A DNA stretch of 64,000 nt, taken from Promethearchaeota archaeon (GTDB lineage Archaea; Asgardarchaeota; Lokiarchaeia; Sigyniarchaeales; SOKP01). Made by a program: the position numbers and the translations under genes. The stretch lies in NCBI GenBank assembly GCA_011364925.1, contig RDOA01000008.1, positions 32,001-96,000 of the forward strand. The letters run 5' to 3'. The notes under the pieces are model-generated. The model saw only the letters and a program-made list of their open reading frames with translations. It did not search any database and was not told where the DNA came from. Shown here in pieces: positions 1 through 64,000 of the stretch. Each line of letters begins with the position of its first letter. Position 1 is the first letter of the stretch.

Positions 1-2
1 AG

Positions 3-1013
3 TCTTATAAATTTAACCACCCCGATACATTAAGCCTTAACGAAGATATAACTAAATTTAACTGCAATGAGTTTGAGGAGACCTATATTAAGGGGAAAGA
101 GGTTGAAGGTATAATCGGAGGTCCTCCATGTACAGGATTTTCGTCAGTAGGGAACAGAAGATCAAACGATCCACGCAATATGTTAGTATTTTTCTTTATA
201 AAATGGGTAGAATACTTTAAACCCTTATTTTTTGTTATGGAAAATGTAAAAGGCATACTTACTATGGGTAGAGGACTAGTAGTAGAAAAAATCAAAAAGA
301 TGTATAAGGACATCGGTTACAAGTGCAAATTGCAAACCTTATTAGCCGCAGATTACGGAGTCCCGCAATTAAGAGAGAGAGTCTTATTTATCGGGGCAAA
401 GAATAATAATATTCAGCAGATCAATATCAAAAAAACTCATAAAGAAGATTCATATCAAAAAAATTCTTCTGACATAAATCCTTTACCATCTTTTCTAAAA
501 GTTGGGGATGCTCTTTCAGATATTCTTGATCTTACTCCATACAGGGAAAACAACGGAAACGATATAGGTATAGAATATAATAAACCGCCTCAAACTAGTT
601 ATCAAGCGTACTTAAGAAAACACTCAGACAAACTTTACGAGCATGTCGCTCCAAATCATAGCAAGAAAGTTGCAACTAGAATTTCTCACATTGAGCAAGG
701 TAAAAATCACGCTTCTTTACCAAAAGAACTGCAGTTAAAAGGAGGTTATTCTAATATATATGGTAGGCTTCATTTAAATAAACCGGCAGACACTATAACG
801 GGTAATTGTGGTTGCGTAAGCGCACCGGGAAGATTCATTCACCCTACTCAAAATCGGGCGATTTCGGTTAGAGAAGCTGCTCGGCTTCAGTCGTTTCCAG
901 ACAATTATCGTTTTTTCGGAAGTATGAGAGATAGATACAAGCAAATTGGAAACGCAGTACCTCCTTTATTGGCTAACGCGATTGCGAAAGCAATAAAAGA
1001 TGTTGTCAATTGA
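3..1013 (+). CDS. DNA (cytosine-5) methyltransferase, 5'-truncated by window edge
   Basis: Frame is open from position 3 (SYKFNHPD...IIGGPPCTGFS). Motif IV GPPC, motif VI ENV, motif VIII Q.RER, motif IX R..SVREAARLQSFP and motif X QIGNAVPP are present. Motif I lies upstream of the window. Confidence 0.93.
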   Translation, partial: SYKFNHPDTLSLNEDITKFNCNEFEETYIKGKEVEGIIGGPPCTGFSSVGNRRSNDPRNMLVFFFIKWVEYFKPLFFVMENVKGILTMGRGLVVEKIKKMYKDIGYKCKLQTLLAADYGVPQLRERVLFIGAKNNNIQQINIKKTHKEDSYQKNSSDINPLPSFLKVGDALSDILDLTPYRENNGNDIGIEYNKPPQTSYQAYLRKHSDKLYEHVAPNHSKKVATRISHIEQGKNHASLPKELQLKGGYSNIYGRLHLNKPADTITGNCGCVSAPGRFIHPTQNRAISVREAARLQSFPDNYRFFGSMRDRYKQIGNAVPPLLANAIAKAIKDVVN

Positions 1014-1044
1014 TATAATACTTACTTTATTTGTCTTCGCTACT

Positions 1045-1266
1045 CTAAAATCTTAAGTAGGAATTAGCTGAACGGTACCTATTTTTTCTGTAAGGTTTCT
1101 CAGGGGCGTTAAAGAAGCATTTAGGGCAAAAAATTGTCAAAAGAGTGTCATTCCAGATGAACAATGCTTTCTTTATGGAATATTGAGGGTGATTTTCCAA
1201 AAACTCATCGAAAGAAATAAATTTTTCACAGTCAGGACATTTTCGTACTGAAGGCGGAAGCGTCAT
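1045..1266 (-). CDS. small zinc-finger protein (two CxxC pairs)
   Basis: CPDC and CPKC pairs; 73-aa ORF fills the intergenic gap. Confidence 0.6.
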   Translation of the reverse strand: MTLPPSVRKCPDCEKFISFDEFLENHPQYSIKKALFIWNDTLLTIFCPKCFFNAPEKPYRKNRYRSANSYLRF

Positions 1267-1357
1267 AACTGTACTTCCTAAATCTTGTATATTAAAAATA
1301 CATGGGTGTTAACCAAGTAATTTTTAACTTTACTTCATTATAAATATTTGATTTGTT

Positions 1358-1807
1358 ATGCCCGACAATGATAACACCCTTGAAAACTACGTAGAACCCG
1401 ATGCGGTTATCGAGTATATCTTTATCGAGAGAGCTGAAGAACAAAATAAACCTATTAACGACGATCAGGGATATATTATGGGATTTTTTAACATCTTTTT
1501 CTCTGGTACTTTTAAGAATAATTATCTAGCTGAGTTCAAAAATCAAATATTAAACGAACTAAATTATAGCTTAAAGACGTACGATCACTTTAAATCAAAA
1601 GCTATTGATATGACTCTCTATAAATTCGGGTTAGTTGACAACGAACGAAATATCACTGAATTCACAGAAATGAGCGAATCATTTTTTAAAGAATTGATAG
1701 CTTCATTGAGAAATTTAATGATTGTTGGGAATAATTTTGACATTGAAAATTTCAAGCGTCACCACATATTTAATCAATGGTTTGATACTTACACAAATAA
1801 AATTTAA
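1358..1807 (+). CDS. hypothetical protein
   Basis: 149-aa ATG ORF with normal composition; no recognisable motif. Confidence 0.7.
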   Translation: MPDNDNTLENYVEPDAVIEYIFIERAEEQNKPINDDQGYIMGFFNIFFSGTFKNNYLAEFKNQILNELNYSLKTYDHFKSKAIDMTLYKFGLVDNERNITEFTEMSESFFKELIASLRNLMIVGNNFDIENFKRHHIFNQWFDTYTNKI

Positions 1808-1887
1808 ATATCAGCTTTACCGTTTAATTCTTGGCGGAGTTATATGCCAGATAAATCCATGGAAATTATATGCTGAGGTGAAATCTG

Positions 1888-2853
1888 TTGGTGGATTCTT
1901 TAATATTTTATGAAAAGGATGGAGAACCTAAAGAGAAAACATATAAAATTTTATTTACAGGTTTGGATAGTGCTGGAAAAACGAGTATAATTTTAACTTT
2001 ACAGAGAGAGTTTTCTAAGATAGCCTTAATCGAACCAACGAGGGGTGCTGAGAGAAGAAGTTTTACATTGTTCGGAAAGAAGATCACGGAATGGGATTTA
2101 GGCGGTCAAAAGAGTTATTTAATTTCCTATTTAAAAAACCCTGGTAAATTTTTTGACGGTACCGAAATCGTAATCTACGTTATTGATATTTTGGATGCCT
2201 CTCGTACTAAAGAATCTTTAGAGTATTTGTACGAACTCGTGGATAAATTTAAAGAGTTAGGGATTGAACCGTACATAAACATCTTTTTTCATAAATATGA
2301 CCCAAAATTAATCCAGAGCGTTGAAAAACAGATTAAATCAGAAATTCTTACGCTAAATAAAGAAATTATAAAGAATTTGGATTACAAAAAGCTACAGTTC
2401 TTTACGACCTCAATTTATAATCCGTATACGATTATGAACGCTATGTCTAAAATTTTATTAGAGTTATTTCCTAAAGCAGAGTTATTAAGAAAAACCATTG
2501 ATCAGTTTGCGAATAAACTAAAATGTGAGGGTTTACTAATTACTGACAATAATTCGATTATTTTAGGTTCATGGTTCAAAGATAAGGAATCCAAAAAACT
2601 TTTAAGTGGCACCATTGCTTACTTCTTAACGCTTAACGATGTGTTTGAAGATATGGTAATGGATCAAAGAGAGGATCAAATCGTCGTCAGAAAAATGGGA
2701 AAATATTTCTTATTCAAGCCATTCGTCTTAGAGACAACGAAGATACCGTATTATATGCTTGTATTAAAGAGTAATGATCCAATGGGACTATATTTTATTA
2801 ATAAAGATTTCGAGACTTTTGTAAAAATCTTCGGTAAAATCATCAAGAGCTAG
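1888..2853 (+). CDS. Arf/Rag-like small GTPase with C-terminal roadblock/longin-like domain
   Basis: G1 GLDSAGKT, G2 PT, G3 WDLGGQ, G4 HKYD, G5 TSI (HKxD/TSI typical of Rag/Gtr type); ~130-aa C-terminal alpha/beta domain (GLLITDNNSIILG); GAGGTG upstream. Confidence 0.88.
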   Translation: MVDSLIFYEKDGEPKEKTYKILFTGLDSAGKTSIILTLQREFSKIALIEPTRGAERRSFTLFGKKITEWDLGGQKSYLISYLKNPGKFFDGTEIVIYVIDILDASRTKESLEYLYELVDKFKELGIEPYINIFFHKYDPKLIQSVEKQIKSEILTLNKEIIKNLDYKKLQFFTTSIYNPYTIMNAMSKILLELFPKAELLRKTIDQFANKLKCEGLLITDNNSIILGSWFKDKESKKLLSGTIAYFLTLNDVFEDMVMDQREDQIVVRKMGKYFLFKPFVLETTKIPYYMLVLKSNDPMGLYFINKDFETFVKIFGKIIKS

Positions 2854-2938
2854 TTTCATATCTTTATATTTTGATATATCATTGAAATATTACTGATATA
2901 TAAATCCTATTAAGTAATTTTTTTTAAACGGCTTATTT

Positions 2939-3466
2939 ATGGAGGTAAAGAAAAATCTAAGAACAACAAAAGTCCTAATGGAGTTATATAACGGAGAAAA
3001 AATTAGATCACCGCTCCTTTTGTCAAAAGCTTTAGAGTTAATTGACGATATTCCAACTTCGATTGAATTAAAGGAAAATTTCATTAGGTTTGAAAACGAG
3101 TTTAATCAGCAAATTCTCTTAAAACGAGTATTCTACGATGTTTGGGGACTGGAACTTATATTTGATGGAGGATTCAGAAAAAGGATAAATTTAGTGTATA
3201 AATATTTAAGAACCCGGACCGTAAAGGCAATAGTGATTAACTTCTTTTATGGGATTTTTATTGGCAACTTAACTTTAGGTTTTCTTTCTTCAACAGATTT
3301 TGAGTCGCGAAACCAGCAATTAAAGAAAATTATCTCTTTAATTAATACGAAATTAAAAAGATTTGCTCTCTGTAAGTATTGTGGAGTAAAATTATCAGAC
3401 AATTTTAAAGTAAAGTGTAAATTTTGCGGAATTGAACTTAACTTTTCCGAGCTTCTACTATTGTAG
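2939..3466 (+). CDS. hypothetical protein with C-terminal zinc ribbon
   Basis: CKYCG...CKFCG at the C-terminus. Confidence 0.7.
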   Translation: MEVKKNLRTTKVLMELYNGEKIRSPLLLSKALELIDDIPTSIELKENFIRFENEFNQQILLKRVFYDVWGLELIFDGGFRKRINLVYKYLRTRTVKAIVINFFYGIFIGNLTLGFLSSTDFESRNQQLKKIISLINTKLKRFALCKYCGVKLSDNFKVKCKFCGIELNFSELLLL

Positions 3467-3547
3467 TTATAAAACTAAGTTTATATTTTTTTTCTCTAAA
3501 CGGTTTTTCTCCAATTTCCTAATATATAAATCCTGTAGTTTAATAAG

Positions 3548-3994
3548 TCATTTTTTTTTTAACCATTTTGGAATCCTATATTCATCGACAATAATACAGT
3601 TTCCATGCTCCCAATCAGGATACGGTTTAATATCCAAAACAGGAGTATCATCAAATGCATCAAGGCCTTTCACAAAAAGAATATTTCCTTCTCGCTTAAT
3701 TAGCTCAACTAATGTTAAGCCAATAGGATTAGGATGAATAGGAGCCCTTGTTGCAAAGACACCAATAGCTTCTGTCTCGTGCTTCTTGCTAGGATGGTGT
3801 AAATAATTGGTATCCTTTATCTGATGCATCCAAAAGATTATGTAAATATGTGAGAAGTTTTCGATCCCATCCAATGCCTTTTTTAATTCTTCATTTACTA
3901 TTATTTTTGTAACAAGACTTCTATCTTTATCGTCCTCGTTAGGTGAGATTCTCTTAATATAACCTACTGGTTTAATTTGGAGATTATTATGCAT
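3548..3994 (-). CDS. tsaA: tRNA m6t6A37 methyltransferase TsaA/TrmO family
   Basis: GVFATRAPxHPNPIGLT and GLDAFDDTPVLDIKPY signatures. Confidence 0.9.
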   Translation of the reverse strand: MHNNLQIKPVGYIKRISPNEDDKDRSLVTKIIVNEELKKALDGIENFSHIYIIFWMHQIKDTNYLHHPSKKHETEAIGVFATRAPIHPNPIGLTLVELIKREGNILFVKGLDAFDDTPVLDIKPYPDWEHGNCIIVDEYRIPKWLKKK

Positions 3995-4122
3995 AAGCTA
4001 AATTAAAAAACTCGAATATAAAAAATATTTGAATATCGAAATTCTGAATGTTTATATACTTTAAGATTAAATTATATGCATTTAGATTAGCTTATATCCC
4101 TAAGAACAAAATCAGAGAGATT

Positions 4123-4380
4123 ATGATAAAAAAATGCGAACTATGTGGGGATGAAATTATAGGATTTCCGTACAAATGTAAATACTGTAATAATGTTTAC
4201 TGTTTAAAACATCGGTTACCAGAAAATCACGCGTGCAAGCTTTCAAGCTCAAAAAGATTAGTCCCTCAAAAACTAGAGGTAAGTGGTATTTACTATCATG
4301 ATGATGATGTGTTAAAACGCTCCCAGAAATCTAAAAAAGTGAGAAAAAAGAAAAAACAAAGAAAAAAGAAAAATCCCTGA
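4123..4380 (+). CDS. AN1-type zinc finger protein with basic tail
   Basis: CELC...FPYKCKYCNNVYCLKHRLPENHAC is an AN1 ZnF; likely start at ATG 4123 (track starts at 4048). Confidence 0.8.
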   Translation: MIKKCELCGDEIIGFPYKCKYCNNVYCLKHRLPENHACKLSSSKRLVPQKLEVSGIYYHDDDVLKRSQKSKKVRKKKKQRKKKNP

Positions 4381-4445
4381 CTATAACCTCACTTCTTTGT
4401 AAAAGCAGTTAAGAAGAAAAAAATTAATGGTAAAGATTATAACTT

Positions 4446-4655
4446 TTACCTTTTAATTAGGTGGAATATGTAAATTCTATCTGAACCATGCACATTTATA
4501 AGCTCAAATCCGTTTTTGTTCATGAAATCTTCGATATAAGCTAAAACATTAGAATAAAACTTTTCTTTGTCATACTTTATAGTTTTAACTTCAGTTCTAT
4601 TAGCATGATACAGCGAATGAGTAAGTATATTTACTGAAATAGTATTTATTTCCAT
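4446..4655 (-). CDS. small hypothetical protein
   Basis: 69-aa ORF preceded by an SD-like sequence; C-terminal MNKNGFELINV motif loosely like DUF4177. Confidence 0.55.
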   Translation of the reverse strand: MEINTISVNILTHSLYHANRTEVKTIKYDKEKFYSNVLAYIEDFMNKNGFELINVHGSDRIYIFHLIKR

Positions 4656-4818
4656 TTATCCTTACCTTTCGATTAATAATTTTGGTTTGAATGTCCGTAA
4701 AATTTAACTTCAAAATATGAATTATGAACATTTAACTTTTGCTCTAAATATGTTAAGAAACAAGAATAAAAAAAAGTAATTTATTTGTTCAAAAGCATAA
4801 ATTTCGTTCCCTCAGGGA

Positions 4819-5862
4819 TTAAATATATCTTTGGCTAATGTTCGTTTGAAAAAATTGTTCTCTCTGATTCATTCTCCGATTTGTTTGCGTACTACCTCCT
4901 CTTTTCGACACAATGTAAAATTGGACTAACGAGTTTCCATGTACAAGAGTGTTACCTCTCCATTTGCTATCTATAGACTCAAACTCTACAACTTCACCAA
5001 GGCCAATACCTTTTCTAGCGCTAAAGTTTAACTTAAGATTTTGTAAAGTCTTAATTAATTGGACTTCGCTTAGATCTGGATTTCCATTAAAAGGTTTGTC
5101 TTTAAATCTCAAGGATTCGATCGCAAACGCTTTAAGGATGTCTTTACTCATTACACCCCAAACTTGTGCGTTTGCGTAAAATTCGATGCCAATAAACTCA
5201 CCGTTAATAAAGGCTGCGATACCACACTGGTTCTCTACATTTTTAAACGAAGACACGATTTTTTCTGTTTCTCTATCAATATTTTCAGTCATTTCAAGAT
5301 AACTCTGCGTAGGAGCAATCTTATTATTATAATTCATCTCAGTTCTATATGCTTGGATTTCGTCCCAAACTGAACCTTGACCCGCAGATGAGATGGCGGC
5401 GTACGCAACATTAGGATGGAGTCTCGTGCTCGATGCTTTAAATCCTCTCCCCTTCCGATAGTTCCATCTCGATTGTTCTACACACTTAGCAGGAATCGTG
5501 TATTTTTGCTCCATTGATCCTTTATTGGAACCAGATATGTTTTGTTTTCCTCCGGCTGCCAATAGGATTGGTTCCCATATGGTTCGATCTTGTTTTCCCC
5601 CGTGAACTGTTACCCCAAATGGGATTAAAACCTGTTGATCACTATTATTTATAACTTCCAGTTGACTAACCGTATCTGTTTCATTTATACTAATTAAGCC
5701 AAGTTCTTCGGCTTCCTTAACGCTGATAAATTCCAAGGTTTTACCCTTATAAATGATCGGGATTACGGTCATATTACCTTGAGATTGAGGTTTACCAAAT
5801 TCTAAAACTTCTAATGGCTTTTCAAACAACATTTCTACAATTTGAACGCTTATATTCTTCAT
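4819..5862 (-). CDS. ARPP-1 (DUF6569) family protein
   Basis: TVSQLEVINNSDQQVLIPFG..VHGGKQDRTI, CVEQSRW and QGSVWDEI motifs as recalled for ARPP-1. Confidence 0.75.
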   Translation of the reverse strand: MKNISVQIVEMLFEKPLEVLEFGKPQSQGNMTVIPIIYKGKTLEFISVKEAEELGLISINETDTVSQLEVINNSDQQVLIPFGVTVHGGKQDRTIWEPILLAAGGKQNISGSNKGSMEQKYTIPAKCVEQSRWNYRKGRGFKASSTRLHPNVAYAAISSAGQGSVWDEIQAYRTEMNYNNKIAPTQSYLEMTENIDRETEKIVSSFKNVENQCGIAAFINGEFIGIEFYANAQVWGVMSKDILKAFAIESLRFKDKPFNGNPDLSEVQLIKTLQNLKLNFSARKGIGLGEVVEFESIDSKWRGNTLVHGNSLVQFYIVSKRGGSTQTNRRMNQREQFFQTNISQRYI

Positions 5863-6293
5863 TTCTCACTTTCCTCCTTTTTATTAATTTTGCGTTCTTT
5901 TTTATGCACTTCATCAAAATTAGCTTCTTCATAAAGAGGGTCTATAAATTGGTTAGCAATTTCTTTTCCGTTTTTTGTTAGTTCAACCCCATAAGAGATT
6001 TTCAATTTTCCAGTGTCAGTTACCTTATCAACAGTTGCGCCTTTTAATTTTGAAGCTTCTTCCTCTGAAACTTCCATTTTTTGAGTTCTAATGATTCCTC
6101 CTCTCTTAAGCGCCCCAATATGATAATTAATGTTTTGACGTTCTACTTCCAGTTTATTTGCCAAGTCCACAGCTCGTTGAGACCTTGTTGAAAGCTCCCT
6201 AAGTATTTCTACTCTCATAGGATTTCGAAACACAAGACCTACCTTTTCAAAGATTGGCTTTTTTTTTTCTTTTTTTTCATTTTTTTCTGGCAT
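5859..6293 (-). CDS. ArsR-family winged-helix transcriptional regulator
   Basis: NPMRVEILRELS...AVDLANKLEVERQNINYHIGALKRGGII; 4-bp overlap with the downstream gene. Confidence 0.85.
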   Translation of the reverse strand: MPEKNEKKEKKKPIFEKVGLVFRNPMRVEILRELSTRSQRAVDLANKLEVERQNINYHIGALKRGGIIRTQKMEVSEEEASKLKGATVDKVTDTGKLKISYGVELTKNGKEIANQFIDPLYEEANFDEVHKKERKINKKEESEK

Positions 6294-6309
6294 AAAAAAT
6301 CACAATCGT

Positions 6310-6342
6310 TTTTTACTGTAAAAATCTTTTTTACTATAAAAA
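6310..6342. promoter_or_regulatory. tandem palindromic putative operator upstream of ArsR gene
   Basis: TTTTTACTGTAAAAA (6310-6324) and TTTTTACTATAAAAA (6328-6342), 18-bp period, immediately upstream of the ArsR start. Confidence 0.5.
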
Positions 6343-6889
6343 CAATTATTACTTTTCCTATTTAAATATTTGTATCCCCTACAAATTTTTTGTGGAAAAA
6401 TAAGATTAAACAAAAAGCAGATATAATGAAGGATTGGTGATCCCTAAAAATTAAAATTTTTATTTAAATGTCAATAGTGACCTTTTCTTGAGCGAAAGCA
6501 TTTGAAGTTCTAACACCATTCCTAAAGGAAATCAATTTCCCTCGTTTCATATCCTTTAACTTCTCTAAATCATTAAAAATGTTCCTTTTTAAAAATAAAT
6601 TAAGATATTTACCCTCATATAATGTCATATCTAACGATTGAAGAAACTCAGGATGACGAAAAATTTTCCAATTGATGTTTTGCATAGTATTACTGGAATA
6701 AAAGTTCGGGATTATAAAGAAGATGACACTGAGAGTTTTCTATTATTTCGAGTTCTTATAACAAACAAGTTCTAATTCGAATAATTTAACTTAGTTGATA
6801 CTTTTTCTAACCAAATTAGGATATTTTTATTTATGGACCCAGCTAAAATTGGGATGTTTACGTTCATCAATAAATAATTATACGGAAGC

Positions 6890-8365
6890 ATGGTAATGGA
6901 AAATTCAGATATAATTCACACGTTTTTGCACCCAAAATCTGTTGCTGTTATTGGAGCCTCAAAGAAATTAGCAAAGGGAGGGTTTCGAATAACAACCAAT
7001 CTCATTACTAACAATTTTAAAGGAAAAGTTTACCTTGTCAATCCTAATGCAAAAGGTAATCTATACAATCTAGAATTCAAAAAGTCTATTTTGGACATCG
7101 AGGATGATATAGATATTGCGATATTTTACGTTCCAAATCGATTTATTCCTCATCTTCTGGAAGAATGTATAGAAAAGGGGGTTAAAGGTGCTATAATTGA
7201 GGCATCAGGGTTCGAAGAAGTCGGTAGTAAAGGATTGGAGTTAAAAAAAAAACTTATAGAAATTACAGATAATTTCACAAAAATACGAATCTTAGGTCCT
7301 AATTGCATGGGATTAAGCACTTTTATTGGCGATAGTGACAGCGAACAAAAAGAAGCCTTTTTTTCTGGATTTGGGCCTTTTTCAACTTTTAAAAGGGGGA
7401 ACATAGGATTAATTAGTCAATCAGGAATGTTGAATGGGGGTTACTTAATGCACATAATGACGCAGTATCCTCATTTAGGATTCAGATATTCGTGTTCAAT
7501 CGGAAATAAGACTGACATTAGCGAATTAGAGTTTTTAGAATACATGTTATCTGATGACACGGTAAATGTCATTGCGATATACCTAGAATCCTTTAAAGAT
7601 CCGAGGAAATTTATAGAACTGTGTAAAAAAGCTAAATCCATGCCAAACAAAACGATTATTTTACTTAGAGGCGGAGTAACTAGCCAGGGTCAAAAAGCTA
7701 CGCGTAGTCATACCGGTTCAATGGCTGAAAACGCGCGATTAATCCAAGGAATTATTAAGCAATCGGGCGTGATTTATGTAAATAATTTTTACGAATTATT
7801 TCAGTTTGCTCGGTCGTTTTCGATCATGTATAAAACGGGACAAGCATTTCCTAAAAAGGGGAATGTTTCGTTTTTAGCGGGTTCTGGAGGTGCTGGGACA
7901 TTAATCGCCGATCTTACTATGATACACGGTTTAAAGCTCCCAATTTTACACGATAAAACGTATAGTGTTCTCGTAGAAGTTTTCCCAGAGTGGATGCCTC
8001 CAAATAGGTTTGCGTTTGTAGACATTTGGCCGGCAATGGAAAAAGCCATGATGCGTAGGGAAAAACCAGAAGTTGTTTTAAGCAGAGTTTATAAAGCTTT
8101 AATAGAGGATCCTAATGTAGAGGGAATATTTAACATGTTATTTTGTTCAAAACAATTCAATGCGCTAAATGATATCGACGAACTCATCAAGGTAGCAGAA
8201 AAATCTCCAAAACCCTTTTATTTCTGGTTAGTTGGCGAAGCAAAGGAGGTGCAAAGAATTTCTGATCAGTTAGGAAAACACAATATCCTTGATTTCCCCA
8301 GTTTAGAAGATATGGTTAAAAACTTTAAGACCTTGGTTCAAAACTCGAATAACTTTATAAATTAA
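6890..8365 (+). CDS. ADP-forming acyl-CoA synthetase alpha subunit (CoA-binding)
   Basis: PKSVAVIGAS, ILGPNCMG, ISQSG, SIGNK.D, YLESF, phospho-His motif SHTGSMA, SGGAG. Confidence 0.9.
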   Translation: MVMENSDIIHTFLHPKSVAVIGASKKLAKGGFRITTNLITNNFKGKVYLVNPNAKGNLYNLEFKKSILDIEDDIDIAIFYVPNRFIPHLLEECIEKGVKGAIIEASGFEEVGSKGLELKKKLIEITDNFTKIRILGPNCMGLSTFIGDSDSEQKEAFFSGFGPFSTFKRGNIGLISQSGMLNGGYLMHIMTQYPHLGFRYSCSIGNKTDISELEFLEYMLSDDTVNVIAIYLESFKDPRKFIELCKKAKSMPNKTIILLRGGVTSQGQKATRSHTGSMAENARLIQGIIKQSGVIYVNNFYELFQFARSFSIMYKTGQAFPKKGNVSFLAGSGGAGTLIADLTMIHGLKLPILHDKTYSVLVEVFPEWMPPNRFAFVDIWPAMEKAMMRREKPEVVLSRVYKALIEDPNVEGIFNMLFCSKQFNALNDIDELIKVAEKSPKPFYFWLVGEAKEVQRISDQLGKHNILDFPSLEDMVKNFKTLVQNSNNFIN

Positions 8366-8411
8366 CTCTCTAATCTTCCGATTACCCTAAATAAAAAAAA
8401 AAAAATAATCT

Positions 8412-9122
8412 CTATAAAATCTCCTTATTTTTCTGTAACTTCCAAACTCCAAATCCTTGAACTAAAAAACAGAGTAAGAAGGAATATTGAGAGATTTTTT
8501 GCATAGATGCTTGTAATATTAATCCGTCCAGAGTTATGGATTTTGGTATACTGATCAATACTATTGTATAGATCGCTGCGACAGCTAACAGCGCGACATA
8601 AACAAAACCATACAAGTTAGGATAGTCATTATTGTAGAAAACTGCGATTGTAAAAAACAATATACCCACTATGCCAGTAATATTGAACAAATTCGCAAAC
8701 ATTAAATGCGTTCTATTAAAAAGATCCCAGGGAGTAAAAATAGTTACGATCAAGAATACAACTGAAGTTAGGCTAATTAAAGATCCAATTCTGGCTATTA
8801 AATACTGTTTTTTATCTTTTTTAAAATACGATGAGAATATTAGAGCGAAGGGTATAAAGGAAAAGCTTAGAATTAATGCTGTAATTGTAAAAATTGTAAA
8901 TGATACGAAATTTGGAGCCCCAGATAGTGCAAATACGCGCCCTAAATCGCTAAAGAAGTTTCCCCAGAAATAATATCCTGGACTTAAAGGATTTACCAAA
9001 GTGCCTCCCGCGTAAAAAAACATCGCTATCGCCGTAAAAACTATATATTGTGTGGGTCCAAAAATTATAGATACCGACGCAAATAGTTTCCAATTTTTAA
9101 TCATCTTCAATAAAACCACCAT
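8412..9122 (-). CDS. multi-pass membrane protein (DUF998-like)
   Basis: ~6 hydrophobic segments; Y.FW.NFFSDLG motif and a conserved H. Confidence 0.7.
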   Translation of the reverse strand: MVVLLKMIKNWKLFASVSIIFGPTQYIVFTAIAMFFYAGGTLVNPLSPGYYFWGNFFSDLGRVFALSGAPNFVSFTIFTITALILSFSFIPFALIFSSYFKKDKKQYLIARIGSLISLTSVVFLIVTIFTPWDLFNRTHLMFANLFNITGIVGILFFTIAVFYNNDYPNLYGFVYVALLAVAAIYTIVLISIPKSITLDGLILQASMQKISQYSFLLCFLVQGFGVWKLQKNKEIL

Positions 9123-9260
9123 AAAGTTATTTGCATAATAATTTTAAATTAATATTTTTAAAGCTCGAAAATAATACATCGTGCTATAACTATCCTTAGA
9201 ATTAAAAAAATCAAAAAAAAGGTTAAAATCAACTCTAACTCATGTCGTTAAATCCGTATC

Positions 9261-10079
9261 CTACGCGTATTTAGGTTTTGAAATGAAACCTATAAATATG
9301 AGTAAATTGACGCCAATATCGATTAATTCAGCAATAATTCCAAAAGATAGGTTTGCGTTAATTAAGATCGTTCGGACTAAATTTGAGATCAGAAAACATA
9401 TAAACGCTAATCCAATAATTAATCCATGTGCTTGGGTAAGCCGTTTGTTTTTATACATAAACAAAAACATGAACGCAATCGCAATATAGCTTAAAATCGT
9501 GATGAATGGAAACACGAGGTTAAGAAAGTTTAATGTGGGCGCTAATACGATAATCAAAGCTGTTACTATAACAAACCCAAGCATAATCCTCAATCTTAGC
9601 TTGCTAAACTGCTTCTTATTCATCTCTTTATCCTTATTCATGTTAATGTAGACAAGAACTGCTTCTAAACCGATATATAATATCGGAATTAAGTTTACGA
9701 TGATTACGAAAAACCTGATTTTTGTTAAAAGCAAAACAAATTCAGTACTAAAGGTTCCAGATATAATTACTAAATTGTAAAAGATATCATAGACTTTTGC
9801 GCAAGTAAGTATTCCAAAAAAGGCTCCGAATAAAAAATAAGCATCTGATAGATATATTGCTTCTTGCTTAAACCATTTTCGAAAAAGAACGAACGACAAT
9901 ACTCCTAATATCAAGATTCTCACGAGTATTGCCACTAAGCCTATCCACAGACCTTCAATGCCAAAAAACGCTGCAACTAAGCTAGACCAATACAAAGAGA
10001 ACAATACGCTAAAGAAAATCATTAAAACAAGAATTAAGGCAAAAATGCTGCAAATAAATTTTTTTCGTTTACTCTCCAT
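9261..10079 (-). CDS. polytopic membrane protein (~7-8 TM), unknown function
   Basis: repeated ~20-aa hydrophobic stretches. Confidence 0.8.
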   Translation of the reverse strand: MESKRKKFICSIFALILVLMIFFSVLFSLYWSSLVAAFFGIEGLWIGLVAILVRILILGVLSFVLFRKWFKQEAIYLSDAYFLFGAFFGILTCAKVYDIFYNLVIISGTFSTEFVLLLTKIRFFVIIVNLIPILYIGLEAVLVYINMNKDKEMNKKQFSKLRLRIMLGFVIVTALIIVLAPTLNFLNLVFPFITILSYIAIAFMFLFMYKNKRLTQAHGLIIGLAFICFLISNLVRTILINANLSFGIIAELIDIGVNLLIFIGFISKPKYA

Positions 10080-10283
10080 TATTAAAAACCTTTTAACAAC
10101 GATTATGTGTCTATTTTTTTTTCTAAAATATTTTAACTATTCTAAACATAATTTTGTAAATAGCTTTTAAAAACCCGAATTTTTTTCCATTGGCTTAATT
10201 TTAAGAAGATGAATTTCTATTATTTAAGAAAGAGTTTAGCTAAACATAAGATTATTTAGGGAAATATCTGCGTAGAATAAGGG

Positions 10284-11663
10284 TTGGGTATGGTTTATTT
10301 TAAAATTAATGGATTAGGATATAACTGCGGTTATATCGAAAGTAAATGCCCAAAAGAAAAGACTTCTTGTATTGAATGCATTAAAGATCGTTTAAGAGAT
10401 CTTGGATTTGAATTTGATTCGACAATAGAAATCTTTAAACTCGATTCTATCGAAAAACAGTTAGAGTTAGAAAGAGATACCATTTGGCAAAAATTTTTGG
10501 ATGTATTAAACATTAAGCACATTCTAATAATGGACAAGGAATCAGGATTAACCGTGATAAACTACACAGTATCAGGAGTAGATGTTGATGTAGAGCTTCT
10601 GAGTGGGTTTATACAAGCTAATATAACATTTTCTGAATCAGGAGAAGCGTCTAAGCAAAACCTCGTATCCTCTTACGAAAATCTTTTTTACGAATTCCAA
10701 TATAAAAGTTTTAATATTCTGCTTAAAGATGGGAATCATGTTCGAATTTGCTTAATACTCGACCATAAGGCGTCTAATAAACTTCGAAATCACACATTTC
10801 GATTTGTAGAGGAATTTGAAGAGAAATTTGAAGAGGAACTTATTACTTTACGAAACACTGGTTCTATTAATTTCAATAACATGATAGATGATATTGTGGA
10901 TAGTTTTAACATAAATCTTACATTTCCAATGACTTTAGTACACTCAATTCCGCCATATGAGTTAGAAAAAGTAAAAAGAAGCATACTGCAGAAAGCGATA
11001 TTTAATTTAGCAAAAGAAATGCTTGCGGTAAAACCGTTCTTCTTTATATACAACATGCTACAGCGTATTAAGAAAATTGTAAATATCGATGATGAAGTTA
11101 TCCTCTTTGAGATTCACCAACTCTTAGAAAGACAAATCATTACTCCAACACCTATAGAAGCGATTGCAGATACCATAGAATCTGGTCAGTTGGCTGATAA
11201 GAAGAAAGAAACTAAAACTAGTTCAATATCATCTATTATTATAAGTAAAACGGATACTGATGAACTAAAAAGCAAATTAGACACAATGGACAAATTTTCA
11301 GCACAGAAGTTAATTAAGGAATTGATGCGAAAAGCTAAAGCAGCAGAAAAAGAATCAACTTATCAAGTAACTCTTAACGAATACAATAAAGCTTTATTTA
11401 TAGCTAAGGACTTTAAACTCAAAGATGAGATTAGCAAGATTAACCAAAAAATCTTTAATTTAGAGCACAAATCTAAAAATATAGAATTAGACTTTAATAT
11501 TGAAAAAGCAGAAAATGCTGAAAAATATGGCGATTTTATCAACAGCATCAATTATTATCAAAAAGCTTTAGAAATCCTTGACGAATTCATAGTTTATAAT
11601 ATTATCGACCCTAGAATAAAGAAGTTTAAGAAAAAAATCGCACAACTTCGAGAAGAGATCTGA
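10284..11663 (+). CDS. longin-like domain protein with wHTH-like and TPR-like helical regions
   Basis: IKHILIMDKESGLTV...ELLSGFIQANITFS is an Asgard longin-type pattern; C-terminal A..AEK.GDFINSINYYQKALEIL is TPR-like. Confidence 0.75.
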   Translation: MGMVYFKINGLGYNCGYIESKCPKEKTSCIECIKDRLRDLGFEFDSTIEIFKLDSIEKQLELERDTIWQKFLDVLNIKHILIMDKESGLTVINYTVSGVDVDVELLSGFIQANITFSESGEASKQNLVSSYENLFYEFQYKSFNILLKDGNHVRICLILDHKASNKLRNHTFRFVEEFEEKFEEELITLRNTGSINFNNMIDDIVDSFNINLTFPMTLVHSIPPYELEKVKRSILQKAIFNLAKEMLAVKPFFFIYNMLQRIKKIVNIDDEVILFEIHQLLERQIITPTPIEAIADTIESGQLADKKKETKTSSISSIIISKTDTDELKSKLDTMDKFSAQKLIKELMRKAKAAEKESTYQVTLNEYNKALFIAKDFKLKDEISKINQKIFNLEHKSKNIELDFNIEKAENAEKYGDFINSINYYQKALEILDEFIVYNIIDPRIKKFKKKIAQLREEI

Positions 11664-11795
11664 TCTTCATTTATAGATACTGCTGTAGAATCAAACATGC
11701 TTTTATTAACCTAAAACCTTTTTTACGTGTTAATATTACACAATTTAACTGAAACAGAACTGTTTGAATTTTAATATAAATAATTTGCACTCATT

Positions 11796-12302
11796 ATGGA
11801 AACAGTAAAAATCATCGTTTCTGGAGATGGCGGAGTAGGAAAAACGTCATTTTTGAATCGTTTAGTCAATAATAGTTTTGACGATTTTAGTGAATTAACA
11901 AAAGGCGTCGATTTTTACTCAAAAAGGATATTTGTTAATGGAACCGAATTTAATTTCATAATGTGGGATTTTGCTGGCCAAGATCGATTTAAAACATTGT
12001 TAAACGACTTTGTTGAAGGTTCACTTGCTGCTTTTATTCTTTTTGACTTATCAAGAATTAATACCATAGAAAATGTATATGAGTGGATAATTAATTTAGA
12101 ATCATTCGGACAAATTCCTATAATATTAATAGGAACAAAGGTGGACTTGATAACCCCATATCAATCCCAAACAATTGATACTTACATCTCAGAAATTAAG
12201 AAAGAGTATGAGAATGTAATCTCTTATATAAAAATATCATCGAAGACTGGGGAAAATATAAAAAATGCTTTTGAAATTTTAATAGGAAATTTGTTTCGAT
12301 AA
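11796..12302 (+). CDS. Rab-like small GTPase
   Basis: GDGGVGKT, T.GVDF, WDFAGQDRF, TKVD, SSKTG; no prenylation tail. Confidence 0.92.
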   Translation: METVKIIVSGDGGVGKTSFLNRLVNNSFDDFSELTKGVDFYSKRIFVNGTEFNFIMWDFAGQDRFKTLLNDFVEGSLAAFILFDLSRINTIENVYEWIINLESFGQIPIILIGTKVDLITPYQSQTIDTYISEIKKEYENVISYIKISSKTGENIKNAFEILIGNLFR

Positions 12303-12327
12303 ATAATTCTCCATATAGATGGAATAG

Positions 12328-13362
12328 TTACACTTTTTCAACCCATCCAAATTCATCCTTTATGTCTAAACGTTGAATTCCCACGAGAAGCTCATATAAT
12401 TTACGCGTAAATTCCCCCGGTTCCCCTTCACTAAAAATCCTTTTTTTATCGTCTACCGCAACAGATTTAATCGGAGTGATAACAGCCGCTGTACCTGAGC
12501 AGAAAGTTTCGGTACAAGAATCTTCAAATAATTCTTTATATGAAATGTCCCTTTCTTCAGTGTTCATACCAATTTTCTTTGAAGCTAGCTCTAGTATTGA
12601 TTTTCGAGTAATACCAGGTAAAATCGTTCCTGCAGCTTTGGGTGTAGTAAGAACCCCATTAATCACAGCAAAAAAATTGGCAGTTCCTACCTCGTCGATG
12701 AACTCCATATGGACGGCGTCTAGGAATATTACTTGGGCAAACCCCTTTTCCTTCGTTTCTTTTGCGGGTAACATTGACCCCGCGTAATTACAACACGTTT
12801 TAGATGCTCCTGTTCCCCCAGGAGCGGCTCTGGTGTATTTTTTAGTGATTTCTAAATCTATACCCTTAAAGCCTTCTGGAAAATAAGGTCCTACAGGAAC
12901 TGTAAAAATTATTAATTTATATTCTTTAGCGGGTTTAACTCCAACTATAGGTCCCGTTCCTATCATCAGAGGGCGAATATAGAGTGCTCCACCACTATCG
13001 TAAGGAGGTATAAAATCCGTGTTTGCTTTTACTACTTCTTTTACAGCAGAAACAAAATCGTCCGTATTATAATTCGGCATTAATAATCGGTCAGCACTGT
13101 CGTTAAACCTTTTTGCGTTTTCAATAGGTCTAAAAAGCACTATCTCACCATTTTTCGTCTTTAAAGCCTTCATCCCTTCAAAAATTCCCTGTCCATAGTT
13201 CAAAATGCAAGCAGCGGGAGATATTTCAAAATTTCCGAAAGGAACTAATCTTCCTTTATCCCATTTACCATCCTTATAATCTGAAACAAACATTTCTTTG
13301 GTTTTAATAAAGTCGAACCCTAAAGAATAATAGTCAATATCATTAGCATCCATAAATATCAA
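12328..13362 (-). CDS. ilvE: branched-chain amino acid aminotransferase
   Basis: LNYGQGIFEGMKA, LYIRP, K..CNYA, E.GTANFF, ILPGITR, GTAAVITP. Confidence 0.93.
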   Translation of the reverse strand: MIFMDANDIDYYSLGFDFIKTKEMFVSDYKDGKWDKGRLVPFGNFEISPAACILNYGQGIFEGMKALKTKNGEIVLFRPIENAKRFNDSADRLLMPNYNTDDFVSAVKEVVKANTDFIPPYDSGGALYIRPLMIGTGPIVGVKPAKEYKLIIFTVPVGPYFPEGFKGIDLEITKKYTRAAPGGTGASKTCCNYAGSMLPAKETKEKGFAQVIFLDAVHMEFIDEVGTANFFAVINGVLTTPKAAGTILPGITRKSILELASKKIGMNTEERDISYKELFEDSCTETFCSGTAAVITPIKSVAVDDKKRIFSEGEPGEFTRKLYELLVGIQRLDIKDEFGWVEKV

Positions 13363-13552
13363 ATCAATGTTTTATTTATCAGATTTATTTAATGAAGAGT
13401 TCACTAAAAAACCTTATTGATAATACTAAGGGTATTTTCAAACGAATATTAATTATAGGTTATCAGAAAAATCAATAAAGATAAATAAAAAAAATTTGAT
13501 TTATAAATTAATTTTAAATTTGCCTTTTAAACGAAATTAACGCCTAAGAATT

Positions 13553-14497
13553 ATGGCTGTAATACCCCGCAAATCTAACGAGTTTAAACTGGTTATTGCA
13601 GGATTGGATAACGCTGGTAAAACGAGCGCTCTAATAGCGTTAAGACAAAAATATAATTTTTACGAGCGAGTCAAGAATTTAAAACCAACGATAAAAATTG
13701 ATTATAGCTCCTTTAAATTTCTTAATAAATACCGAATTAATCTCTGGGATATGGGAGGACAAAAAAAATTCAGAAAGATCTATATTAATAATCCGATTTA
13801 TTTTGAAGACACAGATTACATTTATTATCTTATAGACATTCAAGATGAAGTCAAATTTGAGGAAGCTATTGAATATCTCCACGAATTACTTAAAATCTTT
13901 AGGAATCTGGCTTATCCTAACGAAGTAATAGTCTGTTTTAACAAGTACGATCCCCAATTCAGAAATAACGAGGAATTTAGAGATCGAACAGATATGATTA
14001 AAAATTTGGTCAAATCACAAAACAAAGATATTAAATTTGAATTTTATAACACATCATATTACGACATTTCATCGATTTCGAAAGCATTGTCTCGCTCGTT
14101 AAATAGTTTGTTAAATTTAAATGAAATAGATAACGGTTTAAATAATTTAGTAAGTAACTTTAATTGTAGATATGCAATATTATACACAGATTCAGGAATC
14201 ATTATTTCTGATCATTATTTAGACACTATGGACATAAGAGAGTTTGAAGATAAAATAAGCCATAAAATTAGCGGGGATCTTGAATTCTTTCAGATGTTAA
14301 AGGATGAAAATGTTAATATCGACGATAGAATCACATTTTCCCATGATAAAACTGACTATGTTAAAAAATTTTCAATCCTATCAGAGAATATGGACAATAC
14401 TCTGTATATTGGGGTAAGTACGACAGTTAATAGTATTAATGAGGTTAAAATCGAATTAGAAAAACTAAGTAATGTCTTACAAACAAGTTTTGTATAA
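13553..14497 (+). CDS. Arf/Rag-like small GTPase with C-terminal roadblock/longin-like domain
   Basis: GLDNAGKT, KPT, WDMGGQ, NKYD, TSY; C-terminal YAILYTDSGIIISD domain. Confidence 0.88.
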   Translation: MAVIPRKSNEFKLVIAGLDNAGKTSALIALRQKYNFYERVKNLKPTIKIDYSSFKFLNKYRINLWDMGGQKKFRKIYINNPIYFEDTDYIYYLIDIQDEVKFEEAIEYLHELLKIFRNLAYPNEVIVCFNKYDPQFRNNEEFRDRTDMIKNLVKSQNKDIKFEFYNTSYYDISSISKALSRSLNSLLNLNEIDNGLNNLVSNFNCRYAILYTDSGIIISDHYLDTMDIREFEDKISHKISGDLEFFQMLKDENVNIDDRITFSHDKTDYVKKFSILSENMDNTLYIGVSTTVNSINEVKIELEKLSNVLQTSFV

Positions 14498-14614
14498 ACA
14501 TAATGGAAACCAGATGTACTATTATTTAATTCGATTTTGACCCATTTGACCTTTTTTCTATTAAGTCTCACACTCAATCAAAAGCTTTTTCTTGAGTATA
14601 GGTTTTCTTCATTT

Positions 14615-15496
14615 ATGGCTCTTCAAAAAATGACTGCCAAAAAAATCATCGAGAAAAAGAGAAAAGGAGAAAAAATCGTAACCATTACTTCTTATGACTA
14701 TTCGTTTGCTAAAATTGTCGACGATTGTGGGATTGACTTAATTCTCGTAGGTGACTCCCTTTCCATGGTTGTTCTTGGATACAAAAATACATTAGCAGTG
14801 ACCATGGACGAAATGATTCACCACACTAAAGCAGTGACAAGAGGCGTTTCAAATGCGATGGTAGTTGGAGATATGCCCTTTTTGTCCTATAAAATTGGAG
14901 TCAAAAAAGCAGTCCAAAACGCGGGAAGATTTATTCAAGAAGGAGGAGCAGAAGCGGTAAAAGTTGAGGGTGGAGCTAAAATCTGTCCGACTATAAAAGC
15001 AATGATAGATGCAGATATACAAGTAATGGGCCATATTGGTCTAACTCCTCAAGCAATATATGAATTTGGAGGTTTCTTAGTACAAGGAAAGACCATCGAA
15101 GGAGCGAAAACTTTAATTATTGATGCTAAGAAGTTGGAAAAAACGGGAGTGTTTTCAATAGTACTTGAGAGTATACCGTGGCAAATTGCAAAATTAATAA
15201 CTCAATCGGTAGATATTCCTACCATTGGTATAGGGGCTGGTTCGTATTGTGATGGACAAATATTAGTTATTAACGATATGTTGGGGCTTTTTACAGACTT
15301 CAAACCAAAATTTCTAAAATATTTTGGAGATATTGGTAATTCCGTCAAAATGGCCGTTAACGACTACCAAAACGAGGTAAAAAGTGGTCTCTATCCTGAT
15401 ATAGAACACTCCTATGAATTCCCAAAAGAAGATTTGAATGAGATCGAAGAATGGTTTGAAAACACTGATCTCGAAAATGAAGTAGGCGAAAAGTAG
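14615..15496 (+). CDS. panB: 3-methyl-2-oxobutanoate hydroxymethyltransferase
   Basis: [47 protein letters not shown]; likely start at ATG 14615. Confidence 0.95.
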
Positions 15497-15720
15497 GGTA
15501 AATTAATCGTAAGAATCTAACAATATAGGAGTATAGTAAATAGTAAATTATTTCAATTTTGTTTGTTATCACCAAACGCATGAGATGTATCTAGAGAATA
15601 AGATTTTAATTATCCAAAAGTATAATTAAATAAATTTTTATTAATAATTATAACATAAGAACTTTGTTTGAAGATTTATTTAGCAAATTAAAGATCGAAT
15701 AAATTAACGGAAGATTTAAA

Positions 15721-17463
15721 ATGGCCGAAGAATACGATTTTTTGTTTAAATCGATTGTGGTAGGTGATGGCGGAGTTGGTAAAACAGCACTTACGCTCCG
15801 TTTCTCAAAAGGTTTTTTCACTGAAGATTACAAAATGACAATCGGTGTTGATTTCCACGTAAAGACAATTTCAATTGATACATCTGAAGGGCCTATCAAG
15901 TGTAAGCTCCAACTCTGGGATACTGGGGGTCAAGAACGATTTAGCTCGATAAGACCAATGTACTATAGAGGATCGTTAGGAACTGTACTCGTTTTTGATC
16001 TCACAAATTCAGAAAGTTTTGGACATTTACCACAATGGATACAAGAAGTCAGAGCTAACATAAAAGCTGATATTCCGGTGCTTCTTGTCGGAAATAAAAG
16101 CGATCTAGTTGACCAGAGAGCCGTCTCGGCGGAGGATGTAAGTAAATTTACAAGAGACTTTAACCTATATTATATGGAAACTTCGGCTAAAACGGGTGAT
16201 GGAGTTGGAGATTGTTTTTACATTCTTGCATGCTTAATGATAGGACAGGGTGTTCCTGAACAATTAATTGCAAACTCAATCGTTTTTGCTCCAGGACAAT
16301 TTGCTACACCAGCCGTTCAAATTTCTTCGCAACCAATAGTTACTAAGGAACCTCAAAGCAATTATATCGCACCATCTGTTCCAGGACATATCCAAAACTT
16401 GAAAGAGGAGCCTGAAATAGAGTTTGAGGCACCACCAGTTCCTGAACCGAAGTTATCAAAAGTTCGAGGTCCAACGTCTCCTTTCATTTCCGATTCAGAG
16501 ATTGAATTTGAGGCTCCACCTGTTCCTGAACCACCACTAAAAGCGAAACCGCAACCTACTCCCGAAATCTCTCTACCTGAACCAACTGAAATAGAGTTTA
16601 AAACTCCTGATGAAATTATGATCAAAGAAGCTATAAAATCCGAACTTGATACATTAACAAGCGGTGACAATGTCTATAAACCTAAGACTGCACCTTTTAC
16701 ACCCAATGCTCCAGAACCTACAGCACCTCCTAAAGAATTTCAGAGTTCTTATTCAGAAGAACCAATCGAGAGATCTCCTATCCACACACCATTTCGCGTT
16801 ATTAAAAGAGAAGAGTCTCCTAAACCTCAACCAGCTTCAATGACGTTTGAACCTAGCCCTTCACCTCAACCAGAATCAACTGAATCTTTAGAATCAACCT
16901 CTGATTCGTTGATCGACTATATGCCTCAAACAATTTTAACGAAAAAAGAGAAGAAAAAGCAAGCAAAGGAAAAGAAAAAACAAGAAAAAGAGAAAGCAAA
17001 AATAGAAAAAGAGAAGAAAATGCTCGAAGAAAGGGAGAAACAAGAAGAATTGATCAAAGAAATGAAAAAATCTAAAAAATCTAAAAAGGAAAAACCCATC
17101 GTAACCCAAACATCAGAACCAACGCAAGCACCTACTATAAGTCGACCAGAAACTGGTATGAATTCCTTATTCCAAACCCTCACCCAAAAATCTGAAGTCT
17201 CCCCACCAGATCAGAGTGTCCCATTTATACCTTTTTCGGGAACAAGCAAAACTAAAGAAGAAGGGACATCTAAATTAAGAATCATCCCAAATGTAGCAGA
17301 CATTGATGCAAACTCTAACGGTTTCACAGCTTTTACTTCGTCTCAATCCAATCCAGATGAAGAACCAAAAGCTAAAACTAAAGATCTCTTAATTTGCGAG
17401 CAGTGTGGTTCAATCTTATCTGCTGATTATGCATATTGTAACAAATGTGGTAATAAGTTATAG
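15721..17463 (+). CDS. Rab-like GTPase with long Pro-rich linker, KE-rich helix and C-terminal zinc ribbon
   Basis: GDGGVGKT, TIGVDF, WDTGGQERF, YYRG, GNKSD, ETSAK; then ~400 aa of low-complexity sequence; ends CEQCG...CNKCG. Confidence 0.92.
   Translation: MAEEYDFLFKSIVVGDGGVGKTALTLRFSKGFFTEDYKMTIGVDFHVKTISIDTSEGPIKCKLQLWDTGGQERFSSIRPMYYRGSLGTVLVFDLTNSESFGHLPQWIQEVRANIKADIPVLLVGNKSDLVDQRAVSAEDVSKFTRDFNLYYMETSAKTGDGVGDCFYILACLMIGQGVPEQLIANSIVFAPGQFATPAVQISSQPIVTKEPQSNYIAPSVPGHIQNLKEEPEIEFEAPPVPEPKLSKVRGPTSPFISDSEIEFEAPPVPEPPLKAKPQPTPEISLPEPTEIEFKTPDEIMIKEAIKSELDTLTSGDNVYKPKTAPFTPNAPEPTAPPKEFQSSYSEEPIERSPIHTPFRVIKREESPKPQPASMTFEPSPSPQPESTESLESTSDSLIDYMPQTILTKKEKKKQAKEKKKQEKEKAKIEKEKKMLEEREKQEELIKEMKKSKKSKKEKPIVTQTSEPTQAPTISRPETGMNSLFQTLTQKSEVSPPDQSVPFIPFSGTSKTKEEGTSKLRIIPNVADIDANSNGFTAFTSSQSNPDEEPKAKTKDLLICEQCGSILSADYAYCNKCGNKL
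16414..16610 (+). repeat. intragenic peptide repeat EIEFEAPPVPEP x2 plus degenerate EIEFKTP
   Basis: copies at 16414-16449 and 16498-16533, partial copy at 16588; synonymous differences between copies. Confidence 0.8.
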
Positions 17464-17499
17464 TTTATACGAATCCTTTATTCCTTTTTTATTATCTTC

Positions 17500-18282
17500 C
17501 TAAAGATTTTTACCACAAATGGGACAAGTACTCCATATTTTCTTAATCTTTGAATTACAATAAGGACAAGTTTTTAAATCTGGGTCTATTTGAGTTTGAA
17601 GTTTTCCAAAAATGGTTACATTATCTTCAGCACTATAACTTTTTGGCTGATGCGGTGGCTGAATCTCTCTACTATTTGTGTAAATTTGAGAAGATGTATC
17701 TATGGGTTCTTGCAGTTTTTCTTGAATTCTAAGATTTCGTTCTTGGTCTATAGTATCAGGTAGCTCTAACATTTCGTTGTATTCGCTTGAAACAGCAGCT
17801 CCTTGAGGAATTTGTTGGTTAACCTCAGATTCTTCGATAGGAATACCGACTTCGTAATGAAAATATTTGCCCTCGTTATTTTCAATCACTGTTTCGCCAT
17901 GAGCCAAAAGAACTTCAATATAATAGATAATTATAGAACCCATTGGGACATCATTTATTTCGGCAATAAAATAATCCAATTCTTGTTCCATTCGCAAGCG
18001 ATACCATGACTTTCCATGATCAGCACTAAAAATTAGAAGGACTCTTTCTAATGTGGTACTGAAATCTTCCTCTGTGATTTTAACAACAATTTTAATCGTT
18101 TTTTTTAAAATTTCTGTTTGTCCAACAGATTCCGCTGCCTTTGTAGAATCCCATGCAGCGCCACATTTAGGGCAGTTAGTAAACCAATTTGGGTATACAA
18201 ATTGACAATTGGTGCAATTTTTCGTAAAATATCTAGTAGTTTTTATTCCAAGTGTTTTTTTTTTATCTTTTCCCATTATCAA
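17500..18282 (-). CDS. double zinc-ribbon protein with central beta-rich (Ig/CBM-like) domain
   Basis: N-terminal CTNC..CPKC, C-terminal CPYC..CPIC; central YYIEV...ENNEGKYFHY. Confidence 0.75.
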   Translation of the reverse strand: MIMGKDKKKTLGIKTTRYFTKNCTNCQFVYPNWFTNCPKCGAAWDSTKAAESVGQTEILKKTIKIVVKITEEDFSTTLERVLLIFSADHGKSWYRLRMEQELDYFIAEINDVPMGSIIIYYIEVLLAHGETVIENNEGKYFHYEVGIPIEESEVNQQIPQGAAVSSEYNEMLELPDTIDQERNLRIQEKLQEPIDTSSQIYTNSREIQPPHQPKSYSAEDNVTIFGKLQTQIDPDLKTCPYCNSKIKKIWSTCPICGKNL

Positions 18283-18393
18283 TTCATATCTAAAGAGGAA
18301 TTTTACCCTAATGAATTAGGTTAAATTATTAAATTACGATTCAATTAATAAATATATTTCTGATAGCTATATTAAAAGTCTAACTTCTTCTTA

Positions 18394-19569
18394 TTATAAT
18401 TTTAGTTTTTTTACAATTTTTTCTAAATCATCAGCAAAACGAGATAAGTGTTGTCTTTTTACATGAGGCATTACAACAATTCTAATTAAATTTAAGTCAT
18501 TGAATTTCCCTAACATCCACAAATTTTTGCGTAGCGCTTGTTCGAGCTCACACACACTATCTCCGTTTTCAGTGGTGATGCCTACAATATTCAATACGGG
18601 ATTAGTAGCGATTTTTACCCCTTGAATTTCAGATATTCTTTGCACTAAGTATTCAGTGTTTTCCATACACTTTTTAACGATTTCTTTGAATCCATTAATG
18701 CCTAAATACTTTAAAATCACCCAAAACGCAATAATTGGACCTCCAGGTCTAGTGCCGACGATATGAAAATGCTTAAATGATCCACCAGCTAAATACGGGA
18801 TTTCAAAACCTGTCCTCTGTAATATTGAAGCATCTTTGATAAAATAACCACCTGAAGGAATTACTCCTAGTCCCATTTTATGAGGATCAGCTGTAATTGA
18901 ATCTACTGTATTTACGGAAAAATCCCATGAAGGAACCTTATAACCCAGCCTTTTAAGAAAGGGCAAAACAAATCCTCCGAATGCGGCATCTATGTGAAAG
19001 AAAATGTCTTTCCCTTCAATCAATTTCCCTATTTTTTCAATAGGGTCAACTAATCCTAAGGAGGTAGTACCCGCAACTCCAACAATCGCGCATGTATTTT
19101 TGTTAATTAATGATTCAAAGTGATCTAAATCTACTTGATAATTTTCTAAGAGTTTAGCTTTTCTCAATTTAAGGTTCAAGAAGTCTGCAGCTTTATCAAA
19201 AGAAAGATGAGCAGAAGCTGGAACCACAATTTCGGGCTTTTTTATGTCAGGTCGTAAATTTCTAGCTATTCTCATCGCTATCAGATTAGCTTCAGACCCT
19301 CCTGTAGTGAATGCCCCAATAATATTATTGTTTCCGAATAAATCACCAATTTCTAAAACTAGTTCCTCCTCAAGTTCTGCTGTGCCTAAAAATAACCCTG
19401 GGTCACCTAAATTCTTAGAAATATACTTTAGATAGATTTCCTTAGCAAGATCTAAAGGTTCTGTGCACATAGATCCTAAGATTGACCCTGAATCGTAAGA
19501 AAAATCTTTCTCTAACTTCTTGTCAAGCAATTCGAGTATCTCTCGTTTCTCTAAGCCTTCTTCTTGCAT
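18394..19569 (-). CDS. mfnA: PLP-dependent tyrosine/aspartate decarboxylase
   Basis: ILGSMCT, NLGDPGLF, TGGSEAN, HIDAAFGGF, SITADPHKMG, GTRPG. Confidence 0.92.
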   Translation of the reverse strand: MQEEGLEKREILELLDKKLEKDFSYDSGSILGSMCTEPLDLAKEIYLKYISKNLGDPGLFLGTAELEEELVLEIGDLFGNNNIIGAFTTGGSEANLIAMRIARNLRPDIKKPEIVVPASAHLSFDKAADFLNLKLRKAKLLENYQVDLDHFESLINKNTCAIVGVAGTTSLGLVDPIEKIGKLIEGKDIFFHIDAAFGGFVLPFLKRLGYKVPSWDFSVNTVDSITADPHKMGLGVIPSGGYFIKDASILQRTGFEIPYLAGGSFKHFHIVGTRPGGPIIAFWVILKYLGINGFKEIVKKCMENTEYLVQRISEIQGVKIATNPVLNIVGITTENGDSVCELEQALRKNLWMLGKFNDLNLIRIVVMPHVKRQHLSRFADDLEKIVKKLKL

Positions 19570-19693
19570 TTTTTATGGGGGTGATACGACTAAGTTACTT
19601 CAATTCTAAAAAGTAAAAAGCTTAAAAGAATTAAAATTTTACAATTAGAGATTTAAATTTAGAAAAAATTTTCAAAGCTGTAAAATTATGTGG

Positions 19694-20029
19694 CTAAACA
19701 AATCGTTTTGAGTCCCTTTTAGTAAACTTATCTATAACGAGAGATAATTCTCTATTTAAATCTATTTTATAGTAATTAGCCACACAACTTATAGAAAAAA
19801 TAACATCAGCTAATTCTTCTCCTAGATTTTTTTCCGCTTCGTCTGTTTTTTTAGGTTTATGACCTTCGAGATGGTTTATTTCTTTTGCTAATTCACCTAC
19901 TTCTTCCACTATTGCACTTAACATAGAGAGAGGAGGCCAATATCCACCATGAGCCACTATCCACTTGTCAATTAATTTTTGATGTTCTAAAAGAGAAATA
20001 TTTTTGTTCATATATATTTTAATAAACAA
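19694..20029 (-). CDS. MazG-like nucleotide pyrophosphohydrolase (YpjD-like)
   Basis: GGYWPPLSML..IVEEVGELAKE...EELADVIF...AN. Confidence 0.88.
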   Translation of the reverse strand: MFIKIYMNKNISLLEHQKLIDKWIVAHGGYWPPLSMLSAIVEEVGELAKEINHLEGHKPKKTDEAEKNLGEELADVIFSISCVANYYKIDLNRELSLVIDKFTKRDSKRFV

Positions 20030-20049
20030 AGCTATTTATTGTCAGATAT

Positions 20050-22188
20050 TTACGAATGTAAAGTATACCGTTTTCTCGATTCCCATTCAGCTTTCTTACC
20101 TAAATTATATCTATTTACTTCGCTATAGTACCCCGTAATTCTCGAATACACCTTAACGTCTCCAGATTGACAAATTGGACAATTAAAAGTTCCACCCCGG
20201 AACATTTTTCTGCAATGAGGGCAAAAAGTAAAATCAGTTGTGTAAGCGAAATACGCTGTGTTTGTATTGAGACAAATGTTTTTAGTCAACTCCCATAAGC
20301 CATGAATATCTGGATTCTGCTCACCGAGCCAAATATGAGTAATTACACCTCCTTCTACAATGGGGTGCAAATCTCCTTGCTTTTTAATCCTTTCAGGTAA
20401 ACTTATATCAGCATCATATCTGAAATGGCTAGAATTTGTATAGTATGCTGACTCACCTGAAGATTGCGGGATTGCTTGTTTAGGGAAATGCTTCAAATCT
20501 AATCTTGCAAATCTTCCGGAACTAGATTCAGCAGGTTGTTCCCATAAAGAAAAGCTAATTCTTTCCCTCTCTGTCATGAAATTGCACTTAGCTACCATAT
20601 ATTCTAAAACTTTTTTTCCTAATTTATATGCAGTCTCATTTTCATGTAATTCGTATCCAGTCAATCCCTTCATGGCTTCGTTCAAACCAGTAAAGCCGAT
20701 CGAAAGGTTTTGATCTTTTAAATTAAAAATTGATTTTCCATTAATTTCGCCACTACATAAGGGTAGATGCCCCGATCTTAAACGCTTTTCCATTAAGCTC
20801 CATTTTTTTAGTAAAATCCTCGCAGAAAGCTCTATTTTTTCATCTAAAATCCTAAAATAATCATCTTCATTATTAGCCATATATGCATATCTTGGTAAAT
20901 TAAGACTAACGCTTTGAAGTGAGCCAATTGAGACATAATTCTCCCATACATTAGCATTCTTTCTTTCTTCGGAATCTAATATACATTTACTAATAATCTG
21001 ATTTCCACTTAAAAATTTTCGACAACATTGGCTATGAATTTCGTCTGGCATCCATTCAGGACACATATTAAGAAAATAGGGAGTCCCCATTTTCGCAACT
21101 TCTTCCATTAACTTAATGTAGGATGGTTCGAACTCTTTTAACCATTCCTTTTTAATTTTTATTTCGTGTTTCGGAAACGCAAACAGCTTTCCATCGTAAT
21201 CTCCTTGGATATAAACGTCGGTAAGAGCATCAAAAAGTTTTAAACACTCCTCTTTATAATCCTCATACTTTCCAATGACTTTACCATGGGGACCAATAGC
21301 GGGGATGTTTAGCAACCCGTCAGGTATTGTGGGAGTACATGATATTGATGTAAAGGGTACTTGACCTCCTCGAGCTGCAAAAATTTGATTTGTTTCAAAT
21401 ATTAAGCATTGCATAGATTGTTCGATTTCTCCCGCGGAAAGACCATGTGCATAAGGAGCGAGGAATGTAGTAATATAGTCGTACCCCTGACCGCCTGAAA
21501 ATTCGCCCTGAATAGTGCCTAACCATTTAGCTAAGTGTGTTACTGCTACCCTTAAACTTCCTGCAGGACCCGATCGATTACAATGAGCCCAACTATTTAC
21601 AGGTGGTAATCCGTGTTCAAGAATCATACGTGGATCCCATTCCTGACAAAAAGGTCGAAGGTCGAAATATCTAAGCATATGTACGTGAATATCTCCACAT
21701 AAATGGGCTTGTGCTTCTTCAGAGTCTAAAATTCTTAGGAGAGCGTATTCATCAGAAATTCTATTTGCAGCCCAATGATGAATACTCTCTGGGTTCATAT
21801 CTTGATTAGCGTTTTCATTAATACCCTTCTCAAGTATTGCTTCATAATCCATTAAAGGCATACCGATTCGAGTATATAGCTTACGTTCATCCTCGTAGTG
21901 TTCTTCTGATAAAATTGAGCACACAATTTCTCGTATGTGTGGGCCTGATAAAAATGATATATTAGAGGAAATAATTCTCCTCACAACTAATTGCGTAATT
22001 CTGTCAGCAGATTCTAAATCGAGCCCTGTTTCGCGCATAATGCTTTCTTTTATTTTTAAAGGGTTAAAAGGTACTACATCGCCTTCTGTTCGTGAAACTC
22101 TCGGTAATAAATTCTTTAAAAATCCACTTTCTAACAGCTTTTTTTCGTTAGTAGTTTCAGATTCTGGAGTTAAAACCATAACAATCAT
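20050..22188 (-). CDS. nrdD: anaerobic (class III) ribonucleoside-triphosphate reductase with ATP cone
   Basis: N-terminal ATP cone, SGGQG, FPK, SQCCR, SLNLPR, PAES, YTNSSH, CxxC..CxxC, glycyl-radical motif SRITGYY. Confidence 0.95.
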   Translation of the reverse strand: MIVMVLTPESETTNEKKLLESGFLKNLLPRVSRTEGDVVPFNPLKIKESIMRETGLDLESADRITQLVVRRIISSNISFLSGPHIREIVCSILSEEHYEDERKLYTRIGMPLMDYEAILEKGINENANQDMNPESIHHWAANRISDEYALLRILDSEEAQAHLCGDIHVHMLRYFDLRPFCQEWDPRMILEHGLPPVNSWAHCNRSGPAGSLRVAVTHLAKWLGTIQGEFSGGQGYDYITTFLAPYAHGLSAGEIEQSMQCLIFETNQIFAARGGQVPFTSISCTPTIPDGLLNIPAIGPHGKVIGKYEDYKEECLKLFDALTDVYIQGDYDGKLFAFPKHEIKIKKEWLKEFEPSYIKLMEEVAKMGTPYFLNMCPEWMPDEIHSQCCRKFLSGNQIISKCILDSEERKNANVWENYVSIGSLQSVSLNLPRYAYMANNEDDYFRILDEKIELSARILLKKWSLMEKRLRSGHLPLCSGEINGKSIFNLKDQNLSIGFTGLNEAMKGLTGYELHENETAYKLGKKVLEYMVAKCNFMTERERISFSLWEQPAESSSGRFARLDLKHFPKQAIPQSSGESAYYTNSSHFRYDADISLPERIKKQGDLHPIVEGGVITHIWLGEQNPDIHGLWELTKNICLNTNTAYFAYTTDFTFCPHCRKMFRGGTFNCPICQSGDVKVYSRITGYYSEVNRYNLGKKAEWESRKRYTLHS

Positions 22189-22603
22189 CTTTTTTTTTAA
22201 TTTATTATTTCCACTTATATGATAACGGAAAATTACCGTTAAGAAAAACTAAAATTTTCGTCGGTTTGATTAAGCGAAATAATAGCTTAAATGAATATAT
22301 ATTCTCGTTAATACATTGCCTCTTTTGATATAAAAATCTATTTCTTTTTCCAATTTAAACTTAATCTATTAAATAATTGTTCACAACCTAAAAACTCTGT
22401 CAGGAAAATCACAGAAAAATCCATATTGTCACCGTTAAATTTGGGTACGTTATCACAAATCTCGATATTTTACTCGCAAACTTAAAATTGTCGTCTTAAC
22501 TGGTTTTGTAATTTTCAATTTATGGGTGAAAAATTTAAAAAATATTGATTACGAGTATATTTAAAGAAAAATTAGATGAGATTAAGTTAAAAAACCAGTT
22601 AAA

Positions 22604-22933
22604 ATGAAGAAAAATCCCGTAAACAAAAGTTCTATCAATGGTATAGAGGCATTGACTGGAATCTATCGAAAAACCTTAATCTATAACGATAATCTGATGT
22701 TATGTCATTTTTTCTTAGAAAAGAATTCAGAAGTTCCCCTTCATTCGCACAAGGAACACCAAATTGGGTATGTAATTAAAGGAAAATTAAATTTTTTCAC
22801 TGAAGATGGAGAATTTATGGCTGAAGAAGGAGACAGTTATGTTTTTGAATCAAATGAAAAACATGGGGCTAAAATCTTGGAAGATTCGGAAGTAATAGAT
22901 GTTTTTAGCCCATCAAGGGAAGATTACAAATAA
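22604..22933 (+). CDS. cupin domain protein
   Basis: VPLHSHKEHQIGYVIKG...H...VIDVFSPSREDY. Confidence 0.9.
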   Translation: MKKNPVNKSSINGIEALTGIYRKTLIYNDNLMLCHFFLEKNSEVPLHSHKEHQIGYVIKGKLNFFTEDGEFMAEEGDSYVFESNEKHGAKILEDSEVIDVFSPSREDYK

Positions 22934-22966
22934 CACTGAATAGATGTAGATAAACTTAATAAAGAT

Positions 22967-23338
22967 TTACCACTGATACGCAGCGACAACAAAAACGGCA
23001 ATCATACAGAAAATAAATTGTGCTAATAGCCAGTCGATGAACAGTTTTCTTTTTTGATCTCTATTTTCCTTAACTTTCGCTGCTAATGCAAAACTAATTG
23101 CTGAATTGGTTCCAGTGAAGATTATCAGTGCAAATGTGGATGCGTTTAATCTTAATGTAATCATATCTAGGATATAATCAAAAATAAAAAAAACACTTAA
23201 CAAGGCTAACATCGCTATTAAAAATATCCATCCCGAAAATTGAATGACTTTCTCAAATACGATTTCCTCTTCAGATAATCCTCCTGGTAACCTTGTCGTT
23301 TTTTTCTTTACTTTTGACATGTCTTTAATACCATACAA
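22967..23338 (-). CDS. small membrane protein (3 TM)
   Basis: three hydrophobic segments. Confidence 0.7.
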   Translation of the reverse strand: MYGIKDMSKVKKKTTRLPGGLSEEEIVFEKVIQFSGWIFLIAMLALLSVFFIFDYILDMITLRLNASTFALIIFTGTNSAISFALAAKVKENRDQKRKLFIDWLLAQFIFCMIAVFVVAAYQW

Positions 23339-23404
23339 ATTATAAACAATTGAATGCTTAATGATTCTTAACTCTTTTTTTTTCTATAAACTCATTTCAA
23401 AATA

Positions 23405-23884
23405 TTAAGGTTTATTTTTTAGAAATAAAATCGCCTTTGCTATATCTCCCTCGCTATCAATTAATGCAGCATTAGCCTCTTCCTTACTTACTTTTGCTTG
23501 AGTAGCTACTAACATTATATCATTTTCAGTAATAATCGTTTTTGTTTCAGATTCTTCGATTATTCCCTCTTCTTCCTCTTCTTCCCTTTCCCCAAACTGA
23601 ACCTCGCCTACGGGATATTCCTCTGCTTCTCCTATCACTTGATAAATTTCTTGACCCATTTGCTTCATTAATACGACTTCGGGTTGATCTATTACGAGTG
23701 TTTTATCGTAACTTTCGATTATTACGCGTGTGGCGTTAACTTGTTCCATATCTATTCCTTGTTGCTGCATTCGACGACGCATCTGTCGTGATGCAAATTG
23801 TTGACCTTCTCTTTTTTTTGTTGCTTGTGGACGTGTAGGTTTACTTTTTTCCTTTTTTTGCATCTCTTTAGGCAATTTTACCAT
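23405..23884 (-). CDS. nac: nascent polypeptide-associated complex protein
   Basis: MRRRMQQQGIDMEQV.ATRVII, YQVIG, C-terminal UBA-like DIMLVATQAKVSKEEA..AL...GDIAKAI. Confidence 0.92.
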   Translation of the reverse strand: MVKLPKEMQKKEKSKPTRPQATKKREGQQFASRQMRRRMQQQGIDMEQVNATRVIIESYDKTLVIDQPEVVLMKQMGQEIYQVIGEAEEYPVGEVQFGEREEEEEEGIIEESETKTIITENDIMLVATQAKVSKEEANAALIDSEGDIAKAILFLKNKP

Positions 23885-23932
23885 TTTTTCAACAACTCCA
23901 AACGATATTATATTATAATTATCTATTTATTT

Positions 23933-24424
23933 TTATAATTTTGATTTATTGTTTCCTTTCCTAACTTTTATAGCAACTCCAGTTTTAAAACTTTGAACAT
24001 ATGGAACTGGGATCATTAGCTTTCCAATCGCTAAAGTTTCATTTTCCTGATTCACAACAATAACTTCATCTAAAGGTCTTAAATTTTCATCAATCTCAAT
24101 AATGTGTTTACAGAAGACATTTCGACCTATTCTAATGAAATCAGATACTTCACTCATAACCACAGCTCTGAGTTTTGGTGAAGGGATATTCTTAGCTATT
24201 TTATCAGCTGAAAATAAACTTAGTGTAAAAAAACCATTTGTAGGTCTTAAATTTAATATAAGGTTGTTTTTATAATATACATGCTTTATTTTGCCTGTAT
24301 TTTTAGAAAATTCAAAATGAATCTCATTTTCATCTTCAAACAGAATATCTGTGATCGGTTGACCAAATTGGTAATCAGAAATCGCTTTTGCTTTTCTTAA
24401 AGCAAATAGCATTTTGGTTTCCAT
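23933..24424 (-). CDS. PUA-domain RNA-binding protein (TGT C2/PUA-like)
   Basis: DYQFG, SKNTGKIK, GRNVFCKHI...LRPLDEVIVV, GVAIKVR. Confidence 0.85.
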   Translation of the reverse strand: METKMLFALRKAKAISDYQFGQPITDILFEDENEIHFEFSKNTGKIKHVYYKNNLILNLRPTNGFFTLSLFSADKIAKNIPSPKLRAVVMSEVSDFIRIGRNVFCKHIIEIDENLRPLDEVIVVNQENETLAIGKLMIPVPYVQSFKTGVAIKVRKGNNKSKL

Positions 24425-24484
24425 ATTGACATATTGTTGTATAACTTTACATTAAAATAAAATGGATTAATACAGATAAGAAGG

Positions 24485-25696
24485 TTAAGTATACATTCTT
24501 GATTGAACAGACTGATCTTTCATTTTATTCATTACTTTATTTACAGCTTCAACAAAATCTTCTTTGACGATTTGCTCTGCATCTTTCCTGATTGCAAACA
24601 TTCCAGCTTCAGTGCATATGGCTTTGATATCCGCTCCAGTAGCCCCCTCGGTTAATTCAACTAACCTATTAAAGTTAACTTCACCTTCAATATTTAAAGC
24701 TCTAGTGTGAATTTTGAATATTGATTTTCTTGATTCTTCGTCTGGTATGGGAAAATCAATCATTCGATCAAATCTACCTGGTCTTAATAAAGCAGGATCT
24801 AAGATATCGATTCGATTTGTTGCTCCAATTATTTTTACATCACCTCTTTGCTCAAATCCGTCTAATTCGCTTAACAATTGCATTAAGGTCCTCTGAACTT
24901 CCCTATCTCCAGAAGTGGCAATTTTTAATCTTTGTGAACCAATTGCGTCTAATTCGTCAATAAATAAAATTGTGGGCGCTTTTTGTTTTGCTAAATTGAA
25001 AATTTCTCTTACTAAGCGAGCACCTTCACCAATAAATTTCTGAACTAATTCAGAACCAATTATTCTGATAAAAGTCGCTTCAGTTTCGTGAGCAACTGCT
25101 TTTGCTACGAGAGTCTTACCTGTACCCGGGGGTCCATAAAGCAAAACTCCTTTAGGAGGATCGATTCCTACTTTTTTAAATAAATCCGGTTTTAAAAGAG
25201 GTAATTCGACAGTTTCTCTTACTTCTTGTATTTGATCACTTAATCCACCTACGTCTTCGTAAGAGATGTCTGGAATTTCGTCTATTACTTCCATTCCTTT
25301 CACAAATGGATCCAATTTAGTCGGTAGAATCTCCATAATTGCGAAAGTTCTCTGATTTAAGGCGACTCGCATACCAGGAGTTAAATTCTCATTTTTCACT
25401 TTTCTACTGGGGTTAACAACAAAACTAGGTCCTGTGGAGCTCTTAACAATGACTTTTCCCGTGTCTTCTAACATATCAATTACAGTAGCTGACACTAATG
25501 GAGGCTCTCTTAATCTGTCAATCTCATTTCTTAGACTATTTAATTCCTGCTCTAATCTTAAACGCTCTGCATCTAAAAGTTGCTTCTCCGTTTCAAGATT
25601 TCTTAATCTTTTTTCTAAATGCCTCGTATAGGTGATTAGATATTCTTCATCTTTCGAAGTTTCTTCCTTTTTTCTCCTGTCCTTAGTCGTTGTCAA
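24485..25696 (-). CDS. pan: proteasome-activating nucleotidase
   Basis: N-terminal coiled coil, [35 protein letters not shown]-terminal HbYX (MYT). Confidence 0.97.
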
Positions 25697-25938
25697 ATAT
25701 TATCTTCCCCATCTTTTACTTATTTCAATTCTAAGATAAAAATCTAAATTAATAATAACAATTTATTCATTTAAACTTAAGGTAATACGCTAATATCAGA
25801 AAGCAGTTGAGTAATAAAAAATTTTTGGATTATATTTTATAACGAGTTCTATTTAGAAACCATAAATTATAAGAGTTCTATATCCCAATCTTATTTGTGA
25901 AGTTTTTCCTTTAAAATTACCAAGAGCAGTGTTATTCT

Positions 25939-26475
25939 ATGTCGAAAAAGAAGGGAAACGAATATGAGAAGGAATGTCCAATTTGTGGTGGAATAATATG
26001 GGGACAAGGAGAAAAGGTTCTCATTGAAGGAGCAAAAATTACCGTGTGTCAAAGTTGTGCTCAATTTGGCGTAAAAATTAAACCTAAACCTAAAATTGCG
26101 GATAATATGCAAAAAATTTATCCTAAACCTAAACCATCCTCGAAACGAATAGTTCATTCCAGAGATTTGGACGAGAGTGTAGAGATTGTTAACGATTATG
26201 TCAGGAGAATTAAAAAAGCTCGGAATGCTCGCGGACTGAATCAAGATCAGTTTGCTCAAAAACTAAACGAGAAACCTTCTTTATTGAGAAGAATTGAAGC
26301 TGGGAAAGTCGAGCCTACAATACAGTTGGCAAAAAAGATAGAACAAGTTTATAGCATTGTACTTCTTAAGCAGGTAGATGAAATCGAACCTTCAAATAAG
26401 CAAAGCCAGTATATGAAGAAATCTAGTGGCTCTTCTTTAGGTGATATCGCTTATGTTAAAAAGAAGAAGAAATAG
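25939..26475 (+). CDS. archaeal multiprotein bridging factor MBF1
   Basis: CPICG..CQSC zinc ribbon plus HTH (ARNARGLNQDQFAQKLNEK.SLLRRIEAG) and SLGD; divergent from pan. Confidence 0.92.
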   Translation: MSKKKGNEYEKECPICGGIIWGQGEKVLIEGAKITVCQSCAQFGVKIKPKPKIADNMQKIYPKPKPSSKRIVHSRDLDESVEIVNDYVRRIKKARNARGLNQDQFAQKLNEKPSLLRRIEAGKVEPTIQLAKKIEQVYSIVLLKQVDEIEPSNKQSQYMKKSSGSSLGDIAYVKKKKK

Positions 26476-26607
26476 CATCTAATTGAAAAAAGAAAGTCAA
26501 GATCTATCTCGTTGGATTGAAGGTCTTTAGATAAATAGTACCTTTACTAATCCTTAAGTTTATTTTGTATATATAATATTCTCTAGAGGATAACTCAAGG
26601 AATTAGG

Positions 26608-27180
26608 TTATAAATCAAGATTTTCAATAAGAACAATTTTTTCTTTTAGAAATTGGATTAGTTCTTGATTGTCTTGTGCTTCTAGCGGACCCCCACAGTC
26701 GGGACATCTAAAATTCAATTCAAAAGCCTGATCAAAATTAAATTTGTTACTAGAACTCGAGCATTCTTTACAGACAAAAAAATAGTTGCTTTCTTCAAAT
26801 TTTAATCTCTCTCTTAATTTTGTCTCCATTAATTTCCTTTTCTCCATTAATATTTCTTCAAACAAGTCAAATTCATGCCACCAATAATAAATAAACCATC
26901 CCGTAGATTTATCTCTAATTCTTCTAAATTGAGCGAGCTTGCTACTATATAGTTTGTAAAGCGTTTTTCGTACAGTATTAAGTTTCAAAAATTCCCCATC
27001 ATTATCTTCAAAGATTATATCAGGTTTTAAATTTTTAAGGCGATCTTTAATGTTTTCAGTGATACCCTCATCAGTTATATCCTCCTCTTCTGAATTTAAT
27101 AATTCAATTCCAACTTCAATAGCTATTTCGCCACCTATTATAAACAAAAAAGATCTTAATAGAGGGTTCATTTCTTTCAT
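26608..27180 (-). CDS. tfe: transcription initiation factor E alpha
   Basis: LNTVRKTLYKLY, RIRDKSTGWFIYYW, FxCxxC..AFELNFRCPDCG. Confidence 0.93.
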   Translation of the reverse strand: MKEMNPLLRSFLFIIGGEIAIEVGIELLNSEEEDITDEGITENIKDRLKNLKPDIIFEDNDGEFLKLNTVRKTLYKLYSSKLAQFRRIRDKSTGWFIYYWWHEFDLFEEILMEKRKLMETKLRERLKFEESNYFFVCKECSSSSNKFNFDQAFELNFRCPDCGGPLEAQDNQELIQFLKEKIVLIENLDL

Positions 27181-27283
27181 AATTCTTTATCTTCCCATTC
27201 TTATCTATTCTTCTTACTATTAAAACTTACATTAAAATTAAATTTTTTTAAATTTAAAATACTAAAATTAATTTTCCTGACTC

Positions 27284-28066
27284 TTAAACTATAATTGAGT
27301 ACTGTTTTTCTATCACTTCACCATCAACATCAAGAGAACGAAACATTTTTCCTTTTCGCACAGCCATGATTCTTAATAAGGAAGAATTTTTGATGTTCTT
27401 AGGGATCTCAATCTCATTTATTTTATAATTATTAAATATTATAAGGGATTTCCAATTTTTAGGAATCTCAGAAATAAAATCAGGAACCGCTGAATCTAAC
27501 ACCATCTTTAGGTTAGTAGCAGTGGTGCTTAATGTACCACTGCAAAATTGAATTCTTTTGCTCAAATCATCATCTTCAACTTTTTTTTTCGATGGTTGGG
27601 GGATGCTCTTTTTCGTAGTTACCTTACAATTTGGATTAATACCAAAAGATAAGAGTAAGTAGCTGTTTTTTCTAAAAATATCTATCGCTTGTAATAATTG
27701 ATTCTTTTTTACCTTGTCAATAATGTCAGCTTTATAATTTTTCGTTTGACCTGTAGATTTTTTCAATTCCCATGTTAACCCAAGATGTGATATTGTTTCT
27801 TTTAAATCCTCACCTGATATCAACTTTCCTTTAATCTCAAATTCAAGTTCGGAACTAGAGATCGATTTACCTACTAGTTCTAAAATCAAATCTTCATATT
27901 CATGAGTTCCTTTAAGCGTGATTTTTCCACTGGTTTTAGAGATCTTTAGCGCGGGACCAATAAAATCTCCTTTTGAGTATCTATAGAAATGTCTATGAAT
28001 ACTCATATAGTTTTTCGGTGGATTCTCTAAAATGGGGTTCTTGATTAACTCACTTAAAAAATGCAT
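27284..28066 (-). CDS. conserved archaeal hypothetical protein
   Basis: 260-aa ORF; HRHFYRYSKGDF motif; in line with tfe. Confidence 0.75.
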   Translation of the reverse strand: MHFLSELIKNPILENPPKNYMSIHRHFYRYSKGDFIGPALKISKTSGKITLKGTHEYEDLILELVGKSISSSELEFEIKGKLISGEDLKETISHLGLTWELKKSTGQTKNYKADIIDKVKKNQLLQAIDIFRKNSYLLLSFGINPNCKVTTKKSIPQPSKKKVEDDDLSKRIQFCSGTLSTTATNLKMVLDSAVPDFISEIPKNWKSLIIFNNYKINEIEIPKNIKNSSLLRIMAVRKGKMFRSLDVDGEVIEKQYSIIV

Positions 28067-28160
28067 CTTAACTCGTTAAATTATTTCTCTAATAATATAT
28101 ATCTAAACAATGATATTATAAATAGAACATAACTTTAAATTTTAATTTATGCATTAAGTA

Positions 28161-29057
28161 GTGAGCAAAATTAAAACAGAAGATTCTATTGTTTCGAGCA
28201 TCGTCAGCTATTTAGAGGATAATTTTAAAAATAATCTCGTTAGTGTGTTCGGTATTGGAAGCTATTTTGATAAATCACTTCCATTTGATTGGAAAATCAC
28301 TGATATTGATGTAATTGTCATAGTAAACTCCCTCGATACAATCCCGAAGCCTGAATGGACTGAAGTTCGATATGAAACTAAATTTATTAATAATTTCAAA
28401 GTCTGGTTGGGATACAATACACTTGAAGGGTTAAAAAATAAGGAAATTTTCAACAAAGAATCGTTTGCTAACTACGAATGGAGCCTTATAGACTTAAAGT
28501 GTCCAAAAAATTCTCAAATCTTATATGGTAAGGATATAAGAAGCCAGCTCCCAAAGGTCTCTGAATTAAAGTATAATTTTGATGATATTTTTGCGAGGAG
28601 CCTTTATCATCTAGATAAGAGTCTTAAGGAATTTAGTGGTTTAAGAGTATCGAATAAGGACATTTTAGCGTCTAAGAGAGAATTTACTAAGGCTGTGTTC
28701 AAATTCGGATTCTATCTATGTAAATATTTCGATAACGAGTACTACTTAACCTCAATTCTTGATATATCAAAACATATAGAAAATTTGCCTTTAGACAAGA
28801 TGGTGCGAAAAAAAATGCTATATTTTACGAAAGAGTCGGTTCTTTTTAGGAGAACAAATAAATTCTCTACAGATTTTAAAAATATTCAAAAAAACTATAC
28901 ATTTTTTATTATTTCTCTTCTTCGAAACGGAATCCTCCATCGACAATTAGAATATCAAGAACTAATTAGCTATCTTAAGGAATTACTCAATGGGTTGCCA
29001 TATCTCACAAGCTACATAAAAATTGCTAAAAAGATCTATAATTCCTCTAAAAATTAA
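28161..29057 (+). CDS. Pol-beta superfamily nucleotidyltransferase domain protein
   Basis: VFGIGSY...TDIDVIVIV (GS...DxD) followed by a helical domain. Confidence 0.78.
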   Translation: MSKIKTEDSIVSSIVSYLEDNFKNNLVSVFGIGSYFDKSLPFDWKITDIDVIVIVNSLDTIPKPEWTEVRYETKFINNFKVWLGYNTLEGLKNKEIFNKESFANYEWSLIDLKCPKNSQILYGKDIRSQLPKVSELKYNFDDIFARSLYHLDKSLKEFSGLRVSNKDILASKREFTKAVFKFGFYLCKYFDNEYYLTSILDISKHIENLPLDKMVRKKMLYFTKESVLFRRTNKFSTDFKNIQKNYTFFIISLLRNGILHRQLEYQELISYLKELLNGLPYLTSYIKIAKKIYNSSKN

Positions 29058-29173
29058 AAAAGATAAATAACTATTTTCACTTATCCCAACAGATATAAAA
29101 TCAGATTAATAAACTTAAAAAAAAATAAAATATAAGATATTATTTAAACCACTAAAATAAGAAACGATGTTTA

Positions 29174-29401
29174 ATGTTATTTTTAAACTTCCAAATCGAT
29201 GGTTTTCAAGTTCCTTCAATGACTATTTGGGTCTTAGCATGGGTTTTTCTTGTTATTGGATTCTTTTCATTAGCAATATTAATCATTTATACAAAATATG
29301 GAAGAGAATTATCAATTAGGCTCTCAATTATCTCTATTATCATTTCAGCTATTTTATTAGGATTTGCGTTCCATTTCTTCCTCATCACATTTGGAATATA
29401 A
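29174..29401 (+). CDS. small membrane protein (2 TM)
   Basis: two hydrophobic helices separated by TKYGRE. Confidence 0.65.
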   Translation: MLFLNFQIDGFQVPSMTIWVLAWVFLVIGFFSLAILIIYTKYGRELSIRLSIISIIISAILLGFAFHFFLITFGI

Positions 29402-29587
29402 TTTTGAGTTTTTATCTGCTAAAATATAGTACCTATCTTCTCCAGTTCCGTGCGTGCTACTCTGTCGCTGGAGCTTTTCTTCACAAAAATTAATTAAAAT
29501 GATGATAAAAATTTATAAAAGAAGGATGAATTTTTCTCTTAATTTAATAATTTAATAAAATTCTATTCAATAAGAAGGAGAAGATAA

Positions 29588-30037
29588 ATGTTATTTCAGA
29601 TAATTAATATTGGTGATCCTTTATTTTTCGTTTTGTGGTTAATCTTAGCAACGGTGATAGTATTTCTCATTATGTACATTGCTGTTCTTGTGGTAGTTTC
29701 AAAAACTAAAGCGCGAGACAAGTGGTTTTTAATTCTGCTATTGGCCTTTATAGCTGTTTTAGTGCTTCCCATTATCGTAGGAGCAATTATGTGGGTCTTA
29801 AATTTATTAGGCGAAGGATTAGCAGCTTTGAGAAATGCCATTGAGCCAGGTGCAGGACATAACTATTTACAGCTTTTTGCACCGATTATATTCTTTCTTT
29901 TGCTATTAGCTTTAACTAAATTCTTGCTGGGCATTTCTTGGGAGCACGCATTGTGGGTATCGCTATTAACATTATTCATTTTGTATATTATTTACTCTCT
30001 AATTCCAGAATTGTATGGTTTTATCCAATTCGGATAA
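29588..30037 (+). CDS. membrane protein (4 TM)
   Basis: AAGGAG SD upstream; four hydrophobic segments. Confidence 0.75.
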   Translation: MLFQIINIGDPLFFVLWLILATVIVFLIMYIAVLVVVSKTKARDKWFLILLLAFIAVLVLPIIVGAIMWVLNLLGEGLAALRNAIEPGAGHNYLQLFAPIIFFLLLLALTKFLLGISWEHALWVSLLTLFILYIIYSLIPELYGFIQFG

Positions 30038-30123
30038 TATAGAGATTAAATTATACTTTTTTTTCTTTTTTTGAAAAAATGGTGTCTTGTAGTAAAATAA
30101 AAATTAAAATTTTAAAAAGAATA

Positions 30124-33100
30124 CTATATTTTTTCTTTCAATTTAAGTCTAGGAGCTAATCCAAGAGACATCATTTCTTGAAGTAAAAGCTTAAAGGCAT
30201 AAGAACATACAACCTTCGATATCACGGTCCCTTCTCCACATACTGGGCAATATCTCTTGTCTCTATTTCGATCGTACACTGCTAAAAGCCCACATTTTTC
30301 ACATACTAAAATAACCGTTCGATCTGACTCATCAAGTAGTCTTTCCTTTAATAACAGAGCCGACCCATGACCTACTAAACAATCTCTTTCCATTTCACCG
30401 AATCGTAAGCCCCCTTCTCTTGCTCTACCTTCTGTCGGTTGCCTTGTCAAAATCTGAACTGGTCCTCTCGCTCTTGCGTGCAGTTTATCCGCTACAAGAT
30501 GGTATAATTTCTGATAATAGATTGGAGCGCAATAAATTCCTGCTTCGTATTTTTTTCCAGTAATCCCGTTATACATTACTTCTCTGCCGTTAAATTCAAA
30601 ACCTGCTTCCACCAATTGGTCTTGAAGTTTTGTGATATCTTTCCACTCGAACGCAGTGGCATCGCCTAATTTACCAGTTGTACATGCTATTTTGCCACTG
30701 ATCCCTTCAAATAATTGACCCAAAGTCATTCTTGATGGCATGGCGTGGGGATTTACTATAATATCCGGAATTACTCCATTTGAAGTGAACGGCATGTCTT
30801 CTGCTGGTTGAACGAGACCAAGTACTCCCTTTTGGCCGTGTCGAGAAGAAAATTTGTCTCCTAACTCTGGAATTCTCAAATCTCTAACTTTAATTTTAAC
30901 TAATTTGTTCCCATCAACAGTTTCTGAAATGATCACAGTATCTACTATTCCTTTTTCGTTATGTCGCATATTCTTTGAAGTTTCGCGTCTATTCGGTTGC
31001 ATCAATTCAAATTCTTCGTAAGATTTAATGAACCGAGGCGGAGATGTTCGACCAATAAGTACATCACCTCCATTAACAGCGGTTTCAGGTTCAATAATAC
31101 CGTCTTCTTCAGATAATAACCTATACGATTCAGCAGATTTGAATCCTCTCACACCTCTCTCAGGAATCTCGAATTTATCCAATTCTCCTCCGGGATACTT
31201 TCTTTCTTCAGCATCATAAGTTCTAAAGAAGTGACTACGCGCTAATCCGCGTTCTATAGAAGCTTTGTTTATTATAATTGCATCTTCAATGTTATATCCT
31301 TCGTAACTCATCATTCCAATTACAAAATTTTGACCCGCTGGTCGCCGATTGATTCCAATTATCTCCATTGGACTTGTTTTCACTAAAGGCTGTTGAGGAT
31401 AATGGAGTGTGTGGCCACGAGTATCAAGCCTTAAATGCATATTTGCAGCAAACAGACCTAGTGCTTGCTTAACCATCCCTGCTTCATAAGTATTTCGGGG
31501 AGACTGATTGTGTTCTGGAAATGGAATAATCGAAGCACATATTCCAAGAATTGCTGCTGGAGATATTTCAAGATGAGTGTGTTCTGCAGTAATTTCCTCT
31601 TCAAACATAGCAATGAACGCGTTTTCTTCTTCTTCAGCATCCAGATATTCTATAACACCTTTTTGGATTAAATCTGACCAGTTATATTTACCTTGTTTAA
31701 GTTTCTCAATATCTTCATTTGTGATAAGGAGTTGTTGGTTTTTGATGATAAATAATGGTCTGGTCGCTCTTCCAGCATCACAATTTATTTGAATTTCTCT
31801 TGAATCGTGATAATAACCAATATTAACGTGTTGACCAATTTCACCTTTACGTCTCTTCTCTCGTAGCTGATTAGTGAAGGGATTGTATTTTTGATGAATT
31901 CCGACTAATTTACCATTAAGGAAGACATTTACTTTTTCTCCTCTTACGTTTTTCACTTCGTTAATAGGTATTACGCCCAGATCGATTAATATATTCTCGA
32001 TAACCCTTTCGTCAGCACCAACAGAGATAATAGACGCTAATCCTAAGTTTTTAACTAACCCACAATTAGGTCCTTCTGGAGTTTCTGCTGGGCAAATCTT
32101 GCCCCATTGAGTAGGATGTAAATCTCTTGCTTCAAAATGAGGTTGACTTCGGCTTAATGGAGATATTACTCTTCTTAAATGGCTTAATGTTCCGACGTGA
32201 TTTGTTCTATTTAACAATTGACTAACGCCCGCTTTACCACCGACCCAATTTCCTGTTGCTAACGCGTGTCTTATTCTTTCTGTTATTACATCTGCTCTCA
32301 CAGCGGTTTTTATATTTGGAGCTCTACCTCGAACAGCGGTACGTTCTAGCTGGTATTTTATGTCTTTTACAAGATTCAAAAACGCAACTCTGAAAAGAGA
32401 TGTAAATAATTCACCAGCTAATTTCAACCTTTTATTAGCGTAATGATCTTTATCATCCGGCTCTCGAAAACCTAGCGCAAGTTCCATAACCTTCTGAGCC
32501 ATTTGGCCTAGATAATAAGCTTTTTTAATTCGGTCCTCCTCAGCGTTTCCAACGTGAGGTAATAAGTATCGATCTAAGACTTGAAGTGCTCTTCTAATAC
32601 GATAATCTTTTGTCTGTCCTATTGCCACCCTTTTACCGATGTAATCTAAAGAGTTCTGTTGAGATTTTTCTGGATCTTTTAAAACTTGAATTTCTGAAGC
32701 GACATCTATAACTGGAATTAATTCTTTTTGAATATCTTCGTTTTCAGAGATTGCTTCAAAAATTTCCTTATCAGAGTGCAATCCAAGAGCTCGCATCAAG
32801 ATAGCTAAGGGAATTTTACCGGGAACTGACGGAAACGATACTCTTAGATTTCCATCTTTCTTTCTTTCAATTGTAACTGGTGCACGAAAACCACTTCTAG
32901 TAGAAAACACCTTAGCTTGATGAGTTGCACTGGAACTTCGACTAGCTTCTTCTGCAAGAATTCTATTAGGAGCTAAATCCTCTTGTGTTACTAACACTCT
33001 TTCTGTTCCATTGATGATAAAATATCCACCAGGATCAAGCGGATCTTCTCCTCGATTAATTAGTTCTTGTTCAGATAAGCTTTCCAGAGGGCAACGACAG

Positions 33101-33495
33101 CTTTTCAGCATGATTGGGATTTTACCAATATATATATCAAGAGTCTCTTCTGCTTCCTCCCTCTGAGTTCTTTCATCAATGGTAATAGGAGTCATTTCTA
33201 AAGTTATATCAGCAGCATAACTTAATTCGCGAATTCTAGCTTCAATGGGCGTAATTTCCATTGTAGCACCGTCAGCTTCTCTAACTTTTGGAACTCCTAC
33301 TTTAATCTTACCAAAATTAATTTTAAATCCGGGAATATCAGGTATGACTTCACCAGACTCATCAACTATGCTTTGCATCTCCTCTTCAATAAAATTATTA
33401 TAAGAGTCGAGGTGTTGGCGTACTAAACCTTTTTCATCAAATAAGCTTTTTAAAACAACCCACTTATCGCTGTTAGATAATTTGTCAGAACTCAA
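30124..33495 (-). CDS. rpoB: DNA-directed RNA polymerase subunit B (Rpo2, unsplit)
   Basis: DPGGYFIINGTERV, ETPEGPNCGLVKN, GYNIEDA, GDKFSSRHGQKG, GGLRFGEMERD, C-terminal zinc ribbon. Confidence 0.98.
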   Translation of the reverse strand: MSSDKLSNSDKWVVLKSLFDEKGLVRQHLDSYNNFIEEEMQSIVDESGEVIPDIPGFKINFGKIKVGVPKVREADGATMEITPIEARIRELSYAADITLEMTPITIDERTQREEAEETLDIYIGKIPIMLKSCRCPLESLSEQELINRGEDPLDPGGYFIINGTERVLVTQEDLAPNRILAEEASRSSSATHQAKVFSTRSGFRAPVTIERKKDGNLRVSFPSVPGKIPLAILMRALGLHSDKEIFEAISENEDIQKELIPVIDVASEIQVLKDPEKSQQNSLDYIGKRVAIGQTKDYRIRRALQVLDRYLLPHVGNAEEDRIKKAYYLGQMAQKVMELALGFREPDDKDHYANKRLKLAGELFTSLFRVAFLNLVKDIKYQLERTAVRGRAPNIKTAVRADVITERIRHALATGNWVGGKAGVSQLLNRTNHVGTLSHLRRVISPLSRSQPHFEARDLHPTQWGKICPAETPEGPNCGLVKNLGLASIISVGADERVIENILIDLGVIPINEVKNVRGEKVNVFLNGKLVGIHQKYNPFTNQLREKRRKGEIGQHVNIGYYHDSREIQINCDAGRATRPLFIIKNQQLLITNEDIEKLKQGKYNWSDLIQKGVIEYLDAEEEENAFIAMFEEEITAEHTHLEISPAAILGICASIIPFPEHNQSPRNTYEAGMVKQALGLFAANMHLRLDTRGHTLHYPQQPLVKTSPMEIIGINRRPAGQNFVIGMMSYEGYNIEDAIIINKASIERGLARSHFFRTYDAEERKYPGGELDKFEIPERGVRGFKSAESYRLLSEEDGIIEPETAVNGGDVLIGRTSPPRFIKSYEEFELMQPNRRETSKNMRHNEKGIVDTVIISETVDGNKLVKIKVRDLRIPELGDKFSSRHGQKGVLGLVQPAEDMPFTSNGVIPDIIVNPHAMPSRMTLGQLFEGISGKIACTTGKLGDATAFEWKDITKLQDQLVEAGFEFNGREVMYNGITGKKYEAGIYCAPIYYQKLYHLVADKLHARARGPVQILTRQPTEGRAREGGLRFGEMERDCLVGHGSALLLKERLLDESDRTVILVCEKCGLLAVYDRNRDKRYCPVCGEGTVISKVVCSYAFKLLLQEMMSLGLAPRLKLKEKI

Positions 33496-33541
33496 TTTTA
33501 ATTAACCTATTGTTATATTAGTTTTAGATAAAAAACACTCA

Positions 33542-33799
33542 CTATACTTTTTCTTTTTTGACATAACGATAGTAATCTATAAATTTTACAGTGGTATGAG
33601 ATTCCCGAACAATTCTTACAATATCTCCCTCTTTTGCACCAATCGCTATAGAAACTGGGTCCTTCTCAAAAATCTGAGGCAAATCGGAAATATTTATCTG
33701 ATATTTTTCTAATAAATTTTGAGATTGTTCTTTAGTTAGAAGATAATGTTTAGGGACTAGTTCATGGAGTAGAACATCAATTTTCCTTTTTTTAGTCAA
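33542..33799 (-). CDS. rpoH: RNA polymerase subunit H (Rpo5)
   Basis: HELVPKH, LPQI...DPV, GDIVRIVRES, YYRYV. Confidence 0.96.
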   Translation of the reverse strand: MTKKRKIDVLLHELVPKHYLLTKEQSQNLLEKYQINISDLPQIFEKDPVSIAIGAKEGDIVRIVRESHTTVKFIDYYRYVKKEKV

Positions 33800-33912
33800 A
33801 AAAAATCCTCTTTCCTCGCTAGTTATTTCAAAAAATATTCTATTTCTAAAAAATTTTACTATTTAAAAAATAGCTAATCACCTTTATTTTAGATACCTAC
33901 ACCTAAAAATCT

Positions 33913-34551
33913 TTATTTTGTCGTCAAACAAAAAATCCAGTACCCTGACCTTTTAAAAGTCACTTCAATTGTTTCGTATAAATCTGAAAAATGTGTTGTT
34001 AAATAGTTTTGAATGTACTCAGCTCCCATCTTCCTTTTTATGACGAATTGGAACTGCCCCTTCGATTTTAAATGTCGAGGAACATCTTCACATAATTTGA
34101 GAAATTCTTGTCTCCCTTTACGTAAGGGAGGATTCATATATACCCCGTCAAATTTAATACTTTTATTCTCAAACGGTTTAAAATAGCTTCCTTGTAAAAG
34201 TATGGTTTTGCCAATTCTCTCTGATAAATTAAACCTAATATTCTCCTTTGCACACCAAAGAGCTCTTTTATTAATATCGGTGAAATACACTGTGCTTTTA
34301 GGCTTTAAGTATGCTAATACAATCCCAATCGCACCATATCCACAACCCAAGTCAAGTAGAATAGATCCTTGTTCTGGAATTTTCATGTGTTCTATGAAGA
34401 CTTTAGTTCCTAAATCCAGTTGTTTGAATGAAAATATTCCTGTAACTGTTTTAAAGAAAAATAGGTGATGCTTTAAACTTTCAGAGACAGAGTATACTCT
34501 TACTCTGACATCTGGAAATTGAGTTGAGTAATGTTGATTCTTCTTCTCCAT
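33913..34551 (-). CDS. small SAM-dependent methyltransferase (RsmC/MTS family)
   Basis: GIFS...LDLGT, LLDLGCGYGAIG, MNPP; likely start at ATG 34551. Confidence 0.88.
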   Translation of the reverse strand: MEKKNQHYSTQFPDVRVRVYSVSESLKHHLFFFKTVTGIFSFKQLDLGTKVFIEHMKIPEQGSILLDLGCGYGAIGIVLAYLKPKSTVYFTDINKRALWCAKENIRFNLSERIGKTILLQGSYFKPFENKSIKFDGVYMNPPLRKGRQEFLKLCEDVPRHLKSKGQFQFVIKRKMGAEYIQNYLTTHFSDLYETIEVTFKRSGYWIFCLTTK

Positions 34552-34567
34552 ATCATTTAGTTTTTCC

Positions 34568-35578
34568 TTAATTTTTTTTGATTTCATCCCATCTAGGATA
34601 TGTTCCACGTTCCATAAAGACTTTATTGGTTTTAGCTACAATCCCTGACTTTGCTTTATAAATCTTCATGGCATTCATTTTTGAGATCCCAAAACCTATT
34701 AATTCTTTTTTAAGAGTCATATAGACAACTTGTAAATCTGGTTTAATCCTTGCATCAATATAGCATACTCCTGCAGAAGCTAAATCTGCACCATGGCATA
34801 ATGCATCAACTGCTGTATCTCTTACATAGATTTTAGGCAAATGAGAAACCATTTTTTCCATAGGTGAAATGATCTTTCTCAAATAATACTCCTCTCCCTC
34901 AAATCTATATAAAGAATAAGAATCCTTTAAATTTTGAAGGGTAATTAAACTGTTATCTTCTTTAAAATGTCCAACTCTAGTTCTCCTAAGTTCTAACATG
35001 TGAGCGCCTGAGCATAGCGCTTCACCAATGTCAAAACATAACTTTCGAATGTAGGTCCCCGCTTCACATCCAACTTTAAATAAGATGTGATTATTATTCA
35101 CTTCAAGGACGCTCGCATAGTAAATTTCCCTAATTCTTAATTTTCTTACTACTGATGATTTAATAGGAGGCGTTTGATAAATTTTCCCCGTAAATAATTT
35201 AAATGCTTTTTCTATCTTTTTTAATGTCATGGGAGCGTGCAAATACATAACTCCAACATACTCTTTACCTGCATCTAGTAAAGCAGATAAAACTCGAGTA
35301 GCTTTACCTAGTGCGCAAGGGAGAATTCCCGTTACCTTTGGATCCAACGTACCTCCATGCCCTACATTATCAATTTCTAATATTTTACGTGCCCAAGATA
35401 CTACTTCATGACTTGTTGGTCCCCTAGGTTTATCTAAATTTATAACGCCGTACTTTAAGAGATCTTCAATATCCCTGTTATTAGGGTCACACCCATAATC
35501 TTTATTTGTCGTATCTTGTGATTTTACTATTAGTTGTTCTGGTTCATCAGAGGGTAGTTTATATTCTGATTTGGACAT
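34568..35578 (-). CDS. cbf5: H/ACA pseudouridine synthase Cbf5
   Basis: GVINLDKPRGPTSHEV, GHGGTLDPKVTG, CEAGTYIRKLC, C-terminal PUA. Confidence 0.96.
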   Translation of the reverse strand: MSKSEYKLPSDEPEQLIVKSQDTTNKDYGCDPNNRDIEDLLKYGVINLDKPRGPTSHEVVSWARKILEIDNVGHGGTLDPKVTGILPCALGKATRVLSALLDAGKEYVGVMYLHAPMTLKKIEKAFKLFTGKIYQTPPIKSSVVRKLRIREIYYASVLEVNNNHILFKVGCEAGTYIRKLCFDIGEALCSGAHMLELRRTRVGHFKEDNSLITLQNLKDSYSLYRFEGEEYYLRKIISPMEKMVSHLPKIYVRDTAVDALCHGADLASAGVCYIDARIKPDLQVVYMTLKKELIGFGISKMNAMKIYKAKSGIVAKTNKVFMERGTYPRWDEIKKN

Positions 35579-35724
35579 TTGGCTTAATTTGAAAAGAATT
35601 TTATTATAGGTTGTTAATTTTTTGCAAAATTAATTTCTATCGTTCTAATGATCAAAATTTTTAAAATTGAAAATCTTCAATCATAAAAAATGATCGCAAG
35701 TAATATCCCGAGAATAGATAAATG

Positions 35725-35828
35725 CGGGCCATGTGGGAATTTCGCATTGCTTCATAACGAAAAAATGTATCGAACCCACGACCTTCAGGTTAAAAGCCTG
35801 CTGCGCTACCTGCCTGCGCTAATGGCCC
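35725..35828 (-). tRNA. tRNA-Lys(UUU) with 30-nt intron at 59/60 (intron 35739-35768)
   Basis: GGGCCAT/ATGGCCC acceptor, GCGC D-stem, anticodon loop CT-TTT-AA, T-stem GTGGG/CCCAC interrupted by a BHB-forming insert; CCA not encoded. Confidence 0.93.
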
Positions 35829-35982
35829 GGAAAATCACCCTTGAGAGCGTTTATTAATCAAGGGAGATTGAATTTATAAATATATTTTTTGATAATCGTC
35901 AATTTAACTTAAATTTTATCTTTTCTTGTGATCTTCTATAAATCTATAATAGATTCGAAGATAGAATCTTCAACTCAAGTTG

Positions 35983-36546
35983 CTACTTCACTATTAAATT
36001 GGAAAACTTAACAGCAAAATCTTTAATTTGTGTCCAGTCTCGAAAATCGTGTAATCTGCCTTCAGGATCCATCACTCCATATTCATTTTTCATAATTCCG
36101 ATTACTATTTTCCTTGTTATGCCAGTAATTGCCGATTCATTAGTTAAATCGTAAACTCCTCCAAACGCATCAATTAGGGCAGGCATCAATCCAATATCTT
36201 CTAACTTTAATGTAATATATTTATTTATCGCGGTCTTTATTTTGGTTTGCTCTGAAGCTTCTCCACAGCATACGTAGAATCCTAAATTATCCTGTATTTT
36301 ATTTAATTCAGATTTTCTTTTATTAACAAAATTCTTCATAGATTTTGTCCATCGTCCCATCATAATTCCTGTACCCAGAAGAACACCATCATAATCTTTT
36401 AACGGAGGAATTTTCTTTGAAGGATATTCTTTTAAATCATAACTTTCAGTTACTATACCCTTCGCTTTAATAATCTTTTCAATTTCATCCGAAATCCCTC
36501 TAGTCGTTCCATATCTCGTTCCGTATAAAACTAATGCTTTACTCAT
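35983..36546 (-). CDS. flavodoxin-domain protein (HemG/Flavodoxin_5-like)
   Basis: LVLYGTRYGTT, YDGVLLG, FGG, DFRDW. Confidence 0.85.
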   Translation of the reverse strand: MSKALVLYGTRYGTTRGISDEIEKIIKAKGIVTESYDLKEYPSKKIPPLKDYDGVLLGTGIMMGRWTKSMKNFVNKRKSELNKIQDNLGFYVCCGEASEQTKIKTAINKYITLKLEDIGLMPALIDAFGGVYDLTNESAITGITRKIVIGIMKNEYGVMDPEGRLHDFRDWTQIKDFAVKFSNLIVK

Positions 36547-36657
36547 TAAATTCCTTCTCTCAATTATAAGATTTTAAATTTATTCCTTAAATTCTAATAT
36601 TCTTAGTAATATTTAACTAATTTGAGTAACCTACTGGTTCAAAATAAAATTTAGAAA

Positions 36658-37674
36658 TTATTCAAAATGTTGATAACCATGAATTTTTAATTCTTCTCTT
36701 TTGTCTTCCTTGCAAAGATACACCTTTTCTTCAGATATTGCTTTTCCAACCCTTATTAATGTCCCACCATGAGAATTTACCAGAACTTTAGCTTCTTCGT
36801 AATCTTCGGGATGAACTGTAAACAAATGAATAAACTCCTCACCTCCATTTACAATTAGCTTTTCTAAAGATATATTAAATTCAAGTGAATACTTGAACGC
36901 CTCCGAATCTATTAAATTTTCATCAAATTCAATTTCAAAACCTATGCCCTTATTTGATAACATTAAATCTCGCAAAGATTTGACTAAACCATCTGATGAG
37001 TCAATACTAGCGCTAGCTAAACATCTATCTGATAAAAGATAAGATTCTAATTCTGATATCTTTGGCTCTAAAACGCTCATTATTGCCCGATTATATTTAG
37101 AATATTCTTCAACCCTTCCCTTTCTCTCAAGAAGGATATCGAATCCTACACTTGTTAAGCCGAATTTTTTATTTATTATCAGAATATCCCCTTTATTAAT
37201 CCCCTTTCGATAAATAATCTTTTCTGGATTCTTAAACCCAAAAACAGTAGGATTAATAATTACTTCTTTTGATTTATTAAGATCTCCTCCAAGATACTGC
37301 AAATTCCATTTATTAGAATATTCAATAATGCCTCTAATTAATTCTTTAAATTCCGATACTAGTAGTTTAGGAGGTAAACCTAATGATATAATAATTCCTA
37401 TTGGTTTTACACCCTTTACCACTAAATCACTAATATTCATGAGAACAGATTTTCGTCCCATCTGATAAAAATTCATTTGTTTGGGAGCGTCAGTTGTCGC
37501 ATTAAACATATCTGAGTTTAGGACGAGTACATCTTTATCTTTTCCGTCATCAAGGTGAAAAAAGAAGGAATCATCTCTAATTAATTGTTTACCTGTTATT
37601 TCAATAATTTTTTCTTCTATGAGGTGGATTAACTTTACTTCTCCTAATGAATTAATGGGAATATTTTCATTCAT
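36658..37674 (-). CDS. thiL: thiamine-monophosphate kinase
   Basis: LGE..LI, DDS, NISDL..KG, LGGD, IDSSDGL, GGEEF. Confidence 0.9.
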   Translation of the reverse strand: MNENIPINSLGEVKLIHLIEEKIIEITGKQLIRDDSFFFHLDDGKDKDVLVLNSDMFNATTDAPKQMNFYQMGRKSVLMNISDLVVKGVKPIGIIISLGLPPKLLVSEFKELIRGIIEYSNKWNLQYLGGDLNKSKEVIINPTVFGFKNPEKIIYRKGINKGDILIINKKFGLTSVGFDILLERKGRVEEYSKYNRAIMSVLEPKISELESYLLSDRCLASASIDSSDGLVKSLRDLMLSNKGIGFEIEFDENLIDSEAFKYSLEFNISLEKLIVNGGEEFIHLFTVHPEDYEEAKVLVNSHGGTLIRVGKAISEEKVYLCKEDKREELKIHGYQHFE

Positions 37675-37725
37675 GAGAAAATTTTATAATTTTTTGAGAT
37701 TTATCTTTATTATATTCAATTATAA

Positions 37726-37797
37726 GCCTCTGTGGCTTAGCGGTAGAGCAACAGATTCGTAATCTGTAGATCGGGGGTTCAAATCCCCCCAGAGGCT
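37726..37797 (+). tRNA. tRNA-Thr(CGU)
   Basis: GCCTCTG/CAGAGGC acceptor, ACAGA-TTCGTAA-TCTGT anticodon arm, GGGGG-TTCAAAT-CCCCC T arm. Confidence 0.96.
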
Positions 37798-37801
37798 CTA
37801 T

Positions 37802-38827
37802 TTAAACCTCTTGTGTTTCTATATATTTTTTTATAATTTGAAGAGCGAGCATTCTAAAAGCGTCATTTATGTTCTCTCCTGTCTTTGCGGATGTTTCAAG
37901 ATAAGTTAATTTTAATTTCTGCGATAAGGCTTCTCCTTCTTCCGTTGAAACAACTCGTTCTTCTTTTAAATCTATCTTATTTCCTACTAAAATAAGGACA
38001 ATGTTAGGAGAAGCCTTCATAATCTCACTATACCAATTTATGTCTATGTTTTCAAAACTTTCTCGATTAGTTACATCGTAGACTAAAATTCCCGCTTCAG
38101 CATTTGCTAAGTATGACATTCTAACCCGTTTAAATTGAGCTTGCCCCGCTAAGTCCCATATCACAAACCTAACAGTGCTTTCAAGCTCTTTGAAAGAACA
38201 TTCCTTTTTCATGATCGATGTTCCAATCGTAGATTTATAATCTTTTGCAAAAACATTTTCTACATATCGATGTACCATACTCGTTTTTCCCACCGCTCCA
38301 TCTCCACCGAGAATCAATTTAAAAGCGTATTCTTTAGATTTGACTTTAACTTGTTGAACTCTATCTACTTTTCGTTGGATTTGAGAACCTCCAGAATTTA
38401 TTACTAATTTTGGGATGACGGGACTCACAGTTCTTCCGTCAAAGATTCGTGATATTTTTTCAGCTGCTAAATAGGCATAAGGGAAAACCTCATCTACTCC
38501 AGATAAAGAATCTAAAACCGTAACAAGAACAGCTTCGGGTCCTGACTCGCAGAATATGAACCTATAATCTTCGGTATCAAAAGTACCCGTTCCAAATGAG
38601 CCGGAACTAAATTCTTCGGTAATCCTAGATAAAACTGGCTCAACCAAAGCACTTACCCCTCCAATAATCTCTTCATTTAATGAATTCTCTGAAGAGCCAA
38701 TTAAAGAGTCCATAATTAAACCATCCCGGTTTACGACGAGGACTGCGATTAAATCCTCACCTAAACTCTGTTTATACCATTGGAGTAAGGCTTTTAACTT
38801 TTTTGTGTCAATCGACATCTTTTTCAA
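37802..38827 (-). CDS. roadblock/LC7 domain fused to Rab-like GTPase
   Basis: N-terminal AVLVVNRDGLIM roadblock; C-terminal GDGAVGKT, STIG, WDLAGQ, GNKID, ETSAK; start may be ATG 38818. Confidence 0.9.
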   Translation of the reverse strand: MKKMSIDTKKLKALLQWYKQSLGEDLIAVLVVNRDGLIMDSLIGSSENSLNEEIIGGVSALVEPVLSRITEEFSSGSFGTGTFDTEDYRFIFCESGPEAVLVTVLDSLSGVDEVFPYAYLAAEKISRIFDGRTVSPVIPKLVINSGGSQIQRKVDRVQQVKVKSKEYAFKLILGGDGAVGKTSMVHRYVENVFAKDYKSTIGTSIMKKECSFKELESTVRFVIWDLAGQAQFKRVRMSYLANAEAGILVYDVTNRESFENIDINWYSEIMKASPNIVLILVGNKIDLKEERVVSTEEGEALSQKLKLTYLETSAKTGENINDAFRMLALQIIKKYIETQEV

Positions 38828-39087
38828 GTTCTTTTTTCTAAGGTCATCATATTCTAATCATACCAATTATATTAATATTTAAAACTTATGAATAAAAATT
38901 TTGTTAAATATTTACAACCAAAGCAAGTGTTATTTTCATCTCTTAATTTCAGTATCTAACTTACTTCACTATTTTCTAGTCAAAAAACCAAAGCTATAAA
39001 AAAAAAAATTTTTAACGATTTTATTCTTTAATGCTATTAAGTTCGAGAAGATAATTAAATTATCATCTGCTTTTCCTTAGATTAGTT

Positions 39088-39172
39088 GCAGGAGTCGCCA
39101 AGCCTGGTCAAAGGTGCTAGACCGAGGCTCTAGTCTCATAGGAGTTCGAGGGTTCAAATCCCTCCTCCTGCA
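39088..39172 (+). tRNA. tRNA-Leu(GAG)
   Basis: GCAGGAG/CTCCTGC acceptor, CTAGA-CCGAGGC-TCTAG anticodon arm, long variable arm, GAGGG-TTCAAAT-CCCTC, A73. Confidence 0.92.
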
Positions 39173-39327
39173 CTTTTCCGAATATACGATCTTCTTGGAA
39201 AGGTAATTATGAAAGAAAATTAAAATTTAACGCATATATAAAAAGCTGATGTGTATTAAGAAATTTTTAAGCACATCTTTAAGCTTAGAATTAAACCCTT
39301 TAAATATCACGATCAATTATGTAAGAT

Positions 39328-42300
39328 TCAAAAGAAACTAGACAATTTTTGTTGCTTTATTCTAGGATTATTTGTGAGACTTTCTACATATTCTTCAATT
39401 AGTTCCATTCTTTGAAGCGTATAATTATCTAACTTAAAGTCTTTACATAGTTTTAAAGCTCTAGGAATGTATTTTTCTATACCTCCTCGATTAACAGTCA
39501 ATATAATTTTATTTCCACATTTCGGACACTTTCCTGCGTTTGAAATTGGTGGACGAGTGAATTTTTCATTACATTTTATACACCGAAAATTCTGCACAGC
39601 AAATTTTCTTAAATTTCCTAGGATATCCGGATTAAAGTGAGTAGCTAAAATTTTTTCAGCGACTTTCTTCTCGTTCACAGCTTTGATAATTTTCGCAAGG
39701 TACAATTGAGCTTCGATTTTTTCTTCCATAGTGGTATAAGTTTTATACGCCGTAGTTATCGGACCCTCGTTGATATTTCTGGTCGGCATATTAAAGCCAA
39801 GATTTATATATTGCTCTGGAGTTCCTAAGCGCTTTTTTACAAGCTTCATGTAATCTTCAATTTCAACGGGCATAACATATTTCTGAGTCGCTCGATAAAA
39901 TTCTAAGGGGTATTTATAGAGGGTGTCAATGTTATGTGCTTCGCTATCTATTTCATTTGGATCTAGTACGGAAGAAATTACGAGTGTTGCGTCCATTCTA
40001 CCTCCTATTTTACTCGGTAGATAGTATCTAGAAAAATTTAATAGCGGATCTAACAGAAGCATTATCCCATCCTCATCCCCATCGCAGTTTCTTCGCTTAG
40101 CAGCGTGCCAAAATGGGTGAGCGTATATTGATCGAGCGGGTGTAAAACCAATGATCCTTCCCACAATACCAGCACTTGTATGTGGTGCTAATCCAACGAC
40201 CAAATGACCTATCAATCCGTTCCTTTCTGTGATATGGTAAAATCTATCCATTTTATAGAAGAATTCTAACTCATCATCTATGAACTTAGCAATCTTCACG
40301 AAATAATCTGCACAATCATCAGATAAAATGACATCTTGCACTTGTAGTTCTATTATTTGATCTTGATTGGTTAAATCATTATTCTTATAATCCTTTTTGT
40401 ATCCTAGTTCGTGTAATCTACTTATAGAGGTTGTGATTTCTTGTGGTTTAAAGTGAGTTAATGGGATATCGGTGGCATCGTAACGTATTTCAGCAGTTTT
40501 ATAAACCATCAATCCGTTTTTAGCTCTTAACATTCCCTTGGCGATTGGTTCTGGAACTTTAAACTTATTTGTTAAACCAAGAATCCCTTTAAACTTGTTT
40601 GGTAATGTTATGTTGAGTGAACTTGAAATTGTCTTAATATAATTTTTGATGTTGAAAGACGCTTCTTTGGAGTATTGTAATATTTCTCCGCATTGATGGC
40701 ATTTTTCTTCGTTTTTAGGATAATATTTATTGCATTTTTGACATATCTTCTGAAACTCTGTATGTGTTCCACAATTGGGGCAAGTATTAAAGGGTGTAAT
40801 TGTTTTACATTTAGGACATTTTTTTCTGCAAATATCAATTTTCACCTTTCCGATTTCTGCAGCTTTCCCTACAGATCGAGTATTCCCCACTTTATCGCTA
40901 AGTGGAAATAAACTTTGAACACCTTTCATGCTTTTTCGCTCAGATTTCTCAGGACGCCCCATGCGAGTACCCATATAATATGGAGCCTTATTCCTAATTT
41001 CTATAGGTGAAAACATTGAAAATAAAGTAAAAACATCACTGTTTTCGGGCAATTTATTAGCTTTTTCTCGTTTTAAATCAAATATGGATGTGAAGATTGT
41101 AGTTCTAGAATCATCTAATAAGATATTATCATCACTAATTGTATGGGAAATAAACGCTTTTTCTAAAACCTCCTTCAATTCTTGAGTTACCTTTAAACCT
41201 ATTTTATGACTTTCCTCACTATACGCTGAAACCATAGCTTCTCTTAACAGAATTAGTTCTTTTCCAGTGAGATTTCCCCAAAAATCAGTATATTCAGGAT
41301 GGAGAGGGATACTATACTCCTTTGCGATACGGATTGCCTCTGTAGGTGAAGGTATGTTATTAAATGGATCCTGAATGTATTTTATCAACTCTAAATTTGT
41401 CTTTTGCTTGATATTTATAGCTTCCTCTAATTCCAAAGCCCACCATTCTTCAACATAACCTGAAGGGACTAATCTATGATTATTTTCAGAAAATTCACCG
41501 AACCCAAAAAGAATATCGCCCAAAAACAAAACTTTTTCTATGTTTTGAAAGCATTCCTTTGCCATTTTCAAGTTCGTAATTTTTGTTATAGTCCCATCTT
41601 TCAGCTTTACGATTGGGGGTTCGATTGAGCTGACTGGACAGATACTAGTGCTTTTTCCTGGTCTTTCAATTCTTAATTGAGTTCCAATTGCAATAAAATT
41701 GTCTAAAAGTGTCATTGTTGCGGGATGTAAACCGGCTGCAGCTAGTCCCGTGTTTCGGGATCTACCATATCGAATTCTATGACCTCCTATCTCAGAGGGA
41801 TGGCTAAAAACTGGTCTCCCAGCGATGATATCCGCAACATACTTAGAATTTGGTGAAATGAACGACTTTTTTGCTATACTAGAAATATCTGTATTAGTTT
41901 TCTTTTCGCCCTTCTGTGCGATGTCTTTTAGCTTTTTAAGCCAATCCCAACCTTCTAAGTTCATACTTTTAGCAATCTTCAGTAATTTTGGAGCTTTAAG
42001 GAGAATTCCATCATTTAAAACAAGGCAAGCGCCACCTCTTATCTTATTCGTTTCAATTCTTGGAAGATTTCTAAACGCAGAAACTTCTTCATCTTCTGTG
42101 GAATCTCCATTAATTTCTACAGGTAAGTGTTCTACAGCAAATCGGATCTCGTCATTTGAAGAGGGATATTGTAAATGAACTCGTCTATCATAAAGTTTAA
42201 CCTCTTCGACATACCTCCCGATTTCACCCTCAGTTGCGTTATATTTAGGTATATTCGATTTTTTTCTTACATAATCTGCAATTAAAATGCACAAAGCTGC

Positions 42301-42762
42301 TGTTGTTCCTCCTGCAGCCCTAATAGGACCTGCAAAATATAGGGATAAGTATTTATTACGGTGCTGATCCTCTCGTATTAATATTTTAGATATTCCTTCT
42401 AGCGGGGCACTAACAACACCCATTGTTTTAATAGCAAGCCCAACTCGTATTGATCTTTCAACTCTTTCTTCAATGGATTCAATATTTCCAATATTCTTGC
42501 TAAGAATTTCAGAAACAACTTTAAATACTATCTCATCTTCAGATTTCCCTTGGCTTTTTAGTTTTCTAATTATATCAGCTACTCCTTTAGGGCCTACTAA
42601 TTTTTCAACTCTCCCAGCTAAATCTTTTGCTTGAGGTGATTCAACGAAGACTTCAGGATCTAACCCTTTTTGACGAGCTTTTTCAGCAATTTCATAGCAC
42701 TCATCTACATTTTCCTGTAAATTAGAAAAATATGCTGCTGTATCTTTACTCATTTCTACCAT
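39328..42762 (-). CDS. polC: DNA polymerase D large subunit DP2
   Basis: YFAGPIRAAGGT, RIRYGRSRNTG, HAAKRRNCDGDED, zinc fingers, C-terminal PIP box QQKLSSFF; no intein. Confidence 0.97.
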   Translation of the reverse strand: MVEMSKDTAAYFSNLQENVDECYEIAEKARQKGLDPEVFVESPQAKDLAGRVEKLVGPKGVADIIRKLKSQGKSEDEIVFKVVSEILSKNIGNIESIEERVERSIRVGLAIKTMGVVSAPLEGISKILIREDQHRNKYLSLYFAGPIRAAGGTTAALCILIADYVRKKSNIPKYNATEGEIGRYVEEVKLYDRRVHLQYPSSNDEIRFAVEHLPVEINGDSTEDEEVSAFRNLPRIETNKIRGGACLVLNDGILLKAPKLLKIAKSMNLEGWDWLKKLKDIAQKGEKKTNTDISSIAKKSFISPNSKYVADIIAGRPVFSHPSEIGGHRIRYGRSRNTGLAAAGLHPATMTLLDNFIAIGTQLRIERPGKSTSICPVSSIEPPIVKLKDGTITKITNLKMAKECFQNIEKVLFLGDILFGFGEFSENNHRLVPSGYVEEWWALELEEAINIKQKTNLELIKYIQDPFNNIPSPTEAIRIAKEYSIPLHPEYTDFWGNLTGKELILLREAMVSAYSEESHKIGLKVTQELKEVLEKAFISHTISDDNILLDDSRTTIFTSIFDLKREKANKLPENSDVFTLFSMFSPIEIRNKAPYYMGTRMGRPEKSERKSMKGVQSLFPLSDKVGNTRSVGKAAEIGKVKIDICRKKCPKCKTITPFNTCPNCGTHTEFQKICQKCNKYYPKNEEKCHQCGEILQYSKEASFNIKNYIKTISSSLNITLPNKFKGILGLTNKFKVPEPIAKGMLRAKNGLMVYKTAEIRYDATDIPLTHFKPQEITTSISRLHELGYKKDYKNNDLTNQDQIIELQVQDVILSDDCADYFVKIAKFIDDELEFFYKMDRFYHITERNGLIGHLVVGLAPHTSAGIVGRIIGFTPARSIYAHPFWHAAKRRNCDGDEDGIMLLLDPLLNFSRYYLPSKIGGRMDATLVISSVLDPNEIDSEAHNIDTLYKYPLEFYRATQKYVMPVEIEDYMKLVKKRLGTPEQYINLGFNMPTRNINEGPITTAYKTYTTMEEKIEAQLYLAKIIKAVNEKKVAEKILATHFNPDILGNLRKFAVQNFRCIKCNEKFTRPPISNAGKCPKCGNKIILTVNRGGIEKYIPRALKLCKDFKLDNYTLQRMELIEEYVESLTNNPRIKQQKLSSFF

Positions 42763-42960
42763 ACTAAACGCACTTTAAAGCAGTTAAAAAACTTTTAATA
42801 TTGAAAATTAGACACATATTTTTAAATTCTAACTTTTTAGATAAAATATTTTATTAATAGGTTAGTTGAATATTATTCCGTATAATAATTTGAGGAGATT
42901 TACAGTTTATAGTGAAAGTATGAGATTTGATACGCACTCCTATTACTTAAAAAAATTTGT

Positions 42961-44796
42961 TTGTTCTTTAATAATAAACAATTTAACTGTAATTTTCATA
43001 AAAATATTAATTCTACACTGGACAAGATTGATTTGAAGAACGAGATATTCGAGCAGAAGCAAATCATATTAAAGAAATTAGTTAATTCTGGAATTAATAT
43101 TAGTCCTAAAATGTTAGAGTGTGTGTTAAACCTCAAAAATCCAATAAAAAGTATAAACACGCTTATTAAGGAAACTAGTTTTATTCCTTCATTTAAAAGC
43201 CATTTAACAGAAACGATTGTCAACGAATTATCAAACGAAGAATTACGAAAAACACTAAAGCGAGCTCTATCTAAATCGCTTCCTATTCATTTAAAGGAAG
43301 AAACTGAAAACGATGTCAAGAAGACTCTCAACATATTAAATGTGAAAAATATCAATAACGATATTGAACCTTTGATTAACCAGCAACTAATAGAACCTAA
43401 TGAACTTGATGAAATGAGTAAAGCGACGGCTAATTTCTCAACCGTTCTAACACCAAATACGAAAAAAAATACAGAGCCATTCCATGGAACAACTAAATCA
43501 GTCTTTGCATTTAAACCTCGAGCGAAAGATTACGATTCTCAATTTGAGATAATAAGTGACCCAACTGGGAAATTATATACCAACGGTGAATATGAAGATT
43601 TTTATCAATTGACCGTCGATAAATACAACAAGCTTAGAAATCTCATGAAAAAAAGACCAGAAGCGAGAGCTGCTACGAATATTAATAATATCTATAGATT
43701 ATCAAATAATGTGGAAATCTCTACAATCGGGTTAGTAGAAAATATACATCATACGAAAAAAGGGAATGTTATATTCACTATAGAGGATTTAACGGGTAAG
43801 ATTAGTGTCCTCATACAAAATAATTCCAATAACTTAGAAATTCTTAATATAATGGAGAGAACTTTTCGCGACCAGATGATTTTTGTCAGAGGCTCGTACA
43901 ATCCTGGAGAAGGTGGAAGAAAAGGAATAATATTTGCAAATTACATTTCTAAAATTGACATACCAACAGACTTTAAACCAAATGTTTCTCCTGATCCCTT
44001 ATCTATTGCATTAATCTCTGACACTCACATAGGTAGTAAAGAATTTGAGGAAGATTTGTTTAAGAAATTCCTTAATTTTTTGAATGGAAAAAGCAATAAT
44101 AAGGTTTTAAGGGAACACGCAGCTAGAATTAAATACATCGTTATAAATGGTGATTTAATTGATGGTATAGGTATCTATCCAAGACAGAATGAAGATTTAA
44201 TTCTATCTAATATTTTTGACCAATTTAATAAAGCCTCAGAATTATTGTCAGAAATTCCAGAATACATTAAAGTTTTTTATATATCGGGTAATCATGAACC
44301 TGTTAGAAATGCTATCCCTCGGCCTGCTGTACCTAGTAAATATTGTGAAGAATTAATTAATCTTGGGATAGTTTGCTTGGGTAATCCTTCTCTTATTAAA
44401 ACTCATAATGTTAATACACTGATATACCATGGAGAGAGCATGCACGATTTAAATAGATTAATACACGATTTAGATATTAATAAACCCACTGAAACTATGA
44501 AAGAATTCCTCATATGTAGGCATCTAGCTCCTGTGTTTGGCGAGAAAACACAATTAGCACCTATCAATAATGATCTACTTGTATTGAATAAAATTCCAGA
44601 TATTTTTCACACAGGACATATTCACATTAATGGAATTGGAAAATATAGAAACGTAACGCTTATTAATTCTGGGTGTTTTCAAGCGCAAACAGATTTTATG
44701 AGGAGTTTTGGAATAATTCCAACACCAGGTATTGTACCTATAGTTGAACTTGACACATTAAACTATTTCCAATTAGACTTTAATAAGTTTAATTAA
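42961..44796 (+). CDS. polB: DNA polymerase D small (exonuclease) subunit DP1
   Basis: OB fold (EDLTG), phosphoesterase motifs SDTHIG, GDLIDG, GNHE, YHG, HLAP, GHIH, NSGCFQAQT; true start probably later (e.g. TTG 43033). Confidence 0.94.
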   Translation: MFFNNKQFNCNFHKNINSTLDKIDLKNEIFEQKQIILKKLVNSGINISPKMLECVLNLKNPIKSINTLIKETSFIPSFKSHLTETIVNELSNEELRKTLKRALSKSLPIHLKEETENDVKKTLNILNVKNINNDIEPLINQQLIEPNELDEMSKATANFSTVLTPNTKKNTEPFHGTTKSVFAFKPRAKDYDSQFEIISDPTGKLYTNGEYEDFYQLTVDKYNKLRNLMKKRPEARAATNINNIYRLSNNVEISTIGLVENIHHTKKGNVIFTIEDLTGKISVLIQNNSNNLEILNIMERTFRDQMIFVRGSYNPGEGGRKGIIFANYISKIDIPTDFKPNVSPDPLSIALISDTHIGSKEFEEDLFKKFLNFLNGKSNNKVLREHAARIKYIVINGDLIDGIGIYPRQNEDLILSNIFDQFNKASELLSEIPEYIKVFYISGNHEPVRNAIPRPAVPSKYCEELINLGIVCLGNPSLIKTHNVNTLIYHGESMHDLNRLIHDLDINKPTETMKEFLICRHLAPVFGEKTQLAPINNDLLVLNKIPDIFHTGHIHINGIGKYRNVTLINSGCFQAQTDFMRSFGIIPTPGIVPIVELDTLNYFQLDFNKFN

Positions 44797-44866
44797 GGTT
44801 AGTGACCAAAAGCACAATAGGTGTATTAAAATAAGTTTTACAGTACCTCGTAATAATCTTTCAGAA

Positions 44867-45514
44867 ATGATTTTATACATCTGGAAAATTATTGATTTAC
44901 CATACATATCTACAGATGACTTAATATATAGACTTTCCTTCGAAATGTTTCTCTTTTCACCTCATGAAGCTCAATTGTTTGTTAAAAAAGCAATCCAAAA
45001 AGGTACATTGACTGTAGATGATAATCACAGGCTAAGTTTGTCAGACGCTTTAGTTCTTGAATTAGAAAATTGGCATAGAAAAAGGGAGGAAGAAATTTTA
45101 AAAAATATCAAATCTACTGCGAGTATAAACAACAAAATCGAAAGCTTTAAGAAAGATAGTCTGAAAAAGTTTAACATTCTATTAAAAGCGTTTTTGGACA
45201 CAGGTACAATTAATAGAGCAGTATTAGTATCTGACAGTTCTATTCTTCTCACTAAATTCGATCCTCAAAATGGATTGCTTAAAGCTGAGATTAAAGGTTC
45301 TCGGGACACTCCTTACATTATTGAAATTTCTACTACTGAAAAGATTGTTAAACACGATTGTCATGATTTTCAAACTAAAAGAGCTCAAGATAAAAAATTT
45401 TGTAAACACTTAACTAAATTATTTCTTCTACTAAAAGAAAAAGACGAAAAGGAAGCAACAACAATCCTTGAAAAAATGTCCAAGGAAATTAATAAATGGT
45501 CTTTTGAGAGTTAA
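44867..45514 (+). CDS. DUF2240-like N-terminus plus SWIM zinc finger protein
   Basis: LSFEMFLFSPHEA..FV..AIQKG; C-terminal IKGS...PY.IEI...HDCHDF...FCKHL (SWIM-like). Confidence 0.72.
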   Translation: MILYIWKIIDLPYISTDDLIYRLSFEMFLFSPHEAQLFVKKAIQKGTLTVDDNHRLSLSDALVLELENWHRKREEEILKNIKSTASINNKIESFKKDSLKKFNILLKAFLDTGTINRAVLVSDSSILLTKFDPQNGLLKAEIKGSRDTPYIIEISTTEKIVKHDCHDFQTKRAQDKKFCKHLTKLFLLLKEKDEKEATTILEKMSKEINKWSFES

Positions 45515-46833
45515 ATTAATCTTCTAAAGACTATATTCTTTAATTTAACTTTATCAGTTTGGAGTACAATAGGTTTATAATCTAACAACTTGTAATTATG
45601 AATTTTTTTAATTTGAGATAATACTCGTTGTACTAATCCAACTTCAATATCAAGTTTTATGATTTTTGTGCGCCCATAATGTCCTAATGATCTCGTATTT
45701 GCAGAAATTAATCCTGATAAGGTTAATTCGTTGATATAATCGCTAATCCTTCTACGCGTTAATTGTTTCAAACCTGGAATTTTATTTGAGAATTCTGAGT
45801 GGACTTCATAAATATCTCCTGAAGTAATTACATGTTCTTTTGCGAATTTTGATAATAAATATATTGCAGTTAAAGTTAATTGGGCTTGTAAAGGCATTGA
45901 AAGTATGTATTCTACAATGTGATCTTTGTCTATGTCCTTTTGGGCTTTTATTACATGGCTTTCCATGATTTTTTTGTTTTGATTTTTCTCAGCTAATTCT
46001 CCTGCTTTTCTAAGTAATTGAAGTGCCTTTCGTGCATCACCATGTTCCTTAGCAGCGAGACCAGCGCATAATTTAACTACACCATTATCAATTACACCTT
46101 CATTAAATGCAATTTCTGATCTCTGTTTTAGAATGTCCGCTAACTGATTCGCATCATATGGGTGAAATACTATTGGTTCTTCTTCTTCTAGATTAGAAGT
46201 AACTCTGGCGTCTAAGTATTCCATAAATTTTAGTTTATTAGATATACCAATCACACTTGTTCTACAGAAATCTAAATTTTCATTTAGCCTTGTTAGATTG
46301 TATAAAATTTCATTTCCTCCATTTTTTTCTATTAAAATATCAATTTCATCTAACACAAGAAAACAAACGCTATTCTTTATTAATTGATCCAACAATCCAA
46401 GTAATTTTTTCAAGATTATGTCTTTCGGCAAACCAGTTGCTGGTATTTTCTCTTTTCCAATAATAGTGTTATAGATATGAGCTAAAATTCGATACGGGGT
46501 CGATACTACAGTACAATTGATATATACCCACCAAGGAGGATTATTAGAGCAATGTTGAGCTAGTTTCTGTGAAATATACCGGACAGTTGCAGTTTTACCT
46601 GTACCTGTCATTCCATAGCATAAGAAATTGGGAGGAACATCTCCTTTTAACGCACACGCAGTTATACCAGCTATTTTTTCAATCTCAGAATCTCGGTGAG
46701 GTAATTCATCAGGAATAAATGTTGGCTCAAGAGCCTCTCTTTTTTTAAAAAGCTTTGGACCTGTCAAATAATTTTGATAAAATTTATCAATGTTAAAAGA
46801 GTACATATCTTTATTATCTTTGTTCGTCAACAC
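45511..46833 (-). CDS. cdc6: Orc1/Cdc6 replication initiator
   Basis: PDELPHR, GMTGTGKT, YINC, LVLDEID, GDARKAL.LLRKA, C-terminal wHTH (RRISDYINEL). Confidence 0.96.
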   Translation of the reverse strand: MLTNKDNKDMYSFNIDKFYQNYLTGPKLFKKREALEPTFIPDELPHRDSEIEKIAGITACALKGDVPPNFLCYGMTGTGKTATVRYISQKLAQHCSNNPPWWVYINCTVVSTPYRILAHIYNTIIGKEKIPATGLPKDIILKKLLGLLDQLIKNSVCFLVLDEIDILIEKNGGNEILYNLTRLNENLDFCRTSVIGISNKLKFMEYLDARVTSNLEEEEPIVFHPYDANQLADILKQRSEIAFNEGVIDNGVVKLCAGLAAKEHGDARKALQLLRKAGELAEKNQNKKIMESHVIKAQKDIDKDHIVEYILSMPLQAQLTLTAIYLLSKFAKEHVITSGDIYEVHSEFSNKIPGLKQLTRRRISDYINELTLSGLISANTRSLGHYGRTKIIKLDIEVGLVQRVLSQIKKIHNYKLLDYKPIVLQTDKVKLKNIVFRRLI

Positions 46834-46853
46834 TTAATCCCACCGTGTGTAAT

Positions 46854-46868
46854 GTTTCCACTCGAAAT
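46854..46868. promoter_or_regulatory. mini-ORB-like site upstream of cdc6
   Basis: GTTTCCACTCGAAAT (reverse ATTTCGAGTGGAAAC) resembles the TTCCAxTGGAAA ORB core; next to a ~300-bp AT-rich intergenic region. Confidence 0.4.
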
Positions 46869-47140
46869 GAGTTCTAAACTAATATTTCGATTCCACAATA
46901 TTTAAACTTATTTATTAATCGAAAAACTAATGATTCATGTTAAAGGTTTAATATAGAACTCTCATGTTTTGTAATTTGCTGCGATTAGATCGATAATTTA
47001 TAATATTATTGTCGGAACTTTAAAAGATAATTATTTAGGAAGCAATATTATTAAGGGTTTAGTAGAACAAAATATATTTGCCAAAATTTAATTTCAATTA
47101 AAAATTATCCCATCTAATCTCAATAGTTATAGAAACTATT

Positions 47141-47914
47141 ATGACTTCACTTAATAATAAGGGAGATATTAAAAGAAAGGATATTAAACTCGCGATATTT
47201 TTAACGATTTTCTTTATATGTCTACTCTTTTTTAATTTTCTAATTATTTCAATTTTATTTACTTGGGCAGATTGGCTAGCGACTCTTATTTTTAGCGTCC
47301 TTTTTATAGTTCCTGCATATTTTTCAAACGCAGGAATGGTTATTGTAGGTGGGGGAAAACCTTTAGATAATGGGAAAATTTGGAGAGACGGGCGTAGAAT
47401 ATTTGGAGATCATAAAACAATCTCTGGACTCATTAAAGGTCCGCTATACATAGGTATTCCTTTGAGTTGTGCGTTATATTTATTATTTTTATTGTTATGG
47501 CCTGTAATACAACAGATACCAATAGATGGAGTTTCACATGGATTCTATCGACTATATTCTGATATATTTTATTATAAATACTATTTTATTGGTGGAACAT
47601 TTCCAATCGGAATCTTAATGATTGTCTTTAGAATAGTATTTAGCTCATATGGAGCTGCATTAGGCGATTTAGGGGGTTCATTTTTAAAAAGAAGATTTAA
47701 CATTCAAAGTGGAGCCCCTTTTTGGGTCATAGATCAATTAGATTTTGCTATAGGTGCTATTATATTTGCTTTAATCCCTGCAATTTTTTTTCCAGGATAC
47801 TACATGGTTCCTGATATCAATATTATCGTATTTCTTCTAATATTAACTCCTTCTGTAAGTCTTATAGCTAACACAATCGCGTATCTCATCGGCTTAAAAG
47901 AAGTTCCTTGGTAA
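47141..47914 (+). CDS. carS: CDP-archaeol synthase
   Basis: PAYFSNAG, GGKPLD.G..W.DGRRIFGDHKT, GDLGGSFLKRR, DQLDF, IGLKEVPW. Confidence 0.93.
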   Translation: MTSLNNKGDIKRKDIKLAIFLTIFFICLLFFNFLIISILFTWADWLATLIFSVLFIVPAYFSNAGMVIVGGGKPLDNGKIWRDGRRIFGDHKTISGLIKGPLYIGIPLSCALYLLFLLLWPVIQQIPIDGVSHGFYRLYSDIFYYKYYFIGGTFPIGILMIVFRIVFSSYGAALGDLGGSFLKRRFNIQSGAPFWVIDQLDFAIGAIIFALIPAIFFPGYYMVPDINIIVFLLILTPSVSLIANTIAYLIGLKEVPW

Positions 47915-47920
47915 GTTTTT

Positions 47921-48436
47921 TCATAAACTTACAACTTCACACTTTATTTTTACTTGAAATCCATGGTAATCTGAAAATTTTATGTAATCATCGAAAATAG
48001 TATTAATAGCTTTTATATAATCACCATTGCAACCTATGGCAATTCCTCGTTCTTCGTAGGAGAGAAACCCGACCACAATCATTATCTGTCCTAAACTATT
48101 ATTTCTTTCTATCCTTATTGTATGAATATAGGGATCTGGGAAAAAACCAAACACTAAATTTAGTAAAACATTTTCTTCTCGAACAATTACAATTCTTAGA
48201 TTCTGGAATTTTTTTCGTAAATACGACAGTTTTGAATACGCTTCGAAATAGTGTTCATTATCCAAGAAGAAAAATACGATATCTTTGATAATAATAACAT
48301 TTTTAGGAAAAACTTTCGTTGAATCGTAAAAAAAGTGAAAGAGCAAAAGTTCTCTATTAGAGAATTTCTTTTTTACTGTTAGTTTTTGATAAAACAACAA
48401 ATTATCAATGAATGAGTTTTGAATTGTACTCAACAT
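47921..48436 (-). CDS. degenerate NusA-like KH-domain protein
   Basis: ERGIAIGCNGDYIKAIN resembles the archaeal NusA KH2 motif (GIAIGKNG.NIK); first KH is degenerate. Confidence 0.6.
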   Translation of the reverse strand: MLSTIQNSFIDNLLFYQKLTVKKKFSNRELLLFHFFYDSTKVFPKNVIIIKDIVFFFLDNEHYFEAYSKLSYLRKKFQNLRIVIVREENVLLNLVFGFFPDPYIHTIRIERNNSLGQIMIVVGFLSYEERGIAIGCNGDYIKAINTIFDDYIKFSDYHGFQVKIKCEVVSL

Positions 48437-48555
48437 ATAATTAAAATTACAATACTGCTTTTATAAACTCCTAAGAAATTTTAAATAAACAACAAAAGAT
48501 TTAATTTCAAACGCGATTATTTATAATAATTTTTAACTGAAAACAGAGGATTTAA

Positions 48556-48993
48556 ATGAAAAGAGCTGGATTTGAGTTTCGAGAACATACGGCGGATGTT
48601 CAAGTGAGAAGTTGGGGTCCAACCTTAGAAGAAGCATTTTCCCAAACCGCTTATAGTTTAATGGAAACTATTACTCCCAATTTAAGAAAAATAACTCCTA
48701 AAATTGAAAAAAGAATTACTATCGAAGCCGAAGATAAAGAGGCTTTATTATTTGATTTTCTCTCTGAATTTTTGTACATCTTTGATGTAGAAGAGCTTGT
48801 TTTTAGTTATATTCTTGTTGAAAAAATCGAAAGATCAAAAGATTTTTATAAACTCCAAGCGATTCTTAAAGGGGAAAAATTCGATTCAAAGAAGCATGAG
48901 ATTGGAATTGAGGTTAAAGCTATAACTTATTCTTTCTTAAATATAGAAGAAAGACACGATTGTATAATTATTGATATAGTATATGATATTTGA
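48556..48993 (+). CDS. archease
   Basis: FEFREHTADV, TLEEAF, LLFDFLSEFLY, EVKAITY, C-terminal DI. Confidence 0.94.
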   Translation: MKRAGFEFREHTADVQVRSWGPTLEEAFSQTAYSLMETITPNLRKITPKIEKRITIEAEDKEALLFDFLSEFLYIFDVEELVFSYILVEKIERSKDFYKLQAILKGEKFDSKKHEIGIEVKAITYSFLNIEERHDCIIIDIVYDI

Positions 48994-49272
48994 CCATAAA
49001 AATAACTATGAACATTTTTATTGGGGAAGATAATAATAATCTTTAATTTGGTTGAGTTTAAATAAGCTTTTTGAAAATAATATCTTAGCAAAGTTGAGTT
49101 GTGAATGCTTTTACCATCAATTAAATTTGAAATAATATAATTAAAGACAAAGGGGATTAAAAATACCGGGAAATAGTGGTATAACACCTTAAGCATAAAA
49201 CTACTTAATGTAGTTATAATTTTATTTTCATTTTTTATAAATTTGCAAAAGAAAAATACCTATATTAAAGCT

Positions 49273-50745
49273 CTAACCTTTTACAACCCCTATTGGTACT
49301 AGTCTTACAATTTTTTCTACTATTCCAAGGTCATGACTCACTTGTACTACCTGGTCTATATCTTTATACGCCCCTGGAGCTTCCTCAGCAATCACTTGAG
49401 GAGATGCAGCTTTTACGATTATCCCTTTTTCTTTCAAGTCTTCCTGAATTTTTGAACCCCAATAACTTTTTGTAGCTTTAGACCTCGACATAACTCTACC
49501 AGATCCATGAGCAGTAGATCCAAAGGATAGATCCATCGCTTTCGATTTTCCAACGCATAAATAGGAAGCTGATCCCATCGTTCCTGGAATTAGGGCGGGT
49601 TGTCCAATACTTTTATAATCAGAAGGCAAATCTGGATGCTCTGGTGGAAAGGCCCTCGTTGCACCTTTTCTATGAACATTTAATTTTATCTTTTTTCCAT
49701 CTATTTTGTGATCTTCAATCTTTAAAATATTGTGACAAACTCCGTAGATCAGATTGAAATCTAAATCATCAATCCCTTTTTTAAAGTGTTCATGAAAAGA
49801 TTCTCTAAGCCAGTGTGTGATTAACTGGCGATTACTAAAGCCAAAATTCGCTGCACATGCCATATTTTTTAAATATTTGACTGCTTCTGGAGTGTCAGCT
49901 GGAACGCAAGCTAGTTCTCTATCTGGTACCTTAATATTGTATTTTTTCATTGCTTGTTCTATATTTCGCAGAGAATCAGTGCACACTTGATGCCCTAGTG
50001 CTCTTGAACCAGTATGGATCATAACTGTAATTTGGTTTTTTTCAGTAATTCCTAGCTTTTTTGCAATGGGTTCGTTATAAATAGTATCAACCTTCTGGAT
50101 TTCAAGGAAATGATTTCCACTACCTAACGATCCTAGTTGTTTTATGGCTCTTTGTTTTGCTTTGTGAGAAATCAAGGACGAATCAGCATTATTTAAAAAA
50201 CCATTTTCTTCACAGTGTTTGATATCCTCTTTAATAGCATAGCCGTTATCAAACGCCCAATTCAATCCATTATCCAACACCTGATCTAAATCCGGATAAC
50301 TAATGTTTAATTTACCTTTACTTCCTAAACCAGAGGGAATTTTCCTAAAAATTGTATCTAATAATTCTGGAATTGATTTCTCAACCTCAGTTAACTGTAG
50401 ATTTGTTCTTAATAATCTTACACCACAGTTTATGTCATAACCCACTCCTCCGGGTGAAATCATGCCTGTTTCAGCATCCGTTCCCGCAACCCCTCCTATA
50501 CAAAACCCATAACCTTGATGAGCATCAGAAAGAGCAATTGCGTGTTTTTGTATTCCTGGAAGGCACGCAACATTACTAATCTGGTCTAAAGTTCTGTCAT
50601 TTTTGATTTTTTCTAAGATATATTCGTTAGCATATATATGGACTGGAACTTCCATTTGGAATTTTTCAATTTTTCCTTCTATTCTAGCCATCAATGCTTT
50701 TTTTGGAATTTCATAGATATTATCGGCAATTTTGTTCACATTCAT
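49273..50745 (-). CDS. rtcB: RNA 3'-phosphate/5'-OH ligase RtcB (tRNA splicing ligase)
   Basis: DAHQGYGFCIGG, GVGYDINCG, LGSGNHF, HTGSR, HN, HRKGAT, HGSGR, EEAPGAYK. Confidence 0.97.
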   Translation of the reverse strand: MNVNKIADNIYEIPKKALMARIEGKIEKFQMEVPVHIYANEYILEKIKNDRTLDQISNVACLPGIQKHAIALSDAHQGYGFCIGGVAGTDAETGMISPGGVGYDINCGVRLLRTNLQLTEVEKSIPELLDTIFRKIPSGLGSKGKLNISYPDLDQVLDNGLNWAFDNGYAIKEDIKHCEENGFLNNADSSLISHKAKQRAIKQLGSLGSGNHFLEIQKVDTIYNEPIAKKLGITEKNQITVMIHTGSRALGHQVCTDSLRNIEQAMKKYNIKVPDRELACVPADTPEAVKYLKNMACAANFGFSNRQLITHWLRESFHEHFKKGIDDLDFNLIYGVCHNILKIEDHKIDGKKIKLNVHRKGATRAFPPEHPDLPSDYKSIGQPALIPGTMGSASYLCVGKSKAMDLSFGSTAHGSGRVMSRSKATKSYWGSKIQEDLKEKGIIVKAASPQVIAEEAPGAYKDIDQVVQVSHDLGIVEKIVRLVPIGVVKG

Positions 50746-50847
50746 ATTATCTGTGATAGTGATGTTATTTTCATAAATTTTATGATTAATCGTCTAAACG
50801 CGATTATTATTATTAAAAACCAATCTTTTAAAAAAATATAAGGATGA

Positions 50848-51582
50848 TTATCTTACATCGATAAACTTTAAAAGACCTAAATCATCTAAATCATCGATAA
50901 TAACATCAATCTCTGCTTCGGGTACGCCCGCTTCTTCTGCTATATCAGCAATAGTGTGAAATCCGTCCGCTAAATGCGCTATTTTATACTGCTCCTCATT
51001 TAAAAAACCTTGAATAATCACCTGTGAAGGAAGACGTTTCGATGTCCAAGCTGGCTTTTGGTCCCGAACATTTCTTAAATCTGCCTCTGAGAGAACTAGA
51101 CCCTTTTTTTCAATCTGCTTTTGGGATTTTAGAAAATCTTTCTCAAAAATCTTCAAAATAGGTATCCTTAATGGAACTTCTGCCACATGACCGTCTTTTA
51201 ACATGACATCCATAACATTTTCAAATCCTTTGAATACTCTAATGTCTCCTGACCAACTCTCCATTAGATTTCCATATCTTTCAATGAATTTGTCAATAAT
51301 TCCACTAAGTACCTTATGGGTGATTTTTGCGTCGTCATTTTTATCCGCGGCAGCTGTACATAAGATCCCTTCCTTAAAGACTAGAAGAAGATAAAATACC
51401 TGCATATCAATGATTTTCAATTCACCCGATCCTTTCGAAAATTCTACTGAAAAGTCTTTTAGTGCCGTTAAAAAACCAGATACTAAATCTTGGTTAAACT
51501 CTATTGTTCCATATCTTCTATGAACCAAACAAATGCCCGTATAATTTGAAATTAAGTAAACATTGTGAAGGATAACAATCAA
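50848..51582 (-). CDS. longin domain + C-terminal winged helix protein (NPRL2-like architecture)
   Basis: VYLISNYTGICL...DLVSGFLTALKDF longin; C-terminal ADGFHTIADIAEEAGV...IIDDLDDLGLLKF wHTH. Confidence 0.78.
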   Translation of the reverse strand: MIVILHNVYLISNYTGICLVHRRYGTIEFNQDLVSGFLTALKDFSVEFSKGSGELKIIDMQVFYLLLVFKEGILCTAAADKNDDAKITHKVLSGIIDKFIERYGNLMESWSGDIRVFKGFENVMDVMLKDGHVAEVPLRIPILKIFEKDFLKSQKQIEKKGLVLSEADLRNVRDQKPAWTSKRLPSQVIIQGFLNEEQYKIAHLADGFHTIADIAEEAGVPEAEIDVIIDDLDDLGLLKFIDVR

Positions 51583-51797
51583 CTCCTTAAAGCAAAATGA
51601 ACTTGTTTTCTATTATTTATATAAATTTTAATAATTTATATCTTCTTTTTTTGTTATTGTCGTTTTAAAATGAAGAAGTGAACGTAGAAGAATATCATTA
51701 ATATTAATTTGAACCAAAAGATTTACCTCCTATCCCTAAAAAAATTGAAATTTAAGGATACATAATTATTAAATATTGAATACAACAAGGGAATTAA

Positions 51798-52112
51798 ATG
51801 GACTATTATATATTTTTTGTTACAGTTCCAAATATAGAAGAGGGTAAAAAAATAGCAAACATATTGGTTGAAAGCAGGCTGGCCGCTTGTGCAAACATAA
51901 TACAAGATGTTTTTTCAATTTATAGATGGAAAGGAAATATAGAAAGAGAAAATGAATTATTGCTAATTCTTAAGACAACTGAAGAAAATTGTAATCATCT
52001 GATACAAAAAGTTAGAGAAGTTCATAGTTACTCAAATCCGGAATGCGTAGCTTTCAAAATTGAAAAGGGTTCGACGGACTATTTAGACTGGATTAAAGAA
52101 AATGTGTGTTAA
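51798..52112 (+). CDS. cutA: divalent-cation tolerance protein CutA
   Basis: LVESRLAACANI, SIYRWKG.IE, LKT, HSYSNPE. Confidence 0.94.
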   Translation: MDYYIFFVTVPNIEEGKKIANILVESRLAACANIIQDVFSIYRWKGNIERENELLLILKTTEENCNHLIQKVREVHSYSNPECVAFKIEKGSTDYLDWIKENVC

Positions 52113-52127
52113 AATATACCACTAACT

Positions 52128-52949
52128 ATGTTAACAATGATATCTGACATCTTTCAATTGGATTGGATTACAATTGATATCTATATAATTATTTTACTAA
52201 TTGTATTGTTAATCGGGGCAAAAATACTGAAAGAAGTATATCGATGGAGATTCTTTTTTTCCATAACTTCCACCTATCGAAGAGTTGATTACTTTGTGGA
52301 CATTAATCCTAAAAGTTCTTCTGTTCCTATAAAAAAGTGCTCTTTAACTATGTCTAGCAAAATTAAGCAAGAAAAGTTAACTAAACCAACAATTTTTTTA
52401 ATAACAAGAAATCGAAAACCCATGTTGCTAAAAGCTCTTACAGAAGCGCTTTGTACATTTGGATATGTTGTAATAACTATTACAATAAGGGCTTTTACTG
52501 ACATCAGAAAATACCAAATTACTCCAGAAAACGAACAAGAGCTAATTGACGCAATACCCTCAATTTTAAAGTTTTATAGCATTGATGTTGATATTGGAAG
52601 TAATAGATGCACCATTATTAATATTAGTAAAAATATTTTACCCTATTTTTTACTTTTAAAGAATTTAGACTGTATAAGTCTAATTTTAATTAATCCTCAA
52701 ATAAATTCCTTTGACTTGGATAGTTTAAAGATATTACTAAGCAATTTTAACAGACATATTCAACTGATTACGGTATTCAGTGAAAAATTACATTTAATGG
52801 TAAAAAATAAGAATATCAAAAAGATTTTATCTATTAATGTCTCATTAAATAACACCACCTATTCTATAATTCAAAAAGCCAAAAGCACATTTAAAAATCA
52901 CGAAACAGTGCTCTTAAGTACAATAATAAGATATATTGAAAAGCAATAA
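52128..52949 (+). CDS. membrane-anchored protein with degenerate alpha/beta-hydrolase-like fold
   Basis: N-terminal TM; LTEALCTFGYVVITI; no GxSxG. Confidence 0.55.
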   Translation: MLTMISDIFQLDWITIDIYIIILLIVLLIGAKILKEVYRWRFFFSITSTYRRVDYFVDINPKSSSVPIKKCSLTMSSKIKQEKLTKPTIFLITRNRKPMLLKALTEALCTFGYVVITITIRAFTDIRKYQITPENEQELIDAIPSILKFYSIDVDIGSNRCTIINISKNILPYFLLLKNLDCISLILINPQINSFDLDSLKILLSNFNRHIQLITVFSEKLHLMVKNKNIKKILSINVSLNNTTYSIIQKAKSTFKNHETVLLSTIIRYIEKQ

Positions 52950-53682
52950 ACAAACTAAATATTCTAAATTTCTGATGAATAGAAATAGAATTCTAAGGGA
53001 TCATTATAATACGGTTATATATTCTAAACAGCATATGGATTTACTCTGGGAAAAAAGATACCGCACTAAAATTCTACTTTCCATGTTCGTTAAGGAGGGT
53101 TTGAATCCATTTACTTATGGTAGTATTGCTCGTGGTGATATCCATAGGGATAGTGATATTGATATTGTACTTACCCAATCAATTCCACCATTTCAAATAG
53201 AAATAATCCTCGATAAGAACGGTATTAATAATTATCACAGAGAGATAATAATGGCAACTCCTACTGACACATTGAAGCTCTACATCTACTTAAACGAGTT
53301 AGAGAGCATTACAATTCCACTATCTAAGTTTGATAAACGATCGCTAGAGTTCTACGATTTTGGAGGGAAGACCAATTTAAGCCAAATAGAAAATGATATA
53401 AGAGTACCTGGAATCGATAAGAGATTAGTTTTCATTCAACCCCTTCATAATGGACATGAAGAATATTCGATAATTGGAAATGAACATATCGCAGCAAAGC
53501 AATTACACGTGAGTATTGATTTGATTAATGAAAGAAAGAATGTATTATTAAAGAGAGAGAGATTTGGAAAAACTGGTGTATTTTTAAAGAAACCAATTAA
53601 TATAAATGAAAGTATAGAAGATGCCTTGAAGAGTTTAGCTTCCAAGAAATCAATAGTAAGAAAAAAGTTGAGACAGAGATGA
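52936..53682 (+). CDS. archaeal predicted nucleotidyltransferase (COG2413-like)
   Basis: YGSIARGDIHRDSDIDIV, EFYDFGG, RVPGIDKRL, R...GKTGVF. Confidence 0.88.
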   Translation: MKSNKQTKYSKFLMNRNRILRDHYNTVIYSKQHMDLLWEKRYRTKILLSMFVKEGLNPFTYGSIARGDIHRDSDIDIVLTQSIPPFQIEIILDKNGINNYHREIIMATPTDTLKLYIYLNELESITIPLSKFDKRSLEFYDFGGKTNLSQIENDIRVPGIDKRLVFIQPLHNGHEEYSIIGNEHIAAKQLHVSIDLINERKNVLLKRERFGKTGVFLKKPININESIEDALKSLASKKSIVRKKLRQR

Positions 53683-54830
53683 GAGAACCCACAGTTATAG
53701 AATCAAACGCAAACACATTTTACTTGAAGAAAAGGAGTATTCCTAAAGGATGCCAACAATGCTTACAAGGTGCTAAAGCAGTACTATTTCTTAACGGAAT
53801 CTGTCAAAATCCAAATCATTGTTCGTGGTATTGCCCAATCTCTGAAAATAGAAAAGGAAAAAAAGACACCTACATAAATGAGACTCAGATCTCTTCTAAG
53901 GAGCAAATACTAAAAGAACTTGAACTTATTAATGCGAAAGGTTTGAGCATTACGGGTGGAGATCCTTTATTTGAACCAAACTTAATAAACACATTGGATT
54001 ATATAAAATTTATCAAAAATAGTAAAGGAAATAATTTTCACATCCACCTTTATACTAATGGTCTTAATTTTGACGAAGAAATCGCCAAAAAACTCGCTCA
54101 GGCAGGATTAGACGAAATCAGGTTCAATCCCCCTAAAGAGCACTGGAAAGTAATTAAATACGCCCTAAACAAAGGTATGGTTGTAGGCGCTGAAGTTCCT
54201 GTTATTCCAAATGTGAAGAAATTAGAAGATTTGAAGGAATTTATCTTTTATTTAGATAATCTAGGTGCAGATTTTATTAATTTAAACGAATTTGAATATT
54301 GCTTTCCTAATAGTCAAAACCTTAAAAATCAAGGATATTTTCTAGAAGAAGGCACAATAGCATCTGTTAAGAACAGTAAAAAAAGTGCGATTTCCCTTTT
54401 AAAAGAAATCGCTCCAAAAGTTTCACTACAAATTCATTTTTGTACTATTCGAGCAAAAGATTATTGGCAATTGAAAGAAAGGTATCTAAGACGAGCAAAA
54501 TCGATTAAACTACCTTACGAGCAAATTACAAGTGAAGGTTTACTATTATATGCTCAAATAGAAGGAAAACGAGGAGAAATTAAGGATTTTTCTACAGTGT
54601 TATTAAATGAATTAAAATTTCCTCGAAAATTTATATCTTATGACGAAGATTATGTTAGATTACCAATCTGGATGGCGATCAGGGAATCTTTCATCGATTT
54701 AATAGATAAGTATAATTTAAAAGGATATATCGTAGAAATTACTCCGTTTAGAGATGATCGATACCGACAAATAACAGAAAAAACACCTATAAGGCTATTC
54801 AAAAAAGAGATGGGTTTAAATGAAGATTGA
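53679..54830 (+). CDS. radical SAM protein (COG2108-like)
   Basis: PKGCQQC, GICQNPNHCSWYCPIS, SITGGDP, HIHLYT, GLDEIRF, NLNE. Confidence 0.85.
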   Translation: MREPTVIESNANTFYLKKRSIPKGCQQCLQGAKAVLFLNGICQNPNHCSWYCPISENRKGKKDTYINETQISSKEQILKELELINAKGLSITGGDPLFEPNLINTLDYIKFIKNSKGNNFHIHLYTNGLNFDEEIAKKLAQAGLDEIRFNPPKEHWKVIKYALNKGMVVGAEVPVIPNVKKLEDLKEFIFYLDNLGADFINLNEFEYCFPNSQNLKNQGYFLEEGTIASVKNSKKSAISLLKEIAPKVSLQIHFCTIRAKDYWQLKERYLRRAKSIKLPYEQITSEGLLLYAQIEGKRGEIKDFSTVLLNELKFPRKFISYDEDYVRLPIWMAIRESFIDLIDKYNLKGYIVEITPFRDDRYRQITEKTPIRLFKKEMGLNED

Positions 54831-55266
54831 TAATGTAGATCTTAAAGATTTAGACGAGATATACGATCTAGAAAGAAGAACTTTTAAAAAGGATGCTTTT
54901 TCTAAAAAGCTGATTCTGAATTTAATCGTGAAAAATACTTTTTTTTTCAAGCTTGTTGATGGCGAAAGTCAGAATAATATTGTTGGATTCATCATAATTA
55001 TACAAGATCGAGAAGATAGAGTGAATTTGGTTAACTTTCTAATCGAGAAAAAACATCAAAAAAAAGGTTGTGCCACTTATTTACTAAACTTTACAATATC
55101 AAAAATAAAACAATTGGATAAAATTAAATCAATCGTATTAAATGTGAACTCTAAAAATGAAGTTGCCATAAATTTGTATCAGAAATTGAACTTTCGAATC
55201 GTTCAGAAAATAGAAAACTACTATCGGCAAAAAGAGAGTGCATACTTGATGGTATTGAACATTTAA
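54820..55266 (+). CDS. GNAT N-acetyltransferase (RimI/Ard1-like)
   Basis: QKKG.AT.LL, LNVNSKNEVAINLYQK.NF, NYY. Confidence 0.88.
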   Translation: MKIDNVDLKDLDEIYDLERRTFKKDAFSKKLILNLIVKNTFFFKLVDGESQNNIVGFIIIIQDREDRVNLVNFLIEKKHQKKGCATYLLNFTISKIKQLDKIKSIVLNVNSKNEVAINLYQKLNFRIVQKIENYYRQKESAYLMVLNI

Positions 55267-55374
55267 TCTTTTTCTAAAAACCAAGACTTATAAATAAATT
55301 CTATTATAAATTTTGTATAGAACCTATTGAAAATTTGCTCAAAAAAGGAAATTAAATAAGAGTGTTGAGGTAAA

Positions 55375-55530
55375 ATGACCCCATTAGGTGAGGAATTAAA
55401 AGAAGAAATCAAAAGAGGCGTTACGCTCCAAAAGGTTGACGAAGAAGACATGAGAAAACGCGAAGAAGAGAAAAAGCGACGAATGGAAGAATTAGAAAAA
55501 GTCAAAGAAGCCTTAGGAGCAAAAGATTAA
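55375..55530 (+). CDS. 51-aa WH2-like microprotein (not in ORF track)
   Basis: MTPLGEELKEEIKRGVTLQKVDEEDMRKREEEKKRRMEELEKVKEALGAKD*; GAGGT just upstream, TATA-like TTATAAA upstream, T-rich terminator downstream. Confidence 0.75.
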   Translation: MTPLGEELKEEIKRGVTLQKVDEEDMRKREEEKKRRMEELEKVKEALGAKD

Positions 55531-55540
55531 AGTATTTGTG

Positions 55541-55573
55541 TTTTTCGTATTTTTATTTTTTTTCTTTATTTTA
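55541..55573 (+). terminator. archaeal T-rich terminator
   Basis: TTTTTCGTATTTTTATTTTTTTTCTTTATTTT directly after the microprotein stop. Confidence 0.55.
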
Positions 55574-55677
55574 ATGAAAAGACAGACTTAGGTGCAATTT
55601 AACTTCTTATTAACATTATAACATTTATAGATAAGCAATAGTTGTGCAAAATTGAATTTAGGAGTTGGATTTCGTAC

Positions 55678-56751
55678 TTGAGAATTCTGGAGATTGATGA
55701 AAAAAACGAGATTATTTCAGTAAGAGCTGAAGATTTAAATGACTTATGGACATTGTATAATGTCATTGATAAGAACGATGAAGTGTCAGCTAGAACTCAA
55801 AGAAGAATTGTACTAAAAGAAGGTTCAAAAGGAGAAAGAAAGCAAATGCACTTGAAACTTAATGTTGAATCTGTCTCTTTCCATGAATTTACAAACAGGT
55901 TAAGGGTAAAAGGGACTATTTTAGAGGGTCCAGAAGATTTCGTTACGTTCGGAACCTATCATACATTCAATATAGAACCTGGACAGAAGTTGTCAATTAA
56001 AAAGGAGAAATGGCTAAAGAGCGAAATTAAACGCCTTAAAAAGGCATCCATTTTCGAAAGTGATTTTAATATGGTAATAGTAGCAATTGAAACGGGATTA
56101 GCAACTATAGCTCTTATTACAAACTTCAGTCATAACAGGATTGCGACAATAAAGAAAAATATACCAGGAAAGAGATACGAACAATCGTTCAGAAATAAAG
56201 CTATAGAAGAATTTTTTTTAGACATCAGCAAAGTTCTTAATGAAAATCTTAAGCGTGTTAATACTAAAGCACTAGTAATATGTGGTCCAGGAAATACGAA
56301 GGAGCGTTTTGGTCAATTCTTTAAAGAGAAAAGTTTAATTCCAAATTTACCAAAAACCTATTTCGTCCAAGCTAGTTCTGGAACGGAGAGCGCTATTTTA
56401 GAAACTATGAAGTCAAAAGAATTAAAGAATCTGAAGGAACATGTAAAAGTTATACTGGAAACCGAGAAAATTGAAGACATTATGCAATTATTTTCAACAA
56501 ATTCAGATCTTATTGCGATTGGCTTTAACGAAATATCCAACGCAATTGAAAAAGGTGCTATTAAGGAATTGTTTTGCGTTGATGTTTTAATTAGAGGAGT
56601 ATCGAAAGAAGAAAAATTACAAATCGAGCAAATCCTAAATGGAGTTGAAAAAATCGGTGGAGAAATTCATATTTTAAGTAGTGAACACCCTACGGGACAA
56701 CAAATAATTGATTTAGGATCTCTCGTAGCTATTTTAAGGTATAAAATTTAG
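55678..56751 (+). CDS. pelA: pelota/Dom34 ribosome rescue factor
   Basis: EDLNDLWTLYNVI, FHEFTNRLRVKG.I, GTYHT, IPGKRY, GPGNTK, LVAILRY; likely start TTG 55678 after AGGAG. Confidence 0.94.
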   Translation: MRILEIDEKNEIISVRAEDLNDLWTLYNVIDKNDEVSARTQRRIVLKEGSKGERKQMHLKLNVESVSFHEFTNRLRVKGTILEGPEDFVTFGTYHTFNIEPGQKLSIKKEKWLKSEIKRLKKASIFESDFNMVIVAIETGLATIALITNFSHNRIATIKKNIPGKRYEQSFRNKAIEEFFLDISKVLNENLKRVNTKALVICGPGNTKERFGQFFKEKSLIPNLPKTYFVQASSGTESAILETMKSKELKNLKEHVKVILETEKIEDIMQLFSTNSDLIAIGFNEISNAIEKGAIKELFCVDVLIRGVSKEEKLQIEQILNGVEKIGGEIHILSSEHPTGQQIIDLGSLVAILRYKI

Positions 56752-56769
56752 AAATCAAATCTTATTATT

Positions 56770-57819
56770 TTGGTCACGATTGTGAGTGAAGAAATTAAAT
56801 ACTTAGATAAAAATTCAGAGATACCCTTAATGGGTGTAGATTTTCTTGGAGTTATTGATAGAGGGACAAATATCATCGAACTTAAACCCCTAACACTCTG
56901 CAATTTACGATGTAAATATTGTTTTGTTAGTTCAGGCGATTATTCTACTAACTTTATCGTTAATTCACAATTTCTAGTCGAAAAAGTTAAAGAAACTGCT
57001 AAAATAAAGGGAAACTATGATCTTGAAATACATATCGCTCCTTACGGTGAAATGCTACTTTATAGAGAATTATATGATCTATTAGGTAGCTTGTCAGAAA
57101 TAAAAGGTATATCAATAATATCAATGCAAACTAATGGATTGTTATTGACTAAAAAAGCTATTGAAAGATTAAAAGAAAGCAAACTTACGAGAATTAACAT
57201 CAGTTTAAATAGCTTAAAAGAAGAATATGCCTCTTATTTATGCAATTGTGCTCATTATGATGTTGAAAAACTAATCAAGAATATTTATTCTCTCCTGAAT
57301 AGCAATATCCAAGTATTAGTAGCACCAATTTGGTTTCCAGGAGAGAACGAAAAAGATATAGAAGAAATCATAGAGTTAGTCCTCAAATTAAGAAGTGAAG
57401 GTTTTTCAAAACAACAAGTTCAAATCGGAATTCAGAAGTATTTGATTTATAAAACAGGTAGAACTCTAAAGAAAATACAACCAAAATCGTGGGACTATTT
57501 TTACCGACAATTATCACGATTAGAAAAGAAGTATGACATAAAATTGAAACTTGGACCAAGAGATTTTGGCATACATAAAAGAACGCAAGTTCCCAGTTTG
57601 AATCTTAAAAAAAACGACCTGCTAAATGTAAAAATCGTCTCAAGGGGTCGATGGTTAAACGAGTGTATTGGAAAAATCAACGATAACCAAGGAATTAAAA
57701 TCCTTTTGAAAAAACCAGTTGTTTTTTCCGAAGAATTAGTAGGTAAAGTCATTGTAGCAAAAGTTATTAAAGCAAACTATAGAGATAATATACTTACAGC
57801 TTTATTTCCATACAAATAA
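56770..57819 (+). CDS. radical SAM protein with C-terminal TRAM-like domain (COG2100-like)
   Basis: IPLMG..FLGVIDRGTN, CNLRCKYC, SMQTNG, GIQKYL.YKTGR. Confidence 0.88.
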   Translation: MVTIVSEEIKYLDKNSEIPLMGVDFLGVIDRGTNIIELKPLTLCNLRCKYCFVSSGDYSTNFIVNSQFLVEKVKETAKIKGNYDLEIHIAPYGEMLLYRELYDLLGSLSEIKGISIISMQTNGLLLTKKAIERLKESKLTRINISLNSLKEEYASYLCNCAHYDVEKLIKNIYSLLNSNIQVLVAPIWFPGENEKDIEEIIELVLKLRSEGFSKQQVQIGIQKYLIYKTGRTLKKIQPKSWDYFYRQLSRLEKKYDIKLKLGPRDFGIHKRTQVPSLNLKKNDLLNVKIVSRGRWLNECIGKINDNQGIKILLKKPVVFSEELVGKVIVAKVIKANYRDNILTALFPYK

Positions 57820-57914
57820 TTGGTAAGTAAAAAGACTAAATATTATAATTATGAATTTACATATGAATTATATCTTATATCATTTTTAATTAGAATTAAG
57901 TTGGATTGATTAAA

Positions 57915-58538
57915 ATGAGCCCAATTATTACACATGAAGACGAACTTGAATTAGCCGACATGGAAAAAGAATTAGCAAATCAAATAAAAAAATTAGCCAA
58001 AGCCCAGAGCGCTTTAATCGATTCTCAAAAAAAATACGCCGATAATTTGAGAAAAGCAAATTTAGCTAGAGATATGTTAAATAGGTCTTTTCGAGATGTA
58101 CTGAAACAAATGCAAACACTGGTAAGAGAGAGAAAGTCTAATATCAAAGATGAAGAAGTCAATTACTTTCAAGACATTATCCATAAAAATGACGAATACA
58201 TTACTGTTAATAATAAATATATCGACGCAATAAAAGATCTTGCAACCAAAAAGGATTACTTGGTGGAAAAAAAATACGAGTTTGCTGACGCTTTAAGCGA
58301 AGTGGCTAGTACGCGAGGTGTAGTTATTAAAAAAGCGTTGTCTGTAGAAAAAAAGAAGAATGATTTAATTGAGGGAGAAAAAATGAAAATTTTAGAATCT
58401 GAATTGAACGATCTTCAAAGAGAGTTTGATCGCGCACGAGATGTGCTGCTTAAAAAGATTAGTCAATTTCTTCAGGTCAAAGACGAAGTAGATGAACTCT
58501 GGGTCAATTTAAAAAAATCAGTTGATAAATCTAGCTAA
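57915..58538 (+). CDS. all-helical coiled-coil protein, BAR (Vps5/SNX)-like
   Basis: ~207 aa of continuous heptads, no Pro after residue 3; C-terminal EKMKILESELNDLQREFDRARDVLLKKISQF...ELW resembles helix 3 of SNX-BAR; likely start ATG 57915. Confidence 0.6.
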   Translation: MSPIITHEDELELADMEKELANQIKKLAKAQSALIDSQKKYADNLRKANLARDMLNRSFRDVLKQMQTLVRERKSNIKDEEVNYFQDIIHKNDEYITVNNKYIDAIKDLATKKDYLVEKKYEFADALSEVASTRGVVIKKALSVEKKKNDLIEGEKMKILESELNDLQREFDRARDVLLKKISQFLQVKDEVDELWVNLKKSVDKSS

Positions 58539-58677
58539 CAGTAGTTTTACTTTTTTTTAACTTTTATTTTTTGATTAAAATGTTTTGTATGAGCTTAAAT
58601 TTATTAAACAGTGCAAATATATAATATTTAGAAAATTTACTAGGATATATCGTCAAAATTAAAATGGAGAAAGTAAA

Positions 58678-59121
58678 ATGGCAGAAGAATTCGCAAATTT
58701 CATGCAAGAAACAAAAAAAGCTCCACTTGAAGAAAAATTAAACGCTTTTGGAGATATCGTTGAAAGAATGATGTCTGTTATTCTGAGGATTCCAGATTTA
58801 GTAGATCAGTCTCTAGCAAGTGTTGGACAAAGAATTTCAACTTTAGAGTCACGATTAACCACAATTAATAGTGAAGTGTCAGCTCTTAGAACAAGAGGTT
58901 CTGGAACAGCTCCAGTTATCGCTGCACCTTCTGCTCCTACGAGTGCTCCTCCGCCCACATCGGGTCCACCTGGAGGTCCCCCCGGTGGCCCACCTGGAGG
59001 CCCACCACCTCCGCCAGGAGGTCCTGGTGCAGCACGCCCAGCGAGTCCTGTAAGCTTAAGAGGTGCTATAATGGGCGAGCTAAAACAATTATTTTCAAAA
59101 AGAGCTCAATCAGGACAATAA
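58678..59121 (+). CDS. coiled-coil / polyproline / C-terminal amphipathic helix protein (WASP/VASP-like architecture)
   Basis: GGAG SD; N-terminal coiled coil, (GPPG)3-GPPPPPG tract, C-terminal SLRGAIMGELKQLFSKR. Confidence 0.8.
   Translation: MAEEFANFMQETKKAPLEEKLNAFGDIVERMMSVILRIPDLVDQSLASVGQRISTLESRLTTINSEVSALRTRGSGTAPVIAAPSAPTSAPPPTSGPPGGPPGGPPGGPPPPPGGPGAARPASPVSLRGAIMGELKQLFSKRAQSGQ
58963..59028 (+). repeat. GC-rich 12-bp coding repeat encoding (GPPG)n-GPPPPPGGPG
   Basis: ggtccacctgga ggtccccccggt ggcccacctgga ggcccaccacct...; varied synonymous codons. Confidence 0.8.
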
Positions 59122-59246
59122 TCCTAAATTGTTTTTATTTTATGAATTAAGGATAATTTCCCAATTTATTTCTAAAGAAATTACAAATATATTAAGATTA
59201 AAATTAACTAACAAATATATCAATATAAAGAATTATAAGTGCAATA

Positions 59247-60989
59247 TTGGTTAATTCGGTGCCGAACGCATTAAATCGTGAAGTTGAATTCTCTAAAGTT
59301 AGAATTGCTCACGATTTTCAGAAGCAAATATTAGAAATCCCTTCTTTTATAAGAGTTCTCAATAATTATTATTATAATAAAACTGTTGTCCAATCAAAAT
59401 TAAAACCTTTAGCATTAAGGAAATTCAAAGGAGGGAGGAAACCTTTAGAGACTAATAAAAATTGGCTTTATCTTCTTCCTACGCCTTTAAATGTCTTAAG
59501 TAGGGATTTACTTCATAAAAAAGATGCTTTTCAATTCCCAGATAGCATTTTGTTATTTGAAGCTTGGATGAACTTAGGATTGGGTGCGTTATACCCTAGA
59601 TTAGCGCTACACTATAAATTCCCAGGAATATTAAAGAATGAAAAAATAAGGCATGTTTTTCAATTCACATTTTCTACCTCAAGAGGATTTGGATTTCCAA
59701 TCTATTTTGGACCACAATTTTATGAGTATTTTTTGACGATTGGTAAAATTCTTGAACCCTTATTTAAGTGGAGTCATACCATTTGTCATAGAGCTAATCA
59801 GGCCATATTTCTGGTCGGTAAGAGATATGGGATTAAAAGGCATCATCCTGGGGAATTTGAATCAGTTATTATTTCAGAATATGAAAATAATATGTTTAAA
59901 GGGATTGACACTCTCCTTCATGGATATTTCACTCAAGACCCAAAAAAACTGGGAACATACTCAAATTTAGACGAGATTCTTGATAATACGATGTTTTCTT
60001 ACTCTATTGGTGATCACGCTATGAGTATAGAAAGAAAAGTTAAGAATCAGACAATTACTATTCCTCTGATTACTCACGATTATATTGTTAACAAGTATAG
60101 TGTCAATTTTTATGAGTATCTAAAAGGTTTAATTTCCATCAAGAATCTTCTTATTAAAAAGATTTTGCTCTATAAAACGCAGAGAAAAGCATACATTAAC
60201 AAATTAAAAAGAATCGATAAAATTAAATTTAGATTAAGCCAATCTAAAAAAAAATCCATTCCCAATTTAAGATTGTTTAAACGATTTTCTAAAATTCAAG
60301 AATCTTCGCTTCACATTAAGCTTATGGAACAATTATTGGAAATATTATGGACTTCACCGTTGTACACTCACGCAATTCACCACAGTATAAATGAAGAAAT
60401 CACTTCTCAAAAATCTACAGACAACGAAACCCTTACCAATTTTGAAAAAGATTCAATGGATTCAATATTTTTATTATATATAAAATTTTTCGAACAAAAT
60501 AACGATTTTACATTTAAGGAAGTTGAAGTTTTTGACGAATTAAGGAAGGCTAGGGATCTAATAGGAACTATGTGGTTATCCTTTAAAGAAAAGCATTTTA
60601 AATTCGGTATTAAAAAAATAAATGAACTTTCACTTTTATCCATTACCAGGCAAGATTATAATAAATTTGTAAACGATATGATAAATAACCTCATACCTAT
60701 ATTTTCAATTTACGAAATCTTTAATAGATCGCTTTCAGAATCCGTTTATCCAGAATCTATCCCTCAAACCAAACGAATAGGAGCTTATATCGCAAGTTTT
60801 TTAACATCAAGGTTCAATCCTTTTGGTGTAAATTTAATGAACCTCTTCAACAGGCTTGCCTTTTATAATTGGAGCTACTTCATTATAAAAAAGAAGCTTA
60901 ATCGAACCAACTTTTTCAAATCAATTTTTAAGCTCCCTATATGGAAGTATATCCCTCCCAACATTGAAAAGAAAATTCTATCTTGTTAA
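59247..60989 (+). CDS. hypothetical protein (580 aa)
   Basis: long ORF; no motif recognised. Confidence 0.75.
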   Translation: MVNSVPNALNREVEFSKVRIAHDFQKQILEIPSFIRVLNNYYYNKTVVQSKLKPLALRKFKGGRKPLETNKNWLYLLPTPLNVLSRDLLHKKDAFQFPDSILLFEAWMNLGLGALYPRLALHYKFPGILKNEKIRHVFQFTFSTSRGFGFPIYFGPQFYEYFLTIGKILEPLFKWSHTICHRANQAIFLVGKRYGIKRHHPGEFESVIISEYENNMFKGIDTLLHGYFTQDPKKLGTYSNLDEILDNTMFSYSIGDHAMSIERKVKNQTITIPLITHDYIVNKYSVNFYEYLKGLISIKNLLIKKILLYKTQRKAYINKLKRIDKIKFRLSQSKKKSIPNLRLFKRFSKIQESSLHIKLMEQLLEILWTSPLYTHAIHHSINEEITSQKSTDNETLTNFEKDSMDSIFLLYIKFFEQNNDFTFKEVEVFDELRKARDLIGTMWLSFKEKHFKFGIKKINELSLLSITRQDYNKFVNDMINNLIPIFSIYEIFNRSLSESVYPESIPQTKRIGAYIASFLTSRFNPFGVNLMNLFNRLAFYNWSYFIIKKKLNRTNFFKSIFKLPIWKYIPPNIEKKILSC

Positions 60990-61019
60990 TAAGATTGATA
61001 AAATAAGGAATTAAATATT

Positions 61020-61601
61020 CTAAAATTCCAGAAATCCAGGATCATCAAAAATGTCGTCAATTTTCTTTTCTTTCTTCATATCGCTATCATCGTGTTCTGT
61101 AAACAATGACTCGTCATCGGTTTTTATCCCCTTCTCCAATTCTAATGTATCTAATTGAAGTAATGCGTTCTTTTCTTTTCTTTTATATTCTTCAGCTTTT
61201 GTTTTCCATCTATTTACTTCCTCGAGATCGACATTGTTCTCGTCCTCTAAGGCTTCAGCAGCTTTAGCTTTACAAAGATCAGTTAAAATAGAGTAACATA
61301 AAACTAATTCCCCCCACTCGTTCTTCTGTTTTAACTTTGCTATTCTTTTCTCTAGTCGCTGAAGTTCTTGATCAGCATAAAAGATGTCTATAAAATCTCC
61401 AAATGCATCAACAGGTTCCGAAATAGAATTAACAAGCACTTCCTTAGTTAGCCCACAATGGCCACACTTCACCGTAGCTATTGCACTTTTCCTAATATTT
61501 TCCACTTTTACGGATTTCTCTCCGCAGTTAGGGCATGTGAATATCTTCGGAACTTTTTTCACTCTTTTATAGGTTTGCTGCTTTCTTTTTCGTCTTCCCA
61601 T
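61020..61601 (-). CDS. elf1: transcription elongation factor Elf1 with long C-terminal extension
   Basis: MGRRKRK...PKIFTCPNCG...CGHCGL...EPVDAFGDFID; ~115 extra residues. Confidence 0.88.
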   Translation of the reverse strand: MGRRKRKQQTYKRVKKVPKIFTCPNCGEKSVKVENIRKSAIATVKCGHCGLTKEVLVNSISEPVDAFGDFIDIFYADQELQRLEKRIAKLKQKNEWGELVLCYSILTDLCKAKAAEALEDENNVDLEEVNRWKTKAEEYKRKEKNALLQLDTLELEKGIKTDDESLFTEHDDSDMKKEKKIDDIFDDPGFLEF

Positions 61602-61778
61602 CGAAATTCATACTCTAGTCTTTTTTATTTTATTTGTAAATAATTCAATCAACCAAAACTAAAAAATTTTCGCTTTTCTGAAAGTAGAACAGAGGAAACC
61701 AAAAGATTTTTTAGGAATGCTTAATTTATACACTTACTCTTTTTAGCTGAACTAGAAAATTGTATTTTTAATTGTAAG

Positions 61779-62891
61779 TTGATTTTAGGTATGGAACATA
61801 CGAATATATCAATCGAAAACGATAAAAACTTAATAGAGAAGGTTCTTGATGATATAGATATGAGGTACATTGTTTTATTTCTCTATGTCATAAGAAATGA
61901 CTTATTTAAAGATCTGGTTGATTCAGAACTGATTGAATCATATGAGAAAGTCTTAATTCTAGACGAAATTTTTAAAAACAATATTTTAAACTTCTGGAAT
62001 GATGAATTTATTGATGTAGCTATTGATTTAGGTTTATTCAAAAACATACGAAGTATGAGAGAATTTCAGCAAAAAGAAGGAGACTTTATAATTCGCCTGG
62101 GTGAAGAAACTATAACAATTGAAAACAACACTATTTCAGTCCCAGATCATACATTATTCTTAATAATAAATAAGAAGTTCAAGTTCTTAACAAGAAGGAA
62201 TTTTAACTCAGCTTTGATAAAATTGAAAGGAGTGCGGTGTGAGATAAATAATGTTATCCATCCGTTTATCTCTGAAATAGGAGAACATGATTATACAATT
62301 CCAAATGATATTTATTACATTTTAGACCAATATGGTAATGTTTATCAAGCGATTAAAATAGAAATTACAATCGAAGGTATGTATCAAAGGTATTTGGAAA
62401 TCCAAGAAAAAATTGACAAATTTATTGAAATCTTCGAGCCAAAATTAACGACTAAACCTTTTTTAAAGAAAATACATGAAGCCATAAAAGGAAAAAGAGA
62501 CATTATCACGGCCTTAAAGGATGATAAGCTAGAATTGTCCGAGAAATTTGACTGTAGTAAAATTGATATAGAAAATCCAATTTTTAAAGACTGGAATTCC
62601 AAATTAATGCAATTGCTGAATTATTCATTTCAAATGAAGGAAATAGAAAATCAAATACTAGATATTAAGAAATATTATTCCGGAAAGGGTAAAAAGTATA
62701 ACTACCTTGAATTTATTGAGAAAATATCTTTTAATGAAAATAACATTGTAAGCAATATTCAAGATGCTTTGATTAAACTTAGAGAAGAGTTAAAAGATAT
62801 CAACAATCAAATTGAAATCTTAACAAAGAAAAAACTAAAACTAATCAATTTGGATTATGAAAGATATTTAATAATGAGTAGTGATGAATAA
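61779..62891 (+). CDS. hypothetical protein with C-terminal coiled coil
   Basis: 370-aa ORF; heptad-rich C-terminus. Confidence 0.75.
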   Translation: MILGMEHTNISIENDKNLIEKVLDDIDMRYIVLFLYVIRNDLFKDLVDSELIESYEKVLILDEIFKNNILNFWNDEFIDVAIDLGLFKNIRSMREFQQKEGDFIIRLGEETITIENNTISVPDHTLFLIINKKFKFLTRRNFNSALIKLKGVRCEINNVIHPFISEIGEHDYTIPNDIYYILDQYGNVYQAIKIEITIEGMYQRYLEIQEKIDKFIEIFEPKLTTKPFLKKIHEAIKGKRDIITALKDDKLELSEKFDCSKIDIENPIFKDWNSKLMQLLNYSFQMKEIENQILDIKKYYSGKGKKYNYLEFIEKISFNENNIVSNIQDALIKLREELKDINNQIEILTKKKLKLINLDYERYLIMSSDE

Positions 62892-62893
62892 TT

Positions 62894-63850
62894 TTGAAAT
62901 GTTCTGCGTGTAATATCGAAATGGAATCACTTGTTCCGGGAATATTCCAATGTCCACGTTGCAAAAAAATACAAAAACAAAAAGATGATAAAAAAGAGAA
63001 AGAAGCAGAAACACATATAGAGCAGGGGGAATTTCTGGATGGAGACTATTTCCATAAGAATGCTAGTCTTAATAAACAGTATGAAATTTGCGAAAAAGGA
63101 GTAATAATTGACAAAACAGAAACCCGCTTATTTGCTGCATTGATATGTCATAGCGCTTATTTAAAAGATGAAAAATATATAAGACTCTCATGGTGGAAAA
63201 CATATCAACATGCGGGTATGTTTAAAATATACGACAAAGATGTATTGAATAATGTTATTACATCATTAGAAAAAATTAATGATAGTTTCGATGATGTTTG
63301 GAAATGGATTGGAAAATATGGTAAACAAGAACCTAAAACAGAAGAAATATTAGAAAAAGAAAAGTATTTAGAGTTACTCAGATCTCGGATAATTGAAAAT
63401 CGTACCTGTCCAAAATGTCAAAAAAAAATGAATAAAGAAAAATCTCACTACGAATGCCAACATTGTGGTGAGATTGTTATCCTTGAAGGCTACAACCAAC
63501 CTATCTTTAACATACCTTCTAAAGAACTTGATTTATCCTTCCAAGCTAACTTTCCAATTAATTACTATATGCCTGTAAGTGGTATTACTGTAAAATGGCT
63601 TATGGGGGAATGGAAAGCAATAGTAATAATTCATTCTAAAGATAATCCAAATAAAAAATGGCTCCGATTTTACTGGTGGATGAGAGATTTGAGTAATATT
63701 TTAAAATTTGGGCAAAGAGAGATAGGAGAGGGCACACAAATGGGCTGGAAAGCACAAAAAGGTATAGCTTCACCAAATATGTACGATAAAAAATTAGTAA
63801 TCCCTTTAATTAAGGCGTTAAAGAAAATCCAAGCAGATTTAGATTGGTAG
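62894..63850 (+). CDS. tandem (zinc ribbon + PC4/PUR-like) repeat protein
   Basis: two CxxC..CxxC ribbons, each followed by a domain with K.(Y/W)(I/L)R..WW...YDK..(L/I)...L.KI. Confidence 0.65.
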   Translation: MKCSACNIEMESLVPGIFQCPRCKKIQKQKDDKKEKEAETHIEQGEFLDGDYFHKNASLNKQYEICEKGVIIDKTETRLFAALICHSAYLKDEKYIRLSWWKTYQHAGMFKIYDKDVLNNVITSLEKINDSFDDVWKWIGKYGKQEPKTEEILEKEKYLELLRSRIIENRTCPKCQKKMNKEKSHYECQHCGEIVILEGYNQPIFNIPSKELDLSFQANFPINYYMPVSGITVKWLMGEWKAIVIIHSKDNPNKKWLRFYWWMRDLSNILKFGQREIGEGTQMGWKAQKGIASPNMYDKKLVIPLIKALKKIQADLDW

Positions 63851-63884
63851 ATAATAACAATTTTTATAATAAATCGTGAAATTG

Positions 63885-64000
63885 ATGGAAAATTTTAAAG
63901 ATTCTACATGGAAAGAATTACTTCAAGACTTTCAAAAAGGTATAGATAGAGCGATTGAAGAACTGGAAAATAGAGATGTAGAAAACATCCCTGGGGCAAA
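63885..64000 (+). CDS. hypothetical protein, 3'-truncated by window edge
   Basis: ATG 63885, open to the end: MENFKDSTWKELLQDFQKGIDRAIEELENRDVENIPGA. Confidence 0.55.
   Translation, partial: MENFKDSTWKELLQDFQKGIDRAIEELENRDVENIPGA

Follow-up and report, generated by a model that had tools for sequence, protein, structure and literature searches.

The window, i.e. the whole 64-kb stretch of DNA analysed, contains three real plus-strand ORFs, designated A, B, and C, that lie within 3.8 kb of one another. The first-pass annotation had described three co-oriented genes with pelota and a radical SAM gene between them, and the ORFs and Pfam matches agree with this layout. The features of the locus are as follows.

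55267–55374, +: putative own promoter of gene A, with TATA-like elements at 55288 and 55304 (inferred from sequence pattern)
55375–55530, +: gene A, WH2-like microprotein of 51 aa (ORF; GAGGT element at 55367–55371)
55531–55641, +: T-rich gap between A and pelota; an 8-T run precedes a TATA-like element (sequence pattern)
55642–56751, +: pelota, a housekeeping gene between A and B (Pfam eRF1_1/2/3)
56770–57819, +: radical SAM protein gene between A and B (Pfam PF04055, E = 1e-23)
57915–58538, +: gene B, stand-alone BAR-fold protein of 207 aa (in-frame TTG at 57906)
58539–58677, +: 139-nt gap between B and C; a terminator-like 8-T run precedes a TATA-like element at 58601 (sequence pattern)
58678–59121, +: gene C, adaptor of 147 aa (AF2 model and alignments)
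58921–59050, +: GC-rich polyproline-coding tract of C (71% GC, compared with 32% for the window)
59056–59112, +: C-terminal helix of C, R-x-x-I-M-x-E-L-K-x-L-F-x-K-R (alignments)

The three ORFs are more than chance occurrences, because orthologues are widespread in related genomes (A in 40 of 41 at E ≤ 0.1, B in 33 of 41, and C in 39 of 41), the polyproline tract of C is GC-rich, and orthologues of all three were detected as proteins in L. ossiferum, i.e. UYP46132.1 (GNAMCCOK_02436) for A, UYP46261.1 (GNAMCCOK_02568) for B, and GNAMCCOK_02219 for C, the last in all 16 proteome columns. No match of A, B, or C to the Pfam WH2, BAR, or WASP-family models reaches the cut-off, and the family labels used here denote resemblances. 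No description of the A, B, or C families was found in a literature search.

The 8-T run 3' of A probably acts as an oligo-T terminator of archaeal type. Separate transcription of B and C is probable, as the T-rich stretch between them had suggested, because an oligo-T run and then a TATA-like element lie in the gap. The window contains no actin gene, in agreement with the first-pass annotation; five actin-family genes are located on other contigs of the genome, and the sole profilin-like match in the genome is on contig C16.

Gene order and phyletic range

All 13 genomes tabulated for the window's family, which represent eight genera, carry A, B, and C within 3.6 kb. It had been proposed that the genes form one actin-membrane module, in which a WH2 peptide, a BAR protein, and a WASP-like protein cooperate and owe their clustering to this cooperation; this conservation, the cytoskeletal or membrane resemblance of every part, and the presence of the genes within about 400 kb in closed genomes are in line with the proposal. 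However, the cluster is split in every other family, and the genes are 55–392 kb apart in three closed genomes, including that of L. ossiferum. Within the genus, unrelated neighbours are as conserved as the linkage itself: pelota adjoins A in 24 of 24 loci (and also in other families) and a GNAT gene is found beside A in 22 of 24, and a 580-aa orphan accompanies C as often as B does (19 of 20 each). A is accompanied by GNAT or pelota, B by archease or an exosome cluster, and C by Elf1. The co-occurrence of the genes is also uneven among 301 Asgard genomes (A in 76, B in 74, and C in 203), A and B matching each other only as order-wide genes. The proposed module is therefore unsupported, because the linkage is restricted to one family, unrelated and intervening housekeeping genes are equally conserved, closed genomes separate the genes, and the phyletic ranges differ. 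Linkage of all three genes beyond background synteny was not found in the genus-level loci, the four families of the order, or the three closed genomes, so that at the level of gene order the module is largely refuted, and joint action of the three products appears highly improbable. The gene cluster itself should not serve as evidence for a coupled module.

A weaker, two-gene link between B and C may exist, because their proximity recurs. Each of the four families of the order has members in which the two genes lie within 1.3 kb of each other, in varied arrangements (B upstream of C, C upstream of B directly or with a third gene between, and convergent), and pure drift explains less well such recurrent proximity with varied order and orientation. 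B and C could thus be a functional pair in which a BAR scaffold recruits the polyproline adaptor to curved membranes, with A acting separately. The expression of all three genes in L. ossiferum is consistent with such a pair, as is the slight enrichment of B with actin (log2 0.71, adj. p 0.053) in the available part of Supplementary Table 2 of a published study, which reports a cross-linked Lokiactin co-IP from this organism (doi 10.1101/2025.11.30.690169). However, B and C are 200–392 kb apart in the three closed genomes, archease is found near B in nine loci, at least as often as C is, and C occurs without detectable B in about 130 genomes. In addition, the gap between the genes is terminator-like, and no SH3 or other polyproline-binding domain was found in B by the Pfam scan or in its AF2 model, all of which makes a functional pair unlikely.

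The WH2-like unit of gene A

The product of A comprises an amphipathic helix followed by G-x-x-L-x-K-V (residues ~4–21) and a charged second helix (residues ~22–49). In an alignment of 31 units, an amphipathic helix and, after it, an LKKT/V-type motif are present at WH2 spacing, and the unit of A aligns without gaps to the WH2 of N-WASP. When the PDB was searched with the unit profile, tandem-WH2 chains of N-WASP and Spire accounted for three of the seven matches, the best E-value being 0.068. Only one of 16 family members matched Pfam PF02205, at an E-value (0.079) short of significance, and a whole-genome Pfam WH2 scan yielded nothing above the cut-off, with control genomes responding at the same loose threshold. 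The K-P-x-x-x-E-L-x-x-R spacing seen in some members raised an RPEL reading, which was set aside because the upstream spacing fits WH2. A is essentially only found in the window's order, to which 71 of its 76 genomes belong, the remaining five matches being weak and partial.

The same unit also occurs in ~45-aa tandem arrays (period, 45–46 aa) and in fusions to Asgard profilin, small GTPases, LRR domains, and RHH domains. A represents the single, free-standing version of a WH2-like unit found across the order. No array gene was found in the genome of this window, and an ESM Atlas search with the array returned no usable match. The array protein of L. ossiferum was identified as GNAMCCOK_04085 by exact mass and gene order: its computed and listed masses are both 56.41 kDa, and the gene three positions upstream (47.31 kDa) corresponds to 04082. 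In the available part of the co-IP table, this protein is enriched 23-fold with Lokiactin (log2 4.53, adj. p 0.002, 44 peptides), ahead of actin itself (log2 4.44) and the gelsolin 2DGel1 (log2 3.97), and the short A orthologue is weakly enriched (log2 0.57, adj. p 0.105) (doi 10.1101/2025.11.30.690169). The co-IP has some background: the proteins ahead of the array protein include a probable GTP cyclohydrolase, and ribosomal L1 and Elf1 are enriched as well (doi 10.1101/2025.11.30.690169). Among the credible actin partners by co-purification, the array protein shows the highest enrichment in that part of the table; no name for it was found in the available portion of the article text. The motif, the profilin fusion, and the co-IP of the tandem relative together provide good support for the assignment of A as WH2-like.

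A BAR-fold protein and a polyproline adaptor

The AF2 model of B (pLDDT 93) consists of three long helices (residues 7–71, 79–149, and 154–202), and two conserved lysines, K146 and K148, lie at the tip between helices 2 and 3. The top four VIA structural matches are all BARs, aligned over 165–187 residues, namely arfaptin (Z 13.2; 186 residues aligned, rmsd 4.8), SNX1 (12.0), Lsp1 (11.5), and SNX5 (11.3); helical bundles can attain a Z of ~13 by chance alone, and non-BAR bundles rank close behind. The top Foldseek matches were mostly BARs, none at E ≤ 0.001, and the ESM Atlas returned generic coiled coils and plant DUF632 (TM 0.68). Nine of 69 family members match FCH, with a best E-value of 0.0018, more members match other helical families, and no BAR was present among the matches of a PDB sequence search. 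The predicted fold supports a BAR-like assignment. B is restricted to the window's order; in the L. ossiferum proteome it holds rank 46, at an abundance greater than that of actin. Identity with the published Bar1 or Bar2 was ruled out by accessions, masses, and hhalign (probability about 1%).

C is predicted by AF2 to contain a short helix (residues 2–13), a coiled-coil helix (17–74), a disordered Pro/Gly linker, and an amphipathic basic helix (127–145). Runs of at least five Pro are present in 22 of 44 family members. C is near pan-Asgard (57 of 70 genera) and is often fused behind small GTPases, and its C-terminal helix recurs in other proteins, in some of which it forms helix 1 of an A-type unit. 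A profile search against 1.84 billion proteins identified full-length matches of ~120–180 aa, fusions to GTPases, and long, repetitive coiled coils; a Pfam scan of eight of the profile matches found no eukaryotic WASP-family domain above the cut-off, and the ESM Atlas returned unnamed archaeal clusters only.

Among the 44 members of the C family, the LKKT motif of a complete WH2 was found in one, Trp in the tail in one, and an acidic tail in five. C has no match to WH1 or CRIB and no Pfam match to EVH1, its AF2 model consisting of three helices only, with the long coil N-terminal, not C-terminal. C is also absent among the matches listed in the available part of the Lokiactin co-IP table, down to log2 −1.06. 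Because LKKT, the acidic Trp-bearing tail, WH1/CRIB, and actin enrichment are all lacking, C is WASP-like in layout only, which weighs further against the three-part module. The first-pass description of all three products as eukaryote-like thus holds for A by motif, profilin fusion, and tandem co-IP and for B by fold, but for C only as regards layout. In a PDB sequence search, the coil of C weakly matches BRICK1 (E = 0.013), with generic coiled coils ahead of it; a weak match of the coil to CCDC53 (best E = 5e-4) has 21 bits, the cut-off being 24.6. In genome scans for CCDC53, nothing exceeded the cut-off, the C locus ranked first in two of 10 genomes, and controls responded at the same loose threshold; homology of C to BRK1/CCDC53 is a lead suggested by sequence. 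The tail helix presumably resembles VASP FAB and the C helix of WASP/WASH. VASP-like Asgard polyproline proteins are reportedly among the subjects that Ponlachantra et al. (BioEssays, 2023) may mention, and C may already have been noted there. As for possible polyproline ligands, the Loki and Odin profilins tested were reported not to bind polyproline, whereas a Heimdall profilin does (PMC8410842).

All of these resemblances might be superficial, A being a small charged protein tied to translation, B a three-helix coiled coil of generic type, and C a generic coiled-coil adaptor for small GTPases that plays no part in actin biology. Such an explanation would accommodate the failure to reach any family cut-off, the RimI-like GNAT and pelota genes as the most stable neighbours of A, the additional fusion of A-type units to RHH and LRR domains, and the generic trimeric coiled coils that are the best PDB sequence matches of C. 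It is difficult to reconcile with the strong enrichment of the array relative in the available co-IP data, the profilin fusion, the WH2 chains among the few PDB matches of A, and the BAR identity of all four top structural matches of B, and we regard it as improbable.

Interpretation and comparison with known systems

The explanation that we favour, with a probability of roughly 65%, is that A, B, and C are three independently transcribed genes for cytoskeleton- or membrane-type products, i.e. a WH2-like peptide, a BAR-type protein, and an adaptor, grouped in one family by inherited order. The grouping would stem from the inherited layout of a housekeeping region (RtcB, archease, RimI-like GNAT, pelota, and Elf1) and not a co-regulated module. 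By analogy with WH2 structures, the first helix of A would most probably dock in the barbed-end cleft of Lokiactin with L-x-K-V running along the monomer, and single copies would therefore buffer actin monomers as beta-thymosin does; the ~45-aa arrays may line up monomers or bind along filaments. For B, the most likely state is an antiparallel BAR-type dimer that would scaffold curved membrane. C is probably an oligomeric adaptor of ancient origin, which would dock on a partner through its tail helix; that this partner is an actin-family protein has somewhat less than an even chance. A further-reaching scenario, which we consider rather doubtful, is a Lokiarchaeia toolkit in which A buffers Lokiactin and the array nucleates or scaffolds it, C, as a pan-Asgard forerunner of BRK1/CCDC53/WAVE/WASH coiled-coil subunits, connects small GTPases to actin through its polyproline and C-type helix, and the abundant B recruits these components to protrusion membranes.

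The locus thus provides three named, expressed, and testable candidates in cultured L. ossiferum: a WH2-like family, an array member of which tops the credible actin partners in the available part of a published co-IP table; a BAR-fold family distinct from the published Bar1/Bar2; and a polyproline adaptor of near pan-Asgard range. Motif-dependent binding of A to actin would mean that archaea possess WH2 regulators in both stand-alone and tandem form.

A shares with WH2 (PF02205; N-WASP, WAVE, and Spire) and beta-thymosin the amphipathic helix and G-x-x-L-x-K-[VI] at the same spacing, and its unit likewise occurs singly, in tandem, or next to profilin, with a tandem relative that co-purifies with actin in the available data. 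Unlike WH2, it falls below the Pfam cut-off, is a stand-alone archaeal gene, and continues directly after the motif into a charged helix of 25 residues, one face of which carries a conserved R-x-x-E-L; its repeat period is 45–46 aa, compared with about 28 aa in an N-WASP construct. In Asgard archaea, a WH2-like motif is known from between two gelsolin domains, according to the available part of the co-IP study (doi 10.1101/2025.11.30.690169). B resembles BAR domains (arfaptin, SNX1/SNX5, Lsp1/Pil1, and the I-BAR of MIM) in its three long helices, length of ~200 residues, and basic helix 2–3 tip, but differs in its low identity (6–14% in VIA alignments), absence of PX, PH, and SH3 domains, and net charge near zero, and it has no sequence relation to Bar1/Bar2 of L. 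ossiferum. C shares an oligomerisation-type coil, polyproline, and a terminal amphipathic basic helix with Ena/VASP and WASP/WAVE/WASH, but lacks their EVH1/WH1, CRIB, LKKT, and Trp-bearing acidic tail, and its coil is N-terminal. Compared with F-BAR/WASP and SNX-BAR/WASH coupling, A, B, and C have neither a linking domain nor a conserved cluster beyond one family, but the same classes of parts are found together within one genome.

Gene order around the three ORFs

The first-pass annotation had proposed that three ORFs at 55375-59121 constitute a candidate actin-membrane remodelling module (WH2 peptide, BAR-like, and WASP-like). The observation is confirmed, i.e. the ORFs, the two genes lying between A and B (pelota and radical SAM), and the T-rich gap are all as described, and the interpretation is partly supported. 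The genes concerned, together with two others, are as follows:

55375-55530 (+), gene A, 51-aa WH2-like ORF
57915-58538 (+), gene B, 207-aa BAR-fold ORF
58678-59121 (+), gene C, 147-aa coiled-coil/polyproline ORF
50848-51582 (-), Longin-like domain fused to a winged helix, adjoining RtcB and archease
59247-60989 (+), 580-aa orphan without a Pfam match, beside C and as conserved as B within the genus

Homologues of the genes are labelled Promethearchaeota/Lokiarchaeota. The order A-pelota-radical SAM-B-C is retained across the family of the window's genome (f1), and A, B, and C lie inside 3.6 kb in 13 tabulated f1 genomes from 8 genera. The proposed linkage did not survive the synteny comparison: unrelated neighbours are equally well kept within the genus, the cluster is not kept outside f1, where the neighbours are GNAT and often pelota for A, Elf1 for C, and either archease or the exosome cluster for B, and the three genes are spaced by 55-392 kb in three closed genomes. 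From the sequence, A, B, and C each appear to be served by a separate AT-rich promoter gap; oligo-T runs are present 3' of A and of B. It is the individual proteins that are of value, chiefly the WH2-like family and the abundant BAR-fold protein, rather than their clustering.

A residual signal is that all four families have members in which B and C are within 1.3 kb of each other, with differing arrangements. This proximity may be a remnant of an ancestral RtcB-archease region; that it reflects a weak functional tie is improbable. Longin/roadblock genes are recurrently close to B and C in other families. Five actin-family genes are located on other contigs of the window's genome, which has a second near-canonical actin (L092; 82% identical to Lokiactin); a divergent actin paralogue of 508 aa, carrying an inserted zinc ribbon, was found at L094:946-2472.

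The BAR-fold and coiled-coil proteins

The AlphaFold2 model of B consists of three long helices (pLDDT 93). In a structure search against 48,161 PDB representatives, the best four matches were all BAR domains, namely arfaptin (Z 13.2; 186 residues, rmsd 4.8), SNX1 (12.0), Lsp1 (11.5), and SNX5 (11.3), by a thin margin because SipB follows at Z 11.0; Foldseek gave the same outcome with weak E-values. The helix 2-3 tip, a membrane contact site in N-BAR proteins, carries conserved basic residues. We put the probability that B is a BAR-type membrane scaffold at about 65%. B is restricted to the order of the window's genome. Identity with published Bar1 or Bar2 was rejected by comparison with both; Bar2 (L183:9207-10559, 451 aa) resembles a tandem of two BAR units, its second half weakly matching FAM92. 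Divergent B paralogues occur at L143:5523-6158, L087, L088, and G000:C69:5730-6392 (the last in the window's genome), and that of Lokiarchaeum ossiferum, UYP46633.1, is probably GNAMCCOK_02948 and appears to be expressed. In several f2 genera (L066-L070, L086, and L142), B directly follows Pcc1 at the end of the proteasome/exosome cluster, a site usually occupied in archaea by prefoldin beta.

C is predicted to contain two helices (2-13 and 17-74), a disordered Pro/Gly linker, and a tail helix (127-145). A profile detected it in 203 of 301 genomes, representing 57 of 70 genera; with this query it was rare or not found in f9 (3/28), f26 (3/21), f31 (0/11), and f21 (0/5). The 20 distant matches inspected all retain coil and linker, and 19 of them also have the tail helix. 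Neither an LKKT motif nor an acidic-Trp tail was found in C, which is therefore no member of the WASP family. Weak matches to BRICK1 and CCDC53 were indistinguishable from generic coiled-coil matches. In several genomes, the whole layout (coil, polyproline, and tail helix) is fused to the C terminus of Rag/Arf-like small GTPases (L090:4023-5369; L228-L231). In f5 and f6 (L098 and L101), C occurs as two tandem paralogues, suggesting a hetero-oligomeric coiled coil. In LRR and ribbon-helix-helix (RHH) fusions, an A-type unit (the WH2-like unit of gene A) has the C-type tail helix as its first helix, which suggests that C's tail corresponds to one half of the A module and may share its docking site.

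The WH2-like unit and Lokiactin

In the gene A protein, a first helix is followed by G-x-x-L-x-K-V and then by a charged helix. Its resemblance to Pfam WH2 stays below the cut-off. Among 301 Asgard genomes, 76 carry A, 71 of them in the window's order; the five matches outside are weak and partial. A 31-unit profile gave seven matches at E<=10 to PDB sequences. Three are N-WASP and Spire constructs with tandem WH2 (best E=0.068), a suggestive result that falls short of significance. The unit is also fused to Asgard profilin (match to PDB 5zza, E=2e-9), to proteins combining a Ras-like GTPase with RHH, and to an LRR protein, and forms 480-490-aa arrays with a period of 45-46 residues in f2. The L. 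ossiferum array (L145:6361-7827, 488 aa; further loci, L071-L076) has about ten units and adjoins YggS and a thermosome subunit; the window's genome yielded no array gene.

Orthologues in Ca. Lokiarchaeum ossiferum B35 (closed genome, 6,035,313 bp, assigned to this strain from protein accessions; same order as the window's genome) were mapped onto published proteomics (Supplementary Table 2, doi 10.1101/2025.11.30.690169) using accession offsets, the tRNA count, and monoisotopic masses. Masses agreed for Elf1 (24.01, GNAMCCOK_02218), A (8.24, 02436), B (23.9, 02568), the array (56.41, 04085), and the gene three upstream of it (47.31, 04082); C (02219) was assigned by its position beside Elf1. 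In the Lokiactin co-immunoprecipitation, the array protein (log2 ratio 4.53, adj. p 0.002, 44 peptides, 70% coverage; doi 10.1101/2025.11.30.690169) ranks fourth among non-contaminants, exceeding actin (4.44) and 2DGel1 (3.97). Of the three proteins ranked higher, two show erratic intensities and one is probably GTP cyclohydrolase I, which indicates background in the experiment. The array is the top credible hit. Short A (log2 0.57, adj. p 0.105) and B (0.71, 0.053) are weakly positive. C is expressed but absent among the rows listed down to log2 -1.06, and is thus not enriched with Lokiactin, even in these cross-linked cells. B ranks 46th of 3,061 proteins in abundance, and actin 59th. In the passages searched, the Nature version names profilin, gelsolins, an ARF GTPase, and two BAR proteins, and no others.

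The short A orthologues of f2 (L081, L082, L079, and L126) have a longer linker, and we take them to be closer in appearance to beta-thymosin than to WASP-type WH2. RHH proteins carrying the unit are encoded at G000:C81:18930-19286 (-) in the window's genome and at L083:4959-5351, L221, and L222; in some of them a Ras-like GTPase precedes the RHH part. If the A-type unit binds actin, these carriers might act as transcription factors that sense actin, as MRTF does.
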